Source of the DNA: Mobula hypostoma
Lineage: Eukaryota
Reading direction: 5' to 3'
NCBI RefSeq assembly: GCF_963921235.1
Contig: NC_086097.1
Location: 47,494,001 to 47,558,000 of the forward strand
Length of the DNA: 64,000 bases
In this document: positions 1-64,000 of the stretch, piece by piece
Layout: every line of letters starts with the position of its first letter
Position numbering within the stretch: position 1 is the first letter of the stretch
The notes under the pieces: model-generated
Told to the model about the DNA's origin: nothing
Seen by the model: only the letters and a program-made list of their open reading frames with translations
The model's database searches: none
Made by a program: the position numbers and the translations under genes

Positions 1-680
1 TACATTGGCGAGAGCTGACGCAGACTGGGAGATCGTTTCGCTGAACACCTACGCTCTGTCCGCCAGAGAAAGCAGGATCTCCCAGTGGCCACACATTTTA
101 ATTCCACGTCCCATTCCCATTCTGATATGTCTATCCACGGCCTCCTCTACTGTAAAGATGAAGCCACAATCAGGTTGGAGGAACAACACCTTGTATTCCG
201 TCTGGGTAGCCTCCAACCTGATGGCATGAACATTGACTTCTCAAACTTCCGCTAATGCCCCACCTCCCCCTCGTACCCCATCCGTTATTTATTTATTTAT
301 TTATATACACACATTCTTTTTCTCTCTCTGCTTTTTCTTCCTCTGTCCCTCTCACTATACCCCTTGCCCATCCTCTGGGCTCCCCTCCTCCCTTTTCTTT
401 CTCCCTCGGCCTCTTGTCCCACGATCCTCTCATATCCCTTTTGCCAATCTCTTGGCTCCATCCCTCCCCCTCCTGTCTTCTCCTATCATTTTGGATATCC
501 CCTCCCCCTCCCACTTTCAAATCTCTTACTAACTCTTCCTTCAGTTAGTCCTGACAAAGGGTCTCAGTCCGAAACGTCGACTGTGCCTCTTCCTAGAGAT
601 GCTGTCTGGCCTGCTGCATTCACCAGCAACTTATGTGTGTTGCTTGAAATTCCAGCATCTGCAGATTTCCTCGTGTTTGC
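1..680 (+). mobile_element. Penelope-like retroelement, 3' part (GIY-YIG endonuclease C-terminus plus 3' UTR), family A
   Basis: Frame +1 reads YIGES*RRLGDRFAEHLRSVRQRKQDLPVATHFNS...RLEEQHLVFRLGSLQPDGMNIDFSNFR* (stop 253-255), a GIY-YIG C-terminal half. A CT-rich UTR and hammerhead motif follow. A near-identical copy lies at 52801-53300 on the - strand. Confidence 0.85.
547..582 (+). ncRNA. Minimal type I hammerhead ribozyme motif (Penelope-associated), one core mutation
   Basis: AGTC-CTGACAA-A-GGGTCTCAGTCC-GAAA-CGTC-GACT: stem I AGTC/GACT, core CUGAnGA (here CUGACAA), short stem II, GAAA, palindromic ACGT in place of stem III, GUC cleavage triplet. Confidence 0.7.
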
Positions 681-1666
681 ATTTCAAAAATGGAATCTCG
701 GTTAATATTAGGTCCTGGTTTTTACTCCATTGCTTTGCGTGTTACATGTTCTCATTTTTGTACTAAAAATTGAGTAAGGGTTTCTGCTACCACATTTTCA
801 GAGAGCAAGTTTCAGAGACCTATCACTCTGAATTTTTCTTCTTCAATCCCCTTCTACAGTTGACTTAATTCTGTCGTTCGGTTTTTATTCTTTCTGTGAA
901 GGGAGGTTCGTCTTCTCACAGCTTATACTAACATATATTTAATTAAACCTTTCCTTGGATTTCTTTGTTTGAAAGAAAACAACCCTAGACCAATAGAACT
1001 ATACACAGTACTCTGCCCATGGCTGCGTCAACAATCCACAATGTTCTAACAGGACTGCCTTGTTTTCACATTTTCTGCTTTCCCTTATAAAGGCACGTAT
1101 TTGTTGTGCTGCTTCAATTACTATCCAAGAACATTTAGGAATCCTTCTGTTCATCTTTGCTGCCTGATATATTAAAATGCACAGTAATTGCAAAACTACT
1201 TGAATATGACTATATTTTATGGTTTGAAGTTCTCATTAATGATATTTTGGTGGATAATTTTAAATTCAGATATGCTTAGAATTTGTTGATGGGGTTATGT
1301 ATTTACAAGACAAATAAAATGAAGTATCAAGCTAAGATAACATGTATCCAAAAAGTTTGGCAGTTGAAATTTGCACTTATTTTACTTCAGAAAATTTTCT
1401 GATATTTCATATTCCTTTGCATAAAACAGTATTAATAAAGACCTTGCATAACTAAATTGAGTTTTGTATTTGAGAAGGAATAAATAAATATGGAGTATTC
1501 ATATTTTTAAATTTACCTCGATTCAGAAAATAGTTTTCTTTTGTATATGACACTATCAACTGCTGTATAATTCTTGTGTTGAGAAAGAAACCAATGTCTT
1601 AATGGTATGAAAAATGTGCAGAATATGTTTTGACTAATTATTGTCTTTCTCCTTTTGAATTCCCAG

Positions 1667-1684
1667 AAGAAATCCAGAGGCTAG
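1667..1684 (+). CDS. Candidate KLC1 alternative stop-containing mini-exon (KKSRG*)
   Basis: Branch-like TGACTAAT (1631), pyrimidine tract and CAG acceptor (AG 1665-1666), then AAG AAA TCC AGA GGC TAG in phase 0, the same phase as the other KLC1 tail exons. No homology recognised. Confidence 0.3.
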   Translation, partial: KKSRG

Positions 1685-2178
1685 AGGTTTATCTTTTTGT
1701 AAATTTGTACTTTTGTTGGTACTGTGTACTGTACAGCTCTTTATTTATCTTTTATTTGGCTTGCTCACTTTTTATGATCAGTAAATAATCAGGTTGATAT
1801 ATGTTTTATGTATGAGTTTAAAGTGTTTTTCTCGTGCAATTTTGTATTTTCATGTGTACTGCTGACACTATTTCTGGGTCATTCTTCCACTTTGGCGTTT
1901 AGAAATAACTTTCAGAATGAGGTTGTTTTATTTTTAATAATTCAGTCTAACTATGAAATTGACCAATCCTATTCATAATTTTCAAAATTTGGTTCATTTT
2001 CTCATTGGCTTCTTGCTTTTTACTTTATGATTGCATATTTTTAATTTGAGGAAATACAAAGTTTTTAGTTTCTGCATAACTGTACCAACATGAACTGCAT
2101 GTTTTCATTTTGAACATCGCTCTGATAATGTCATTCAAAAAATATATAACTGACAAACTATTATTGTATAAAAGTAAT

Positions 2179-2875
2179 ATCGAGCAGTAGTAAATCAAGG
2201 CAACTGGACTTGCTGTGTTGTCTAGAAGACATTTCGCCACTCATCCTAAAGGCTTCTTCAGTTCTAATCCATGGTGGGCAGTTTAACGGTTTATAAACTG
2301 AGTTGTTTAAAAGAATAGCTGTCACATGAGGGTCATTAAGTGTCGTAGAGGTAATGAGAGGGTCATTAGTCGTGTCTTTGGATGAATGGGGGTGTGAACT
2401 GTTATGGAGACACTGGGGTAGAGATGTTAGGACTGCATTATAAGTAGCTGATAGGTGGTGTCATACCCCACCCCCTCTGTTCAGGAATGGGTTTTCTAGT
2501 TTGACAAAGATGGCTTCTTTAACCTCTGTTTCAAACCACTAGTCCTCCCTGTCCAAAATGTGCAGAGGCGGTGGGATATGACACCACTTTTGCAGTCCTA
2601 ACGTCTCAGTCCTGGTGTTCCCACAATGATTGACACCTCCATTCATGCAAAGATAAGACTAATGACCCTCTCGATACCTCTACAACTCTTAATGTCCCTT
2701 ATGTGATTGTTATACCTTTAAACCACTCAGTGTTTATAAACCGGAAAACTACCCACCATGGACTAGAACTGAGAAAGCCTCTTGGACGAATGGTGAAACT
2801 TCTAGACAATACAGCAAGTCCAGTTGCCTTGATTTACTACTGCTTGATATACCAATGACCTAGATGATAGATGTG
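2179..2875 (-). mobile_element. Penelope-like element (family B) with inverted 3'-end duplication
   Basis: Arms ~2179-2480 and ~2563-2850 are reverse complements. The - strand encodes HILDRED*WFETEVKEAIFVKLENPFLNRGGGV*HHLSATYNAVLTSLP (GIY-YIG C-terminus). Flanked by direct repeat TAAAAGTAAT (2169-2178, 2876-2885). Confidence 0.8.
2224..2265 (-). ncRNA. Minimal hammerhead ribozyme motif (Penelope family B)
   Basis: - strand AGAA-CTGAAGA-A-GCC(TTTAGGATGAGT)GGC-GAAA-TGTC-TTCT: stem I AGAA/TTCT, intact CUGAAGA and GAAA, GUC triplet. A degraded mirror copy lies at 2765-2803 (+). Confidence 0.7.
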
Positions 2876-3379
2876 TAAAAGTAATCTTTATTACTTTATA
2901 GTAAATAAAGATTACTAACAGTGATATTCTCACCTTAAGAGATAATAAAATGATTTAAAAAATTTATAAACTTTTGAAATTCTCCACTGAATTACTTGCT
3001 TAAAATAGCTTAAAGGATTCGAATTATTATCACTTCTAGTTGAGATTTTATGTTAGCAGCAATGCGATATACTTAATCGTCTATTTTTTTAAAAAGTCTA
3101 CAAAATTCTGGCATGAATCTTGCCCTTGCTTTCCGTGTTGGTCCTAAAACTTGAGAACAGTGATGGTGTCAAGATGACTTGGCTGTCCATCTCACACTGA
3201 AGGATTCTTGCAGAGAAAATTAGGAAGTAATAAAAAAAAATTGACCATCACTTTACAGAGTACAAAAGAATGGAATATTATATTCATGAGATTGAGATAT
3301 AAATTAAAGTCAAAGCTTTTTTTAAGAACAGTACTTGTGCTATTTTAGTAACTTGCATCTTGAAATATTTGTTTCTTCC

Positions 3380-4742
3380 TCTACTACATTGACGGTGCTT
3401 CATGCACCCACGCTGAGCTTCTCAGTTTTATCAACTTTGACTATAACTTCCACCCTGCCCTTAAACTCACTTGGTCCATCTCTGACATCTTCCTCCCCTT
3501 TCTTGATCTTTCTGTCTCCATCTCTGGAGACAATCTATCAATCAACATCTTTTGCAAACCTACTGATCCCCATGGTTATCTTGACTATACCTCTTCCCAC
3601 CCTTTTTCCTGTAAAAATGCTATTCCCTTTTCTCAGTTTCTTCACCTCTGCTGCATCTGCTCCCAGGACACAGCTTTCCGTTCCAGGACATCAGAGATGT
3701 CCTCCTCTAAAGAACAGGGTTTTCCTCGCTCTACTGTTGATGCTGCCCTTGCCCGCATCTGCGCTCACTCCATCTTCCTTCTGCCTTAATAGTGATAGAG
3801 TCTCTCTAGTCCCGACCTACTACCGCATCTGCTTCCACAGCCAACAGATTTTCCTCCGCAACTTCTGCCACCTCCAAAGGGATCCTACTACTACTCCCCC
3901 CCCCCCCCCGGCTTTCCACAGGCGTCACTCCCTCCACAATTCTCTTGTCCATTTGTCGTCCCCTAACCTACCTCCAGACACTTATCCCTGCAAGCAGCCT
4001 AAGTGCTACACTTATCCATACACCCTCTCCCTCACCTCCATCAGGGCCCCAAACAGTACTTCCAGGTGAGGCAACACTTCAACATCATCTATTATGTCTG
4101 GTGCTCTCGATGCCACCTCCTCTACTTGGTGAGACCTGTCATAAATTGGGTGACCACTTTGTTGAGCACCTCAGCACCATCCACCATAAGTGGGACTTCC
4201 CAGTGGCCAGACATTTTAATTCTGATTTTCGTTCTGACATGTCAGTCCAACTCCTCCTATTATGCCAAGATGAGGCCACTTTCAGGGTGGAGGAGCAACA
4301 CCTTGTATTCCATCCAGGTACTCTCCAACCTGATGGCATGATATCAATTTCTCTTTCTGGTAAACAAGTTCCCCCCTCCCCCCTCTATTCCCCACTCTGA
4401 CCTTTTGTAGTACTACTTTTCCCCTGCCTCTTACTTCCCCCAGGTCCCTGCCCCCTTTCCTTTTCTCTTATGGTGCACTCTCTTCTCCAGTCAGATTCTT
4501 TCTTCTAAGACTTTGCTCTTTTCCACCCATCTGGCTTCACATATCACCTTTCAGCTAGCTTCTTTCCCCTTGCCCCACCTTTTTATTCTGGTGTCTTCCC
4601 CCTTCTCAGTCCTGAAGAAGGATCTCGGTCCAAAATTTTGACTATTTATTCTTTTCCTTAGATGCTGCCTGACCTGTTGAGTTCCTCCAGCGTTTTGTGT
4701 ATGTTGCTTTGGATTTTCCAGCATTTGCAGACTTTTTTGTGT
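3380..4742 (+). mobile_element. Decayed Penelope-like element (RT C-terminus, GIY-YIG, UTR)
   Basis: Frameshifted pieces such as LPFLDLSVSISGD, LGDHFVEHL and RVEEQHLVFHPGTLQPDGM; degenerate hammerhead CTGAAGAAGGATCTCGGTCCAAAA near 4612; GATGCTGCCTGACCTG tail. Confidence 0.8.
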
Positions 4743-4880
4743 TATTTATAAAGGAATTACCATCAGACATCAAGAGATAGTGTGGAAGCTGTAGTAAAAC
4801 AAAGATAGCCTGAGGCAACTGTAGTCAAGGAAAACCTTTTAAAGTGACGTCGCGAGAGACAGATGAGATAACAGAAGGAT

Positions 4881-5715
4881 GTCAAGTCAAGTCGCTTTTT
4901 ATTGTCAATTTGACCATAAACTGCTGATACAGTACACAGTAAAAACAAAACAATGTTCCTCCAGGACCATGGTGCTACATGAAACAACACAAAACTACAC
5001 TGGACTAAGTGAGACAGCACAAGGTTACACTAGACTACGTAAGACAACATAAAAACTACAGTAGACTACAGACCTACACAGGACTACATAAAATGCACAA
5101 AACAGTGCAGGGCAGTACAATAAATAATAAACAAGACAATAGGCACAGTAGAGGACAAATTACAATATAATGATAAATGATGTAGATGTCAGTCTAGACT
5201 CTGAGTGTTCAGGAGTCTGATGGCTTGGGGGAAGAAACTGTTGCACAATCTGGTCGTGAGAGCCGAATGTTTTGGTACCTTTTGCCAGATGGCAGGAGGG
5301 AGAAGAGTTTGTATGAGGGGTGCGTGGGGTCCTTCACAATGCTGTTGGCTTTACGGGTGCAGCGTGTGGTGTAAATGTCTAATGGCGGGAAGAGAGACCC
5401 TGATGATCTTCTCAGCTGACCTCACTGTCTGCTGCAGGGCCTTGCGATCTGAGACGGTGCAATTCCCGAATCTGGCAGTGATGCAGCTGCTCAGGATGCT
5501 CTCGATACATCCTCTGTAGAATTTGGTGAGGTTGGGGGGTGGGAGATGGACTTTTCTCAGCCTTCACAGAAAGTACAGACGCTGCTGGGCTTTCTTGGCT
5601 ATGGAGCTGGTGTTGAGGGACCAGGTGAGATTCTCCGCCAGGTGAACACCAAGAAATTTGGTGATCTTAACAATCTCAACAGAGGAGCTGTCAATGTTCA
5701 GCGGAGAGTGGAACA
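4881..5715 (-). mobile_element. Rex1/Babar-type LINE, 5'-truncated 3' end
   Basis: - strand encodes FLGVHLAENLTWSLNTSSIAKKAQQRLYFL...IESILSSCITARFGNC and ends in AATAAA plus a (GACTT)n tail. Confidence 0.75.
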
Positions 5716-6274
5716 TACCCGATAACTAAGGCTCTGTTGTCTTACTAACTTCAAAACTGTGCTCGAAGTTTTGATTAACTTTGAACACCTTTATTGTCCT
5801 TATTAACTTCAAAATATCATGGGCTGTCTGCTTGGAGTTTTGATTGATTTTAACATCTCTGTTGTGAATGGTAATTGATGTTGTGAGTAAGGAATTCAAA
5901 CATATATAGTTTGATCAATATTCGTAACTGATAAGCCAATTAAGTATAAGAAAAACTCTTTTCTGTTCAGATTGGGCGACGGGCCCATGCTATCCTTGTG
6001 CACAAGTAAATACATCTTTTCATTGAGTTGTAAAGATGTATATGTTCTGGGCCCAGTTATTTTATTGTTGGCTAATGAGAGTTACTTTGGTTACGAAGAT
6101 TTCTCAACAGTAATTGTGGTTAAAATGCCCAGTATAGCAATGACAAGGAGTTGCATTTTAAGGCTGTTTTAAAGCAGGAATTGTTTGCAACTGCCTGGTT
6201 TTCTGTTTCTGGTGATTATGCTGTAGAAGCTTGTTACTAATTTCCAATGGTTATGCTGGAGAAAGCCTACAAAT

Positions 6275-6620
6275 AACACAAGACACGAGAGACTGCAGAT
6301 GCTGGGATCTAGAACAACAAGCTGCTGGAGGAATTCAGTGGGTCGAGCAGCATCTTTTCTGGGTGGGGATGGAAGTTAAATTATCAACACTTCAGATTGA
6401 GACCCTGCAATGAGACTGAGCGTGTAAAGAGAAGACAGCCAGTTAAAGAGGAGAATGGTATGGGTGAGATGGGACAGTAGGTGATTGGTGGACCAAGGAC
6501 AGGTGGAGGATGACAGGCAGATTGAGTTGGGTGGGAATGGGCTGCAGATGAGAGACATGGCAGATGGTGATAGGTAGAAACAGGCAAAAATAGAGAAAGG
6601 GCTGATGGACCCAGGGTGAA
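6275..6620 (-). repeat. Penelope-derived non-autonomous tail fragment
   Basis: CTGCAGATGCTGG...GCTGGAGGAATTCAG...GCAGCATC motif shared with the family A 3' end, followed by a GA-rich tract. Similar remnants occur near 8575, 29195, 32310, 45465, 49880, 50270 and 62175. Confidence 0.6.
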
Positions 6621-7424
6621 GGTGGAGACAATCGCCTTTGTATTCCCCCATTATCCTCTCCAATTGTAAAATCTATTAATTTGGCCCAATGATTATTCTA
6701 AATACAGAAACACCTCTCAGTTTAAAAAAGTCATCAGAAGTGAATCTTGTCAAGAAAAATGAAAATGGTGTTAATTTGGGAATAACACGAAAACCTAAAA
6801 ACCCTTGTATTAAAGATTCAAGAAGTAAAGACAAGAATGTAATGCTTCCCTCTAGCACACTCATTGGGAATGAAAGTCTTCATGACAACATTCTTATCCC
6901 AAGTTGGACTTGGATGTTCCCTAAATGCATGCATTAAGACTTGGGGGCATCAGCTGCTTTTTTGCCTTTTGCTGAAGATATTTTTGGATGTTAATAGCTG
7001 TTTGAAAACATCAGTATTGTTACTAATGTACCTTAACTAGTCACCTTTTATTAACAACTGAGATAATATCACATATATGCAAGTTTGTCAGTGACTTGAA
7101 CATCAATGTCACTGTGAGCCATATAAATGGAAATATAAAATTACAAAGATTTTAAATTGATCAAAGCACTTGAATTTAATTCCCTATTTGTTATGTTGGA
7201 ATTCAAGATCTTGTCTGAATCAGTGGCCCAAATTTTTGCCTGGTAATTGGTAATTTAATCACCACGTTACCTTGTCACTAAAATATTGATAAATGTCAAC
7301 TTTTCCTCTATGCTTGTGGAGTAAGCCATGCAAGTCAAATGTGAGAAACCATAAAGAGATATTAGTGTTCCGCTGTCTCAACTTTTTTGTTACCTTCAAC
7401 AGAATCTTCAGAAATGGCAATGTT

Positions 7425-8535
7425 ATGGTAGTCATTGGGGAATTTCAGTATGCAGTTAAATTGAGAAAATCAGGTTGGTGGAGGATCCTAAGAGAAAAAT
7501 TTGTAGAATGCTAACAAGATGGCTTTTTAGAGCAGCGTGTGGTTGAGCCCTCTAAGGGAAGGATATTACTGGATTGGATGTTGTGTAATGAACCAGGTTT
7601 GATTATGGAGCCTAAGGTAAAGGAACCCTTAGAAGACAGTGATCATAATATAGAATTCACCCTGTAGTTTGAATAGGAGAAAGTAAAATCAGATATATCA
7701 GTATTACAGTGGAGTAAAGGGGATTAGAGGCATTCACGGAGCTAGCCATTGTTGAATGGAAGGAGACACTAGCAGAGATGATGCCAGAACAGCAATGGCT
7801 GGAGTTTCGGGGAGTAATTCAGAATATGATGGATAGATACATCCCAAAGAAGTAGCAGCATTCTAACAGAGGATGAGGCAACCATGGTTGACAAGAAAAG
7901 TCAAAGACAGCATATAAGCAAAAAGAGAGAGGGTATATAATATAGCAAAACTTAGTGAGAAGTGAAAGGATTGGGAAACTTTTGAAAACCAACAGAAAGC
8001 AACTAAGAAGTCAATAAAGAGAGAAAAGGTGAAATATGAAGGTAAGTTAGCCAATAATATAAAATGGGATACAATTTTTTTTCCCTTATATAAATGTTAA
8101 AAGAGTGAGAGTGGATATTGGACTGCTGGGAATTGACACTGGAGAGGTAGTAATAGGGGACAAAGGAATGGTGGATGAACTGAATAAGTACTTTGCCTCA
8201 AACTTCACTGTGGAAGACACTAGCAGTATGCCAGAAAATCGAGAGTGTAAGAGGGCAGAAGTGAGTGTAGTTACTAATACTGTTTGGGAACTTGAAAGGT
8301 CTAAAGGTTGATAAGTCACCTGGACCAGATAGACTGCATCCATGGGTTCTGAAGGTGGTAGCTGAAGAGATTGTGGAGACATTATTATGGATGAGGTTTC
8401 GGGGTACTTGGAGGCATATGATAAAATAGGGCGAAGTCAGCATGGTTTCCTTGAGAGGAAATCTTGCTTGACAAATCTGTTGGAATTTTTTGAGGAAATA
8501 ACGTGCAGGATAGACAAAGGAGAGTCAGTGGACAT
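7425..8535 (+). mobile_element. CR1 LINE ORF2 fragment (endonuclease end, linker, start of RT), decayed
   Basis: Motifs DSDHNIEF, DELNKYFASNFTVED, DKSPGPD, SQHGF..KSCLTNLLEFFEEIT with stops and deletions. Confidence 0.85.
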
Positions 8536-10182
8536 GTCTGAAATGATTCTTTATTGAATATTTATTGTTGAAGGGCAGCAGTTTGTAGAAACTAGCCAGT
8601 TAAACAGCATCTGTGGACGGAAAAGCCAGTTACTGCTTTAGGTTGAAGACCCTTCATCGTTTCTGCTTTTCTGCGCCCATATTGCTTGAATGGCTGAGTT
8701 CTTCAGCATTGCTATTTTGTTTCAGGTTCCACCATCTACAGTTTTGTTGCCCCAGTGGTTGATAGAAGAATTGTGGATATGAAATTATCTTTCAATGAAT
8801 GAGTTGATGATGTATTGTTCAGCCTTTAGGCGTGTACAAATTCATGCATTGCTTATATACTGCAGCTCAACTACTGCGATGAGGTAACTTTCATTCTTGA
8901 GTGTAGACATCAGTTTGAACATTTTCCCATTTGTTGTGAAGGTTAGCTAAATTCCTGCAGGAACTTTACTGAAGGTGGGAGTGCAGGAATACCATGAGAG
9001 TGAAAAAAGTGCAGGCAATAAGAGCCTTGCTTAACTCTATTCTTCACTATTGGAAAAAAGTAGTCACCTTGTATCTAATTCAAATTGGATTGTAAATTCT
9101 GGTCTTCCCTAACTAAAATTAGTAGCTGAAACAATGCCAATATAATCTATTCCTTTCACCTTAAACCTAGATGCTTCAGAGAGGAAATTAATCTGGTGGT
9201 CTTCATCAGCATAATTTTCCAAAGCTTTAATATTGCTCACTGTAGAAAAACACAATATGAATAGATGAACAGAACAAATGGAAATCTATAATTTGTAAAG
9301 TTTAATTATTTTCCTTTTTGTGAATTGCTCCACAAATGCATCCTGAATGTGCTTAATATGGTTTGCTGTATGATGTTTACTCTTTGTTGGTGCTGCTTTT
9401 TGCATTTTTAACTATCATTTTTCAGAGATGTGCACTCTTGAACTTCCAGATGTGTTCTCAGCTTTTGATGCTTTCAGTTTGCCTGTCTGTCTGCAGTGTG
9501 TCCCTCTTGTCAGCCTCTACTCACCCTCCATCTGGTTTTCCCATGCCAACATCATCTCTCCATCTACTTTTACACACTTCATGACCACCGTTCTCCTGCA
9601 CCCTCCTCACTTTTGTTTGTCCTCCGTTTGCCTTTTCCTGTGAGACTTGGTATGAGAATGAGATGAGAAAGTTATCCACATTGATGCAGCTCTCTTAACC
9701 AACATCACAAATTAGATTTAAATGACCGTCACATTATTGTTTGTAAGTTGTTGCAGTGTTAAAAATGGCTACCACATAATTGTGACTGCACTTCAAGTCC
9801 TGTAGTTGCAAACATTTTGACAAATGGTCTGAAATGAAAGGAATATTGTCCCTTCTTCGACCTCCTGTCTCCTCACATTGCTTTCCTGGCTCTTGAATGC
9901 CTTCTCAACATGCTACTGGCTGACATTGCCTCCCCGTTTCTATTTCTAAATGTTATTCTTTGCCTTCTCCCTGCCTACAGTTTCAAGCTTTATATTATTA
10001 GTAGTAAATCAATTTTATAATTGGTCTATACTGTATAAGCAAAGATGTTGTATTTTTAAAGTGGTGAGCAGATAGCTTGACCTAGAAATACTGTTCATAT
10101 AATCTTAAATGAAACTGTTGAAGGTTTTGCAACAGTTTTGACTTGTCTTTTTTTTCCCTCTTCTCTTTTTTTTGTCTGACAG

Positions 10183-10188
10183 GCGTAG
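10183..10188 (+). CDS. KLC1: KLC1 alternative terminal exon, coding part Ala-stop (short C-terminal isoform)
   Basis: ~35-nt pyrimidine tract and ACAG acceptor (AG 10181-10182), then GCG TAG. Matches my recollection of mammalian short KLC1 isoforms ending in a single Ala from a GCNTAG exon. UTR-like sequence follows to AATAAA at 10806. Confidence 0.6.
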   Translation, partial: A

Positions 10189-10805
10189 ATACCTTTTGTG
10201 ATACTAACTCTGTCTCCGGTTTGAATGGCATGTACCATCTTCAAGCTTTTAACACCTCTGTGCACTACTGCAATTTATAACTTTGACCAAGCTACACTTT
10301 GTTTATATAGAACTTTTTAAAGCCTGTTGTATTTCTGCAGATGATGAGCTTGCTGTATTTTTATTATGTCCTGTCTGAAACTCTGTTTATTACTACAATT
10401 CACTGACAAGAATATTATTATAGAGGGCCTATACTTCAGAATTAGAATACCTATCTTAAACTAAGCTAATTAATTTTATTAAATCACCTGTTCATTGGTT
10501 ATTAGGCTTCTGTCATTTTCATTTGGTATTTCATGTAACTACAAGATAGGTTTATTGATTTACCTTGTGAAATGACTGCTTTGAAATGAGAAAACTATTA
10601 AAAAGCATGAATGTGTACAGATAAGAATTTCTTTAAATATAAGCATGTTCTTCCATGTGCTCATTTAACTCTTGTGGTCTATATTAGAACAATCTTATTG
10701 ATGGGTGCTTTTTTAATTCTGGGTGAACTGTGTATAATACTTAGAGCATAATGTTAATTGCTTTCTGTTGCCTAGAGGTGTGTAATTGTTTCTTTTCTAA
10801 CTCTA

Positions 10806-10811
10806 AATAAA
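10806..10811 (+). terminator. Candidate polyadenylation signal of the short KLC1 isoform
   Basis: AATAAA followed about 20-40 nt later by a U/GU-rich tract (TGTTTTTTGCCTCTG), ~620 nt after the Ala-stop exon start. Confidence 0.4.
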
Positions 10812-12004
10812 CTAACTCAATATCTAACTAATGTTTTTTGCCTCTGATCTGCTTTGTAATGCTTCAATTTCTTCTGCAATTTTAAGTATTTTTAATGATG
10901 CACCTCACAGTTTTACAGTACCCCCCCAACCAGAAAGGATACCTTCAATATTATGATTTTTTTTTTCTTATGTGCTGTATCATATACCTAAAATATACTA
11001 TATGTACAAAATTTGTTGTGGTTTCCAAGTTTGAAACAGTGAATTTGCTCCCCATGGAAAAGTGTGAAGCCTATTTTGCAATCAGCATTAGCAAATACTA
11101 CGTTGCATCTACTTTTCAGAAAAGGACAATTTAGCATTTCTTCTCCACGCAAACCTGTCTTATCTATCAACATTTTTCTGTTTCATATTCTTCTAAAATG
11201 CATTTTTCACCTAAGTAACTAGTTCCACATTCAAGTCACTAGGTGAAGAATTTCTTTTTAATTCATACTGAATTTATGATATTTTCTATGTTAGTAATTT
11301 GGTACTGATTCAAGTAGAAATTTCTTTGCAACAATCCTTTTGAACCCCTTTTCTCCAGGAAAAAGTTTCTGATAGCTACAATCTTGTCATAAATGCAAAT
11401 TACTTTTTGAATTTTGGAAGCTTTATATAATTTGGAGACCAGAAATGTACAGTGTTAAAAATCATGATTAAAAATAGATTAGTAGAATGAAATTTTAAAA
11501 AGTTGAAAGTACTGTTCAAGAAGTCTTGATATGTTAATAAATATGCATTACCAGACAAAATCTAAGTATGAGCTTGCATTTGAAAAACAAATTGTAAAAA
11601 TTGAGAACTATTTATACCACAAAATTTAGATGTGTACCTCTTTATACCTCTGGTCGTAACTAATCTGCAACCGGAAAATATACAGTAGTCATTGTGCGTA
11701 TTTCTTGAATTGCAAAAATAGTTATACCTCAGTGCATTATATCATATTCTTTACAGTTGATTCTATCATTGAAAGGGAACAAAAAAAAGGGTGTTTAGTT
11801 GAAAATGGGTGCTTCAGCTGGAAAAAAACTCAGTAAGAACTTCATTGGTATCAGGTTGATTATATCTATAAGTGATGTAAAGTTATGTAATTGTCCAGTT
11901 GGTAATTGGTTTATTATCACATGAGCTGAGATATGGGAAAAGCTTTGTTTGCATGTCATGTAGACAGATGATCTCATACGCAAGTATATAAAGGCAGTAT
12001 AGTG

Positions 12005-12555
12005 ATGATCCTCTGGTTGTGTTTGACCAGGGATATTGCATCTTAGCTGTCAAAGTTGATACTCAAGCCAGGAGAGTACATTATGGAGGACAAGCTGTTC
12101 CCTATGCAGCAGGCTCTCCCTCTCCATGCAGCTAATGAGTCTAAAGGAATGGCAGAGACAAATACAGCGTAGTCCAGCAGTGTGGCCAGTCAGCATTGAA
12201 CTCAACATAGGACTGCCTTAGGGATACTCCTTGGGTTACTTTTGAAGCCTTCCCCATGAGTGGGTATTGCCGCAAGCGGAGGTTTGAGATCAGAGATTTC
12301 CATTTAGATGAACTGCTGCCCATGGCTGAAAAGCCCCATCTGCCTAGAACGATTCGTTTTAAGATGCTGGTAACCCACCACTGTGCCACCTTCTATCAAT
12401 AGAAAGGGTTCTGCCAGGCTTACTAGCTAAGCCACTTGCAAAGGCCTAGAGCTGGACTTGATTATCAGAGACTACCTGAGACACATGCCATTATTAATAA
12501 GTAGTGGGATCTCATCCCCACTGTGACCTTCCCCCTCCCTAATCTATGACAAGCA
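12005..12555. repeat. Interspersed repeat, probably RTE-related non-coding region
   Basis: Higher-GC island in an AT-rich intron that resembles RTE-associated sequence by recollection only; no ORF support. Confidence 0.35.
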
Positions 12556-13114
12556 TGAAGTACTATAAAAGGATAAACAATAACAAAATGCAGAGTACTG
12601 TATGTATATCCTTACAGTTACAAAGTACAGTACAGGTAGTCTAGTAAGGTGCAAGGGCCAAGATGCGGCAGATAGATCAGGAGTTCTCTTCAAATGGAAT
12701 TTAAAATGTGTTCTAATCATAAATGTTTGCCAAAGCAGAATACAAGGGATTATATCAAAAAAGTAAATGTTTTTTGGTTAAAAAAATTGCAGCAGGCATA
12801 AATATAAATATTTTGTTTACAATTGTAAGATGTTTGATGTAGGCATTCATAGCAATAATTAGCACCAATTTTCTTTGTTATGATGTGCTCAATGTAGAAT
12901 ACATTTTATAATATTTTTGATTAAAAGAATCAATTGAATGTTGAAATATAAACAAATAATTGCAAAAATGAAAATCAATAATTGTGATAATAACAAACCA
13001 TATAAAACTTCTATCAGTAATGTTAAGAAAGTAATCTTGTAGTATTTCTCATTTAAGTCTCCTTTCATGGAATTCAATATGTTCACACATCAAAAGACAG
13101 ATCAACTGAGTTAA

Positions 13115-13285
<171 letters not shown>

Positions 13286-16200
13286 TAATTATTAATTCTC
13301 TGATTTCGCCTCTGTTCTGAATGTTTTTTTTCCCAATTTGACACTGTATTACATAGATGTGACTGTTATTTTGTAATTGCACACATAGTATTATGGTAAT
13401 TTAATAGTAAAAAAGATATACATTTATACGGTGCTTTTCATTTTCCAAGACCTCCATGTTTCCCAAAGCACTTCTGTTAAATACTTTTCTGTAAAATGCA
13501 TTCAATGCTCCAAGTTAGGATATACAGTCTGGATAGTTATGAGAGCCAGCTTTGCTGTTGATGTTGTTAGATTTGTCTCTGAATGTTAAGTAGTTGAGAG
13601 ACAGTAAAATGATCTGGAAAATTCCCCTTGGATTGTTCCCAGGATATCTCATATTTGTACGGCTTGTTAGTTATGGTAGGTAAATCGCCTTAAAAGTTAG
13701 CAATTATGTGGTGAGTGTCTCTGTCCATGTTAATCAGATAAAGCAAGGTGGAGAGAAGCTTGCTCTTGAGCATGATTAAGGGCGCAAGGAAGAGTCTGTG
13801 AACAGGCATTCAGCTTCTGTAATGTAGACATCAGTTTATCAAGCCACAACGACGATAGCATTTCCCAGTCAGCAGGTTTGATGCTGGGGCTAGTCCTCAG
13901 TAAGCAGAAGGATTCAGAATAGTCTGGCTTTGAGTAAATAAGCAGTAAAATCAAAATCTGTCATGATAGCAATTAGCAATGAATGACTCTACCATGATCG
14001 GAAGGATGGATCCAGTTGTATTGTGAATTCGGGAGTTGGAAGAAAAGGTCCACATTCTGGGGTAAGGACCAGGTCAAACAATGGGTACATAAGCAGGAGT
14101 GGCAGAGAAGTTCAATGTTTGGGCTTGGGTAAGATGGGAACTTGGCAGATTGAAGCTGAGGCCTCTACTGAAGACTAATAGTCATAATCAAGGAGGGGAA
14201 GATCAGAGGGGAAAATGAAATCATGGGGAGAAATGACAGTCAAATAAAGTGAAGAGGAAGAAGGATCTGGAGGAATGTTAGAATTCAAAAGATTTTGGAA
14301 AAAAGGCCAACAGAAGTATTTGTTGCTGTGAGGAATATAATGTTCTGATGGCTATATTTGTTTTTCTGCTTTATTTCTCAAGCTGTAAGAATTTGATACC
14401 ACCAGAATAACAAATATATAATTTTAAAATTTCATAATATTCTTTAATACATTGAATACTGCTTAGATTCCACATGGTATGATCCTTGTCAAATTTTGAA
14501 CTTTTCAAATCAGTGTACTACAACGTTTTTTTAAAATCAAAACTGTCCAAAATTACCAAGAGATATGTTAACATTAAAAATAGTCAGTACTTTCTTTAAA
14601 CATTATTTTCTTTCCTTAATGAATGGAAGAATCTGGTTCGTCATTACAGCCTGGCATTCTCATGCATTGTCCAAAAAGCTTAATATCATAATAATAAAAA
14701 CTATTAACCATTAGAGGTCTCATGACATCTCAGTACTATCCTTGCCTGATACCTGCACATTAACTTCAGAGGTGAAGTTCATGTGACGGGGCTAGGAGTA
14801 AATTCCTTGAATGTGTTCCTTTTGTCAAAAGATACTTAATGATTTACAAAATAATTATTTTACAAGAGTGAAAATGTACCAAGAAGTATTAGATGTCCTT
14901 GAAAGCGATTTCAATTAATGGAACCATTGTTGAACTTCAAAACAAGATCTGCAAGCAAACCGCAAAGGCTCCTGACCTAGTTTTGATGTTATCTTTGGGT
15001 TTATTATCATTGGTTCATCTATGTCACAGTGATTTTTAGAATATTTATACTTCCTGGAAGTGAGCAGGTAGTTTCAATTTGTACATATTGGAGATACTAT
15101 TTGTTAGTTTAAAAAAAAATCTTTGAGCATGAGCAAATTAGAATATGGGCTTTGATTTATTTTACCAAATTCAGAGGAAAAATAAAAACCTTGAAACTGC
15201 CATGTTGACTAGTATTTTTGCACTGTCAGTGCAATAATTTTAAAAACAGCTTTTAATTATCCTCTTTCTTGCTTTGCTTATGTTTTATACTTGGTTATTT
15301 GCAACCTTGACCTTTTGGGTTAACCAACTGTTTCCATTTTCTGCAAAGTTTAATTGCTTTTGTGAATAAGGTTTTTATACTTTAGTTATGTTTTCCTACA
15401 ATAGTACTTCACTCTGTTGTAGAATAACTTAAGTATTCATTTCCCTTGTGATGCATTCAGAAAAGAGCCCTAAGATGAAGTTCCATGAGCACAGCCAGAT
15501 GGGTTAGATACTGTTACTGGAATTGAATAACGCTGCGCTTAGCCTACCTGCTTCTTCCTGTCTTTAAGATAATTCCATACCAGATCCAAAAAAATAATCT
15601 GGTAGCTAATGTATCTATTAATAATTGTTTTATTTCATATTATTTGTTTATGTTCTAAATTTTTTATTTAGAAGGACTTGTACATTTTTATCATCAGGCT
15701 GCCTTACCACATACACCGTTACAAAATAGTTGATAGTACTTTTAAGTTATAGAGTTGGTCTCAAATGAATGGAATGTATTAATTTCACAAATTCAAGTAT
15801 ACTAGTTGGTACATATTTGATAAAGAACTAAAATGAAGAACAAAACTGTAGCAGCAGAAATTTTGATATAATAGCAGAAGAATGTCAGGATATATCTGAA
15901 AAGAGGAGCAATTAACACTTCAGGTTAGGCACCCTTAATGAGTACTGAGAAATAAACTATAGAGAAGTGATAAATGAGACCAAGTAAAATGATAGACTAA
16001 GACCAAGATTGCTATGGGAGAGTTAGATGAAGGCATGAAGTCAATGGGTTAATGGAGCCAGTTAGAAAGAGAGAAAATGAACAACATTTGTGAAATGAGG
16101 GCAGTTAACAGTGAGGATACAAAGGAATAAAAAAAGTTGTAAAATGCAAAGGTTCATTTTATTATCAAAATATGTACGCAGAATACAACTGAGATTTGTC

Positions 16201-16936
16201 TTCTCCGGATAGCAATGAAATACAGAAAAACCATAGAAGTAGTTGAAGGAAAAGACATCAGTTGGCAGATAAAACTATGCTGCTAGAGAAGAACAAGCTA
16301 TATCACAGACAGATGCCCCAGAGCAGAACTGAGCATTTTTGAAATGGAACAAAAGCGAGTAACTTAGAATTTGAGATTAAAGTTTGCCCAGACAGGATTG
16401 AGAGAATTAAAATAGCATGAAACACTGAGCTCAAAGTTGCTTCTTTGAACTGGAAACAAGTGTTCCTCAAAATGTTTGATTCTGCATTTAGTTTCTCCAA
16501 TGTAGAAGTCACCATGATTTGATTATGGGATGCAGTATACCTGGCCCGGGCAGATTGCAGCAGTACAGACTCTGCCTTAATGCTAAAACTTGTGTTGGTA
16601 GCAACACGCACAAAATGCTGGAGGAACTCAGCATAAGCAGTTGACGTTTTGAGTCATGACCCTTCTTCTGCACTGGAAGGGAAGGAGAAAGATGCCAAAA
16701 TAAAAAGGTACGCAGATAGCTAGAAGGTGATAAGTGAAGCCAGGTGGGTAGGAAAGATAAAGGCAGGAGAAGAAGGAATTGCATAGGAGAGGAGAGTGGA
16801 CTAAAGGAGAGAGTGGAGGAGGAGAGGGACCAAGGGGAGGGGAAAGGCAGATAAGAAGAGGTAAGAGGCCTGTGTGGGGAATAGAAGAAGGAGGGAGGAG
16901 GAGGATTTTTTTTTACCAGAAGGAGAAATTGATATA

Positions 16937-18990
16937 CCATAAGACATAGCAGAATTAGGTCATTTGGCCCATTGAGTCTTCTCCACCATAAGATCATGGC
17001 TGATCCCTTTTCTCTCCCTTCTCAGCCCTCACCCCGGCCTTCTCCCCATAGCCTTTGATGTCGTGGCCAATCAAGAACCCATCAATCTCCGCCTTAAATA
17101 CACTCAATGCCCTGGCCTCCACAGTTGCCTGTGGTAACAAATTCTATAAATTCACCATCCTCTGGCTAAAGAAATTTCTCCACATCTATCCTGATGTTGT
17201 ACCCCCTTGTCCTAGACTCCACCACCGTGGGAAGCATCCTTTTTACATCTACTCTGTCTTGGTCTTCCAACTTTCGAAAGGTTTCAGTGAAGTTCCCCTC
17301 CCCCCCCCCACCCCCCATCCTTCCAAATTCCAAGTACAGACCCAGAGCATTCAAACATTCCTCATATGATAATCCCTTCATTCCCGGAATCATCCTTGTG
17401 AACCTCCTCTGATCCATCTCCCATGCTAGCACATCATTTCTTGGATAAGGTTCCCAAACCTGTTCACAATACACAAGGTGAGGCCTCATCAGTGCCTTAT
17501 GAAGCCGCAGCATCACATCCTTGTTCTTGTATTCTATATCTCTTGAACTGAATGGTAACATTGCATTTGCCTTCTTCACCACTGACTTAACCTGCAAATT
17601 AACCTTTAGGATGTTCTGCACAAGGACTCTCCAGTCCCTTTGCATCTTAGATTTTTGGATTTTCTCCCCTTTTAGAAAGTAATCTGCACATTTACTTCTA
17701 CCAAAGTGCATGATCATGCATTTTCCAACATTGTATTTCATTTGCCACTTTCTTGCCCATTCTCCTAATCTGTCTAAGTTCTTCTGCAGCCTTCCTGTTT
17801 CCTCAACACTACCTGCCCCGCCACCAATATTCGTATCATCTGACAACAAAGCCATCATCTAAATCATTGATATACAGCATAAAAAGAAGCGGTCTCAACA
17901 CTGACCCCTGTGGAACATCACCAGTCACTGGCAGCCAACCAGAAAAGGAACATTTTATTTTCACTTGCTGCCTCCTACCAATCAGCCAATGATGCTCTAA
18001 CCATGTTAGTAACTTTCCTGTATTTCCATGGGCTCTTAATTTGGTAGGCAGCCTAATGTGTGCCACCTTGTCAAAGGCCTTCTGAAAGTCTAAATATACA
18101 ACATCCACTGCATCCCCTTTATCTATTCTGCTTGTAATTTCTCAAAGAATTCCAACAGGTTCATCAGGCAAGATTTTCCCTGAAGGAAACCATGCCGACT
18201 TTGTCCTATCTTGTCCTGTGTCACCAAGTACACCAAAACCTCATCCTTAACAATTTCTCCAACATCTTCCCAACCACTGAGGTCAGGCTAAATGGTCTAT
18301 AGTTTTCTTTCTGCTGCCTCCCTCCTTTCTTGAAAAGTGGAGTGACACTTGCAGTTTTTCAGTTCTCTGGAACCATGCCAGAGTCCAATGATTCTTGAAA
18401 GATCATTACTTATGCCTCAACAATCTCTACCACTACCTCTTTCAGAATCCTAGGGTGCATTTCATCTGGTCTGGGTGCCTTATGTACCTTGAGGTCTTTC
18501 AGCTTTTTGAGCATCTTCTCCCTTATAATAGTGACTGCACTCACTTCTCTTCCCTCACACCCTTCAACAGCTGACAGTCACACTGTTAGTGTCTTCCATC
18601 ATGAAAACTGATACAAAATACTCATTTAATTTATCTGTCATTTCCTTGTCCCTGTTATTATTTCTCTGGCCTCGTTGGCAAGCAGTCCTAGGTCCGCCCT
18701 GTTCTGTTTTATTTTTTATATACTTGAAAAAGTTTTTTCTATCCACCTCGATATTGTTTGCTTGCTTGCTTTCATATTTCATCTTTTCCCTCCTAATGTT
18801 TCTTTTAGTTACTTTCTGTAGGTTTTTACAAGCTTCCCAATCCTCTATCTTCCCACTAATTTTTGCTTTGTCGTATGCCCTCTCCTTTGCTTTTACATTA
18901 GCTTTGACTTCCCTTGTCAGCCACGGTTATACTATTTTCCCAATTGAGTATTTCTTTGTTTTTGGAACACATCTATCCTGCACCTTCCTC
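16937..18990 (-). mobile_element. CR1 LINE, 5'-truncated
   Basis: DVVYLDFQKAFDKV, VPQGSVL, DDT.IGG, KCMIMHFG, RPHLVYCEQVW; CR1 3' tail ending in ...TATGTCTTATGGT on the - strand. Confidence 0.9.
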
Positions 18991-19317
18991 ATAATCACAC
19001 CATCAGGTTGGAGGGTACCCAGATAGAATAAACAGTGTTCTCTTCCACCCTGAGGGTGGTTTCATCTTGGCACAAGGACCCTGGACTTGCATGTCAGAAT
19101 GGGAATTGGAATTAAAATGTTTGGCCACCGGGAATTTCTGCTTTTGGCGGATGGAACAGAGGTGCTCTACAAAGGGATCCCCCAATGTGACGGGTCTCAC
19201 CATTGTTGCGGAGGCCATGTCAAGAGCACAGGACATAATAGACGACCCCAGCAGATTTGCAGCTGAAGTGTTACCTCACCTGGAAGGACTGAGGACCTGA
19301 ATGGAGGTGAGGGAGGA

Positions 19318-20918
19318 ATTGAGTATAAGTGCAAAGAAGTCCTTCTGCAGCTGTACACGGCCCTGCTGAGACCACACCTGGAGTACTGTGCAGTTTTGGT
19401 CTCCAAATTTGAGGAAGGACATTCTTGCTATTGAGGGAATGCAGCGTAGGTTCACAAGGTTAATTCCCGGGATGGCGGGACTGTCATATAGAACCATAGA
19501 ACATTACAGCACAGAAACAGGCCTTTTGGCCCTTCTTGGCTGTGCCGAACTATTTTTCTGCCTAGTCCAACTGACCTGCACCTGGACCATATCCCTCCAT
19601 ACACCTCTCATCCATGTACTTGTCCAAGTTTTTCTTAAATGTTAAAAGTGAGCCCGCATTTACAACTTCATCTGGCAGCTCATTCCACACTCCCACCACT
19701 CTCTGTGTGAAGAAGACCCCCTAATGTTCCCTTTAAGCTTTTCCCCCTTCACGTCCTCTGTCCTCTGTTTTTTTCCTACCCTTGCCTCAGTGGAAAAAGC
19801 CTGCTCACATTCACTCTATCTATACCCATCATAATTTTATATACCTCTATCAAATCTCCCTCATTCTTTATGCTCCAGGGAATAAAGTCCTAACCTATTC
19901 AACCTTTCTCTGTAACTCAGTTTCTCAAGTCCCAGCAACATTCTTGTAAACCTTCTCTGCACTCTTTCAACCTTATTAATATCCTTCCTGTAATTTGGTG
20001 ACCAAAACTGTACACAATACTCCAAATTTGGTCTCACCAGTGCCTTATACAACTTCACCATAACATTCCAACTCTTATACTCAATACCTTGATTTATAAA
20101 GGCCAATGTACCAAAAGCTGTCTTTACAACCCTATCTATCTGTGACGCCACTTGTAGGGAATTTTGTATCTGTATTCCCAGATCCCTCTGTTCTACTGCA
20201 CTCCTCAGTGCTCTACCATTTACCTTGTATGTTCTACCTTGGTTTGTCCTTCCAAAGTGCAATACCTCACACTTGTCTGTATTAAAACTCCATCTGCCAT
20301 TTTTCAGCCCATTTTTCCAGCTGGTCCAAATCCCTCTGCAAGCTTTGAAAACCTTCCTCACTGTCCACTACACCTCCAATCTTTGTATCATCAGCAAATT
20401 TGCTGATCCAATTTACCACATTATCATCCAGATCATTGATATAGATGGCAAATAACAGTGGACTCAGCATATGTCGAAAGATTGGAGCGACTAGGCTTGT
20501 ATACTCTGGAATTTAGAAGGCTGAGAGGGGATCTTATTGAAAATATAAGATTATTAAGGGATTGGACAAGCTGGAGGCAGGAAGCATGTTCCCGCTGATG
20601 GGTGAGTCCAGAACCAGAGGCCACAGTTTAAGAATTAAGGGGTAGGCTATTTAGAACGGAGTTGAGGAAAAACTTTTTCACCCAGAGAGTGGTAGATGTG
20701 TGGAATGCTCTGCCCCAGAAGGCTGTGGAGGCCAGGTCTCTGGATGCTTTCAAGAAAGAGATGGATAGAGCTCTTAAAGATAGCGGAATCAAAGGTTATG
20801 GAGATAAGGCAGGAACTGGATACTGATTGTGGATGATCAGCCATGATCATGGTGAATGGCGGTGCTAGCTCAAAGGGTTGAATGGCCTACTCCTGCACCT
20901 AGTGTCTATTGTCTATTG
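19318..20918 (+). mobile_element. CR1 LINE 3' end, interrupted by another CR1
   Basis: [41 protein letters not shown] resumes at 20468 as (Y)VERLERLGLYTLEFRRLRGDL; ends in (GTCTATT)2. Confidence 0.85.
19490..20467 (-). mobile_element. CR1 LINE 3' end (different subfamily) nested in the previous CR1
   Basis: [38 protein letters not shown]; short-repeat tail (plus-strand AGAACCATAGAACAT); CATAT on both sides (19485-19489, 20468-20472) as a likely TSD. Confidence 0.85.
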
Positions 20919-21864
20919 AATGGGCAGGTGTAGCACTTTGGCTATTTGCAGGGATTAGTGCCAGAAGAGAGATTAGTGGGAGGGATGAATAACAAGGGAG
21001 TCACAAAGGGAGTGATCTCTGTGGAAAGTGGAGAGATGGGAGCGGGGGGTGTAAAGATGCGTTTGGTGATAGGATCCCTTTGGAGATGGTGGAAGTTACA
21101 GAGGATGATGCGTTAGATGAAGAGGCTGATGGGGTAGGACACAAAGACAAAAAGAACTCTTTCTCAATCTGCGTGCAGTTTATCCAGTTCTGCTATTCTC
21201 GTCCATCTGTGAGGTTGATTCAGTCTTTCTCTCCCCATTAGCACAATCTGTCCTGCTATGCATCTCATGCAGTTGTTCACTCCTGATTCTTTTGCGATCC
21301 AAAGGTTCTTTGGAAATTAAGAATGATGCATAAAACTTGTTGCTTGTGATACAAGCATTGCAAGAACAAAGGAAACGAAAGGAGAAGCATGGTGAGGCAT
21401 AAGGGGGAGGGGATAAAGAAAGAGCAGAGGAAGAGAGCCTAAGGTAAAGAGGGAAAAAAGAGAAAGAATGAACAAAGGTGGTCTGGTCTTGTACCAGACC
21501 ACAGATTCCATTGAAGTTCCATGGATAACCAATTAAATAGCCAGATTCAAGTAATGTGAACCCGCCATTGAAACCAAGAAATTTCCAGAAAAGTACAGAG
21601 GTAACTTTAACCACTGGAAAATTCACTGAGCAATCACATGTATATAGACATGCAAACAAGCATAAGAATGTTAAAACTACAAGGGAAAAAAAACATATAT
21701 AGCCAAGTTCAACACAGTTCTGCATTTCCCATGTTTTTTTTACATTTTGTTGTGCTCTGACTCTAGCTGTTCTCATTTTGCAGGTTTTGTTTATAGTCAT
21801 ACGTCACAGAAATAGACTTTTGGCCCATTATGTACATGCCAATCAGTAATTCCAATTTCTATCA

Positions 21865-23125
21865 TAAGACATTGGGGTTGAATTAGCCCATTCAGCCCAT
21901 TGAATCTGCTTCACCATTCGATCATGCTTGATGATTTTTCTCTCTCATCCTGTTCCCTTAACCTTTTGACAACCTTATTTATCAATAATCTATCAACCAC
22001 TGCTTTAAATATACCCAAAGACTTCCAATTTGTGCTTTGTAAGGCGTGAAAATGCCCGACGCAGGCCTCTCATGGTCTGAGTCAATGTTCCCTCCCCTCC
22101 CCAAAGACTTAGCATCTACAGCCGCTTGTGGCAATGAATTTCGGTTTCAATACCCTATGGCTAAGGAAACTCCTCTTCATCTCTTTTGCAAATGAATATC
22201 CTTTTATTCTGGTTGTAGACTGTCTTACAACTGGAAGCATGTTCTCCAGGCCCATTCTACTGCCCTTCCAATATTTGGTAGGTTTCAATGAGGCACAGGC
22301 CCAAAGCCATCAAAAGTTTTTCATACATTAACCTTTTCTTCCCCAAGCGCGTTGTTGTAAATCTCTAGATGCTCTGCAACATCAGTGCATCCTTTCTTAT
22401 ATGTGGTCCAACCAGAAAGGCCCCCTTTATTCCAACTCTTTTCCTTCTGCCAGTCAGCTAATCGTTTGTCGATGCTAATACCTCTACTATAATACCAAGG
22501 GGTTAGGAGCCTCATTTTGTGGCACCTTGTCAGGGCCTTCTGAAAATCCAAGTACACAATGCCTCCTGATTCTGCTTTGTCTATCCTGCTTGTTTCTTCC
22601 TCAAAGAATTAGCAATTTTACAGTCCTCTTCACTCTTAATAATTCCTGACTCTAGTAATTCTTGAAAAATCACAACTGATGCCTCCACAGTCTCTTCAGC
22701 TACCTCTTTCAGAACCCTGGGGCATAGTACATCTGGTCTGGGTGACTTATCGACCTGCAGACCTTTCAGCTTCCCAATGAAATTTTCCTTAATAATAGTG
22801 ACTATACTCACTTCTGTTCCTTGACACCCCTGAGTTTCTGGCATGTTTCTGGTATCTTCCACAGTGAAGACTGATGCAAAATACTACTACTCCGGTGTCA
22901 TTTGCTCGCAGTCCATTGTCTACTTTTGTCTCTCATTTATTCTTTGTATATCTGGGGGGGGGGGGGAGGGAAACTTTTGGTAGCCCCTCTCACATTATTA
23001 CCAGCTTGCCTTCGTATTTTATCTTTTCTCCTCATTGCTTTTTTTTTAGTTGCCTTCTGTTGGTTTTTAATGTTTGCAATATTGTATGCTTTTGTGCTAT
23101 CTTTGACTTCCCACCATGGTTCATC
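21865..23125 (-). mobile_element. CR1 LINE fragment with internal deletions
   Basis: VDKSPRPD..PRVLKEVAEE and YLDFQKA motifs, plus a CR1 3' tail. Confidence 0.8.
22025..22099 (+). mobile_element. 75-bp retroposed fragment (RTE-type 3' tail) with an 11-bp TSD
   Basis: Flanked by CCCAAAGACTT (22014-22024, 22100-22110). Its end GCCCGACGCAGGCC..CTGAGTCAATGT resembles the RTE 3' end GCCCAACGCCAGCC..CTGAGTCGACGT near 26852-26885 (-). Confidence 0.6.
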
Positions 23126-25130
23126 TCCTTGCCCCCTTCCCACATTCAGTCCACAATAGAGAGACATATCAAAATAAGATTTAGTATCACTCACAAATGT
23201 CATGGAATTTGATTTTTTTTTTGCGGCAGCAGTACAGTGAAATACGTAATATTACTATGGTGTTGTGCAAAAATCTTGGGTACACTAATGATTAAATAGA
23301 CCAAAAGAAATTACACTGTGTTGGAAATGCATGATTCCTAGTCCAGCTCACACACAATAGGCTGTGTGATTTCTGAGGTAGATATTGGGGAACAAACAGA
23401 TCAAAGAAAAGTCTTAAACCAACTTGGGATGGGAAAATTATGGAAATTTGCAAACCTATTTGCAGCCTATTAAGAATAAGTTCTAAAATATAACTATGAG
23501 CATGTAATACATTCAGCACAATATCACCTATCTTTTTTATATAGTGACATAAGCCTTCTCCAGGTACTTGTCTATTTTGAATATTTGTAGCAAATACTCT
23601 TTCACAACACATTAGTCTTGTTTTAAGGGTTGGTATTTAGCATTGCCTCATCCCTTGCCCTTCATCTAAGCTTCATCTTGTCATCTCTCCTTTTACAATG
23701 GACAAGAGAGAGTTGTTTCTGACATCTTATCTCTGTTCATGCCTGTAGGCCTTTTGCTATCGAGGGAAAGCTTTTAAATCAAATTTCTAAGTTGTGTCCT
23801 CTTGTGTACAGAAGGATGCCTATTAAGTCTTGTTTTCCTATTTGTTTCAAATATTAACTTCTAACTTTAGTGTTGGGGTGTAGGTGATTCACAAGTAATC
23901 TTGCATAAAATGTTGCTGAATGATTATGGCTTTTTTATGTTAACACCATTTTTTAAACTAAACGTTTTGGGTACCTAAGGTATCCAAGAAATTTTTAAAG
24001 GAGGAAGAATTTGGGCTAATGAATACTTTAGACTAGTGGGTGCAGACTTAAAAATGAACCTGGAATACTGTCTAAAATTTTTTGAAAATGAATATAAGTT
24101 GGTCTTCCTAATCATTCATAAATATTACATACACATTTTAACATGCTTGATTTAATTTCTGAATTTAAATTCTTGAGCCCAAAAAATATTGTACAAACTG
24201 AGTTCATCAAATTTCTATAACACATTTGCCGAAAACTTTAATGAAGTATTAATTTTTGATTCACCTTAAGCTTCAAATCCAATGTAGTCTTCCAACTTAA
24301 CTGGCCTGTCTTAGTTGGTTGAGTGTTTTTTTTAAAGTTCTCTTGGATCATTTGTTGCAGTAAGAAGAGCAAAATCATTTTACTGGGATAGAAAGAGGAA
24401 AAATAATAATTATTTTATTTGAAGAACCTTTTCAGTCTTCTAGATCATGGAATATTTAATGATATTTGGCCCTGACTGTATTCCTGTCTCAGGAAAATCT
24501 TGAGGTATTTTGAAGCAAAGAAGTATTGCTAAGGTATGTATACATGTACAAACAAGGCTTGGCAAAAAATATCACATAATTTTGAAGCAGTGTTTTCAAA
24601 AATACTATGTTACTAGGACTGAGGAGGACAATCTGGAATTTTTAAGATGCATTGTGGGTATCAAGAATACTACTAATTTTGAATGTTAGTCTGTTGTGAA
24701 ATATTTGGGTAAAGGTATTCAGCACTTCATTTGAGCTTGATTGCTACAATGGTGCTTGAGCTTTTAATTTTGAAATCTCTGTGGTTGACATTGGCTACAA
24801 AATGTATTTGGGTTATAGTTCCAAGACATTGGCTAAATGATAAGACTAAATTAAAATAGACATCTGTTCTACTACTTAATTTCAAGCAGAAATTTATCAT
24901 AAGATCAAGTCCTCAGTTGTGATACAATGCAAATAGTATATATTTTAAAGATGACTTCTTCCTTTTTGAGAAGAAAAAAACCTTGACTTCAAATTTTACC
25001 AAGATAAACATTTTATTAAGTGAGGATAGAAGAAAATAATATGCTGTAAGATCTGTGTGCTTTCTCTTTGAGCTTTAGTTTGCAGTAATTCTGATTGGTT
25101 TAACCTTGCATGTCACTGTCATGGTTGCAG

Positions 25131-25197
25131 CATGAAACGTGCCAACTCTTTGAATGTACTTAACACAGGGCTCAAGGCTTCTGAAGATTTTTTCCAA
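25131..25197 (+). CDS. KLC1: Kinesin light chain 1 internal exon
   Basis: ttgcag|C...CAA|gtaagc, 67 nt, phase 2 to 0. Completes the Gly codon and encodes MKRANSLNVLNTGLKASEDFFQ (cf. mammalian MKRASSLNVLN). Confidence 0.93.
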
Positions 25198-26585
25198 GTA
25201 AGCCTTATGTATTTCTTTTACCATCTAGTATCGATGGCAATGTCTGAGCTGAAAAATCCTAGAATTTTTTTCAATTTTAATTAGACTTGTATTGATGTCA
25301 GCTAATTGCATTTGTATCTATTACATTTTTTTTCTAGCTTCAGATAAGACACTGCTACTCTAATCAAATTGTCTATTTCTGTTGTGTCTTAACTCTATTA
25401 GACCTTGCAAAGAATGCTGCAGTGATTTAGGGCTTAGTAAATCAATGGTATAATATTGACATTTCCACAATGCTCTCTAAGAAATGTTTCAAACTTTTGC
25501 ATTTTTATGTATTTAAGAATATGGCATGGATTTAATCCTGAATGCTCTGAGCCTGTACCAACTTCAGCATTCTGTACTATGTAACATTTCTAAACTAACT
25601 ATTTAAATTAAGTATTGTATACTGTAGATATGTAAACTTTACTAATTGCTTGCTTACCTGTGGGATACATTATAAACAATAACAGTCTTTATTAACCAGA
25701 ATATTTTCCTTTTGCTTATGGTTTACTGCATAGACGCATATTGGTCCTCTCTAATCGTTGTGTATTAACATATTCGTGAGCATGAGCTGCTGAAAATTTT
25801 CCAGCTGAATACTAATTTTACTACTTGCTTCGTGTTGCCTAAAAAGCATAAAAACTTGAGGCAAAACAAATGCACTTTATGCTAATAATTGGCAAGGAAT
25901 ACTGACCATTGTTAGGGAAGCATTAATGATGTGCACAGCATTGTCAACAATCTGTAGTATTCTGAGATAACATCTTAAAACGAGTCATTATGGAAAATTA
26001 ATTAATAATTTGAGGCAAATAGGTTAACTTGTTATTTCTAGCCCAGACAAATGGATAAGGTAGTAGGAATTAAGCAAAAAGAATCAGAATTAGAATCAGG
26101 TTTATTATCACTGACATAGGTCATGAAATTTGTTGTTTCATGGCAGCATTACAGTATAAGAGAAAGAATACTATAAATTATAATTTCAAAAATTAATAGG
26201 GCAAAAGAAGAATAGTGAGGTAGTGTTCATGGACCATTCAGAACTCTGATGGCAGGGGGGAAGAAGCTGTTCCTAAAACGTTGAGTGTGTATCTTCAGCC
26301 CCTGTACCATCTTCCTAATGGTAGTAATGAGAAGGGGGCATGTCCCAAGAGAGTCCTTAATGAGACATTACCTTTCGAAGATGCCCTCGATGATGGGGAG
26401 GCTTGTGTCCGTATTGGAGCTGGCTGTGTTTCCAAGCCTCTGCAGCCTCTTTCGATCTTGTGTATTGTAGCCTCCATATTAGGTGGTGATGTAGCCTGAA
26501 TACACTCAATTGTACATCAGTAGAAATTTGCTGGAGTGTTTGGTGACATACCAAATCTCCTTGGATGCCTAATGAAATGTGTGTG

Positions 26586-26750
26586 CTGGTGGTGAAGTGG
26601 TATCCACACCTGGACTTTGAATCCGGGACCTCTTGTTCTAAATCTGGCTGGCACTTTGTACACTTTCCATCTGTGCTGGGTTGAGCATTGAGCTAAAGAA
26701 ACGGCAAGGTTGCTGCCCGATTCACCTGACAAGGCTTGGGGAGGAACTCC
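26586..26750 (+). mobile_element. Degenerate tRNA-derived SINE
   Basis: A-box-like TGGTGAAGTGG and B-box-like GTTCTAAATC spaced as in a tRNA head; inserted in the Rex1 fragment. Confidence 0.45.
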
Positions 26751-26821
26751 GAATGAAATAGAGCTGCTGGCATGCCTTCTTTGTGAATGCATCAATATGT
26801 TCGGCCCAGTACTGAAACATT

Positions 26822-27119
26822 ACTACTACTACTACCACCACCACTACTACCACGTCGACTCAGGCCTAGGGGGCTGGCGTTGGGCACGATGACAGACTCT
26901 CCACTTCTCCCTCTCCCACATCAGTGTGTTCAGTTCATCTACATTAGCCACGCCGCTGTCTTCTAGGAGCGTGTTGACCATAGTCTTGTGAGGGCGCCCA
27001 TGGTTCATCCTCCCGTGTTTGGGCTCCCATATGATGACTAGGCTGGCAGGTAGCTCAGGGTGGCGTAGACAGTTCCCCGCTAGTTGCAGTCTTCTCGCCT
27101 CGATTTTAGTGGAGAGCAT
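26822..27119 (-). mobile_element. RTE-type LINE, 5'-truncated, with TSD
   Basis: Encodes STKIEARRLQLAGNCLRHPELPASLVIIWEPKHGRMNHGRP..TLLED..LMWEREKWR (RTE ORF C-terminus); (TAG/TGG)n tail; TSD CTGAAACATT (26812-26821, 27120-27129). Confidence 0.85.
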
Positions 27120-29294
27120 CTGAAACATTGATGCCCAGGAATTGAAGCTGTTCACCTTTCCACTACTGACTCTTTAATGAGGACTGGTATGTGTTTGAAT
27201 TGCTGATTATCCCCTATTTCTCAACTGCTACAACCCCAGTGGAACTGTACAAGGGGTACAAACTGCATGGGGTACAAACTACAATGGGTACAACTTCAAA
27301 AACTGGTTTTTGCATGAAAGTCAGGGTTTGATTTTTGAAGACTTTTAAAATTGATCATCCTCTATTAGTGTATTTTATAATGTCTGCTATACATTTTGCA
27401 CTAGGTGTCATCATTTTTGAATTGGATAGCTTCAAGCAGCAATTCAACTCTAGTTTATTGGCAAGCCCAAATGACTCAATGCTCTAAATATTGAATGATA
27501 AAGCAAAAGACTGTGGATGATGGAAAATAGAGGATACTGAAAATAACAGATTAGGTCGCATCTGTGGGAGAAGGGGAAGAGTGAAATAGAAAATAAACAT
27601 TTTAGATCATCAGAACAAGGGAAAAATATACTTATGATGTAGAGATAAAGGAGAAGGATAAAGAATACCAAAGGAAAATATGTGAGCCGAGTAAATTAAA
27701 AAAAAAACAGGTTAGGGTGTAAAGTGGAAAAGGTTAATAAACATAGGTTGATCTAGAGAAGTTGATGGAAGTTAATCATAATTTTAAATTACTGAAGGAA
27801 AGTTAGCAATTGTTGGGATTGTTCATTTACTGAAATTGGTGAACTTGAGTTTGGTCCAGAAGAGCACAATATGTCTGAAGTTGGGGGATGTCTCCTAATC
27901 TTGCATTGAGCTTTATTGGAACAGAGGGGTCAGAGTGGCTCAGGGTCATACTATTGGACAGAGCAGAAATGTCTAATAACGCATTTGACTGATTTGCATT
28001 TGATATCTTAAATATAAAGGGAATGCCCTTTTGGACAGTAAGAATGTATAATAAATTGAAAGAAATAAAAGTCCCCCCAGTGCGGATTCACCTATTAAGT
28101 GTGTTTAGAAACCTGGGCAGTAAGAAGATGTGAGGTAAATTATTTACTTGGTTCAATACCAATTCTAATCCAGAAATGCCCATTTTGAATGGATTCTGCA
28201 CTTCTGTTTCCACCAATGGAATTTCCATTGGTTTCTGTGAACATCTTCATTTTGTTCCTCTATTTCTCTTGACTTTAGTCACATAGCTATAAAAACTTGC
28301 TTTCATAGCAACCCATGTACTATCAAAGCCTAAGTCAAAAGACAAAGTAAATTAATTATCAAAGCATGTAGTATTTCTTGCAGGCATTTAAAAGGTAGAT
28401 ACTACAGAATCTATTCAAAAAACATACAGAAACAAAGACTGACAAACAACCTGTGTGCAAAAGAAGACAAACTGCAAATTAAAAAAAAAAATTACTGAGA
28501 GTATGAGTTGCAAAAATCCTTGAAAGTGAGTCTGTAGGTCATAGAATCAGTCCATAGTTATGGTCAGTGAAGTTAACCATGTCAGTTCAGGAGCCTAATG
28601 GTTGTAGAGTAATAATTGCTCCTGAATCTGGTGGTGTGAGACCTAAGGTACCTGTACCTCCTACCCAATGATAGTAGGAAGAAGAAAGTGTAGCCTGGGT
28701 AGTGGAGATTTTATGAATGTTTTTCCAGATTGGACACCTTTGACCAAGGGTATGCTGCAGGTGCACCATGGTTTATAATCTGTATTATGCATGCAAGCAG
28801 TTGGCATGGTTAGTAAGTTTGCAGAGGTGGCATAGTGACCAGTGAAGAAGGCAATGAGCAGTTATGATTCTTGCAATCTAGAATATCTGGGGAAATGGGC
28901 TAGGAAATGGCAGTAGAATTTAATTGACAAATGCAAAGTATTGCATTTTGTTAAGCTAAAACAAGGGATGTACAGTAAATGGCAGTACCCCAGAGAGTTG
29001 TAGAACAGAGAGACATAGGGGTTACAAGTACATAGTTTCCTAAAAGTGGCAATGTTGTCACAAGTATAATTGGCCAACTACATCCAGGCAGCACCAAAAG
29101 TTGAAATTGAACCCGGGTCACTGATAGTACAACAGCTGTACTAACAAGCACCACTGTGCTGCCCAAATGTAAAATGTTAGATCTGTTTCTGTTTTTACCA
29201 GTAGATGCTGCCTAACATGCTGAGTATTTAAGGATTTTTCTGCTTTCATTTCAGATTTCCACCATTTATAGAACCTTGCTTTCATAATTAGAAC

Positions 29295-32272
29295 TGGGTG
29301 ACTTTCAGGAGAAGGAAGAAAAACACACAGCCAGTGCAGACCACATTAGATACTGTTGAGGTGAATGACCTACGGGGGTGGAGCCACCGTGACTGGGTCT
29401 CTAGCACAGAGCCTGGTGCTCAGAACAGCGTAGAGGTGAAGAGGACTGTTGATAGGAGATTCCATAGTCAGATGAACAGAAGTGAGATTCTGTGGGCGCA
29501 ATAGAGACATCCAGATGTTATGTTGACTCCCAGGTTCCCGTGTCAATGATGTCTCAGGTCAGGTCCATGGCATTATCAAGGGGGAGAGTGAGCATCTAGA
29601 AATTCACCCTTATTGGTGCATATTGGCACCAATAACATAGGTAGACAAAGTGAGGAGGTCCTGAAAAGAGATTTTAGGAAGCTGGATAGAAAGATGATAA
29701 TTATTACCTCTAGGGTAGTAATCACTGAATTGTTGCCTGTGCCATGCGCCGGTGAGGTTAAAAATAGTATGATTTGACAGGTGAATATGTGGCTGAGGAA
29801 CTGGTGCAGATTTATGGATCATTGGGATCTCTTCTGGGGAAGGCATAACCTGTGCAATAGAGACTGGTTACACCTGAACCCGAGGGGACCAATATCCTTA
29901 AAGACAGGTTTGCTATAGTTGTTCAGGAGGATTTAAACTAATTTAGCAGGGGGATAGGTACCAGAGGATGAGGTAGTTGGTTTACCAACAGAGGCTGTGT
30001 GTAGTGAGACTCCAAGCAAGGAGATGCTGATGATAGAACAAAATTGCAGTTAACAGGATGAGCTGCAGTGTAAAAGGCTGATAAAATCAAAAGGGTGAAT
30101 ATAGGACTGAAGGTGTTGTATTTGAATGTGCACAGTATACGGCATAAGGTTGATGAACTTGTAGCACAGTTGCAGATGGGTATTTATGATGTGGGCATTA
30201 CTGTATCATGTCTGAAAGAAGATTATAGCTGGGAGCTTAATGTCCAAGGATACACATTGTTTCAAAAGGACAAGCAGGAAGGCAGAGGGGGTGGTGTGGC
30301 TCTGATGGTTAAAAAGTGAAATCAAATCATTAGAAAGCAGTGACATAGAGTCAGAAGGTGTTGAATCATTGTTGGTATAGATAAGGAACTGCAGGAGTTA
30401 CATACAGAACCCCCAAACAGTAGTAAGGATGTCTACAAATTACAACGGGAGATAGAAAATGCATGCCAAAAGGGGAATGTTACAATAGTCATGGGGGATT
30501 TCAATATGCAGGTAGATTGCTGGATCCTAAGCAGGGGTTTTTCTAGAATGCCTATGAATTTACTTTTTAGAGCAGCTTGTGTTTGAACCCACTAGGGGAT
30601 CTTCTATTCTGCATTAGTGTTGTATAATGAACCAGAATTGATTAGAGAGCTGAAGGTAAAAGAACCCTCAGGGGAAAGTGATCATAATATGATCGAATTC
30701 ACCCTGGGATTTGAGAAGGAGAAGCTAATGTCAGATGTATCAATATTACAGTGGAGTAAAGGGAATGACAGAGGCATGAGAAAGGAGTTGGACAAAATTG
30801 ATTGGAAAAGAACACTGGCAGGGATGACGGCAGAGCACCAATGGCTGGAATTTCTGGAAGCAATTCGGAAGGCACAGGATATGTACATCCCAAAGAGGAA
30901 GGAGTATTGTAAAGGCAAGATGACACAACTGTGGCTAACAAGAGAAGTCTTAAGTTGACTTAAAAGCCAAAGAGAGGGGATATAATAAAGCAAAAATTAG
31001 TGGGAAGTTAGAGGATTGGTAAGCTTTTAAAAACCGATAGAAGGCAACTAAAGTCATTAAGAAGGAAAAGATGGAATATGAAAGTAAGCTAGCTAATAAT
31101 AAAGAGCTTAACAAAAGTTTCTTCAGATACATAGTGTAAAAGAGGTGAGAGTGGATTTCAGACCACTGGAAAACAATGCTGGAGAGGTTGTACTAGGGAA
31201 CTGAACCAAGTATTTTGCATCAGTCTTCACTGTGGAAGACAGTAGCAGTATGCTGGAAGTTCGAGAGTGTTAGGTCAGAAGTGTATGAAGGTGCCATTAC
31301 TGGGGAGAAGGTTCTTGGGAAACTGAAAGGTCTGAAGGTAGCTAAGTCACCTGGACCACATCCCAGTGTTCTGAAAGAAGTGCCTGAAGAGATTGTGAAG
31401 GCATTAGTAATGATCTTTCAAGAATCACGAGGTTCTGGAATGGTTCTGGAGGAATGAAAAATTGCAAATGTCACCCCACTCTTCAAGAAGGGAGAGAAGT
31501 AAGGACATTATAGGGCATTTAGTCTGACCTCAGTGAATGGGAAGATGTGGGAATTGGTAAGGATGTGGTCTCAGGATACTTGGAGGCCTGTGATAAAATA
31601 GGCCATGGTCAGCATGGTTTCCTCAAGGGAAAATCTTGCCTGACAGTTCTGTTGGAATTCTTTGAAGAAATAACAAGGAGGATGGACAAAGGAGAGTCAG
31701 TGAATGTTGTGTACTTGGATTTTCAGGAGGCCTCTGACAAGATGTCACACATGGCTGCTTAACAAGCTATGAGCCCATGGTATTACAGGAAAGATGCTAG
31801 TATGGATAAAGCAGTGGCTGACTGGCAGAAGGCAAAGAGTGGGAATAAAGCGAGCCCGTTCTGATTGGCTGCCGATGACTAGTAGTGTTCCACAGGGGTC
31901 TGTGTTGGGGCTGCTTCTTTTTACATTACATGTCAATGACTTGGTTGGCGGAATTGATAGCTCAATTGCCAAGTTTGCGGACAATACAAAGATAGGTGGA
32001 GGGGCAGGTAGTTTTGAGGAAGTAGAGAGGCTACAGAAGGGCAGACAGATTAAGAGAATGGGTAAAGAAGTGGCGGTTGGAATACGGTGTCGGGAAGTGT
32101 ATGGCCATACACTTTGGTAGAATAAAAGGGAATTTCTTTAGCCAGAGACTGGTGACATCTGTGGAATTCATTGCCACAGGCAGCTGTGGAGGCCAAGTCT
32201 TTACTTATAGTTAGGGCAGAAGTTGATAGATTCTTTATTGATGATGGCATGAAGCAATACGGGAAGAAGGCC
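29295..32272 (+). mobile_element. CR1 LINE, long decayed copy (ORF1 esterase remnant, APE endonuclease, RT)
   Basis: ORF1 SGNH-like VHIGTNNIGR and DWLHLNPRG; ORF2 LKVLYLNVHSIRHKVDEL, GRGGGVAL, VMGDFN, SDHNMIEF, VPQGSVLG, KFADNTKIGG; many stops. Confidence 0.9.
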
Positions 32273-32670
32273 CGTAAGACAGTTCTATTGTTAAAACACT
32301 TGTTCTTCCACAGATGCTGCCTGACCTCCTGAATTCCTCCAGTAGTTTGATAAGTTTTTAGCTGTATTTCATCAAGAAGATAGAAATAATAAGAAAGAAA
32401 ACTTCCACTGTGTAGTTGAGCAGGGGAAAGATTACTGTCTGAAGGCCTATACTAAACTTGCAAATTTTATAATGTTGCCTTCTAATAAATGAGGTGCTAT
32501 TCATTTAAGATTGATATTTTGGAATGATCTGAATGTTTGTATCTGTGAGTAGAATTTAATGAATTTGAAAGTAATAATTCAAAGTTGTAAATTGTTTGAG
32601 AGCTTTCAGGCAAAGAGAAAAGAAACAATGGATAGTACACAATTAACAAGAATATTTCAATTACCAAATA

Positions 32671-33414
32671 CAGTGGTTTGGATGTTAATTGGGCCATTGG
32701 TTAATCGGTGCAGCCAGTTATTTGAGACAACTCATAAACAACAAAAACTAATCAAGAAAATAGCCAGGGTTCCCTTTGCTTATTTGGGACACTAACTAGC
32801 GTCAGTTGTATGTGCTTGCATGGCCGTTAGTCACAGCAATGTGCTTTGAGCGTATAGTTTTTAAATAGCGTGAGTTGCTTGTGCTTCTGTTCAAAAAAAC
32901 AATTTTTGTCACTGATAGTTGGCAAGAATTAAGCGGTAAGACAATTCAGAATTGTTTTGCTCAGTGAGGTGTCAAGTATTCAGGCTTGGAGATACCGGAA
33001 ACAGCTGGGAGTGAATTGAAACTATTTCACTACTTCAAGTTAGCAACTACAAAGAATTATCAATAATCATCTAGAATGTTGCAATGAAATTGAAGATTTT
33101 CATTTGAGGATTTGGAGAATGCAATCGTCAACAGCGTTGTGTAAAGGCATTCCATTCTCTGCAGTAGGTGTCTGTGTTGATTTTGTTTACTTACAGTCAA
33201 AAAAATGCGATGTGGCTGAATTCTTGACAAGTATTAGGAGCTAATACACATTTTTATAGTATTGCAGTAATATGAAATTTGTATTTCATTTAAATACATA
33301 ATTTGTTACTCAGTTTCTTTTTTTATATATGATTTTAACAATTTCCATGAAACTTCAGCTAATTGAGCCAAAATGTACTAGTCCTGATGTGTCCCAGTTA
33401 ACCAGAATCCACTA
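32671..33414. mobile_element. Non-autonomous Tigger/pogo-type DNA transposon
   Basis: Degenerate TIRs CAGTGGTTTGGATGTTAATTGGGCC and GTCCCAGTTAACCAGAATCCACTA, flanked by TA. Confidence 0.6.
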
Positions 33415-33834
33415 TATTTTAAAAAAGTTTTGGTCTGTTCTTATGAAATTAATGCTGCATTACAGTTTCCATGGCTCTAAGCTTGGGACAAAACAGAATC
33501 AATTATACTTACAGAAGCTAATTAAATTGGAACTTTTATAAGCTCATGGTATTGATAGTTTGTTCATGCTATTTTCTCTTGTTCCATCAACAGCTTTTTA
33601 AAAAAATTAAAGTAGAATTAAAGTTGACCATATTGTTTTGAAACATTTATTTTATGATATAAATAGTTATTCCACAGGTGGTTAAGCAATTGGTGTTTTG
33701 AGTTATGTGCTTTGATTAAAATTTTATGCACATTGTTTTCTTTCATTGGTGGCCATTGTAATGCTTAATTGTACAATAGTGATAATCTTATGTTAAACAT
33801 TTGTGCTTCCTCTTAATCTTCATTTCACAGGTGT

Positions 33835-34300
33835 AGACATTAAGACATTGGAGCAGAATTGAGCCGAGCCTGCTTCATAATTCAATTGTTGCTGTTTTAT
33901 TTTTCCCTCTCCCATTTTCCTGCCTTCTACCTTTAACACTCTTACTAAACAAGAACCCATCAACCTCTGCTTTAAATATATCAAATATCTTGGCCTCTAC
34001 AGCCATCTGTGGCAATGAATTCCACAGATTCTTCAGTCTGTGGCGTGAGAAATTTCTTCTCTTCTCAGTTCCAAAGGGGTGTCCATCAAATTCTAAGGCT
34101 GTGGCTTCTGGTTCTAGACTCTATAACTACTGGAAATATCTTCTGCATGTCCACATGTCCACTCTATCCAAGCCTTTCAACATTCAGTAGATTTCGATGA
34201 GATTCCTCCCCCCCCCCACCACCCCCATTCTTCTGAACTCCAGTGAGTACAGGCCCAGACCCAACAAATGCTTCACATAAATTTTCTGTGGATCCTCTCC
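33835..34300 (-). mobile_element. CR1 3' end fragment
   Basis: Shares TGTGGCAATGAATTCCACAGATTC and the tail with other CR1 copies in the window. Confidence 0.75.
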
Positions 34301-34749
34301 AACCATTCCAGATTATCTGCTGTGTTCAGAGTACTGCTTTACTCCATCTTGTATTCTATATAAGTAATGTGTAAAGTTATGGTAACAATCACTCTTGTTA
34401 ATCATTGTCAGTTCTTAATGCTTAAAATATACCCATTCTACATTAAACTTTGAAAATACAGAAATTATTTGTAGTCATGATTGGAATGCCAAGAGATGCC
34501 ACGTGATTTGCAATCACTTAATGGGCAAAAATTAAAACAAAACTAAGACAATCCTCAAATACTTATAGCATTAAGTTACTTGCATTGCAAAATCTTGTCT
34601 GAAAATGTACTTTAATGTCGTAAGCATAAATCTTTTGAGAATATTGACAGTATCTTTATTAAGGAAATTCTGGGTAGTGAACTTACTGATTTACTTTTTA
34701 ATATCCTACTAAATCTTGCTAATTTATTTTTCTTGATTTTAAACTGCAG

Positions 34750-34836
34750 CGAAATAATCGTCTAACAGAATCCAGAAATTTGAGTGCCAGTCATGATGAC
34801 CTGATGCATTGTGGATCACAAATTGGCACAAACTAG
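34750..34836 (+). CDS. KLC1: Kinesin light chain 1 last coding exon (long isoform)
   Basis: Pyrimidine tract then ctgcag|, phase 0. Encodes RNNRLTESRNLSASHDDLMHCGSQIGTN* (cf. mammalian ERNNCLADSRALSASHTDLAH). Confidence 0.9.
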   Translation, partial: RNNRLTESRNLSASHDDLMHCGSQIGTN

Positions 34837-35949
34837 ACTCTTCATGTAAAAGAACAAGAAATCCTCATTGCTACAATTCCATATAAGCTTTTCAATATTA
34901 AGGCCTTCATTTATTATCCTTTATAAATGATTTGCAGTAAACTTCAAGCATTGTATCCAAATATGAAATGTGTGTTCCAATTAGTTTTTTACTATTTGAT
35001 AAAATATGTAAGTTACTACAATGCGAATAGTATCAATAGAATTTGATTTTTAGAACTAAAATGCCACAGCTGAGCTGGTTTTAGATAATATGGATAGAAA
35101 TTGCCTTTATTAGATCTGTACAGTTAAATTTATCCTTAAAGTAGGATTCCCTGGAACAATTTCTACTAACAATTCTTGGTAAAGGCCACTTTATATTTTA
35201 ACATCAGATGTGACTTATCCATACCAGATGCCTAACGTTTTCATCAGATAATTTAATAATGTTGCTTCAGATAGTGTAAAGATTGACAGATCAATAACAA
35301 ACCTTAAATTTTAGTAAAATGCAAATATGTTGGGGTACTTGTATAATCTGCAGTACTCTCGACTATACTAGTAACTTGCACTATATTTTCCTAAAGTCAT
35401 ATAGAAGAAAGATGCTGCTAATATGTGTGGAAGCCACTTTCATCATAAGGTTGCTTTTCTAATACTGCTGTCAGCTGTTTGACATGAGAATTCTACAAAA
35501 TTAGTCATTTAACAAAATATAGCAAATAGTGGGGTAAAACTTGTTCTCTGTTGCCTTCAATAAGCATGGGAAGGAGGTAATGTTGTGACATATGGGTTGT
35601 ACTCAGCTTAAATTAGTCCTGTTGAACTGAAATGACAAAGTTTGAGTACAGCATGTGCACGCTGCAATGTCAATTTGTTAATGAGGCAACTAAGGACCAA
35701 TTTCTACTCCTTTATGCCTGGCTGTGAAGTTAAAATTAATCAATTATTGCATATTAAGATCTGAATGCTACTTTGGATTAAAATTAAATTAATTTTTGTC
35801 CTATCCATAGAACTGGATTTGTACAGGCTTCCTTTAAAATAGTGTTCTATTAAAAGAATAATCATTTGAAATTACAGATTATTATATGGACATGCAAATT
35901 CAGTCTTTACCAGTAAAACTGCAGGAGCAGTTTAGATTATGTGAACATA

Positions 35950-36784
35950 CAGGTTGGGTACCTCTTATCTCAAATGCTTGGGGCCGGAAAAGTTTAAGAT
36001 TTTGGATTTTTTTGGAATTTGGAATATATAATAAGATAACCATCATTTCCGACTCTGAATTTATGTACTATTGGTAAGCAGTCTTTGTCTTGCACTTGTT
36101 CATTAATAGTAAAAATTACCTTGTACCATTAATATAATGTGTGCAGGATAACAAAAGCAGCAGAGCAATATTGGGAAAATATCTGAAACATGTCAACAAC
36201 AGTCTTTCAGTCTCCACTTATGATGCAGTGTTTTGTTTAAAAGGTTACAATACACTCTTTATATTTTACTTTTTTAAAGTTTTATGTAAAGTATGAAAAC
36301 AATCAGCATTGGTGTTAGAGTTTCATCAGCAATGGTCTTGGCAAACACTAATGAATTTCCCTGCTGCTACATGATCAGCAGATGCTTTATCAGTACATCT
36401 TTAAATATTGAATACCACGCCTTTCCTTAAACTTCCACAACCAGCCTGCTGAATATTCATATTACCTCCAATTTTCAGTTTGTTGTGATAAATCTTTGCT
36501 TATTTCAATGATCAGCATACAATTAAGCAGCTATGTTCACTCCAACACTGCCAAATCCACTCTTTCACACAATTGAGATCTTCATTTTTCACTTTATGCG
36601 GTTTTTCTATTTTTCATTAATTTCTGTTCATTACATATGTGATGTCACTTCTCAGAACTGTGTGGTGCGCAGAGACCTGCGCTTTACTTGGGAACCTTCA
36701 TAGCGGCTTGTAGAATTTTCCATTTGTGATGTCATGTTGGCACTCAAAAAAAATTGGATTTTTAGATAAGGAGTACTCAACCTG
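35950..36784. mobile_element. Tigger4/MER46-like MITE (TcMar-Tigger)
   Basis: TA|CAGGTTGGGTACCTCTTATCT ... AGATAAGGAGTACTCAACCTG|TA inverted termini with a TA TSD; subterminal GGATTTT repeats. Confidence 0.85.
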
Positions 36785-37731
36785 TATTTCAGTTTGGAAA
36801 TTACGGCCTTTTGGGTTAACCATCTTTCATTGATTCATTATCTTGCACCTGTTCCCTTTGTAAATCATTTTGTTATGTTTAGGCAGTACCTGGAGTACTA
36901 CTTGTTTGCTTTTAATTGTGACTTTTATAGTGTTTTATCTCTCTTGTATTTTCTATTTGTACATTAACAGAAATTATTTGCACATTGTAAAACAAATGCT
37001 AAAATAGGATTGCAAATGAAAATTGAAATCATGATAGTTTACAGAAATTGATGGTCAAAAGGTATATATGGATTAATTCCATTAAAAGGTTTACGTGTGG
37101 TTCTGCAAGCACTCGAGTTGTTGATATAACAATGATTGCATCAGCTCTTAAGAACGTGTTCAAAATCTCATTTTGGTAACTGTATTCGGAACAGGAAAAA
37201 TGTAAAAAATATTGAACAAGGCTACTAAAAGCCTTGTAGCAAGATGAAAAATATTATATTAGCAAGTCCCAGCCTTGCCCCTTAAGCTTTTATTCTATTT
37301 CAGCCTCTTAATTTAAAAAAGCATTACCTAATGTAATGCATTAACATTGTTATCCATGCATAATTGCCGTGATACTGTTACAAGACTACTCTGAGCATGA
37401 ACAGTGATTTCTGCAGTTGTAGATTTTAGTATTCGAAGAGTGATTTTAATAAGCTTCAAAGAAGAGTTTGCATACAGTAAACAGGTTTTTAGTTGTATAT
37501 TGCACTTTTTACTAGGGCAAGTCGGTGTAGTCATGATGTTGCATGTAATGTTTTAATACAGTTTACCTGTGTAATGTTCTACATGTCAATGAGTAAGATC
37601 ATTCAGACAAGAATATAGTGTATTAGTGTCCTCAGTTTATTTTAGAACTTAAGATATGTACATTTATGTTGGATATATGTCACATGTTACAATATTTATG
37701 TTCAAAGTATATGGAACATTTTTGGTGAGAA

Positions 37732-37764
37732 AATAAATGTAATTTTAAAGTCATTTTAAATAAA
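37732..37764 (+). terminator. Candidate polyadenylation signals of the long KLC1 isoform
   Basis: Two AATAAA (37732, 37759) at the end of AU-rich, UTR-like sequence, just before repeats resume. Confidence 0.35.
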
Positions 37765-37879
37765 ATACAAGTACAAAAGCTACTAAAAGCGAACTGTCTA
37801 AAGTTAATAGCTCATTTCATTTGGATTTTCCATTATTCCAACTTCAGGTCATGCAACCAAGCTGCCTACTTGAGCTACT

Positions 37880-38565
37880 GTAGTCCCTTTGTCTGTGTTT
37901 GGTCAACATCTCTCTAAACTCTTCCTATCCATGTACCTGTCAACATTTTATTTTAAATGTTGCAATTGTTCTTGCTCTTACACTTTCTGAAAGCTTGTTC
38001 CACATACACATCACCCTATCTAGGAAAAAGTTGCTGTTTTGTCCTCTTAAAATGTTTCCCCTCACTTTTAATCTATGGCCTTCAGCTTTAGATTAAGACC
38101 ACTTCGGGGAGGAGAGGGTGTTTGGGGGGAAGCTCTCATCTATTCTTGTAACTCAAGCCCTTAAGAACTGCATAATGTCCTTATGAATCTTTTCTGCACT
38201 CAAAACAGCGTAATATTATCCTTCCTAAAGCTTGACAAATAGAACTGCACAATATACACAAGTGGTCTCACCAACATCCTCTACAGTTGTAACATAAATT
38301 CCCAACTCCTGTACTCAGTGACCAGTGAATGCGAGCATGCCAGATGCCTGCATCACCACCTTGTCTACTTATATCACCACAGTTGGGGAACTATGTACGT
38401 GTTACCCTAGGTCCCTATGTTCAGTAACACTCCAGAACCCTGCAATGTACTGTGCAAGTTCTGCCCTGGTTTAATTTCCCAACAACAATTACACCCTTAT
38501 CCAAGTTAAATGCTATTTTTTTCTTGCCAGTATCCCCTTTGTTCTAGATCCTGCTATAATCTTAA
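37880..38565 (-). mobile_element. Old CR1 3' fragment
   Basis: Degenerate similarity to the CR1 at 19490-20467 (e.g. AACTGCACAATATA..GGTCTCACCAA). Confidence 0.65.
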
Positions 38566-38574
38566 ATAACAACA

Positions 38575-40680
38575 TTCACCTTCCCACTGAGCTCCCAGGG
38601 GTTCCTTATGGGGGTTTCTTGACCAGAACCCACTCACCTGGAATCAAGGTGTGTCCTCTTCCTATGGACCGGTCCAAACAGCAGAAACCTGTTGAGAAAC
38701 AGACTAAACAGCTTGTGTTAGTTTTACACAATAATCAACAAAGCTATCTGACATAACATGTATATCAGAATCTCTGAGATTGAGAGCTCCCAGTAGTGAC
38801 ACAGGTTGCTCCATCACCACTTCAAATGCACTCAATTTTGGTTTCTTGTTGAGATTAGCCTAAGGCTGCATAAAGCCAAAGGAAGAGCTATAAGCCATGG
38901 TTTGCCTTCCTCATCATCAGCCATTGCTTGATGATTCTTTCAACTGACTCTGGAGGATGTGGGCAATGAAAAAGCCATCTTTATTCATCAGCTGACATAA
39001 TTCTTGACAAACATTTTGAGTGAAAGATGTTCCTTGGTCAGAGTCAATGTGGCATAGCAATCCCCACCTAGGAATATAATTCTTAATCAGAGTTTTGCCA
39101 TCCTCTGTGGCCGTAGCTTTCTTTGCCAGGATGGCTTCCACCCACCTTCAAAATTTGTCCACTATTACAAACACTTCTGAATATCCTTGGCACTTCAGTA
39201 AAGTAATGTAATCCACTTGTAGTGGTAAAAATGGAGCAGGAGTACTTAGTTGAGGTGGCTTCTTCATTGATCGGCAGTTTTGTTTCCTGGCATTTCATAC
39301 ATCTCTCAACTGTTCGTCGAGCTGGCATCCTGAGCTTTGGACTCCACCGCCATGGGCAGTTTGCTGTTGAGGTTGTTGTTGACCTTATGGTGAAATTGAT
39401 TTCTTATGCCAACAAGCTCTGGCTCAATGCCCTTTTCTACCTCATAATTTGCATATCCAATTCTGCTTGTTCTGTTGGTCAGCAGGTGGAGACTGTTGAC
39501 CAATTTGTGCCAATCTTACTTAAATGTCGAATCCCACTCCGCTTGTTAAGCAGCTTGAATCAGCTCACTATAGGAAACAGCAGTTCCACTCCTATTCGTT
39601 TTGGCAATATCTGGTTTCAAACCAAAGAATGAAAGTCAACTTGAGAAGTTGATATATAGTGTCTTCGAAATTATCTTCGTTTATTCCTCGAACTCTTGCA
39701 TAACTGAGGCAAACTGTTCTATAGCAGGTTTCATATTCAGAAACATCCTCTGAAGGCTTTTGTTTGTAATCAATCCATTTTCTTCCGATCAATCTGGTTA
39801 GGGGCTTGTCCCTCCAGCTATGCCTTAATCATTTCCCAACCAACCAGTAAATTCTGTTTATCCTCTCCTATACAATCTTCAACTTGCCCTGTCAACTGGT
39901 TTATTTGCTGAGTTGTTAGCATAGAAACATAGAAAATAGGTGCAGGAGTAGGCCATTTGGCCCTTCGAACCTGCACCGCCATTCAGTATGATCATGGCTG
40001 ATCATCCAACTCAGAACCCTGTACCAGCCTTCTCTCCATACCCCTGATCCCTTTAGCCACAAGGGCCATAGTAGCCTTTTAAATTTAGTAAATTTAGCTA
40101 AAACTTGAATGCCATCATAGGGATGCAATTTATATATTTCTTAATTCATTGAAGTTGAGCCCAAGTCCTTAAGCTTGCTTTTTTAGGATGTGGAACTTCA
40201 CTGGGCCATTTGTCAATTTTTTCCAGATCTGGTGGTTGATGACATACCTCCTGTTTCTTTTCATACTCTCCATCATCAGTGTAGCATGTTTTCACCTTTT
40301 CTGGGGCAAGTCTCGCTATGGCTGCCAGACCAATTACCTCATCACTGTTATCATCACTTGAGCCACTAGGGGTCTCTGGTGCCTCAGTATAACTTTGGAG
40401 TTCCCAATGTGTTGCTGGTTTTGGGGACTAGTCAGTGTCTGCCTTTCAACTGACTGGCATCGCTGTTAACACTGCCCACTGGGTTGGCTGAACCACCCAC
40501 GAAGGTCTTCCTAATGCTGCCCAGATCTTCATTTCACTTTGCAACTTTGAACAGAGGTCTTGACTACAGGTGTACTTTTCATGCTGTCTTTTTACTCATT
40601 CAGTTAACACAAAGATCTCCTTTTTGCTGATTTATTAATTTTTAATACTCCTCTTTTAGCATGTTATGCATTTTTTCTTT
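38575..40680 (-). mobile_element. Endogenous retrovirus remnant (gag plus integrase, class I-like), internally deleted
   Basis: Gag MHR-like YKQKPSEDVSEY; integrase CxxC (RCMKCQ), core PFLPLQVDYITLLKCQGY..VIVDKF*RWVEAI..IPRWGLLCHIDSDQGTSFT and C-terminal IPGEWVLVK. No RT or protease seen. Confidence 0.8.
39920..40070 (-). mobile_element. Young CR1 3' tail inserted in the ERV gag
   Basis: Nearly identical to 52244-52390; CATAG occurs at both ends. Confidence 0.8.
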
Positions 40681-41290
40681 TTCATCCAATTTATTTTCTA
40701 AATCAGTGCCTGCTCAGGAGTTGCAATGCCTGTCCGTCCACCTTCTCCCAGCACCCAGGGGCCAAAACAGTTTTTCCAGGTGAAGTGGTTATTTGCCTGC
40801 ACTTTTTCCAGTATGTTCATTTGGTGTTCACCGTTTGGCCTCTTCTGTATTAGAGAAATTGAATGCAGATTGATTTATTAATTTGCAGAGCATTTGCAAT
40901 CAGTTTCAGGAGTGACCCTGGCTTTCAAGTTGCTTGCTACTCATTCAATGACCCATTTTTGTCTGTGGTCTCCTGCATTTTTGAGGTTCAATGCAGGCTA
41001 GAGGAATGACATCACATCTTCCATTTGTTATATTGTAGCTGCAGGATTCTGTTGAATTCTCCAGCTTTGGGTAACTTGCTTTTTCTTTCTGTCTGCTTCA
41101 GAACTACCCATTATTGCCAGTTAGCTATCTTGCTCTTCATTTTTCCCCTCATTAATGTTAGCCTGGTCTAACCAATTATTAGCAACATCACAGCACAGTA
41201 GAGCTAATAGGACTTTATGTTTCAATCTCTGTAAGTCGGCACTCTCGATGTTGGCAGTGGGCTTGGAGTGGTGACAAGGAGGGTAGGTAC

Positions 41291-41351
41291 CTCATCGGGG
41301 TCATTAGGTGGGCACCCTCCTTTGACGTTTCGTTGATAAGCCCACGACGTC
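41291..41351 (-). ncRNA. Putative rearranged hammerhead ribozyme, copy 1
   Basis: - strand GACGTC GTGGGC TTATCAAC GAAACGTC AAAGGAGGGT GCCCAC CTAATGA CCCC GATGAG: stem III GACGU/ACGUC, stem I GUGGGC/GCCCAC, intact GAAA, core CUAAUGA (mutated). Confidence 0.55.
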
Positions 41352-44300
41352 TCCAGAGGGCTCGATGCTACCTGGTGTCCCTGATACACCCCCCCCCCAC
41401 CCCCAGTTCCATACGCTCCTGTCTTCATCTTGCAGCCCAGTTGTTGTCTTTCCTTTTAATCCAAATTCATTTGCTGCTTCTGCTACATTTGACAAGGACT
41501 TGATTGCTTGTTGGAGTGAATAACCCCTCACCCCCATCTTCTTCAATAGACTAGTTGTAGATGTAGCCACGAATCCCCTGCATCCCACTTCTACAGGGAA
41601 AATCTTGGTCTTCCAGCCGTTCTGGGCAGATTCAGTTGCCAGTTCAGAGTACTTGATCTTTTTCCTCTCATAAGCTTCTTCAACTCCATCTTCCCATGGT
41701 ACTGTCAATTCCACAATATACGCCAGCTTGGCTGTTGTGGACCACAGGACCACGTCTGGCTGGAGTGTTGTAGCTGCAATGTCTGGGGGGAAACAAACTT
41801 TTTTTCCAAGTCTACATCCATTTTCCATTACTGAGCAACCTGCAGAATGCTTACCTCTTTTGATGTTATGTGGTGCTCTGGAGGTTGGCCTGCTGGTACA
41901 AATCGTATGATGTGAATATTTCTTGCCGATGTTTGTGGGAGAGCATTTGTGGTGATTTGCCTCTGTTCCAAGATTGATCTCAGCTGTCTGAGAACTTGGT
42001 TATGCCGCCAAGTGTACTGCCCCTGGCTGAGGCTCGTGGTGCATCCTGTTAAAATGTGCCTTAGTGATCCAGGTGCTTGACAAAGAGAACAAGCGGGGTC
42101 TTCTCCTCACCACTGGTTCAGGTTCTGGGGTGTGGGTAGGAGGTCATAAGTAGCTCTGATGACAAAACTTAGCTGAGATCCCTCCATCTCCCAGATGTCA
42201 CGCCAGCTGAGTTTCCTCTTTTCCAGGCTCTCCCAATTAGTCCATTGGCCCTGCTTGGATATTGAGATGGCCCTGGCGTGTCAATCTGCCTCTTCCTGTC
42301 TTCTCACCTCCTCCACCACAAGCCGTCTCTTCTGCAGTGATGTTGCCTTGTGCCATTAAGGAGACTTTGGGACGAGCCCGAGCCCGGCTCTCCCAAGTTG
42401 GACTTGACCAACTACATCCCTGAAGCGAAGAGCAGGCTTAGCACTCTGAATGGCTTCAGATGGGCTCCACTTCCTCCCCGTTACCACACGGGGGGAGGGG
42501 GGCCGCTGTTCAAATAACAGTATCTTCAGATTCAGTGAGGGTCATGACCAACCTTGCTTTGGTGCATTGAATTCTTCCACAAGACTTGCAATTGGTAATT
42601 CTAATTTGCTGTTCCCGTACAGTCCAACAGGACATTGTGGAAGTCCAAGCCACTGTTTCACATGTGTGCTGATCACTCTTTTGAGCTTTTCCACCTTGTT
42701 GATGGGGATTTCCTACACTGTTGAAAGTCACATGAATCTTGGGAGTATGCCGAACTGGATGCACTACAGCTGGAGTTTTCCTGGCAGCCAGGTCTTGTTG
42801 ATGCGAGCTATCTACATGATGGTATCTTTTTTGAGTTGTTTAAACTGCTCGGTGTCCTTGAGCTTAGCATCATACCATCGGCCCAAGCTCTTCACCGGCA
42901 TTTCTGAAACATTTGGGACAGGTGTTCCATCAATATGAAATCTTTGATTCTATGACGTGACCTTTGACAATGGAGATGCTTCTGCACTTGCTGGGCATGA
43001 TCTTCATCCTCGCCCATGTGATGTTTTGATGAAGCTTTTCCAGAAGTCTCTTGGTGCAGGGGATAGTTGTCGTCAGTATTGTTATATCGTCCATATAGGT
43101 GGTAACCATTGACCAAACTGTAGCCGTTTTCCCCCGGCAACATGTTTTGAGGCTCAGATAATGAGCTCCATTGCCATAGTGAAGGCCAATGGGGAGATGG
43201 TGCACTCCACCATGATGCCTACTTCCAGTAGTTGCCAAGCTGTGGTGAAGTCTGATGTTGTGAGACAAACTTGCATATCCTGGAAGTAGTGTTTTACCAG
43301 ATTTGTTATTGTTGCAGGCACCTGAAAGAATTCAAAAGCAGTCCACAGTAGGGAATGAGGAACTGATCCATTGGTGTTGGCCAGGTCGAGGGACAAGACA
43401 TGCAGATCCTTTCCTTCTTTCTTAGCCATCTGGATTTGATGCCATATGATGCTGGTATGTTCAAGGCATCCCGAGAAGCCTGCTATGCCAGCCTTTTGGA
43501 TTGACGTATCAATGAAATGGTTTTGTTTCAGATACTTCGTAAGTCTTTGTGCCAACATGCTGAAAAAGATCTTGCCTTCTATATTCAGGTGGTTTATTTG
43601 GCGAAACTGTTTGATGGTGGACGAATTCTTTTCTTTTGGGATCAGAACTGCCCCCGCTCTTCTCCAGGCTTTGGGGATCACTTACTTTTCCTACGCAACT
43701 CTCATGTTTCTCCAGAAAAATTTCAGAACATCCGGGGCATTCTTGTAGACACAATATGGAACAGCGTTAGGGCCTGGCGCTGATGCCGATCTTGCCTCCT
43801 TCACCTCGCTCAGCCTGGCTGATGTTAAGCTGATGTTGTGAGGTGAGATTGGTGGAAATGTCAGCTGGGAAAAGTATCAGTTCATCTTTTAGCTCAGCAG
43901 TGTGGATGGTTCTGAGATGTCTTTCAATCTCTTCTTTTGATACTTTCAAGGATCTGCTTTTCTCTTTCGTGAAAATGCCTTTCACATATTTAAAGGGATC
44001 TTTGTGGAAGCTTGTTCTTGCTTTTTCCTTCTTTTTGCATCGTTTCCTTAAATTCTCCGCTCTTGTGCAGTTTCGAGAGCCTCTGTTTTAGGTCCTCTTG
44101 AAGGAGGTTGATGCCCTCCCTTTCTTCTGCTGTTGCTTTTTTCCATGACTTCCTCAGGCCTCTTCTTTCTTTAACAAGTTGTTGGATTTCCTGGAGATGA
44201 TGGGATTTGGGGGGGGAGGAGGCATAACTTTCCTGCTGACTCGTTTCCTTCACTCCAAATTTCTCCTTTCTGTAGCTGTAAATCAGGTTGCCCATCTTCT

Positions 44301-45098
44301 CCAACTCCTTTTCTGCTGATCCCTTGATGCCACTTAAGATCAGGCTCACATCTGCACTTCTTGCTGTTAGACTTTGGCCATTTCACCAACGGCCTACGTC
44401 CTTGCATGCTCTCCACTTCACGATGTGCCTGGCTGTGCCTTGGACTACTGTTTGTGCCTGAAACTTCTTTCACATCCCGTAGGATGCTGATACTCTGCGG
44501 ACTGTGGGTTTCTTCCTGCTACTGAGTTTCATCTTACTGATTTGACCTTCCTTTTAACAGAATCTGGTCAATACGGGGCCCTGGGTTGGAGGTTTTCAAG
44601 CATTTCTTCCGTCCTTGATGAATTTTAAGACCATGAGTTGATGTTAAATTAGTCCAGCCACACCTACAGGTGTGAAGAACGTGTCCAGTTGCTGGTTTCT
44701 CAAGAGTATTGCCACTTTGATTCATTGTCGTGTCCATGCCAAGGTTCGTTACCGGGAGGTCAGTCAGAGAGTCTTCTTGCACCCCTGCTCTCGCAGACTC
44801 TGGGGGTATACTTCTCTTTAAACTTTCCATAGCCAAGTGAGGGTGGCTCTTGTGCCCTGACAAGGTGACGGAGCCTGCTGTTATGGGTAGCTAGCCCATA
44901 ATAGCCCCGTTGGGGTCTATTTCCTCCTGTCAGCTGTCACATGGTCTTTTCCCTTGTTGTCAGCTGCACTTTCACAGCCGTCACTGGTTTTCTCCCAGAT
45001 CAGTAGAGCTAATAGGACTTGATGTTTCAATCCCTATGATAAGTCGGCACTCTCGATATTGGTAGTGGGCTTGAAGTGGTGACAAGGAGGGTAGATAC

Positions 45099-45162
45099 CT
45101 CATCGGGGTCATCAGGTGGGCACCCTCCTTCTTTGACGTTTTGTTGATAAGCCCACGATGTC
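45099..45162 (-). ncRNA. Putative rearranged hammerhead ribozyme, copy 2
   Basis: - strand GACATC GTGGGC TTATCAAC AAAACGTC AAAGAAGGAGGGT GCCCAC CTGATGA CCCC GATGAG: intact CUGAUGA; GAAA changed to AAAA and GUC to AUC, both at CpG sites. Confidence 0.55.
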
Positions 45163-46197
45163 TCCAGAGGGCTCAACGCTGCTACCTGGTGTCCCAGATA
45201 CACCCCCCTCAGTTCCATACCCTCCTCTCTTCATCTTGCAGCCCAGTTGTTGTCTTTCCTTTTAATCCAAATCCAATTACTGCTTTCTTCTGCTGCATTT
45301 GACAAGGACTTGATTGCTTGTTAGAGTGATTAACCCCTCATCCCCATCTTCTTCAATAGCTAAAGTATGTGGCTTTTAACTGTCACATTAACTCATTTGT
45401 CCTTCCCCTACTAGATATTTTTGCTTATTTATATCCATTCCTTCCTCACTTTCTCCGTCCCCATTCTGACAAAGGGTCTCAGATCTGAAATGCTAACTCA
45501 TATTGCCTGTCCTGCTGAGTGAATATACATGGAAAGTCTGTACCAGGTGGGGGTGAGACCACACTTTGAGGACTGCAAGTCTCAATCTCCGTATTTTAGG
45601 GAAGTTTAGACTTGTATAAGAACTTTCAATTCTCATGCTTCTAAGATAAGAAATGGGAATGCTTTCTAATTGCAGGTGTTAAGTTTTATATGTCATTGCT
45701 AAAATAATGCAGCAACAAGAATTGGACTTGGGCCGATAAAGGGGATAGTAACATTTAAGCCATACAAGTGTGAGTCAGTGATCTTCTCCAATAATAGTCT
45801 AACCAACCCTTTTCATCCACATAGTCCCTCACTCCTCTCCATCCACACTCCTCCATTATTGCATTCAATGCCATGATACTACAAAACCCCACCATTAACA
45901 TCCTTATGTGTCATTATTAACCATACTTCACTACCTTATCTACACAAATATTGAGCAGAGACTGGGCAATGCCTTCCAAACCTTCAGGGCAAGAGTGTAA
46001 GTGGAAATTCTAGGCTTATTGTATTCAGCTTTGAAGGTCTATCCATTTACGTCAAAGTAACCAGTTACACTCACCACCTTGGACCTTAATTCCCTCCAAC
46101 TGAAAAGTACATTGCAGCCTGCGGGACTCATTACTAAATTCTCTCCAAATTCAGACAACTTGATTTTTCTGTTTGTTTCTGGACTAACTGTTGGTAC

Positions 46198-46609
46198 TGT
46201 CACAGTGTGCTCTCAAAAGGCAAGGTTGGACCCAGGTGTGGAGGGATAGCAGGCTTTCTCTGTTAAGATGGTCACTGGCACCTACTCAACTCAGGAGCTG
46301 CTGACAGCAGGCTCGCAACTCGAACCAGGAGCAGAGGAACCCAGGATTCCCAGGAAGCGACAGAAACAAGAGGTTAGACATCAGAGGACCAACTGAGCAA
46401 CATGACAAGACAATTCATTCTCACCAACACAAAGACCCCAATGAGGCACTGACTAGGAAACCTCCTTAAATAATCAAAGACTGTGGGAAACACATGCCAA
46501 CTTCACAAGGTTAAACCAAAAACACAAGGACTTAACAAATCTAGTTATTAAGATAAAGATTTGTAAATCCGAGAAATTCAATGCTCTATAAGCCACAGGG
46601 ATCATGACA
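46198..46609. mobile_element. Solo LTR (probably Gypsy-type)
   Basis: 412 bp bounded by TGTCA...TGACA with a 5-bp TSD GGTAC (46193-46197, 46610-46614). Confidence 0.8.
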
Positions 46610-47289
46610 GGTACATATCATTCATGTTCCCCTTCATCCAGATTTTTTAAAATTTGTATATTCTGGCCTATTAGCTCATGCCTGAAGATCAGAAAAATCA
46701 TCATGACTTCATATTATTAGCAATACACTACACAGGGAGAAGGAAGAAAGGCTAAATTAATATTACAGATGGATAACTAGCCAGAAATGATTGGTTAGAA
46801 GGGGAGGAAATTAAAGCGCAAGGCAACTAGAAGCTCAGGGATAACCTACGGATTGAATGGAGATGCTCTACAAAATATTCATTCACTCTCTGCTTTCTCC
46901 AATGTGGAGAACAAGGGTTGGGCCCCTTGCAGTTGTATGGGTTGGTGAAAAAGGGAGTAACTGGTGGGGATGGGAGGGTAGACCAGGGTTTTACAAACAG
47001 AATGGCTCCTTTAGAATGTGGGGAAAGGAGGGTGTGTTTGTTGGTGACATCTTATTGAAGTGGCAGAAATATTATTTCAGGACTGTCATGTTCCTGTGAG
47101 GATTAATGATAAGGATGGGAAGATTCTGGAAGCTTTGTTGAAAAGAGATATTAGTTGAGTCAAAAAGAAAAAGAAAGTGTATATAAGGTTTAGGAAGCGC
47201 GGGGAACATAAAACCAGCAGAAAATGACTTAAACAAGGGATTCATTGGGCAGGTTGGATTAAGGAAAATCCCAAGGCATTAGAGCATTA

Positions 47290-49865
47290 GTTCAAATTCA
47301 AGTTATTGTCTTTAAACTGTACACTTTCATATTGCCAAATGAAATAACATTCCTCCAGACCAAGGTGCACAACACAGTACATATAACTCACACACAACAC
47401 AAAGTAATACTACCATAAATAATAAGGTGCATTTACAACACAAGTTGAAAAGTGAACAGAGTAATGCTTCTAGCACTTAATATGTGATGAGACCTGCCTG
47501 GTGGCAGTGAGTTCAGTAGTCTCACGGCCTGGGGGAGAAGTTGTTTCTCACCCTAGTAGTTTTTGTCCTAATGCTTTGGTACCTCCTGCCTAATGGCAGA
47601 GGGTCAAAGAGATTGCTGGACAGATGGGAGGATCAATGATAATGCCAAGGGCCCTGCATATGCAGTGCTCCTGATAAATATCTCTAATGGATGGAAGAGA
47701 GACCCCAATTATCCTCTCAGCAGTCTTCACAATCCTTTGTATGGACTTGCAATTCCCTTACCAGACAGTGATATAGCTGGTCAGGACACTCAATGATCCT
47801 CCTGTAAAAATTGGTTAGAATGGTTGGGGCGGGAGCCATGCTTCCCTCCATCTCCTCAGGATGTGGAAATGCTGTTGTGCTCTTTTAACCAAAGTGGTGG
47901 TGTTGAGGGACCAGGTGAGATTGTCTGCTATGTGGACATACAGAAACTTGCTGCTCTTAACTCTCCACAGAGGAGTTATCTATATGCAGTGAGGAATGCT
48001 CAATCTGTACTTTACTAAAGTCAATAATCATCTTTTTGGTTTTGTCCATGACGTTGTGCTCGCACTATTCTATCTCCTATTTGTACCCTGTTTAATCATT
48101 GTTGTTGATGAGACCAAACACTTGTCATCAGCAACCTTGCTCATTCAGTTTGAACTGGATCCAGCAGTGCACTCATGCACCGGCAGCAGGCTGGGCACAC
48201 AGCCTATGGGTGGGGTGGGCCAACGGTGCTCAGCGTGATGGAGCTAGATATGTTGTTACCAACACGGACTGACTGGTCTTTCTGTCAGGAAGTCTAAGGT
48301 CCGGTTATGGAGAGAGCAGTTGAGACCCAAAAGAGGCAGCTTCTAAGGGGTGATGGTATTAAATGTTGAGCTGAAGTCAGTAAACATCATCTTGGCGTAT
48401 GAGGCACCATTTTCCAGGTGGGACAGGACGGAGTGCAGAGGCTCTGGTATCACTAGTGGACCAATTTGAGCGATAAGCGAACTGGAAGGAGTCATTTGTA
48501 GCAGGAAGATGGGATTTAAAGCAATCCATAACCAAATGCTCAAAGCACTTCATTTTTGAGGTCAATGCCACTGGATGGTAGTCATTAAGACGGGTTGAAG
48601 ATGTCTGTTAGAACCTCTGTTAACTAGGCTGTATAGTCCTTCAGCACCCAACCAAGTATGTTATCAGGTCCCTCAGCTTTACATGGATTGACCCTGCCTA
48701 GGGTCTTCCTCACATCTGCTGCAGCTTGACAGTGCCTGCTCCTCGGTGAGGGCAGGGGCTTCCTTGTCGCCACATTGTTCTGTCCATCAAATCGTGCGTA
48801 AAAGACATTCAGCCTCTCAGGAAGACAGGCATCACTATCAATCGATGTGCAGTGTGGACTTGCAGTCTGTTATGGTCTGAATGCCCTGCCACATACACTT
48901 CATATATCTGGTGTCAGAATCAAAACTAGAATAAGGTTTAATATCACTGGCATATGTTGTTTAATTTGTTAACTGAACACATGCAGTACAATGCAATCCA
49001 TTATAATATAGAGAAACAATAAGTAAATCCATTACAGAAGATATATATACATATATTCAATAGTTAAATTAAAAATAGTGCAAAAACAGAAACAATATAT
49101 ATTAAAAAAGTGAGGTAGTGTTCATGGGTTCAATGTCCATTTAGGAATCAGATGGCAGAGGGGAAGAAGCTTCCAGAATTGCTGAGTGTGTGCCTTCAGG
49201 CTTCTGTACCTCCTTCCTGACAGTAACAATGAGAAGACAGAATGCCCTGGTTGATGGGGATCCTTAATAATGGACGCTGCCCTTTCTGAGGACGCTCTTG
49301 AAGATGGATACTACGAAGGCTAGTACCCAAGATGGAGCAGACTAACTTTACAACTTTCTGTAACTTACTTTGATCTTGTGCAGTAAACCCCCCCCCCACC
49401 ATACCAGACAGTGATGCAGCCTGTCAGAATGCTCCCCTATACATCTATAGAAGTTTGAGTGTTTTAGTGACAAACCAAATCTCCTCAGACTCCTAATGAA
49501 ATATAGCCGCTGTTTTGCTCCATTATAGCTGCATCAAAATGTTGGGACCAGGTTAGATCCTCATATCTTGGCACCTAGGGACTTCAAATTGCTCACTTTC
49601 TCCACTTCTGATCCCTCGATAAGGATTGGTTTGTGTTCCCTCATCTTACCCTTCCTGAAGTCCACAGTCAGGTGTCATGGAAATATTCGTATCTTCTCTA
49701 TGAATAATCCCATTTTTGCCTTCCTGATGGCATGGGAAAGCACGGCTTTTGCTGAACTGAGAGCGCAGCCTTGTATCCCCCATCTGAAGGCAGCTGTGCG
49801 ATCTCTCAGCTGTGTCCGAAACTCTGCTGTCAGACATAGCTTCTGATTTATCCTCACATAGATGT
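47290..49865 (-). mobile_element. Rex1/Babar-type LINE, decayed, with a second Rex1 3' end nested at ~48915-49675
   Basis: ALTSKMKCFEHLVM, FQFAYRSN, HLENGASYAKMMFTDFSSTFNTITP; two separate tails (AAATTCAAG at 47294, AGAATCAAAACTAGAATAAGG at 48916). Confidence 0.75.
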
Positions 49866-50399
49866 GTTTAACAACGGTATCACAAACACGATAAAATCTG
49901 CAGATGCTGGAAATCCAAAGCAACACAGAAAATGCTGGAGGAACTCAACAGGTCAGGCACATCTATGGCAGAGAGTAAAGAGTCGATGTTTCAGGCAGAG
50001 ACCCTTCTGGATACTTAAAGCACTTCTTCATTGTTGAGGTTAGTGCCACTGGACATTAGTCATTAAGGCAGGTTGAAGATGTTTGTTAGAACCTCAGTTA
50101 ACTGGGTCGATATAGTCCTTCAGCACCCACTGGTGAGGTCCCAGAAGACTATCGAACAGCCAATGCTGGCTTTGTTTAAAAGGACGCCAAGGACAATCCA
50201 GCAAATAATACATGGGCACATCCTACGGTGGTGATAAAAAACATACTGGCAAAGATTCCTGGTGACATTTGGAAGGGTCTTGGCCCAAAACACTGACTGC
50301 TTACTCTTTCATACCTGCTGAGTTCCTCCAGCATTTTGTGTATGCTGCTTTAATAACACTGGCGTCCTGTCAGCTACAGACCTGCATATTCATCAAGTA

Positions 50400-51890
50400 C
50401 TAATGTGATGGTCACTAGGAGCAACAGGGGAGCTAGGATCTATACTCAGTGATAAAAGGAGGGAAGTCATGCATAGGAGAGATCCTAAATAAGTAATTTG
50501 CATTGGTAATCACCATTAAGGAGGACATGGGCAATGGTGAGATCAGAGCAGGAAATGTTAACATCCCAAGGCATATCAGTATTAAGTTTGAGCTGTTAGG
50601 TGTCCCAAAACATTAAACTGCAAGCATCAGATTACTGGGAGAGGCTGGGGCATTGACATTGTATTGTCTCCAAGCACAGGTGAGGTGCCAGAAGATAAGG
50701 GAAAGGGTAGAGAGTAGGTTGTAGCGGTATAAAATTTTGGTTAGACTACATTTACAGTTTTGTCAGCAGATTTGGTCACAACACCGTAGGAAGGATGTGG
50801 AGACTTTGGAAAGGGTAGTGAAGAGGTTTCCCAAGTTCTTGCCAGGGCTGGAGTGTATTAGCTGTAAGGAGAGGTTGGACAAATTTGGATTGTTTTCTCT
50901 GGAGCATTGAAGCTGAGATGCAACTGGTTATAAATAAAATTGAGAAATATCAATAGGATAGAGTCTGTTTCACAGGATGGAAATGGCAGATAGCAGAGGG
51001 CATTGGTTTAAGGTGAGGGGAGATTTAAATGACATGTATAAGAAAAATTACTTACAGCGGAGAATGGTAGGTACCTGGAATACACTGTTGGGGTGATGGT
51101 AGAAACAAATCCACCATCAACTCCATAAGTTCCACATCCTATCTTAGCCAGCTCCAGCTAGTTCCAGGATGTTCGAAGACTAATAAAAAGTTCCTTGTTA
51201 ATTCATCTGGCAACTCCTGGTTTTCACTTTCTGTAGAATCAACAGTAGTGACAATACCAAGCAAGGAAGAATTCCTGGATGATTTTCTGTATCAATAGGT
51301 AAGGAACCAAAGAGAGCAGTCCATCCTAGACTGGGTATTGTGTAATAAGAAAAGATAAATTAGCAGTCATGTTGTATAATGCCCCTTGAGGAGAAGCAAT
51401 CACAGTATGATAGCCTACTAAGACAGAAAGTGACATAATTAAGACTAAGGTCTTGAATCTAAATAAAGGAAACTATAATTGGGCAACAGTTTGCTAAGAT
51501 AGATTTTGCAATGTTACTTATGGGGCTGACAGATCAACAATGTCAAGTATTTAAGAAGCCGTTGGAGGAATTTAACAATTGCCCATTCCTATCAGGCACA
51601 ACAATAGAGCAGAGGATGGCTGAAATGTGGCTAACTAGAGAAGTCAGAGACAGCATTAGATCCAAGATGACATACAAATTGGTCAAAAAAAACCCAAACA
51701 AACTGCAGCCTGGGAACGGTTTGAAATTCAGCAAAGAACAAGCAAGTTACTAAACAAAAAAAAAATCAGAGTAAGATTGCACACAATGTAAAACTGAACT
51801 TTAAGCTTCTATAGATATGTCAAAAGAGACTGATCAGTCAGAAATAAGGATGTTTATAATGGGAACTTTGCAATGGTATTCACCAAGGAC
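50400..51890 (+). mobile_element. Old CR1 fragments
   Basis: Degenerate CR1 ORF2 pieces (e.g. ERLDKFGLFSLE near 50870, WLTREVRDSIRSK). Confidence 0.65.
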
Positions 51891-52243
51891 ATGGAGGTAG
51901 TGACATCAAGGCTTTGTCATGGGAAAAGATTAAAAGGTGGATGAGGAAAATATCCTTGAAGAAAAGGCTCCAGTACAGGACCTTGAATCACATTCTGAAT
52001 AACACTTTGAATTGTTCAGTTTAACTCCATACTACTCAAAAAAAACTGTATCATGGTATCATTGTTCTGTAGAATATTTTCATGTTAATGTCTGAGCTTT
52101 AAAAAGTTCAACTGGAAAACAGAAAAATATTTAAGGTTTAAAGTAGGATAGAATTTGTATTTAACCTAATCTATAGGATACATAAAGTGGAAGGGAATCA
52201 AGTGTTCACTCAAAATTCAAAAACAAAACTGATGCTGGAAACA

Positions 52244-52800
52244 AGAAACATAGAAAATAGGTGCAGGAGTAGGCCATTCGGCCCTTCGAGCCTGCACCGC
52301 CATTCAGTATGATCATGGCTGATCATCCAACTCAGAACCCTGCACCTGCCTTCTCTCCATACCCCCTGATCCCTTTAGCCACAAGGGCCTTATCTAACTC
52401 CCTCTTAAATATCGCCAATGAACTGGCCTCAACTGTTTCCTGTGGCAGAGAATTCCACAGATTCACCACTCTCTGTGTGAAGAAGTTTTTTCCTAATCTC
52501 GGTCCTAAAAGGCTTCCCCTTTATCCTCAAACTGTGACCCCTCGTTCTGGACATCCTCAACATCAGGAACAATCTTCCTGCATCTAGCCTGTCCAATCCC
52601 ATTAGGATTTTATACGTTTCAATAAGATCACCCCTCAATCTTCTAAATTCCAGTGAGTATAAGCCTAGTCGATCCAGTCTTTCATCATATGAAAGTCCTG
52701 CCATCCCAGGAATCAATCTGGTGGATCTTCTTTGTACTCCCTCTATGGCAAGAATGTCTTCCCTCAGATTAAGGGACCAAAACTGCACACAATACTCCAG
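52244..52800 (-). mobile_element. Young CR1 3' end
   Basis: LEYCVQFWSLNLREDILAIEGVQRRSTRLIPGMAGLSYDERLDRLGLYSLEFRRLRGDLIETYKIL, with an intact tail. Confidence 0.9.
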
Positions 52801-53300
52801 GCCAGGCAGCATCTCTAGGAAGAGGTACAGTTGATGTTTCAGGCCGAGACCCTTCGTCAGGACTAACTGAAGGAAGAGTTAGTAAGAGATTTGAAAGTGG
52901 GAGGGGGAGGGGGAGATCCAAAATGATAGGAGAAGACAGGAAGGGGAGGGATGGAGCCAAGAGCTGGACAGGTGATTGGCAAAGGGGATATGAGAGGATC
53001 ATGGGACAGGAGGTCCGGGGAGAAAGACAAGTGGGGGGGGGGAACCAGAGGATGGGCAAGGGGTATAGTCAGAGGGACAGAGGGAGAAAAAGGAGAGTGA
53101 GAGAAAGAATGTGTGTATAAAAATAAATAACGGATGGGATACGAGGGGGAAGTGGGGCATTAGCGGGAGTTAGAGAAGTCGATGTTCATGCCATCAGGTT
53201 GGAGGCTACCCAGACGGAATATAAGATGTTGTTCCTCCAACCTGAGTGTGGCTTCATCTTTACAGTAGAGGAGGCCGTGGATAGACATGTCAGAATGGGA
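52801..53300 (-). mobile_element. Penelope-like element family A, 3' part
   Basis: Near-identical reverse complement of ~115-612. Confidence 0.9.
52829..52864 (-). ncRNA. Minimal hammerhead ribozyme motif (Penelope family A)
   Basis: - strand AGTC-CTGACGA-A-GGGTCTCGGCCT-GAAA-CATC-AACT; intact CUGACGA and GAAA. Confidence 0.7.
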
Positions 53301-55504
53301 AAAAGAAATTTGCAAAAAGAAAATTTTGTAAATCTGTGAGGAGAGAAAGAGTCATTTTGGACTGATGATCTTTCAGAACTCAAAAGTTAGGAAACAAACA
53401 TGGTTTGTATTGCAGAGAAAAAGGCGTAGAAAGAACAAAGTAAATGTTGGTGAGAGGGTGGAGATCAATAAAGGCAACAGGGCAGATGGTGTTGGTGTTA
53501 ACAGAAAGAGGGTGTTGAAGGCCGGTTAAATACAAGTGATCTGTCTAGAGGGGGTACAAGTAGAGGAGAATGAGAACAGTGACAAGAGAAGAACAAACTA
53601 ACATTGCAGCTGTGAAATACAGAACACAGCTGTTCCTGAGTAGTTCAAGCACCATTTGTGGAGAGAGACAGAATTAGCCTTACAAGTTAAAGACCATCCA
53701 ACAGAATTAGAAAGGTTGGCTATTTTGATTTGTTGACTTTAATATTATGTTCCAAAAGCTGCACTGTTCTGAGATGGAAGATGTTAATCATCAAACATCT
53801 GAGGATGCTGAACCAACTCCTTTGCTGCATATCTCTGTTAACACAAAAATTCTCTTTAATTCATTTTAGGAATTCTGTGACTTTTCGCCATGTTAAACTA
53901 CAATTCTTTCCTAGTCAATCTCAGATTAGTTGAAACCCACTTCCCTTGTTCAAGCTTACTTTGGGCTTGTTGGAACAGTGGAAGAGGCCAAGAATAGGTT
54001 AGCATGAAAGGTGCCATGATAGAGGACCAGGTGTTGGTGAGATGAAAGAACCAGGGAGTTGCAAAGGAACCACCGTCTGAAAAGCTGTGTGGTGAATGGA
54101 GGGGAGCATGTATCTCACTTAAAGTTATGTAACATGATCCATTAAATGTGGAGGCTGGTTAAGTGGAAAGCAAGTGCAAGGGGAACTCCATCCTTGCTGT
54201 GCGTAGAAGGAGAGGGGATGAGTGCATAAGTGTGAGGAATTGAACACATGCTGTGACTTATTGGATCTTCCAGAATCCTCTTTTGTTCTGCTGTTGTCAC
54301 AGAGTCACATAGAACAGAAATAGCCTTTTAGCCCTCCACGACCATGCCCACTATCAAGTACGTATTTATCAAAAAACTTCTCTGCCGCTTGTTGAATTTG
54401 CGAATACTGATTTTTAAAAATCTTTTATGTTTTACCACATCTAACACTGATTCTTTAAAATTCAGTTTAATTGAAACCCATTTCTACCAACATAATTTAT
54501 TCTCACCTCAAATTTGCTGACACATTTGTTCTTTTCATTCCTTTGGGAAGTTTGGGCAGCTATATTACAGTACAACAGCCCTTTCTTGTAGTACATTCCT
54601 TGTAGTGTTTTCTCCCTTCACACCATGATGTGATTCCATGACAATATTTTTCTGCCATTCAAGAATCATTTAAAATCACAGAAAAATATTTTATTATAAA
54701 TTCACAATCTACATTGTAGAAATTAGTTTTCTAAGTGAAGCAGAGGTTTATAAATTGCAAAATCATTACACTTTTTAATAACAGGAACACTTGTCAACTT
54801 GAACTTATTTCATACAAACCATGAATTTATTGCTATCTACCAGCCATGCCAGAATGATTATTATAACATTTGCCAATTAACAGGCTGTGATTCATTGCCA
54901 GTTCAACTACAAGAATTACTTGTCGTTAGTCTTAAAAAAAACTTGGTTTAACCTCTCAGGCACAAGAGACATTTCAGTTGAATAACTTGTGATTTTACAA
55001 TATCTAATCGGCAGTATTAATTTTTAAAAGTACAATCATTGAGGCACAGAAACTTAATGAAGTCAGCAAAAATTTGATAAATATTCAGAAGATCCTTTTT
55101 TAAAATCTCTCACTACTTTGTTCCTGTTAAAAGTTTTAATTGCAGAATTAAATAAAATGCAGCAATTAAATGACTGCCTTAGGCTGCCAAATTATTTTGG
55201 TTAAAGCTGTGAACTATTTTGAAAATAGTCATTCAAATGAGTAAGAGAATTTGAGGATGTCTGGACCAGCCAGCTTTTAGAAAACAGTGATTTTGAAAAA
55301 TAAAGGCAAGGATCATAAATATAAACCGCCATGGGTAATGTAAACATTAATAATTGTTAAAGTCACAACAAATTATTATAAAATTATGTTGAAATATTAC
55401 ATCATTCTGACACAGAGGGAGGTTGATGATGGAGTTAACCTTATTGGAAATGCAATGACAGAAAAATACTGCAGTGGGAGAAAAAAGGTTAGGTCCAGCC
55501 TTGG

Positions 55505-55754
55505 TTATACTCCTGTTCCTTTCATTCCCCTTACACCTTCTTTATTGATTATATAGTTGCAGAATGTTTGGGGAAGATGAGGGGCAAAAATAATTTCCAT
55601 TCTTCGTAGAACTGTCCCAGTATTTGAGTCACAAACACTGCCATCAGGAAGCTTGCCTTCTATGTAAATCTGTGTTCGACTAACCATTAGCCTCATCAAG
55701 AGTTGATTTGACCAGGTCAAACCTAGTGTTGGTAACACTCTTCTGTCCACTATG
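55505..55754 (-). CDS. XRCC3: XRCC3 (RAD51 paralog) last coding exon
   Basis: ttttgttttccag|C, then IVDRRVLPTLGLTWSNQLLMRLMVSR...LRRMEIIFAPHLPQTFCNYIINKEGVRGMKGTGV*, matching the XRCC3 C-terminus (PALGITWANQLLVRL..APHLP..EGVRG). Tail-to-tail with KLC1, as in mammals. Confidence 0.92.
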
Positions 55755-57024
55755 CTGGAAAACAAAAAGGATACCATAAAATTTACATATAGTAGCACAT
55801 TTGTAAAATAATAGCTCTTTCAAGGAATGCTGTGCAACAATCTGCACATAGTGTTCATATAAGCACTATAACTGTCGAAAACTATCCTCCTCCAGTACCA
55901 TTCACTAATGCACTGCTCATTTTAATCATTGCAGCTCTGGCAATTATTGGTATTGGTTTAGTGTATTCATGTGTAATCAGTGAAAATCTCATCCTGCCTA
56001 CTATTCACAGATTAAATCATTACACAGTGCATTGCGGCAGAATAAGGTGCAACAGTAACAACGCAGAATAAATTGAAAAAGCTATCAAAAAGTACAGTGC
56101 GGGTAAATGATGAAGTTCAGATCATAACAAGGTAGATTGTGAGGTCAAGAGTCCATCTTATTATACAAGAGGACCATTCAAGTGTCTGGTAGGAGTGGGA
56201 TAGAAGCAGTCCTTGAGTCTGGTGGTACTCTGAGCACCAAATTCCAAGATTAGGTTCTCAGCTCCAAAATTCCTCCCTCAGTCTCTCCATATACCTGTTC
56301 TCCTTTAAGATGTTGGATAAATTGCAGCCAAACAAGTTTGGACACTGAGCCAGTATTCTGAATAAGATTAATTTACTTTCATAGCATTTTCATGAAGCAC
56401 ACCCCAATATTTTGTGAAGAATTATAGTTAATCAGCTGTTGTCTCATTTCATAGCATTTTGTAGCTAACACTGTTTCAATATTCAACTCTGTTCTAAATT
56501 ACAAAAAAAACTATACAAGTAATTCCAATTCCGAGAGCCATTCTGTGATAAAATTTAATAAACACCAGTTATTAATTACTGCAATTGGCCAACTTTAACA
56601 AGGAGATCTAGAGTTTAGGCCATATGATCATAGACATAGGAGACAAAGGAGCAGAATTATGCCATTCGGCCAATCGAGTCAGCTCTGCCATTCCATCATG
56701 GCTGATTTATTATCCCTCTCAACCACATTCCTTCTGCCTTCTCCCCATAACCTTTGGCACCCTGACTAATCAAGAATCTATCAACCTCCGCTTTAAATAT
56801 ACTCAATGATTTGGCCTCCACAGCCGTCTGTAACAATGAATTCCACAGATTCACCACACTCTGACTAAAAATAAATTCCTCATCTCTGTTCTAAATAGTC
56901 AACTTGGACGTTTGACACTTAAGAATTTTATTTTCATAGAAATAAGCTTCCTGCTGTAACAGGTATATTTTGTGCTGCAAACAAATCTTATCCTATCATT
57001 CTTCACATATACTCCATTTCATAA

Positions 57025-60000
57025 AACCATAAGACATAGGTATAAAGTAAGGCTATTTGTCCCATCGAGTCTGCTCTTCCATTCAGTCATGGCTGATCCC
57101 TCCCCCCATCCCCACTCCCCAGCTTCTCCCTGTAGCCTTTGATCCCAAGGCCAATCAAGAGCCTATCAATCTCTGCCTTAAGTACACCCAACGGCCTGAC
57201 TTCACCAAATGCATGGTAATAAATTCCACAAATTCATCACCCTCTGACTAAAGGAATTTTGCCCCATCTCTGTTTTAAATGGATGCCCCTCTATCCTGAA
57301 GCTGTGCCCTCTTGTCCTAGACTCCCCCACCACGTGAAGCATCCTTTCCACATCTACTCTATCTATGCCTTTCAACATTCAAAGGTTTCAATGAGTTTGG
57401 CCACTCATCCTTCTAAATTCCAGCAGGTACAGTCCCAGAGCTATCAAATGTTCCTCATATGATAACCCTTTCATTCCCTGAATCATCTTTGTGAACCTCC
57501 CCTGAACTCTCTCCAATGCCAGCACATCTTTTCTTAGACAAGGAGCTCCAAACTGTTCACAATACATAAGGTGAGGCCTCACCAGTGTCCCGGAAAGCCT
57601 CAGCATTGCATACCTGCTCTTGTATTCTAGACCTCTTGAAATGAATGCTAACATTGCATTTGCCTTCCTCACCACTGACTCAACCTGCAAGTTAACCCTT
57701 AGGGTGTTCTGCACAAGGACTCCCAAGTCTCTGCGTCTCAGAATTTTGGATTTTCTCCTTGTTTAGAAAATAGTCTGCACATTTATTTCTTCTACCAAAG
57801 TGCATGACCATGTGTTTTTCAACACTGTATTTCATTTGCCACTTTCTTGCCCATTCACCTAATCTATCCAAGTCCTTCTGCTACCTTCCTGCCTCAACAC
57901 TACCTGCCCCTCCAGCAATCTTCACATCATATACAAACCTGACAACAAAGCCATCTATTCCATCATCTAAATCATTGATATACAGCATAAAAGGAAATAG
58001 CCCCAACACCAACACCTGCAGAACACCACTAGTCACTGGCAGCCAACCAGAAGAGGACTAATTGCCACTTGCTCAATCCCTTTATCGATCCCACTTGTAA
58101 TCTCCTCAAAGAATTCCAACAGGTTTGTCAAGCAAGATTTTCCCTTAAGGAAACCCCATGTTGACTTTGTCCAATCTTGTTGAGTTTCACCAAGTTTTCC
58201 ATAACCTTATCCTCAACAACTGTCTCCAACATCTTCCCAACCACTGAGATCAAGCTAAATGGTCTACAATTTCCTTTCTGCTGCCTCCCTATTTCTAAAA
58301 GAGTGGAGTGACATTTGCAATTTTCCAGTCCTCTGGAACCACGCCAGAGTCCAATGATTCTTTATACTTTATTGTCGCCAAACAATTGATACTAGAGCTT
58401 ACAATCATCACAGTGATATTTGATTCTGTGCTTCGCGCTCCCTGGAGTACAAATCGATAGTAAATATTAAAAACTTAAATTATAAATCATAAATAGAAAA
58501 TAGAAAAGGGAAAGTAAGGTAGTGCAAAAAAAACCGAGAGACAGGTCCGGATATTTGGAGGGTATGGTCCAGATCTGGGTCAGAATCCATTCAGCAGTCT
58601 TATCACAGTTGGAAAGAAGCTGTTCCCAAATCTGGCTGTACGAGTCTTCAAGCTCCTGAGCCTCCTCCCGGAGGGAAGAGGGATGAAAAGTGTGTTGGCT
58701 GGGAGGGTCATGTCCTTGATTATCCTGGCAGCACTGCTCCGACAGCATGTGGTGTAAAGCGAGTCCAAGGACGGAAGATTGGTTTGTGTGATGTGCTGCG
58801 CTGTGTTCAGGATCTTCTGCAGCTTCTTCTGGTCTTGGACAGGACAACTTCCATACCAGGTTGTGATGCACCCTAGAAGAATGCTTTCTACAGTGCATCT
58901 ATAAAAATTATTGAGGGTTTTAGGGGACAGGCCAAATTTCTTTAGCTTTCTCAGGAAGTAAGGGCGCTGGTGGGCCTTCTTGGCAGTGGGCTCTGCTTGG
59001 TTGGACCAAGTCAGGTCATTTGTGATATTGACCCCCAGGAACCTAAAGCTTTTGACCTGTTCCACTTGCGCACCACTGATGTAAATGGGGTTGTGCAGTC
59101 CGCTACTCCTTCTGAAGTCAACAACTAATTCCTTCGTCTTGCTGACAATAGGTTATTGTCTTCGCACCATGCCACCAGGTTCTTAATTTCCTCTCTGTAC
59201 TCAAACTCATCATTACCCGAGATATGGCCTACAATTGTGGTGTCATCAGCAAACTTATATATTGAGTTCGATGGAAACTCCGCTACACAATCATGGCTGT
59301 ACAGTGAGTACAGCAGGGGGCTGAGTACACAGCCTTGTGGGGCACCAGTGCTCAGAGTGATTGTAGAGGAGATCTTGCCCCCTATTTTTACAGCCTGGGT
59401 CCTGTCTGTGAGGAAGCTGAAGATCCAGCTGCAGATCTGAGTGCTAAGGCCCAGGTTCCGGAGCTTAGGAATCAGTTTATTTGGAATGATGGTATTAAAA
59501 GCAGAGCTGTAGTCAATGAAAAGGAGCTTTACATATGCGTCTTTATTCTCCAGGTGTTCTAAGGAGGAATGTAGGGCCAGAGAGATGGCATCTGCCGTTG
59601 ACCTGTTGCTCCGGTAGGCGAATTGCAAAGCATCTTGGTTGACCGGTAGGCTGTGGTTGATGTGTGCCATAACCAATCGCTCGAAGCATTTCATAGCAAT
59701 TGATGTCAGAGCCACAGGTCGATAGTCATTCAGGCATGCCACCTTGCTCTTCTTTGGCACCGGGATTATCATTGCCTTCTTAAAACATGAGGGGATCTTA
59801 GACTGAAGCAAGGAGCAGTTGAACATGTCAACAAACACTCCAGCTAGCTCGCTTGCACAGGCCCAGAGAACCCGTCCCAGGACGCCATCTGGGCACATCG
59901 CCTTCCTTGGATTTATCTTCAGGAAGGCCTTTCTAACGTCCTCCTCAGTGACAATGAATCTCGATGCCACCAGGTCCAGTTCATCCGAAGGAAGTGGGAC

Positions 60001-61185
60001 GCTACTCTTCTGTTTGAATCTTGCATAGAATACGTTAAGTTCGTCAGGAAGAGAAGCACCACAGTTATTGATATTCCCAGCTTTTTCTTTGCACCCAGTG
60101 ATCTCATTTAGACCCTGCCATAGTCTACTGGCATCCCTCTGGTTAGCCTGGGCTTCCAGCTTGGCTCGATATTGCCTCTTGGCACCCTTAATAGCTTGAA
60201 ACATCATTACGAATGCCTCAACAATCTCTACCACTACCTCTTTCAGAACCCTAAGGTGCAGCTCATCTGGTTCGACTGACTTGTGTAGCTTTAGGTCTTT
60301 CAGCTTTTTGAACACCTTCTCCCTTGTAATAGTAACTGCACTCACTTCTCTTCCCTCACACTCTTAACTCCTGGCTCGTTGCTAATGTCTGATGCAAAAT
60401 ACTTATTTAGTTCATCTGCCATCTCCTTATCCCTGTTATTATTTCTCCAGCCTCATTTTCTAGTGGTTCTAATTCCACTCAACTCTCTTTTATGTGCTTG
60501 AAAAAGCTTTTTCTATCTACCTTGATATTGTTTGCTAGCTTACTTTCATATTTCATCTTTTTCCCTTCTAATGATTCTTTTAGTTGCTTTCTGTAAATTT
60601 TTTTTTTAAAGCTTCCCAATCCTCTACCTTCTCTCTAATTTTTGCTTTGTTGTATGCACTCTTTAGTTCTTTGACCTCCCTTGTCAGCCATAGTTGTACT
60701 ATTTTGCCATTTGTGTATTTCTTTATTTTTGGAATACAGTTATCCTGCACCTTCATCAATTTTTCCAGAAACTCAAGCCATTGCTGCTGTGCTGTCGTCC
60801 CTGCCAGCATCTCCTTCCAACTTACTTTGGCTAGCTCCTCTGTCCTACCACTGTAATTTCCTTTACATTGTAATTCTGCAACATCACACATTGTTTTCTC
60901 CCAGTCAAATTTCAAGTTCAACTCAATCAAATTGTGATCACTATCTCCTAAGGGTTCCTTACCTTAAGCTCTCTAAACATCTCCAGTTCATAACGCCCAA
61001 TCCAGTATAGCTGATTCCCTACTAGGCTCAATGACAAACTGCTCTAAAAAGCCATCTTGTAGGCATTCGGCAAATTCACTTTCGAGATCCATTACCAACT
61101 TGATTTCCCCAATATATCTGCATGTTAAAATTTCCCATGATTGTCATAACTTTGCCCTTTTGACACAACTTTTCTATTTCCTTTT
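57025..61185 (-). mobile_element. CR1 LINE (ORF2 from endonuclease to 3' tail) in the XRCC3 intron, split by a Rex1 insertion
   Basis: Same subfamily as 16937-18990; the sequence CCAATGATTCTT|GAAA is split at ~58360 and ~60195. Confidence 0.85.
58361..60194 (-). mobile_element. Young Rex1/Babar-type LINE, 5'-truncated
   Basis: RT nearly open: KAMCPDGV, DYRPVALTSIAMKCFERLV, LFIDYSSAFNTI, GAPQGCVLSPLLY, KFADDTT; one frameshift near 59145; then FLGVNITNDLTW..SFFPTVIRLLN, AATAAA and an AAGTAT tail. Confidence 0.9.
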
Positions 61186-61394
61186 CTTGCATTTAAATTT
61201 GTGCCCGAGTGCATTTATGTCAACAGTTCAAACCCCTCAATATAGTAACAAATTCCATATTCTTTTTACTGAAAAGCAGTTTGGAATTTTGCAAATTGGA
61301 TTTATTAGCAACTCATTACGTAAAGACCTCTTATTTTGAGTTCCCTCTGCTATACAAACTTACAAAACTGCTGGATTACCAGTAGTAACACGCA

Positions 61395-61957
61395 CTGTCG
61401 AGCACTTCCCCTCCATCTACCAAAAGCAGGGGTTTCCAGTGGCCAACCATTTTAATTTCTATCCCCATTCCCATTCTGATATGTTGGTCCATAGCTTTTG
61501 CCACGATGAGGCGAATCTCAGGGTAAAGAAGCAACACTTCATATTCTGTCTAGGTATCCTCCAACCTGCTGGCATGAGCTTTGATTTCTCCTTCTGGTAA
61601 TTTTTTCCTGTCTCCTTTTATTCCCCACTTTGGCCTCATATCTTCTCCTCACCTGCCTATCACCTCCCACGGTGCCCCTCCTTCCTTTCTCCTATGGTCC
61701 ACTCTCCTCTCCTACCAGATTCCCTCTTTGCCAGCCCTTTATCTTTCCCACCCTATAACCTTCTAGCTAGTCTTCCTTCCTCCCACCCCTGCCTTTTTAT
61801 TCTGGTGTCTTCCTCCTTCCTTTCCCGAAGAAGAGTCTTGGCTCAAAACATCAACTGTTTATTAGTTTCCAGTGATGCTGCCTGACCTGCTGAGTTCTTG
61901 AAGCATTTTATGAGAGTTGCTCTGGATTTCCAGCACCTGCAGAATCCCTTGTGTTTA
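61395..61957 (+). mobile_element. Penelope-like element 3' fragment
   Basis: VEHFPSIYQKQGFPVANHFN..., degenerate hammerhead near 61826, and the shared tail. Confidence 0.75.
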
Positions 61958-62573
61958 GTATTACCAGTAGGGCTCTTCTTTCAAAGAGCCCCAACTGTTG
62001 TCTGCTTAACAATTGCTTTCTATTCCTTTTGATATCAATGTAATCTTTTTCTTGTACTTTATCCAATATTCAGATCATTCGGTAAAATAACTCAACACAA
62101 TCTATGGTCTAACCTAGACTTTAGTTGTTCTACAAATCTGGATTCTATTCCTCCAGAAAAGGAACTGCAATCTTTGTTCTGATGAAGAGTCTTAACTGGA
62201 AATATTTAATTCTGCTTTTCCTTTCACAGATGTTACGTGCCCTGCCAAGGATTTCCAGTATTTAATTCTACTATTTTGGTAATTTATATCATTACCTTTA
62301 AAAAAAAATGCAAATACGTACACCTACTTACCACTTTACCTCTATTGAATTATATTTTATTAACTTATTTATGGTAATATTTTGTTCTATGCACAGTGTG
62401 TGATACATGTACTGTGGTGCACTGTGGTCTGGAGAAACATTTTGTTTGGTTGTATATGGGTCAGAGGACAATAAACTTGAACTATTTCATTTGGATTCTT
62501 ATGGTTACGTTTCATGGCACAAAATAATTCGTTAGTTAAATGCAAATGAATAGGCAAAATAAATTATACTTGC

Positions 62574-62620
62574 CCTAATTGATTCTGAGCCAAATGAGAA
62601 TCACTTACTGCATCTGCTAC
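62574..62620 (-). CDS. XRCC3: XRCC3 penultimate coding exon (47 nt)
   Basis: cttttcttgcag|GTA GCA GAT GCA GTA AGT GAT TCT CAT TTG GCT CAG AAT CAA TTA GG|gcaagt = VADAVSDSHLAQNQLG. Phase 0 to 2 fits the last exon, and size and position match the recalled human exon VTEAMEEQGAAHGPLG. Confidence 0.8.
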
Positions 62621-62699
62621 CTGCAAGAAAAGTACAGAAGATCACTTTAGATTTAATTAAATTACTAATACCACTGGCTTAATTATATGCATACATTAT

Positions 62700-63610
62700 G
62701 AACATACAAACTAGGAGGCCATTTGGTCCTTCAAGCCCACTCCACTATAGCTGACTAAGTTGAAACCTCCATATTCCTGACTACCAATGGTTATCTTTCA
62801 CCACTTAGCTTACTAAGCATCTATCTACCTCTACTTTACAAATATTTAAAGAGTCTGCTTCCTCACCCAGGGGAAAAAAAACCCACTTCTTCTGTCTTAA
62901 ATTGATGAACCCAGTCCAGTTACCTTGCATCCTTCTAGATATACAGTGCCTATAAAAAGTATTCATCCCCCCCACCTTTGTCAAGGAGGATGTCAAAGAT
63001 AAGTTTTTCACACAGACAGTGGTGAGTATGTGAAATACACTGCCAGCAACGGTGATAGATACAATAGGGTCTTTTAAGAGACTCTTAGATAGACACATGG
63101 AGCTTAGAAAAATAGAGGGCTATGCAGTAGGGAAATTCTAGCCAGTTTTTAGAGTAGGTTACATGGTCAGCACAACATTGTGGGCTGAAGGCCCTGTAAT
63201 GTGCTGTAGATTTCTACGTTTTATGAAACCTATCCTGAGGTTTCTTATCTTTTTTTTGCGATATGGCAAGCAGAACTGTATATAGTACTCAGTGTCATCT
63301 AAAGAAGGTTTCATGTGTAACTCTCTAATTGTATCCAATTCTATCTAATTCTTGATTTTTTTTCCTTGAAAAGAAAATTGGCTTTGGTAATTAATCTATA
63401 GTGCAACTTTTATTGATGTGCTTGTGCTCCAAGATCCCTTTGTTCCACTACTCCACTTAGATTGACACTTCGAAGTAATAAAGTGACCTCCCCGCTTTTC
63501 CTAGCAATCTGTATTGAACTTCATTTGTTAGGTTTTTGCCCACTCTCCAAGTTTGCTCATGGTCTTCTGTAATTTGTTGCAGGCTGTAATTTGATATCTC
63601 CTGGAAATTA
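62700..63610. mobile_element. CR1 fragments (- strand copy interrupted by a + strand CR1 3' end at ~62980-63225)
   Basis: CR1 tail motifs in both orientations. Confidence 0.65.
62943..62975. repeat. Isolated Tc1-like terminal inverted repeat
   Basis: TA|CAGTGCCTATAAAAAGTATTCATCCCCC resembles fish Tc1 termini; no partner TIR found. Confidence 0.5.
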
Positions 63611-64000
63611 AAAAAAAATACATTTTCTATATGATATACCCTTTTCAGGATCATGACTGACAGCAAGAGAACTGTCAGAAAAGACCTGCATATGGAGAAA
63701 GCAGCACCCGTTACTCTTTTAGGAAAAAAAAGTAACTATGTTCAGGACTAGGTTTTTAAAAATGCTTTCATACTTCATTTTCTTGACCCAAAATTACTGG
63801 CTTCAAAATACCTTGGCATTAAATTAAAAACATTAAGTCAATCTTTAGTATGGATTAACGGTACACGACAACCCCATAACTATTTAAAATCTTTTAATTA
63901 TTGTAGCATACTTACAGCTTCAACATAAGCCACAGACTAATAACAGTACTTTAGTGTTCAGTGTACATTTGATTACAACCATTTTGTCTGAAAAAAATTC

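Follow-up and report, generated by a model that had tools for sequence, protein, structure and literature searches.

The stretch of DNA analysed here (the window, 64,000 nucleotides of contig NC_086097.1 of Mobula hypostoma) carries on its minus strand a decayed element body, which starts at about position 44999 and is located between two tail units, both of which are 3′ tails of one repeat family (table 1). RVT_1 and a PD..ELT..K restriction-like C-terminus were detected in the element, and 108 C-terminal protein relatives of about 1,150-1,200 amino acids come from fish, sturgeon, lamprey and amphioxus. Judged by these sequence features, the carrier is probably a HERO-like non-LTR retrotransposon of the R2 superfamily, with a reverse transcriptase (RT) and a restriction-like endonuclease (RLE). 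By homology with its relatives, the ORF ends in ...NWAAR and the stop codon is the TGA at 41427-41425. A 231-codon open frame of copy 1 (41304-41999, minus strand) enters the motif described below and stops in its CUAAUGA; this read-through is due solely to a frameshifting indel near 41470. The 3′ flanks vary from copy to copy, and a site-specific insertion target was ruled out, the sequences 3′ of the copies being unlike one another; non-specific insertion agrees with the description of HERO in the accessible text of Kojima & Jurka (2015). A SINE-like head on the short copies was also ruled out, their 5′ flanks being unrelated. Copies end in ...UAGCUCUACU (41188-41200 in the window, minus strand), and additional CTACT or GATCTACT units often separate this end from the unrelated flank; they resemble short repeats of the tail or microhomology where priming takes place.

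The motif is located in the 3′ UTR. In copy 1, positions 41351-41276 of the minus strand read GACGUC GUGGGC UUAUCAAC GAAACGUC AAA GGAGGGU GCCCAC CUAAUGA CCCC GAUGAG GUACCU ACCCUCCUU; copy 2, which lies 3.8 kb upstream of copy 1 on this strand, has CUGAUGA, but AAAA and GACAUC. The repeat family is abundant: in the 3.48 Gb genome the terminal 31 nt of the tail are matched 1,044 times (at most 1 mismatch) and a 69-nt core is matched 712 times at up to 3 mismatches, 40 of them exact, with no match to the reversed control in either search. MAFFT alignment of 30 + 30 genomic copies gave the family form GACGUC GUGGGC UUA UCAAC GAAACGUC AAAGAA GGAGGGU GCCCAC CUGAUGA CCCC. Since this form is intact in genomic copies, the CUAAUGA, AAAA and GACAUC of the window are private mutations. 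In Logan contigs from four runs with four other organism labels, position 41305 is C on the plus strand, which restores CUGAUGA, at nearly all depth. Copy 1 carries a change of G5 to A (CUAAUGA), a 3-nt deletion and one change in strand IIa, and a deletion of GAA in the spacer between stem III and helix K; in copy 2, G12 (45142) and G16.2 (45159) are changed to A. Both window copies appear to be inactive, mutated relics. The original prediction had described a hammerhead core with a 5-bp stem III, a 6-bp stem I, GUC, GAAA and CUGAUGA, arranged in a non-classical order (S block, G block, then CUGAUGA) in the 3′ UTR of a retrotransposon, the consensus being intact and each copy mutated. All of this agrees with the letters of the window, with the RVT_1 and restriction-like endonuclease regions of the body, and with the aligned copies and near-exact cores of the genome.

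Table 1. Features of the putative ribozyme motif and of its carrier element (positions in the window; roles of strands as predicted)
Feature	Position	Strand	Remark
Copy 1, whole motif, P0a to P0b	41297..41394	-	covariance model R1 match 41295-41372, 45.1 bits
Copy 1, P0a, GGGG within an expanded G run	41391..41394	-	pairs with CCCC 41300-41297; homology to P0 of relatives
Copy 1, hairpin Hp, abuts G10.1	41366..41390	-	family form GGUGUAUCUGG GACG CCAGGUAGCACC
Copy 1, strand IIa remnant UCGA	41362..41365	-	family form GUUGA, first base = G10.1
Copy 1, Ka (GCCCUCU)	41355..41361	-	5′ strand of the tying helix K
Copy 1, stem III 5′ strand GACGU + C17	41346..41351	-	predicted cut between 41346 and 41345
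Copy 1, stem I 5′ strand GUGGGC	41340..41345	-	positions 1.1-1.6
Copy 1, stem II 3′ strand UCAAC (11.5-11.1)	41332..41336	-	3-nt linker UUA from stem I
Copy 1, G12 A13 A14, then stem III 3′ strand ACGUC	41324..41331	-	A15.1 onward
Copy 1, Kb (GGAGGGU)	41314..41320	-	3′ strand of helix K, directly 5′ of Ib
Copy 1, stem I 3′ strand GCCCAC + C3-A9	41301..41313	-	CUAAUGA here, CUGAUGA in the family
Copy 1, P0b (CCCC)	41297..41300	-	immediately 3′ of A9
GAUGAG...ACCCUCCUU	41276..41296	-	stem II strand and clamp strand of the original prediction
Copy 2, whole motif	45105..45208	-	R1, 48.1 bits; IIa GUUGA intact 45177-45173, CUGAUGA intact 45115-45109
Copy 2, predicted cut	between 45157 and 45156	-	
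Kink-turn-like junction	45165-45163, 45134-45129	-	A3 columns 23-28, 65-69
Tail unit of the full-length element	41197..41549	-	last ~30 codons, ~230 nt 3′ UTR, end ...CUCUACU
Decayed element body	41550..44999	-	RVT_1 pieces + C-terminal restriction-like endonuclease region
5′-truncated tail unit	45002..45359	-	directly upstream of the full-length body

Relatives of the element were retrieved with an alignment of four C-termini (A1), which yielded 80 metagenome loci (L073-L152) of 42-70% amino-acid identity together with their downstream DNA. Most of these loci have CTGANGA after the ORF at a nearly constant distance. Parsing for helices showed one common plan in 45 loci, in which the partner of stem II lies upstream and is directly followed by the partner of helix K, and the order S block, G block, CUGANGA is kept in all parsed loci. 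The helix parser used a limit on the gap between Ka and IIIa, and the plain MAFFT alignment of its 45 instances (A2) is pre-selected by the parser; therefore the covariance model R1 was built from A2 with only helices K and III as structure. It was searched against the window and the 80 loci, and the matches form alignment A3, which is not pre-selected and contains 65 distinct rows. The search gave 68 matches: one in each of 66 of the 80 loci, all on the ORF strand and just after the ORF, and two in the window. Counted over the 68 loci having at least 200 nt downstream, matches are present in 61. One metagenome contig (9,102 nt) holds two members of the clade, L101 and L102, head to tail and about 3.7 kb apart, each with its own covarying putative ribozyme.

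The letters of a hammerhead core are conserved throughout A3. The G block consists of G12 (61 of 65 rows), A13 and A14 (65 of 65 each) and A15.1 (64 of 65); U16.1 is present in 63 of 65 rows, and the A15.1-U16.1 pair is U-A in 62 of the 65 rows and in all 45 rows of A2. Position H17 is C in 28 rows, U in 23, A in 14 and G in none (n = 65). From C3 to A9 the counts over 64 rows are 60 for C3, 64 for U4, 63 for G5, 63 for A6, 62 for G8 and 63 for A9, and N7 is unconstrained (U 31, A 14, C 14, G 5). G10.1 is found in 64 of 65 rows and C11.1 in 58, with U in another 6, and the two positions pair as G-C in 57 rows and as G-U in 6; the strand that carries G10.1 is located upstream and not after A9. 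The core is fully canonical in 50 of the 65 rows, and the remaining ones look like decayed copies. Spacing is also constrained, as the distance from G10.1 to A9 is 66-76 nt in 64 of 65 rows (the remaining row is ended by the contig end) and the linker between stems I and II is 2-9 nt long, mostly 3 or 5, and falls within 0-8 nt in 64 of 65 rows.

The helices are supported by paired changes. In A2, 87.0% of the cells are paired versus 63.5% in shuffles, with none of 500 shuffles as high, and the covariation score is 0.633 versus 0.199 in shuffles (0 of 500) and 0.08-0.14 with slid partners. The alignment without pre-selection gives almost the same picture, with 87.4% of the cells paired versus 64.5% in shuffles and again 0 of 500 as high. 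Stems I and II, both of which are outside the structure of R1, are 84.5% and 93.4% paired in A3, and both sides change in all six pairs of stem I and in four of the five pairs of stem II; the same holds for five of six pairs in stem III and for seven of eight in helix K (81.4% paired). In the window family GUUGA pairs with UCAAC, which gives G10.1-C11.1, and GCCCUCU pairs with GGAGGGU. Locus L079 has GAUGA/UCAUC in place of GUUGA/UCAAC, a double change inside the closest subclade. A second GCCCAC (in CCAAGCCCACUGCC; 41254-41259, minus strand) occurs about 50 nt downstream of the first and is conserved in the family; it could be an alternative partner of the stem I strand GUGGGC.

Two further helices surround the core. 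In 46 of 65 instances the base that precedes G10.1 is the last one of a hairpin (Hp) of at least 5 bp, and in these 46 the ten bases after A9 and the ten bases before Hp, compared in fixed register, are 87.4% paired (helix P0), whereas shuffles reach 52.9% (highest 58.9%) and slid partners 26-37%. A9 is followed by P0b and G10.1 is preceded by Hp, and the two nucleotides are neighbours solely across the junction. P0, Hp, stem II and the core meet without an unpaired base, and they thus form a perfect four-way junction at the place of the usual A9-G10.1 bond. The base after A9, which is part of P0b, is C in 28, U in 25, A in 8 and G in 3 rows of A3. That the G10.1-C11.1 pair is conserved while the first pair of P0 varies hints at a continued stacking of stem II under A9-G12. 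With GGGG/CCCC, the window family has a P0 of only 4 bp; the P0 of L097 and L102 has 10-15 bp.

A kink-turn has a 3-nt bulge followed by tandem G-A and A-G pairs, with GA on the opposite strand beside the Watson-Crick stem. The junction between stem III and helix K shows GA on the 5′ side of stem III, with a 3-nt bulge and then GA on the strand opposite. This pattern is present in 37 of 64 A3 rows, 34 of which have a bulge of exactly 3 nt, and the other 27 rows have other junctions or are decayed. A small extra hairpin, GCAG...CUGUAU, was seen by eye about 15-40 nt after P0b; it is conserved in many distant relatives (e.g. L097, L099, L105, L125) and absent from the window family.

On this evidence the chain order would be 5′-P0a-Hp-IIa-Ka-(n)GA-IIIa-H17|Ia-linker-IIb-GAAA-IIIb-spacer-Kb-Ib-CUGANGA-P0b-3′. 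Stem I would continue directly into stem II through the short linker, helix K would bind the distal ends of stems I and II to stem III at its distal end, and the chain would enter and exit via P0 at the four-way junction of P0, Hp, stem II and the core between A9 and G10.1. Cleavage is predicted after H17 (the 41346/41345 and 45157/45156 sites) by the usual hammerhead chemistry, in copies with the family form. The assignment to the hammerheads is based on conservation, covariation and position. None of the hammerhead models of Rfam 15 matched in the window at the gathering score, in 41100-41600 at E≤10 or in 10 of the loci at E≤1. A classical hammerhead using the second GAAAC (GGGAUUGAAACAUCAAGUC) was considered and rejected by eye, as stems I and II do not form.

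Several features had been drawn otherwise in the original prediction, which paired UUAUC with the GAUGA after CUGAUGA as stem II, closed the linker by a 9-bp clamp of AAGGAGGGU with ACCCUCCUU, regarded the G10.1-C11.1 pair as missing and gave the motif a length of 82 nt. Both pairings exist in the letters, but the conserved stem II is formed by UCAAC and the upstream GUUGA (positions 45177-45173 in copy 2 and, in damaged form, 41365-41362 in copy 1), which lies outside those 82 nt, and GGAGGGU has its conserved partner in the upstream GCCCUCU and not in the 3′ flank. The pair held to be missing is supplied by the same GUUGA strand, and the motif is about 100 nt long. In the relatives, stems I and III and the core letters are kept, but the partners first drawn for stem II and the clamp are not clade-wide, and a stem II placed after CUGAUGA is ruled out by the relatives in either register. 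As for the strand order, plain A-C-B was correct in being non-classical; with Hp and P0 placed around the A9/G10.1 junction, the topology would therefore be a circular permutant of type SGC instead.

Non-circular permutations of the hammerhead, which the original prediction mentions as reported, are indeed in print, with metatranscriptomes as the only source: type-SGC hammerheads (the HRIMA-1 motif and variants) have been described and validated by Eckert, Friedrich, Weinberg & Weinberg (NAR 2023, PMC10085705). Type SGC consists of S, G and C blocks, its stem I is connected with stem II by a linker of about 3 nt, and an additional helix joins the other sides of these stems; all 583 examples are metatranscriptomic, and none is from the genome of a known organism (PMC10085705). 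The present motif is alike in its core letters, in the order of S before G before CUGANGA and in its size of about 80 nt. The 1.x strand runs into the 11.x strand through a short linker (typically 3 nt in type SGC, 2-9 nt here), and the extra helix joins the distal 2.x and 10.x ends, its 5′ strand abutting Ib. In the window family the linker UUA and the 13 nt from IIIb to Ib are both inside the type-SGC limits (0-8 and 0-15). Unlike here, IIa of type SGC directly follows CUGAUGA, and the molecule ends at stem III and K3′, whereas in the present motif IIa-Ka is upstream of the S block and joined to it via 2-3 nt. The RNAMotif descriptor of Eckert et al. places the stem II strand directly after CUGAUGAG or CUGAUGAUG, and this is the only descriptor line that the window family does not satisfy; the join of A9 to G10.1 is taken as necessary by these authors (PMC10085705). 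The present motif is open at exactly this point, where P0 and the hairpin make the four-way junction, against the assumption of a 'block C', and it is found in retrotransposon DNA copies of an animal genome. Topologically, as far as its sequence can tell, the motif is a type-SGC hammerhead in circularly permuted form, broken inside 'block C': read as a circle the order equals that of type SGC, the ends being shifted from stem III and K3′ into block C. Full-text searches of literature outside the subscription journals turned up neither a hammerhead in elements of the HERO, NeSL or R2 type nor this topology. To our knowledge, there is no natural or engineered hammerhead in which the chain is broken between A9 and G10.1, and the strand order appears to be new to the literature.

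Taken together, we consider it probable that the motif is a conserved hammerhead-type ribozyme of about 100 nt, located closely behind the stop codon, in the 3′ UTR of an RT/RLE non-LTR clade, with self-cleavage predicted from its core. Partial hammerhead look-alikes without stem II are, by a rough estimate, expected occasionally over very many windows, and together with the lack of an Rfam match this might point to a chance resemblance in a GC-rich, structured UTR. Such a coincidence is hardly credible, as position, core and six helices are conserved in 66 of 80 independent relatives and the shuffled and slid controls are far lower. More serious, but still improbable, is the idea that the motif descends from a hammerhead and now serves as a 3′ UTR binding site for the RT of the element in target-primed reverse transcription, with no cleavage in vivo. 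Not a single copy begins at the predicted cut, the templates that were retrotransposed had all remained uncut at the motif, and R2-type proteins are described as binding pseudoknotted 3′ UTR RNA (accessible text of PMC12222951). However, the letters that have been kept reflect the needs of catalysis and not those of folding (H17 is never G; G5, G8, G12, C3, A13 and A14 are near-invariant; N7 is free), and in a mere binding site one would not expect the hammerhead rules to have persisted over a range of 42-70% protein identity.

The active fold could also be the plain type SGC of the original prediction, a possibility that we regard as very unlikely. Stem II would then follow a CCCC bulge and consist of UUAUC/GAUGA or, with an A-A mismatch, of UCAAC/GAUGA, and the clamp would be formed on the 3′ side. 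Both pairings are available in the window family, the clamp there has 8-9 bp, and the arrangement matches the order S-G-[K5′-Ib-CUGAUGA-IIa-K3′] in the accessible portion of PMC10085705; moreover, the downstream segment resembles a repeat of IIa-Ka, which could provide a second fold or act as a switch against cleavage. On the other hand, a clamp of 8-9 bp is confined to the window family and L079, and it shrinks to 4-6 bp in six of the seven nearest relatives with enough sequence (in L084, the eighth, the sequence stops 2 nt past A9). Covariation with IIb is lacking for the downstream GAUGA: L079 has UCAUC as IIb and GAUGA upstream, yet AAUGA downstream. The plain fold lacks a G10.1-C11.1 pair beside the core, and its 4-nt insertion after A9 fails the RNAMotif descriptor, whereas the upstream partners of stem II and helix K covary throughout the clade. 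The segment 41276-41296 (minus strand) has the look of a pseudo-repeat of IIa-Ka that is specific to the lineage, and it may offer an alternative for pairing. In the window family, where P0 has 4 bp, a stronger competing helix of 9 bp could hold Kb off Ka.

If the motif is a self-cleaving ribozyme with the permuted topology, its role may be sought in the arrangement of the copies. Among 24 full-length elements, 22 are preceded by a tail piece, and nine of these pieces hold the whole motif; a tail piece before the body in so many cases means that the template RNA rarely ends at the unit boundary, and the tail-body junctions point to template jumping or to multimeric or circular templates. The 5′ end of the body (UCUGGGAGAAAACC...) follows the 3′ end of another tail (44993-45010 in the window, minus strand; loci L032-L042 and L153-L164). 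The upstream tail pieces begin at scattered positions, and six continue into an upstream ORF. In 13 of 55 relatives the ORF of another element starts 149-518 nt after the motif. None of the 24 upstream tail pieces starts at the predicted cut, and neither does any of 30 copies (the first 30 by position, on contig C1, of the 1,044 3′-end matches). By a pattern count, a purine precedes G1.1 in 2 of 324 copies, against 322 with a pyrimidine, and both are substitutions in copies that continue upstream. Every insertion longer than about 150 nt derives from a template that was uncut at its own 3′ UTR motif.

It is possible, although we would put it somewhat below an even chance, that the motif cuts multimeric or read-through transcripts of head-to-tail arrays and frees unit RNAs, which are perhaps ligated into circles. 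As no copy starts at the cut, the cut RNAs would be uncopied or re-ligated, or the motif would have another role. A wider reading, which we offer only tentatively and think rather doubtful, is that a whole chordate-wide clade of RLE LINEs would have had this undescribed hammerhead with a second junction as its ancestral processing ribozyme, which would turn arrays into unit RNAs, unit RNAs into circles and circles into templates for rolling-circle target-primed reverse transcription. The second junction would consist of the linker between stems I and II together with the connection of stems II and I to stem III via helix K, often with a kink-turn-like loop. Such circles would account both for the 22 of 24 read-ons into a tail and for the complete lack of starts at the cut. 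The stop codon lies inside Hp, 7-19 nt before G10.1, in 23 of the 55 relatives with an open frame; a terminating ribosome would consequently unfold the ribozyme, which hints at a coupling to translation.

The role in processing would resemble that of the hammerheads of Penelope-like elements and retrozymes, reportedly described by Cervera & de la Pena in 2014 and 2016 and by Lunse et al. in 2017, or that of the R2 HDV-like ribozyme. With the former the present motif would share the position in the terminal repeat or tail of a retroelement, the head-to-tail or partial tandem copies and the proposed processing of multimeric transcripts. However, those hammerheads are said to be of the classical types I and III, often minimal and active as dimers, and their hosts to have a GIY-YIG endonuclease or none instead of a restriction-like endonuclease. 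The HDV-like ribozymes located 5′ in R2 and other non-LTR elements, reportedly the work of Eickbush & Eickbush in 2010 and of Ruminski et al. in 2011, are likewise self-cleaving RNAs of the same element superfamily and are said to release the element RNA from a co-transcript. They belong to another ribozyme class and are located at the 5′ junction, and R2 copies are said to begin at the cut, whereas none do so here. At the 5′ end of the present body no HDV-like ribozyme was matched by Rfam at E≤10; the fold of its first 141 nt is mildly stable (z = -2.2). The discontinuous hammerhead in rodent Clec2 3′ UTRs, which Martick et al. reportedly described in 2008, is also a 3′ UTR hammerhead with parts outside one simple hairpin-closed unit, but it is said to keep the classical strand order with a very long loop, whereas the strand order is altered here.

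The motif was seen in the genome of Mobula hypostoma, in contigs from four related organisms and in those of metagenomes; the relatives from fish, sturgeon, lamprey and amphioxus are protein relatives of the carrier element. In our assessment from sequence it appears to be a genuine, conserved hammerhead type with a new topology and in a new setting. If this is true, hammerhead wiring extends beyond the six 'block' orders, and a four-way junction can replace the supposedly obligatory join of A9 to G10.1. The existing descriptors and Rfam models miss the motif, which therefore matters for ribozyme searches, and it is of relevance to ribozyme engineering as well. An SGC-like hammerhead would thereby be documented for the first time in DNA from a known organism, with hundreds to thousands of copies in one genome. 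For the R2 superfamily it would be a ribozyme of a second class, located 3′ instead of 5′. Finally, it connects RLE LINEs to the hammerheads and the tandem-copy habit of Penelope-like elements and retrozymes, and with this link the production of the RNA template in this family of elements becomes a directly testable question.

What the first reader, a model, noticed from the sequence alone, without database searches (positions are those of the whole stretch)
41196..45359. Non-LTR RLE element with a Penelope/retrozyme-like terminal direct repeat
Seen: the final ~355 bp of the element (last ~40 codons plus the whole 3' UTR, 41196-41549) recur immediately upstream of its 5' end (45001-45359). Both stop at the same terminal ...GTCCTATTAGCTCTACTG, with no poly(A) and no evident TSD. 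The copies differ by scattered substitutions and indels, comparable with the decay of the ORF. Each repeat holds the hammerhead-like motif, so cleavage at both would release a unit-length RNA of about 3.8 kb (45156 to 41346). Inference: more-than-unit-length reverse transcription of a circular or tandem RNA would give this redundancy, as proposed for Penelope elements and retrozymes. Alternative: an independent 5'-truncated copy or template jump next to the first.
Basis: partly seen in the sequence, partly recalled or inferred. Interest (0 to 1): 0.7.

Follow-up and report, generated by a model that had tools for sequence, protein, structure and literature searches.

The report
LINE retrotransposon with rewired hammerhead ribozyme
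This decayed jumping gene belongs to a widespread animal family whose copies often repeat their own tail in front of their head and carry, in that tail, a self-cutting RNA motif wired in an order not found in the papers searched, which suggests these elements copy themselves from a self-cut, probably circular RNA as Penelope elements are thought to do.

Summary
In detail: 41196-41549 recurs at 45001-45359 (22 substitutions in 346 aligned bases, 5 indels), without poly(A) or TSD, flanking a decayed RT/RLE (HERO-like) LINE. It is a family trait. Among related metagenome loci with an intact 5' start, 19 of 23 are preceded by 3'-end sequence. Six of ten individual insertions with host flanks carry repeats of 31 to about 1,270 bp. 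The same junction occurs in another organism's contigs. The 3' UTR holds a full hammerhead core in non-circular S-G-C order: 31 sense-strand hits in 285 kb against 2 in 1.43 Mb of control. Unlike the published type-SGC ribozymes, canonical stem II is absent (10.1-11.1 paired in 2 of 24). C11.1 pairs with an upstream G, and a four-way junction replaces the A9-10.1 link. One copy's 5' end lies at the predicted cut. Both window copies have lost core bases, so this locus is dead. Best model: ribozyme-cut unit RNA, probably circularised, with internal initiation and more-than-unit reverse transcription. Cleavage and circles are untested; template jumping and self-targeted insertion remain rivals.

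The parts
41196..45000 (-). Unit-length decayed non-LTR retrotransposon (3,805 bp; HERO-like RT/RLE LINE)
   Evidence: the 3' flank junction is also seen in one contig of run X5 (record 25)
41425..44830 (-). Single ORF, broken by many stops and frameshifts; 58-63% identical to intact relative P0002 (1,149 aa) over the two main HSPs
   Evidence: tblastn
44600..44672 (-). N-terminal Cys/His zinc-finger-like motif (approximate bounds)
   Evidence: translation; conserved in alignment A2
42939..43681 (-). Reverse transcriptase domain
   Evidence: Pfam RVT_1 E 4e-9 and 2.8e-5; best solved relatives are R2 proteins
42041..42091 (-). CCHC knuckle
   Evidence: translation; invariant C927 C930 H938 C943 of A2
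41640..41765 (-). Restriction-like endonuclease core (PD...E...K type)
   Evidence: translation; invariant R1037 P1038 D1039 E1054 of A2
41294..41399 (-). 3' UTR hammerhead-type motif, downstream copy (C17 = 41346); G5 is A, 3-nt deletions at the b/c helices and in the III'-d' linker
   Evidence: nhmmer E 2e-8 with a model built without the window rows
41196..41549 (-). Downstream terminal repeat (ORF end plus 3' UTR)
44831..45000 (-). 5' UTR, starting with the family-conserved start motif (CTGG ... CAGTGAC)
44995..45009 (-). Head-to-tail junction, 3' end | 5' start, at 45001|45000
   Evidence: same joint (44999 or 44996 back to 41196) in contigs of run X10
45001..45359 (-). Upstream terminal repeat (359 bp; last 42 codons plus whole 3' UTR), reaching 202 nt past the predicted cut
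45102..45211 (-). Hammerhead-type motif, upstream copy (C17 = 45157); G12 and G16.2 are A
   Evidence: nhmmer E 7e-12

Best explanation
A HERO-like RLE LINE family has converged on a Penelope-like life cycle. (1, shown) Its 3' UTR carries a conserved hammerhead core in S-G-C order. The strand before GAAA pairs with an upstream strand (helix c, the functional stem II, G-C at 11.1), the strand after CUGAnGA pairs with another upstream strand (helix a), and a hairpin (b) closes a four-way junction. (2, shown) Insertions have a near-fixed 3' end about 100-400 nt past the predicted cut and often run beyond one unit, leaving an upstream repeat of variable length. (3, inferred) Read-through transcription of such a partial tandem is cut at both ribozymes into a unit RNA with 5'-OH and 2',3'-cyclic-phosphate ends, which is ligated, probably by RtcB. 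(4, inferred) The RT/RLE protein nicks non-specific DNA, starts reverse transcription internally at the 3'-end|5'-start junction and goes round the template. Most products are 5'-truncated, some stop near one unit, and some displace their own strand and continue, regenerating a partial tandem with a whole upstream ribozyme. The window copy is such a product that has since decayed. Probabilities: family-wide redundancy 0.9; intact relatives self-cleave 0.85; ligated circle rather than linear template 0.5.
For: 19 of 23 related loci with an intact 5' start follow 3'-end sequence (14 of 18 families at an 85% identity cut). Four insertions of one family with unrelated flanks share one junction, with repeats of about 110, 390, 440 and 1,270 bp. 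L001 has a 31-bp repeat. The joint also appears in contigs of organism D. At least five flanked repeats (window, L038, L043, L052, L074) extend across the cut site, so the template was continuous or rejoined there. L029's 5' end lies 1 nt after the predicted cut (-5 to +2 allowing microhomology). 3' ends scatter a few bases around the junction, and some (L005, L042) include bases of the 5'-start side, as internal initiation predicts. Structure: 88.5% of cells paired, covariation 0.46, 0 of 500 shuffles as high; own-versus-other pairing for helices a, c and d 0 of 20,000 permutations each; the 3:8 pair is C-G 20, U-A 2, U-G 2 of 24. There is no depth excess over the last 150 nt, where a linear monomer's RT would fall off (contigs only, weak). 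The PLE circle model and RtcB ligation of retrozymes are in print.
Against: No cleavage, circle or RNA end was observed. Both window cores are mutated. Four of ten flanked full-length relatives (L004, L008, L012, L031) start at the junction with no long repeat. L015 joins family A's whole 3' UTR to family B's ORF (68% identical), which a single circle cannot give; it may be a trans jump, a targeted insertion or an assembly chimera. L074's two repeats (95.2%) are no more alike than independent copies (92-97%). In the anole PLE, hammerhead mutants still insert in vitro and no RNA-seq ends were found at the cut (PMC11167929). Many related contigs are collapsed short-read assemblies. L029 is one case.
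Confidence: 0.55

Rival explanations
1. Linear template with jumps. The ribozyme only defines the RNA's 5' end (and may aid cap-independent translation), as R2's HDV-like ribozyme does. The RT starts internally on a linear cut or part-cut RNA, and longer-than-unit products come from end-to-end template jumps in cis or in trans.
For: L029 ends at the predicted cut, the natural stop on a linear 5'-OH template. L015 joins two families. R2 RT's continuous synthesis on non-continuous templates and its strand displacement are published (seen as reference titles and a listing; details recalled). Ribozyme-dependent translation is described.
Against: Every insertion longer than about 150 nt must cross the cut site if both ribozymes cut, yet that site is seamless in the aligned copies. 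In L015 the family switch is not at the cut site: family A's ribozyme is self-consistent on both sides. No pile-up of 150-nt copies (weak).
Confidence: 0.28
2. Self-targeted insertion. The endonuclease favours the 5' boundary of its own family, so independent 5'-truncated copies land head to tail in front of full-length ones, and the ribozyme serves another purpose.
For: Summed contig depth at the 3' end is 14 to 85 times that at the 5' end, so truncated copies are plentiful. L015 is a two-family tandem. Tandem insertion is known for Utopia.
Against: The window's 3' end and 12 related 3' ends run into sequence that is not the 5' start, so no strict target. The window's two repeats share two variants that differ from the commonest loose-end consensus in runs X1 and X5. 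Their 6.4% divergence is no more than twice this copy's distance from the family (at most about 6% of places differ). Self-targeting does not explain a 5' end at the cut site.
Confidence: 0.12
3. One-off event at this locus or assembly artefact: a chance adjacent insertion, a local duplication or a mis-join.
Against: The same junction in other insertions, samples and organisms; the repeats differ by 6.4% with indels; flanks are unique in the window.
Confidence: 0.03

Closest known systems
Type-SGC hammerhead ribozymes (HRIMA-1 and variant; Eckert et al. 2023, PMC10085705)
   Same: Block order site, GAAA, CUGAnGA; short linker from stem I to stem II; an extra helix tying the far ends of stems I and II (helix d here); all core bases.
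   Different: Theirs have a canonical stem II, assume CUGAnGA and its stem II strand are contiguous, and were not found in genomes of known organisms. Here the 10.1 partner comes from an upstream strand, A9 leads into a four-way junction, and the host is an animal retrotransposon.
Penelope-like elements with pLTR hammerheads (Cervera and De la Pena 2014, PMC4209133; Frangieh et al. 2024, PMC11167929)
   Same: Partial-tandem copies, hammerhead in the terminal repeat, internal initiation, proposed circular template.
   Different: PLEs have a telomerase-like RT and GIY-YIG endonuclease and minimal type I hammerheads without stem III. This element has an R2-like RT, CCHC and RLE, and a monomeric motif with a 5-7 bp stem III.
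HERO clade of RLE non-LTR retrotransposons (label recalled from motifs and host range)
   Same: Single ORF with RT and RLE; no fixed target; relatives in fishes, lamprey and lancelet, matching the range stated in PMC9004415.
   Different: No terminal repeat, tandem habit or ribozyme for HERO was found in the searches listed; Repbase entries and Kojima and Fujiwara 2004 could not be read.
R2 elements with 5' HDV-like ribozymes
   Same: Closest solved proteins; ribozyme frees the element RNA from a longer transcript.
   Different: R2's ribozyme is HDV-like, sits at the 5' end, and the element targets 28S rDNA. Here the motif is a hammerhead in the 3' UTR that reaches the 5' side only through the repeat.
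Non-LTR retrozymes (Cervera and De la Pena 2020, PMC7229834)
   Same: Tandem repeats with hammerheads giving unit RNA; RtcB circularises them in vitro.
   Different: Short, non-coding, non-autonomous, type I hammerheads.
Drosophila TART and HeT-A (recalled, no call)
   Same: Non-LTR elements with terminal redundancy and head-to-tail arrays.
   Different: Telomere-specific Jockey-group elements; no hammerhead known to me.

Membership tests
RLE non-LTR retrotransposon | Single ORF with RT, CCHC knuckle and PD-(D/E)xK restriction-like endonuclease | tested here: met
RLE non-LTR retrotransposon | Shared 3' end with 5'-truncated copies (TPRT signature) | tested here: met
   3'-to-5' depth ratio 14-85 in three DNA runs (not a copy number)
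HERO clade | RT groups with named HERO references | not testable with these tools
   No named HERO sequence could be fetched; the tree has no references
HERO clade | Mostly non-specific targets; fish and lancelet hosts | tested here: met
   varied 3' flanks; hosts; descriptions
Hammerhead ribozyme | Core CUGAnGA, GAAA, UH with H not G, and a 3:8 pair | tested here: met
   In 24 relatives: H17 = C 9, A 9, U 6; 3:8 = CG 20, UA 2, UG 2 (these were search criteria, chance rate 2 per 1.43 Mb). Not met in the two window copies.
Hammerhead ribozyme | Stems I and III flush with the core, with covariation | tested here: met
   four pair types at 1.1-2.1; several in stem III
Hammerhead ribozyme | Canonical stem II (10.1 pairs with 11.1 right after CUGAnGA) | tested here: not met
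   2 of 24 paired; 0 of 18 and covariation at shuffle level, 88 of 500. Replaced by upstream helix c.
Hammerhead ribozyme | Site-specific self-cleavage after N17 | not testable with these tools
   Only indirect: L029 5' end at the site
Type-SGC hammerhead | S-G-C block order and I-II interaction helix | tested here: met
Type-SGC hammerhead | Block C unbroken (CUGAnGA followed directly by its stem II strand) | tested here: not met
   definition
Penelope-like elements | GIY-YIG endonuclease and telomerase-like RT | tested here: not met
   RLE motif present; nearest solved proteins are R2 and L1
Penelope-like elements | Partial-tandem (pLTR) architecture | tested here: met
Non-LTR retrozymes | Short non-coding unit with type I hammerhead | tested here: not met
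   3.8-kb coding unit, S-G-C motif

The most novel reading that the evidence does not exclude
An autonomous R2-related LINE clade spread across fishes and marine invertebrates replicates through a ribozyme-cut, ligated circular RNA by internally initiated, rolling reverse transcription. It uses a hammerhead topology outside the six permutations proposed so far, with the catalytic core opened between A9 and 10.1 and closed by a four-way junction.
Probability: 0.45. Interest if true: 0.92.

Novelty: new variant of a known kind. Interest (0 to 1): 0.82.

Why it matters
It would put a non-circularly permuted hammerhead, so far reported only from environmental sequences and one bacterial candidate, into animal genomes at high copy, and break the assumption that CUGAnGA and its stem II strand cannot be separated. 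Pattern searches built on that assumption, and Rfam, miss it. It would also show that the Penelope-type cycle (terminal redundancy, hammerhead, internal initiation, proposed circle) evolved again in an unrelated RT lineage next to R2. That gives a second system in which to test the open question of whether retroelement hammerheads make circular templates. R2-like proteins are being developed for gene insertion, so an RT that starts internally or copies circles would be of practical interest.

Tried and rejected
No host genome is held, so no genome-wide census was possible. Rfam at E up to 10 gave six chance-level matches and no ribozyme. Single-strand folding does not recover the pseudoknotted motif (z +0.43 and -0.70 on the two motif windows). 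The relatives scan of viral contigs found 0 relatives among 23 candidate stretches, and one exact motif pattern gave 0 matches there. No RNA holder is on record among 24 listed runs; run X15 is only guessed to be RNA and holds contigs, so it says nothing on expression, ends or circles. A standard type I, II or III fold was rejected because the block order is S-G-C; a canonical type-SGC fold was rejected. tRNA-like stretches before the ribozyme in some loci gave 0 ARAGORN genes in 7 loci. No ribozyme was seen after 5 of 41 ORF ends (L019, L048, L064, L067, L072); three are the most distant relatives, and L019's sister group carries it 1.6 kb downstream, beyond that contig's end. The first MAFFT alignment mis-registered 3 of 25 rows, so anchored counts were used; in A5, 7 of 18 rows are one column off in helices c and d, which lowers the figures. 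Earlier scan notes held nothing on this family. Table 7 was cut (1,125 rows hidden), so loose ends at 45000 were not seen.
Full report
OBSERVATION. The minus strand of 41196-45000 is a decayed single-ORF retrotransposon: ORF 44830-41425 with a Cys/His finger, RT (Pfam RVT_1), CCHC knuckle and restriction-like endonuclease. Its last 354 bp recur at 45001-45359, with 22 substitutions in 346 aligned bases and 5 indel events; there is no TSD or poly(A) and no other copy in the window. A search with the RT piece returned 181 proteins at E up to 1e-10 among 476 candidates; named ones are mostly fishes, plus lamprey and lancelet. The nearest solved proteins are R2 (E 2e-42). The label HERO is recalled from motifs and fits the host range in PMC9004415 (passages) and the description in PMC4640811 (passages); it was not tested against named references.

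IS THE REPEAT A FAMILY TRAIT? No host genome is held, so I fetched related loci: 79 from metagenome contigs (the best 80 of 128 confirmed stretches) and 1 from genome contigs. Many contigs are circular or permuted, running from ORF end through the 3' UTR into the 5' UTR. Of 23 loci with an intact 5' start and upstream sequence, 19 are preceded by 3'-end sequence and 4 (L004, L008, L012, L031) are not; L019 and L020 were left out because the start motif was not matched. Collapsed assemblies only show that the junction exists, so individual insertions matter more. Of 10 with a host 5' flank, 6 carry a repeat: L001 31 bp, L029 about 110, L038 about 280, L052 about 390 (with a deletion), L043 about 440, L074 about 1,270. 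L029, L043, L052 and L074 are one family with unrelated flanks and one junction. For the 4 without, their own 3' ends are not in the contigs, so a repeat under about 15 bp is not excluded. Laying 4 of the 24 listed runs on 41100-45001 showed the joint back to 41196 in contigs of run X10 (from 44999, 2 contigs; also from 44996), whose organism label differs from that of the run holding this locus's 3' flank; the joint table was cut, and the listed row shows none for X1, X5 or X15. The window's 3' end and 12 related 3' ends run into sequence other than the 5' start, so the element is not confined to its own ends.

AGE OF THE TWO REPEATS. In runs X1 and X5, 240 and 238 of 3,902 places show another letter in at least 20% of depth, so this copy is at most about 6% from its family. 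The 6.4% between repeats fits two sequences that were alike at insertion. Both repeats share two variants that differ from the commonest loose-end consensus in those runs, though one of them is also common in X10. This excludes different ages but not two insertions of one subfamily.

THE RNA MOTIF. A descriptor asking for site, GAAA, CUGAnGA in that order, with stems I and III of at least 4 bp, found 31 sense-strand sites in 285,418 bases of loci (29 outside ORFs, 2 chance-like inside), 1 antisense site, none in the window, and 2 in 1.43 Mb of Markov control. Of 41 ORF ends, 32 have the motif on the contig, 4 contigs end too soon and 5 show none (the profile was built from 20 of these rows). 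In 24 sequences (near-duplicates L002, L011, L013, L022 dropped), position 1.1-2.1 shows four pair types, and the 3:8 pair includes the U-A covariant twice. The pair 10.1-11.1 forms in only 2 of 24. Instead 11.1 is C in 23 of 24, and the five bases before GAAA pair with an upstream strand starting with G (mean 4.7 bp with own sequence, 2.9 with others). The bases after CUGAnGA pair further upstream (7.3 vs 3.7; up to 14 bp), and a helix d links the far ends of stems I and II (5.8 vs 4.1); 0 of 20,000 permutations reached any of the three. A hairpin b lies flush between a and c with 4 or more pairs in 16 of 24; in the window's subgroup helix a is only 3-4 bp. On an 18-row alignment the proposed helices pair in 88.5% of cells with covariation 0.46 (0 of 500 shuffles; slid controls 39-50%), while canonical stem II is at shuffle level. 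Relatedness inflates such counts, and the start of c was chosen by pairing. A profile built without the window rows finds exactly the two window copies (E 7e-12 and 2e-8). Each has lost different core bases (G5 downstream; G12 and G16.2 upstream), so the locus is a fossil of an intact ancestor (inference).

COMPARISON. Eckert et al. 2023 (PMC10085705; parts 2-5 of 8 read, plus passages of text and supplement) describe type-SGC hammerheads with the same order, a short I-II linker and an interaction helix. [quoted passage not shown] The motif here is that fold reopened between A9 and 10.1. By established hammerhead and four-way-junction geometry, c would stack on the G12-A9 pair and a on b (inference). 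The partial-tandem and circle model for PLEs is in PMC4209133 (passages) and PMC6765202 (passages). Internal initiation, and the lack of need for cleavage in vitro, are in PMC11167929 (parts 1-2 of 4). RtcB circularisation of retrozymes is in PMC7229834 (passages). Also seen: bioRxiv 2026.07.22.740005 (part 1 of 5), PMC7650587, PMC13580325 and PMC13725137 (passages), PMC5678591 (no match). Searches that found no report of a hammerhead or terminal repeat in HERO or other RLE elements: 0 papers; 0 papers; most hits were seen as listings only. The library lacks most subscription papers and Repbase Reports, so prior notice there is possible.

MECHANISM. Genomic 3' ends lie about 100-400 nt past the predicted cut (155 nt or so here), not at it. 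If both ribozymes cut, the RT must start inside the unit RNA and cross the cut site. A copy without an upstream ribozyme would give an RNA lacking its own 3' end, so only partial tandems can be masters, and something must regenerate them. Repeats that run past the cut, a seamless cut site, 3' ends scattered around a conserved junction motif (cross-family register, small numbers) and one 5' end at the cut (L029) fit a cut RNA that is rejoined and copied more than once round. Against this: L015 joins two families, 4 of 10 flanked copies stop at the junction, L074's repeats are no closer than sister copies, and nothing here shows cleavage or circles. I put the circle model at 0.55, linear template with jumps at 0.28, self-targeting at 0.12, and a one-off or artefact at 0.03.

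VERDICT. The feature is real and family-wide. It works like a Penelope element but is not one. It carries a hammerhead-type motif that meets the core tests and fails the canonical stem II test in a consistent, covarying way. New variant of a known kind; interest 0.82.

Noticed in passing
L015:85-7330: Two families only 68% identical lie head to tail, each with a self-consistent ribozyme: trans template jump, cross-family targeting or assembly chimera.
   Followed up: partly
L074:5776-5904: An inverted ORF fragment sits just 5' of the 1.27-kb upstream repeat, like the inverted 5' pieces recalled for PLE and L1 insertions.
   Followed up: no
window 41282 to 44717 (run X5): One contig joins the 3'-terminal 87 bp to the 5' 280 bp, an internally deleted derivative lacking most of the ribozyme.
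   Followed up: no
window about 41755: Summed contig depth falls two- to five-fold here in the three DNA runs; possibly an abundant short 3' derivative of about 560 bp.
   Followed up: no
L020:526-648 and L022:4987-5098: A distant family (37% identity) has the same motif 1.6 kb after the ORF, in a long spacer with minisatellites, also head to tail.
   Followed up: partly
L037:2450-2520, L065:1860-1960, L016:3290-3338: tRNA-like stretches between the stop codon and the ribozyme; ARAGORN called none.
   Followed up: partly
L080; P0078; P0092: Relatives filed under bacterial names (a Solemya symbiont, Epulopiscium, Vibrio) are probably animal host DNA in those assemblies.
   Followed up: no
L004:1-2181: A second, more distant relative lies on the opposite strand 1.5 kb upstream of the main element.
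   Followed up: no
window 59302-60093: Weak RT match (19%, E 2e-7) to another LINE; the window holds at least 60 dispersed repeat families.
   Followed up: no
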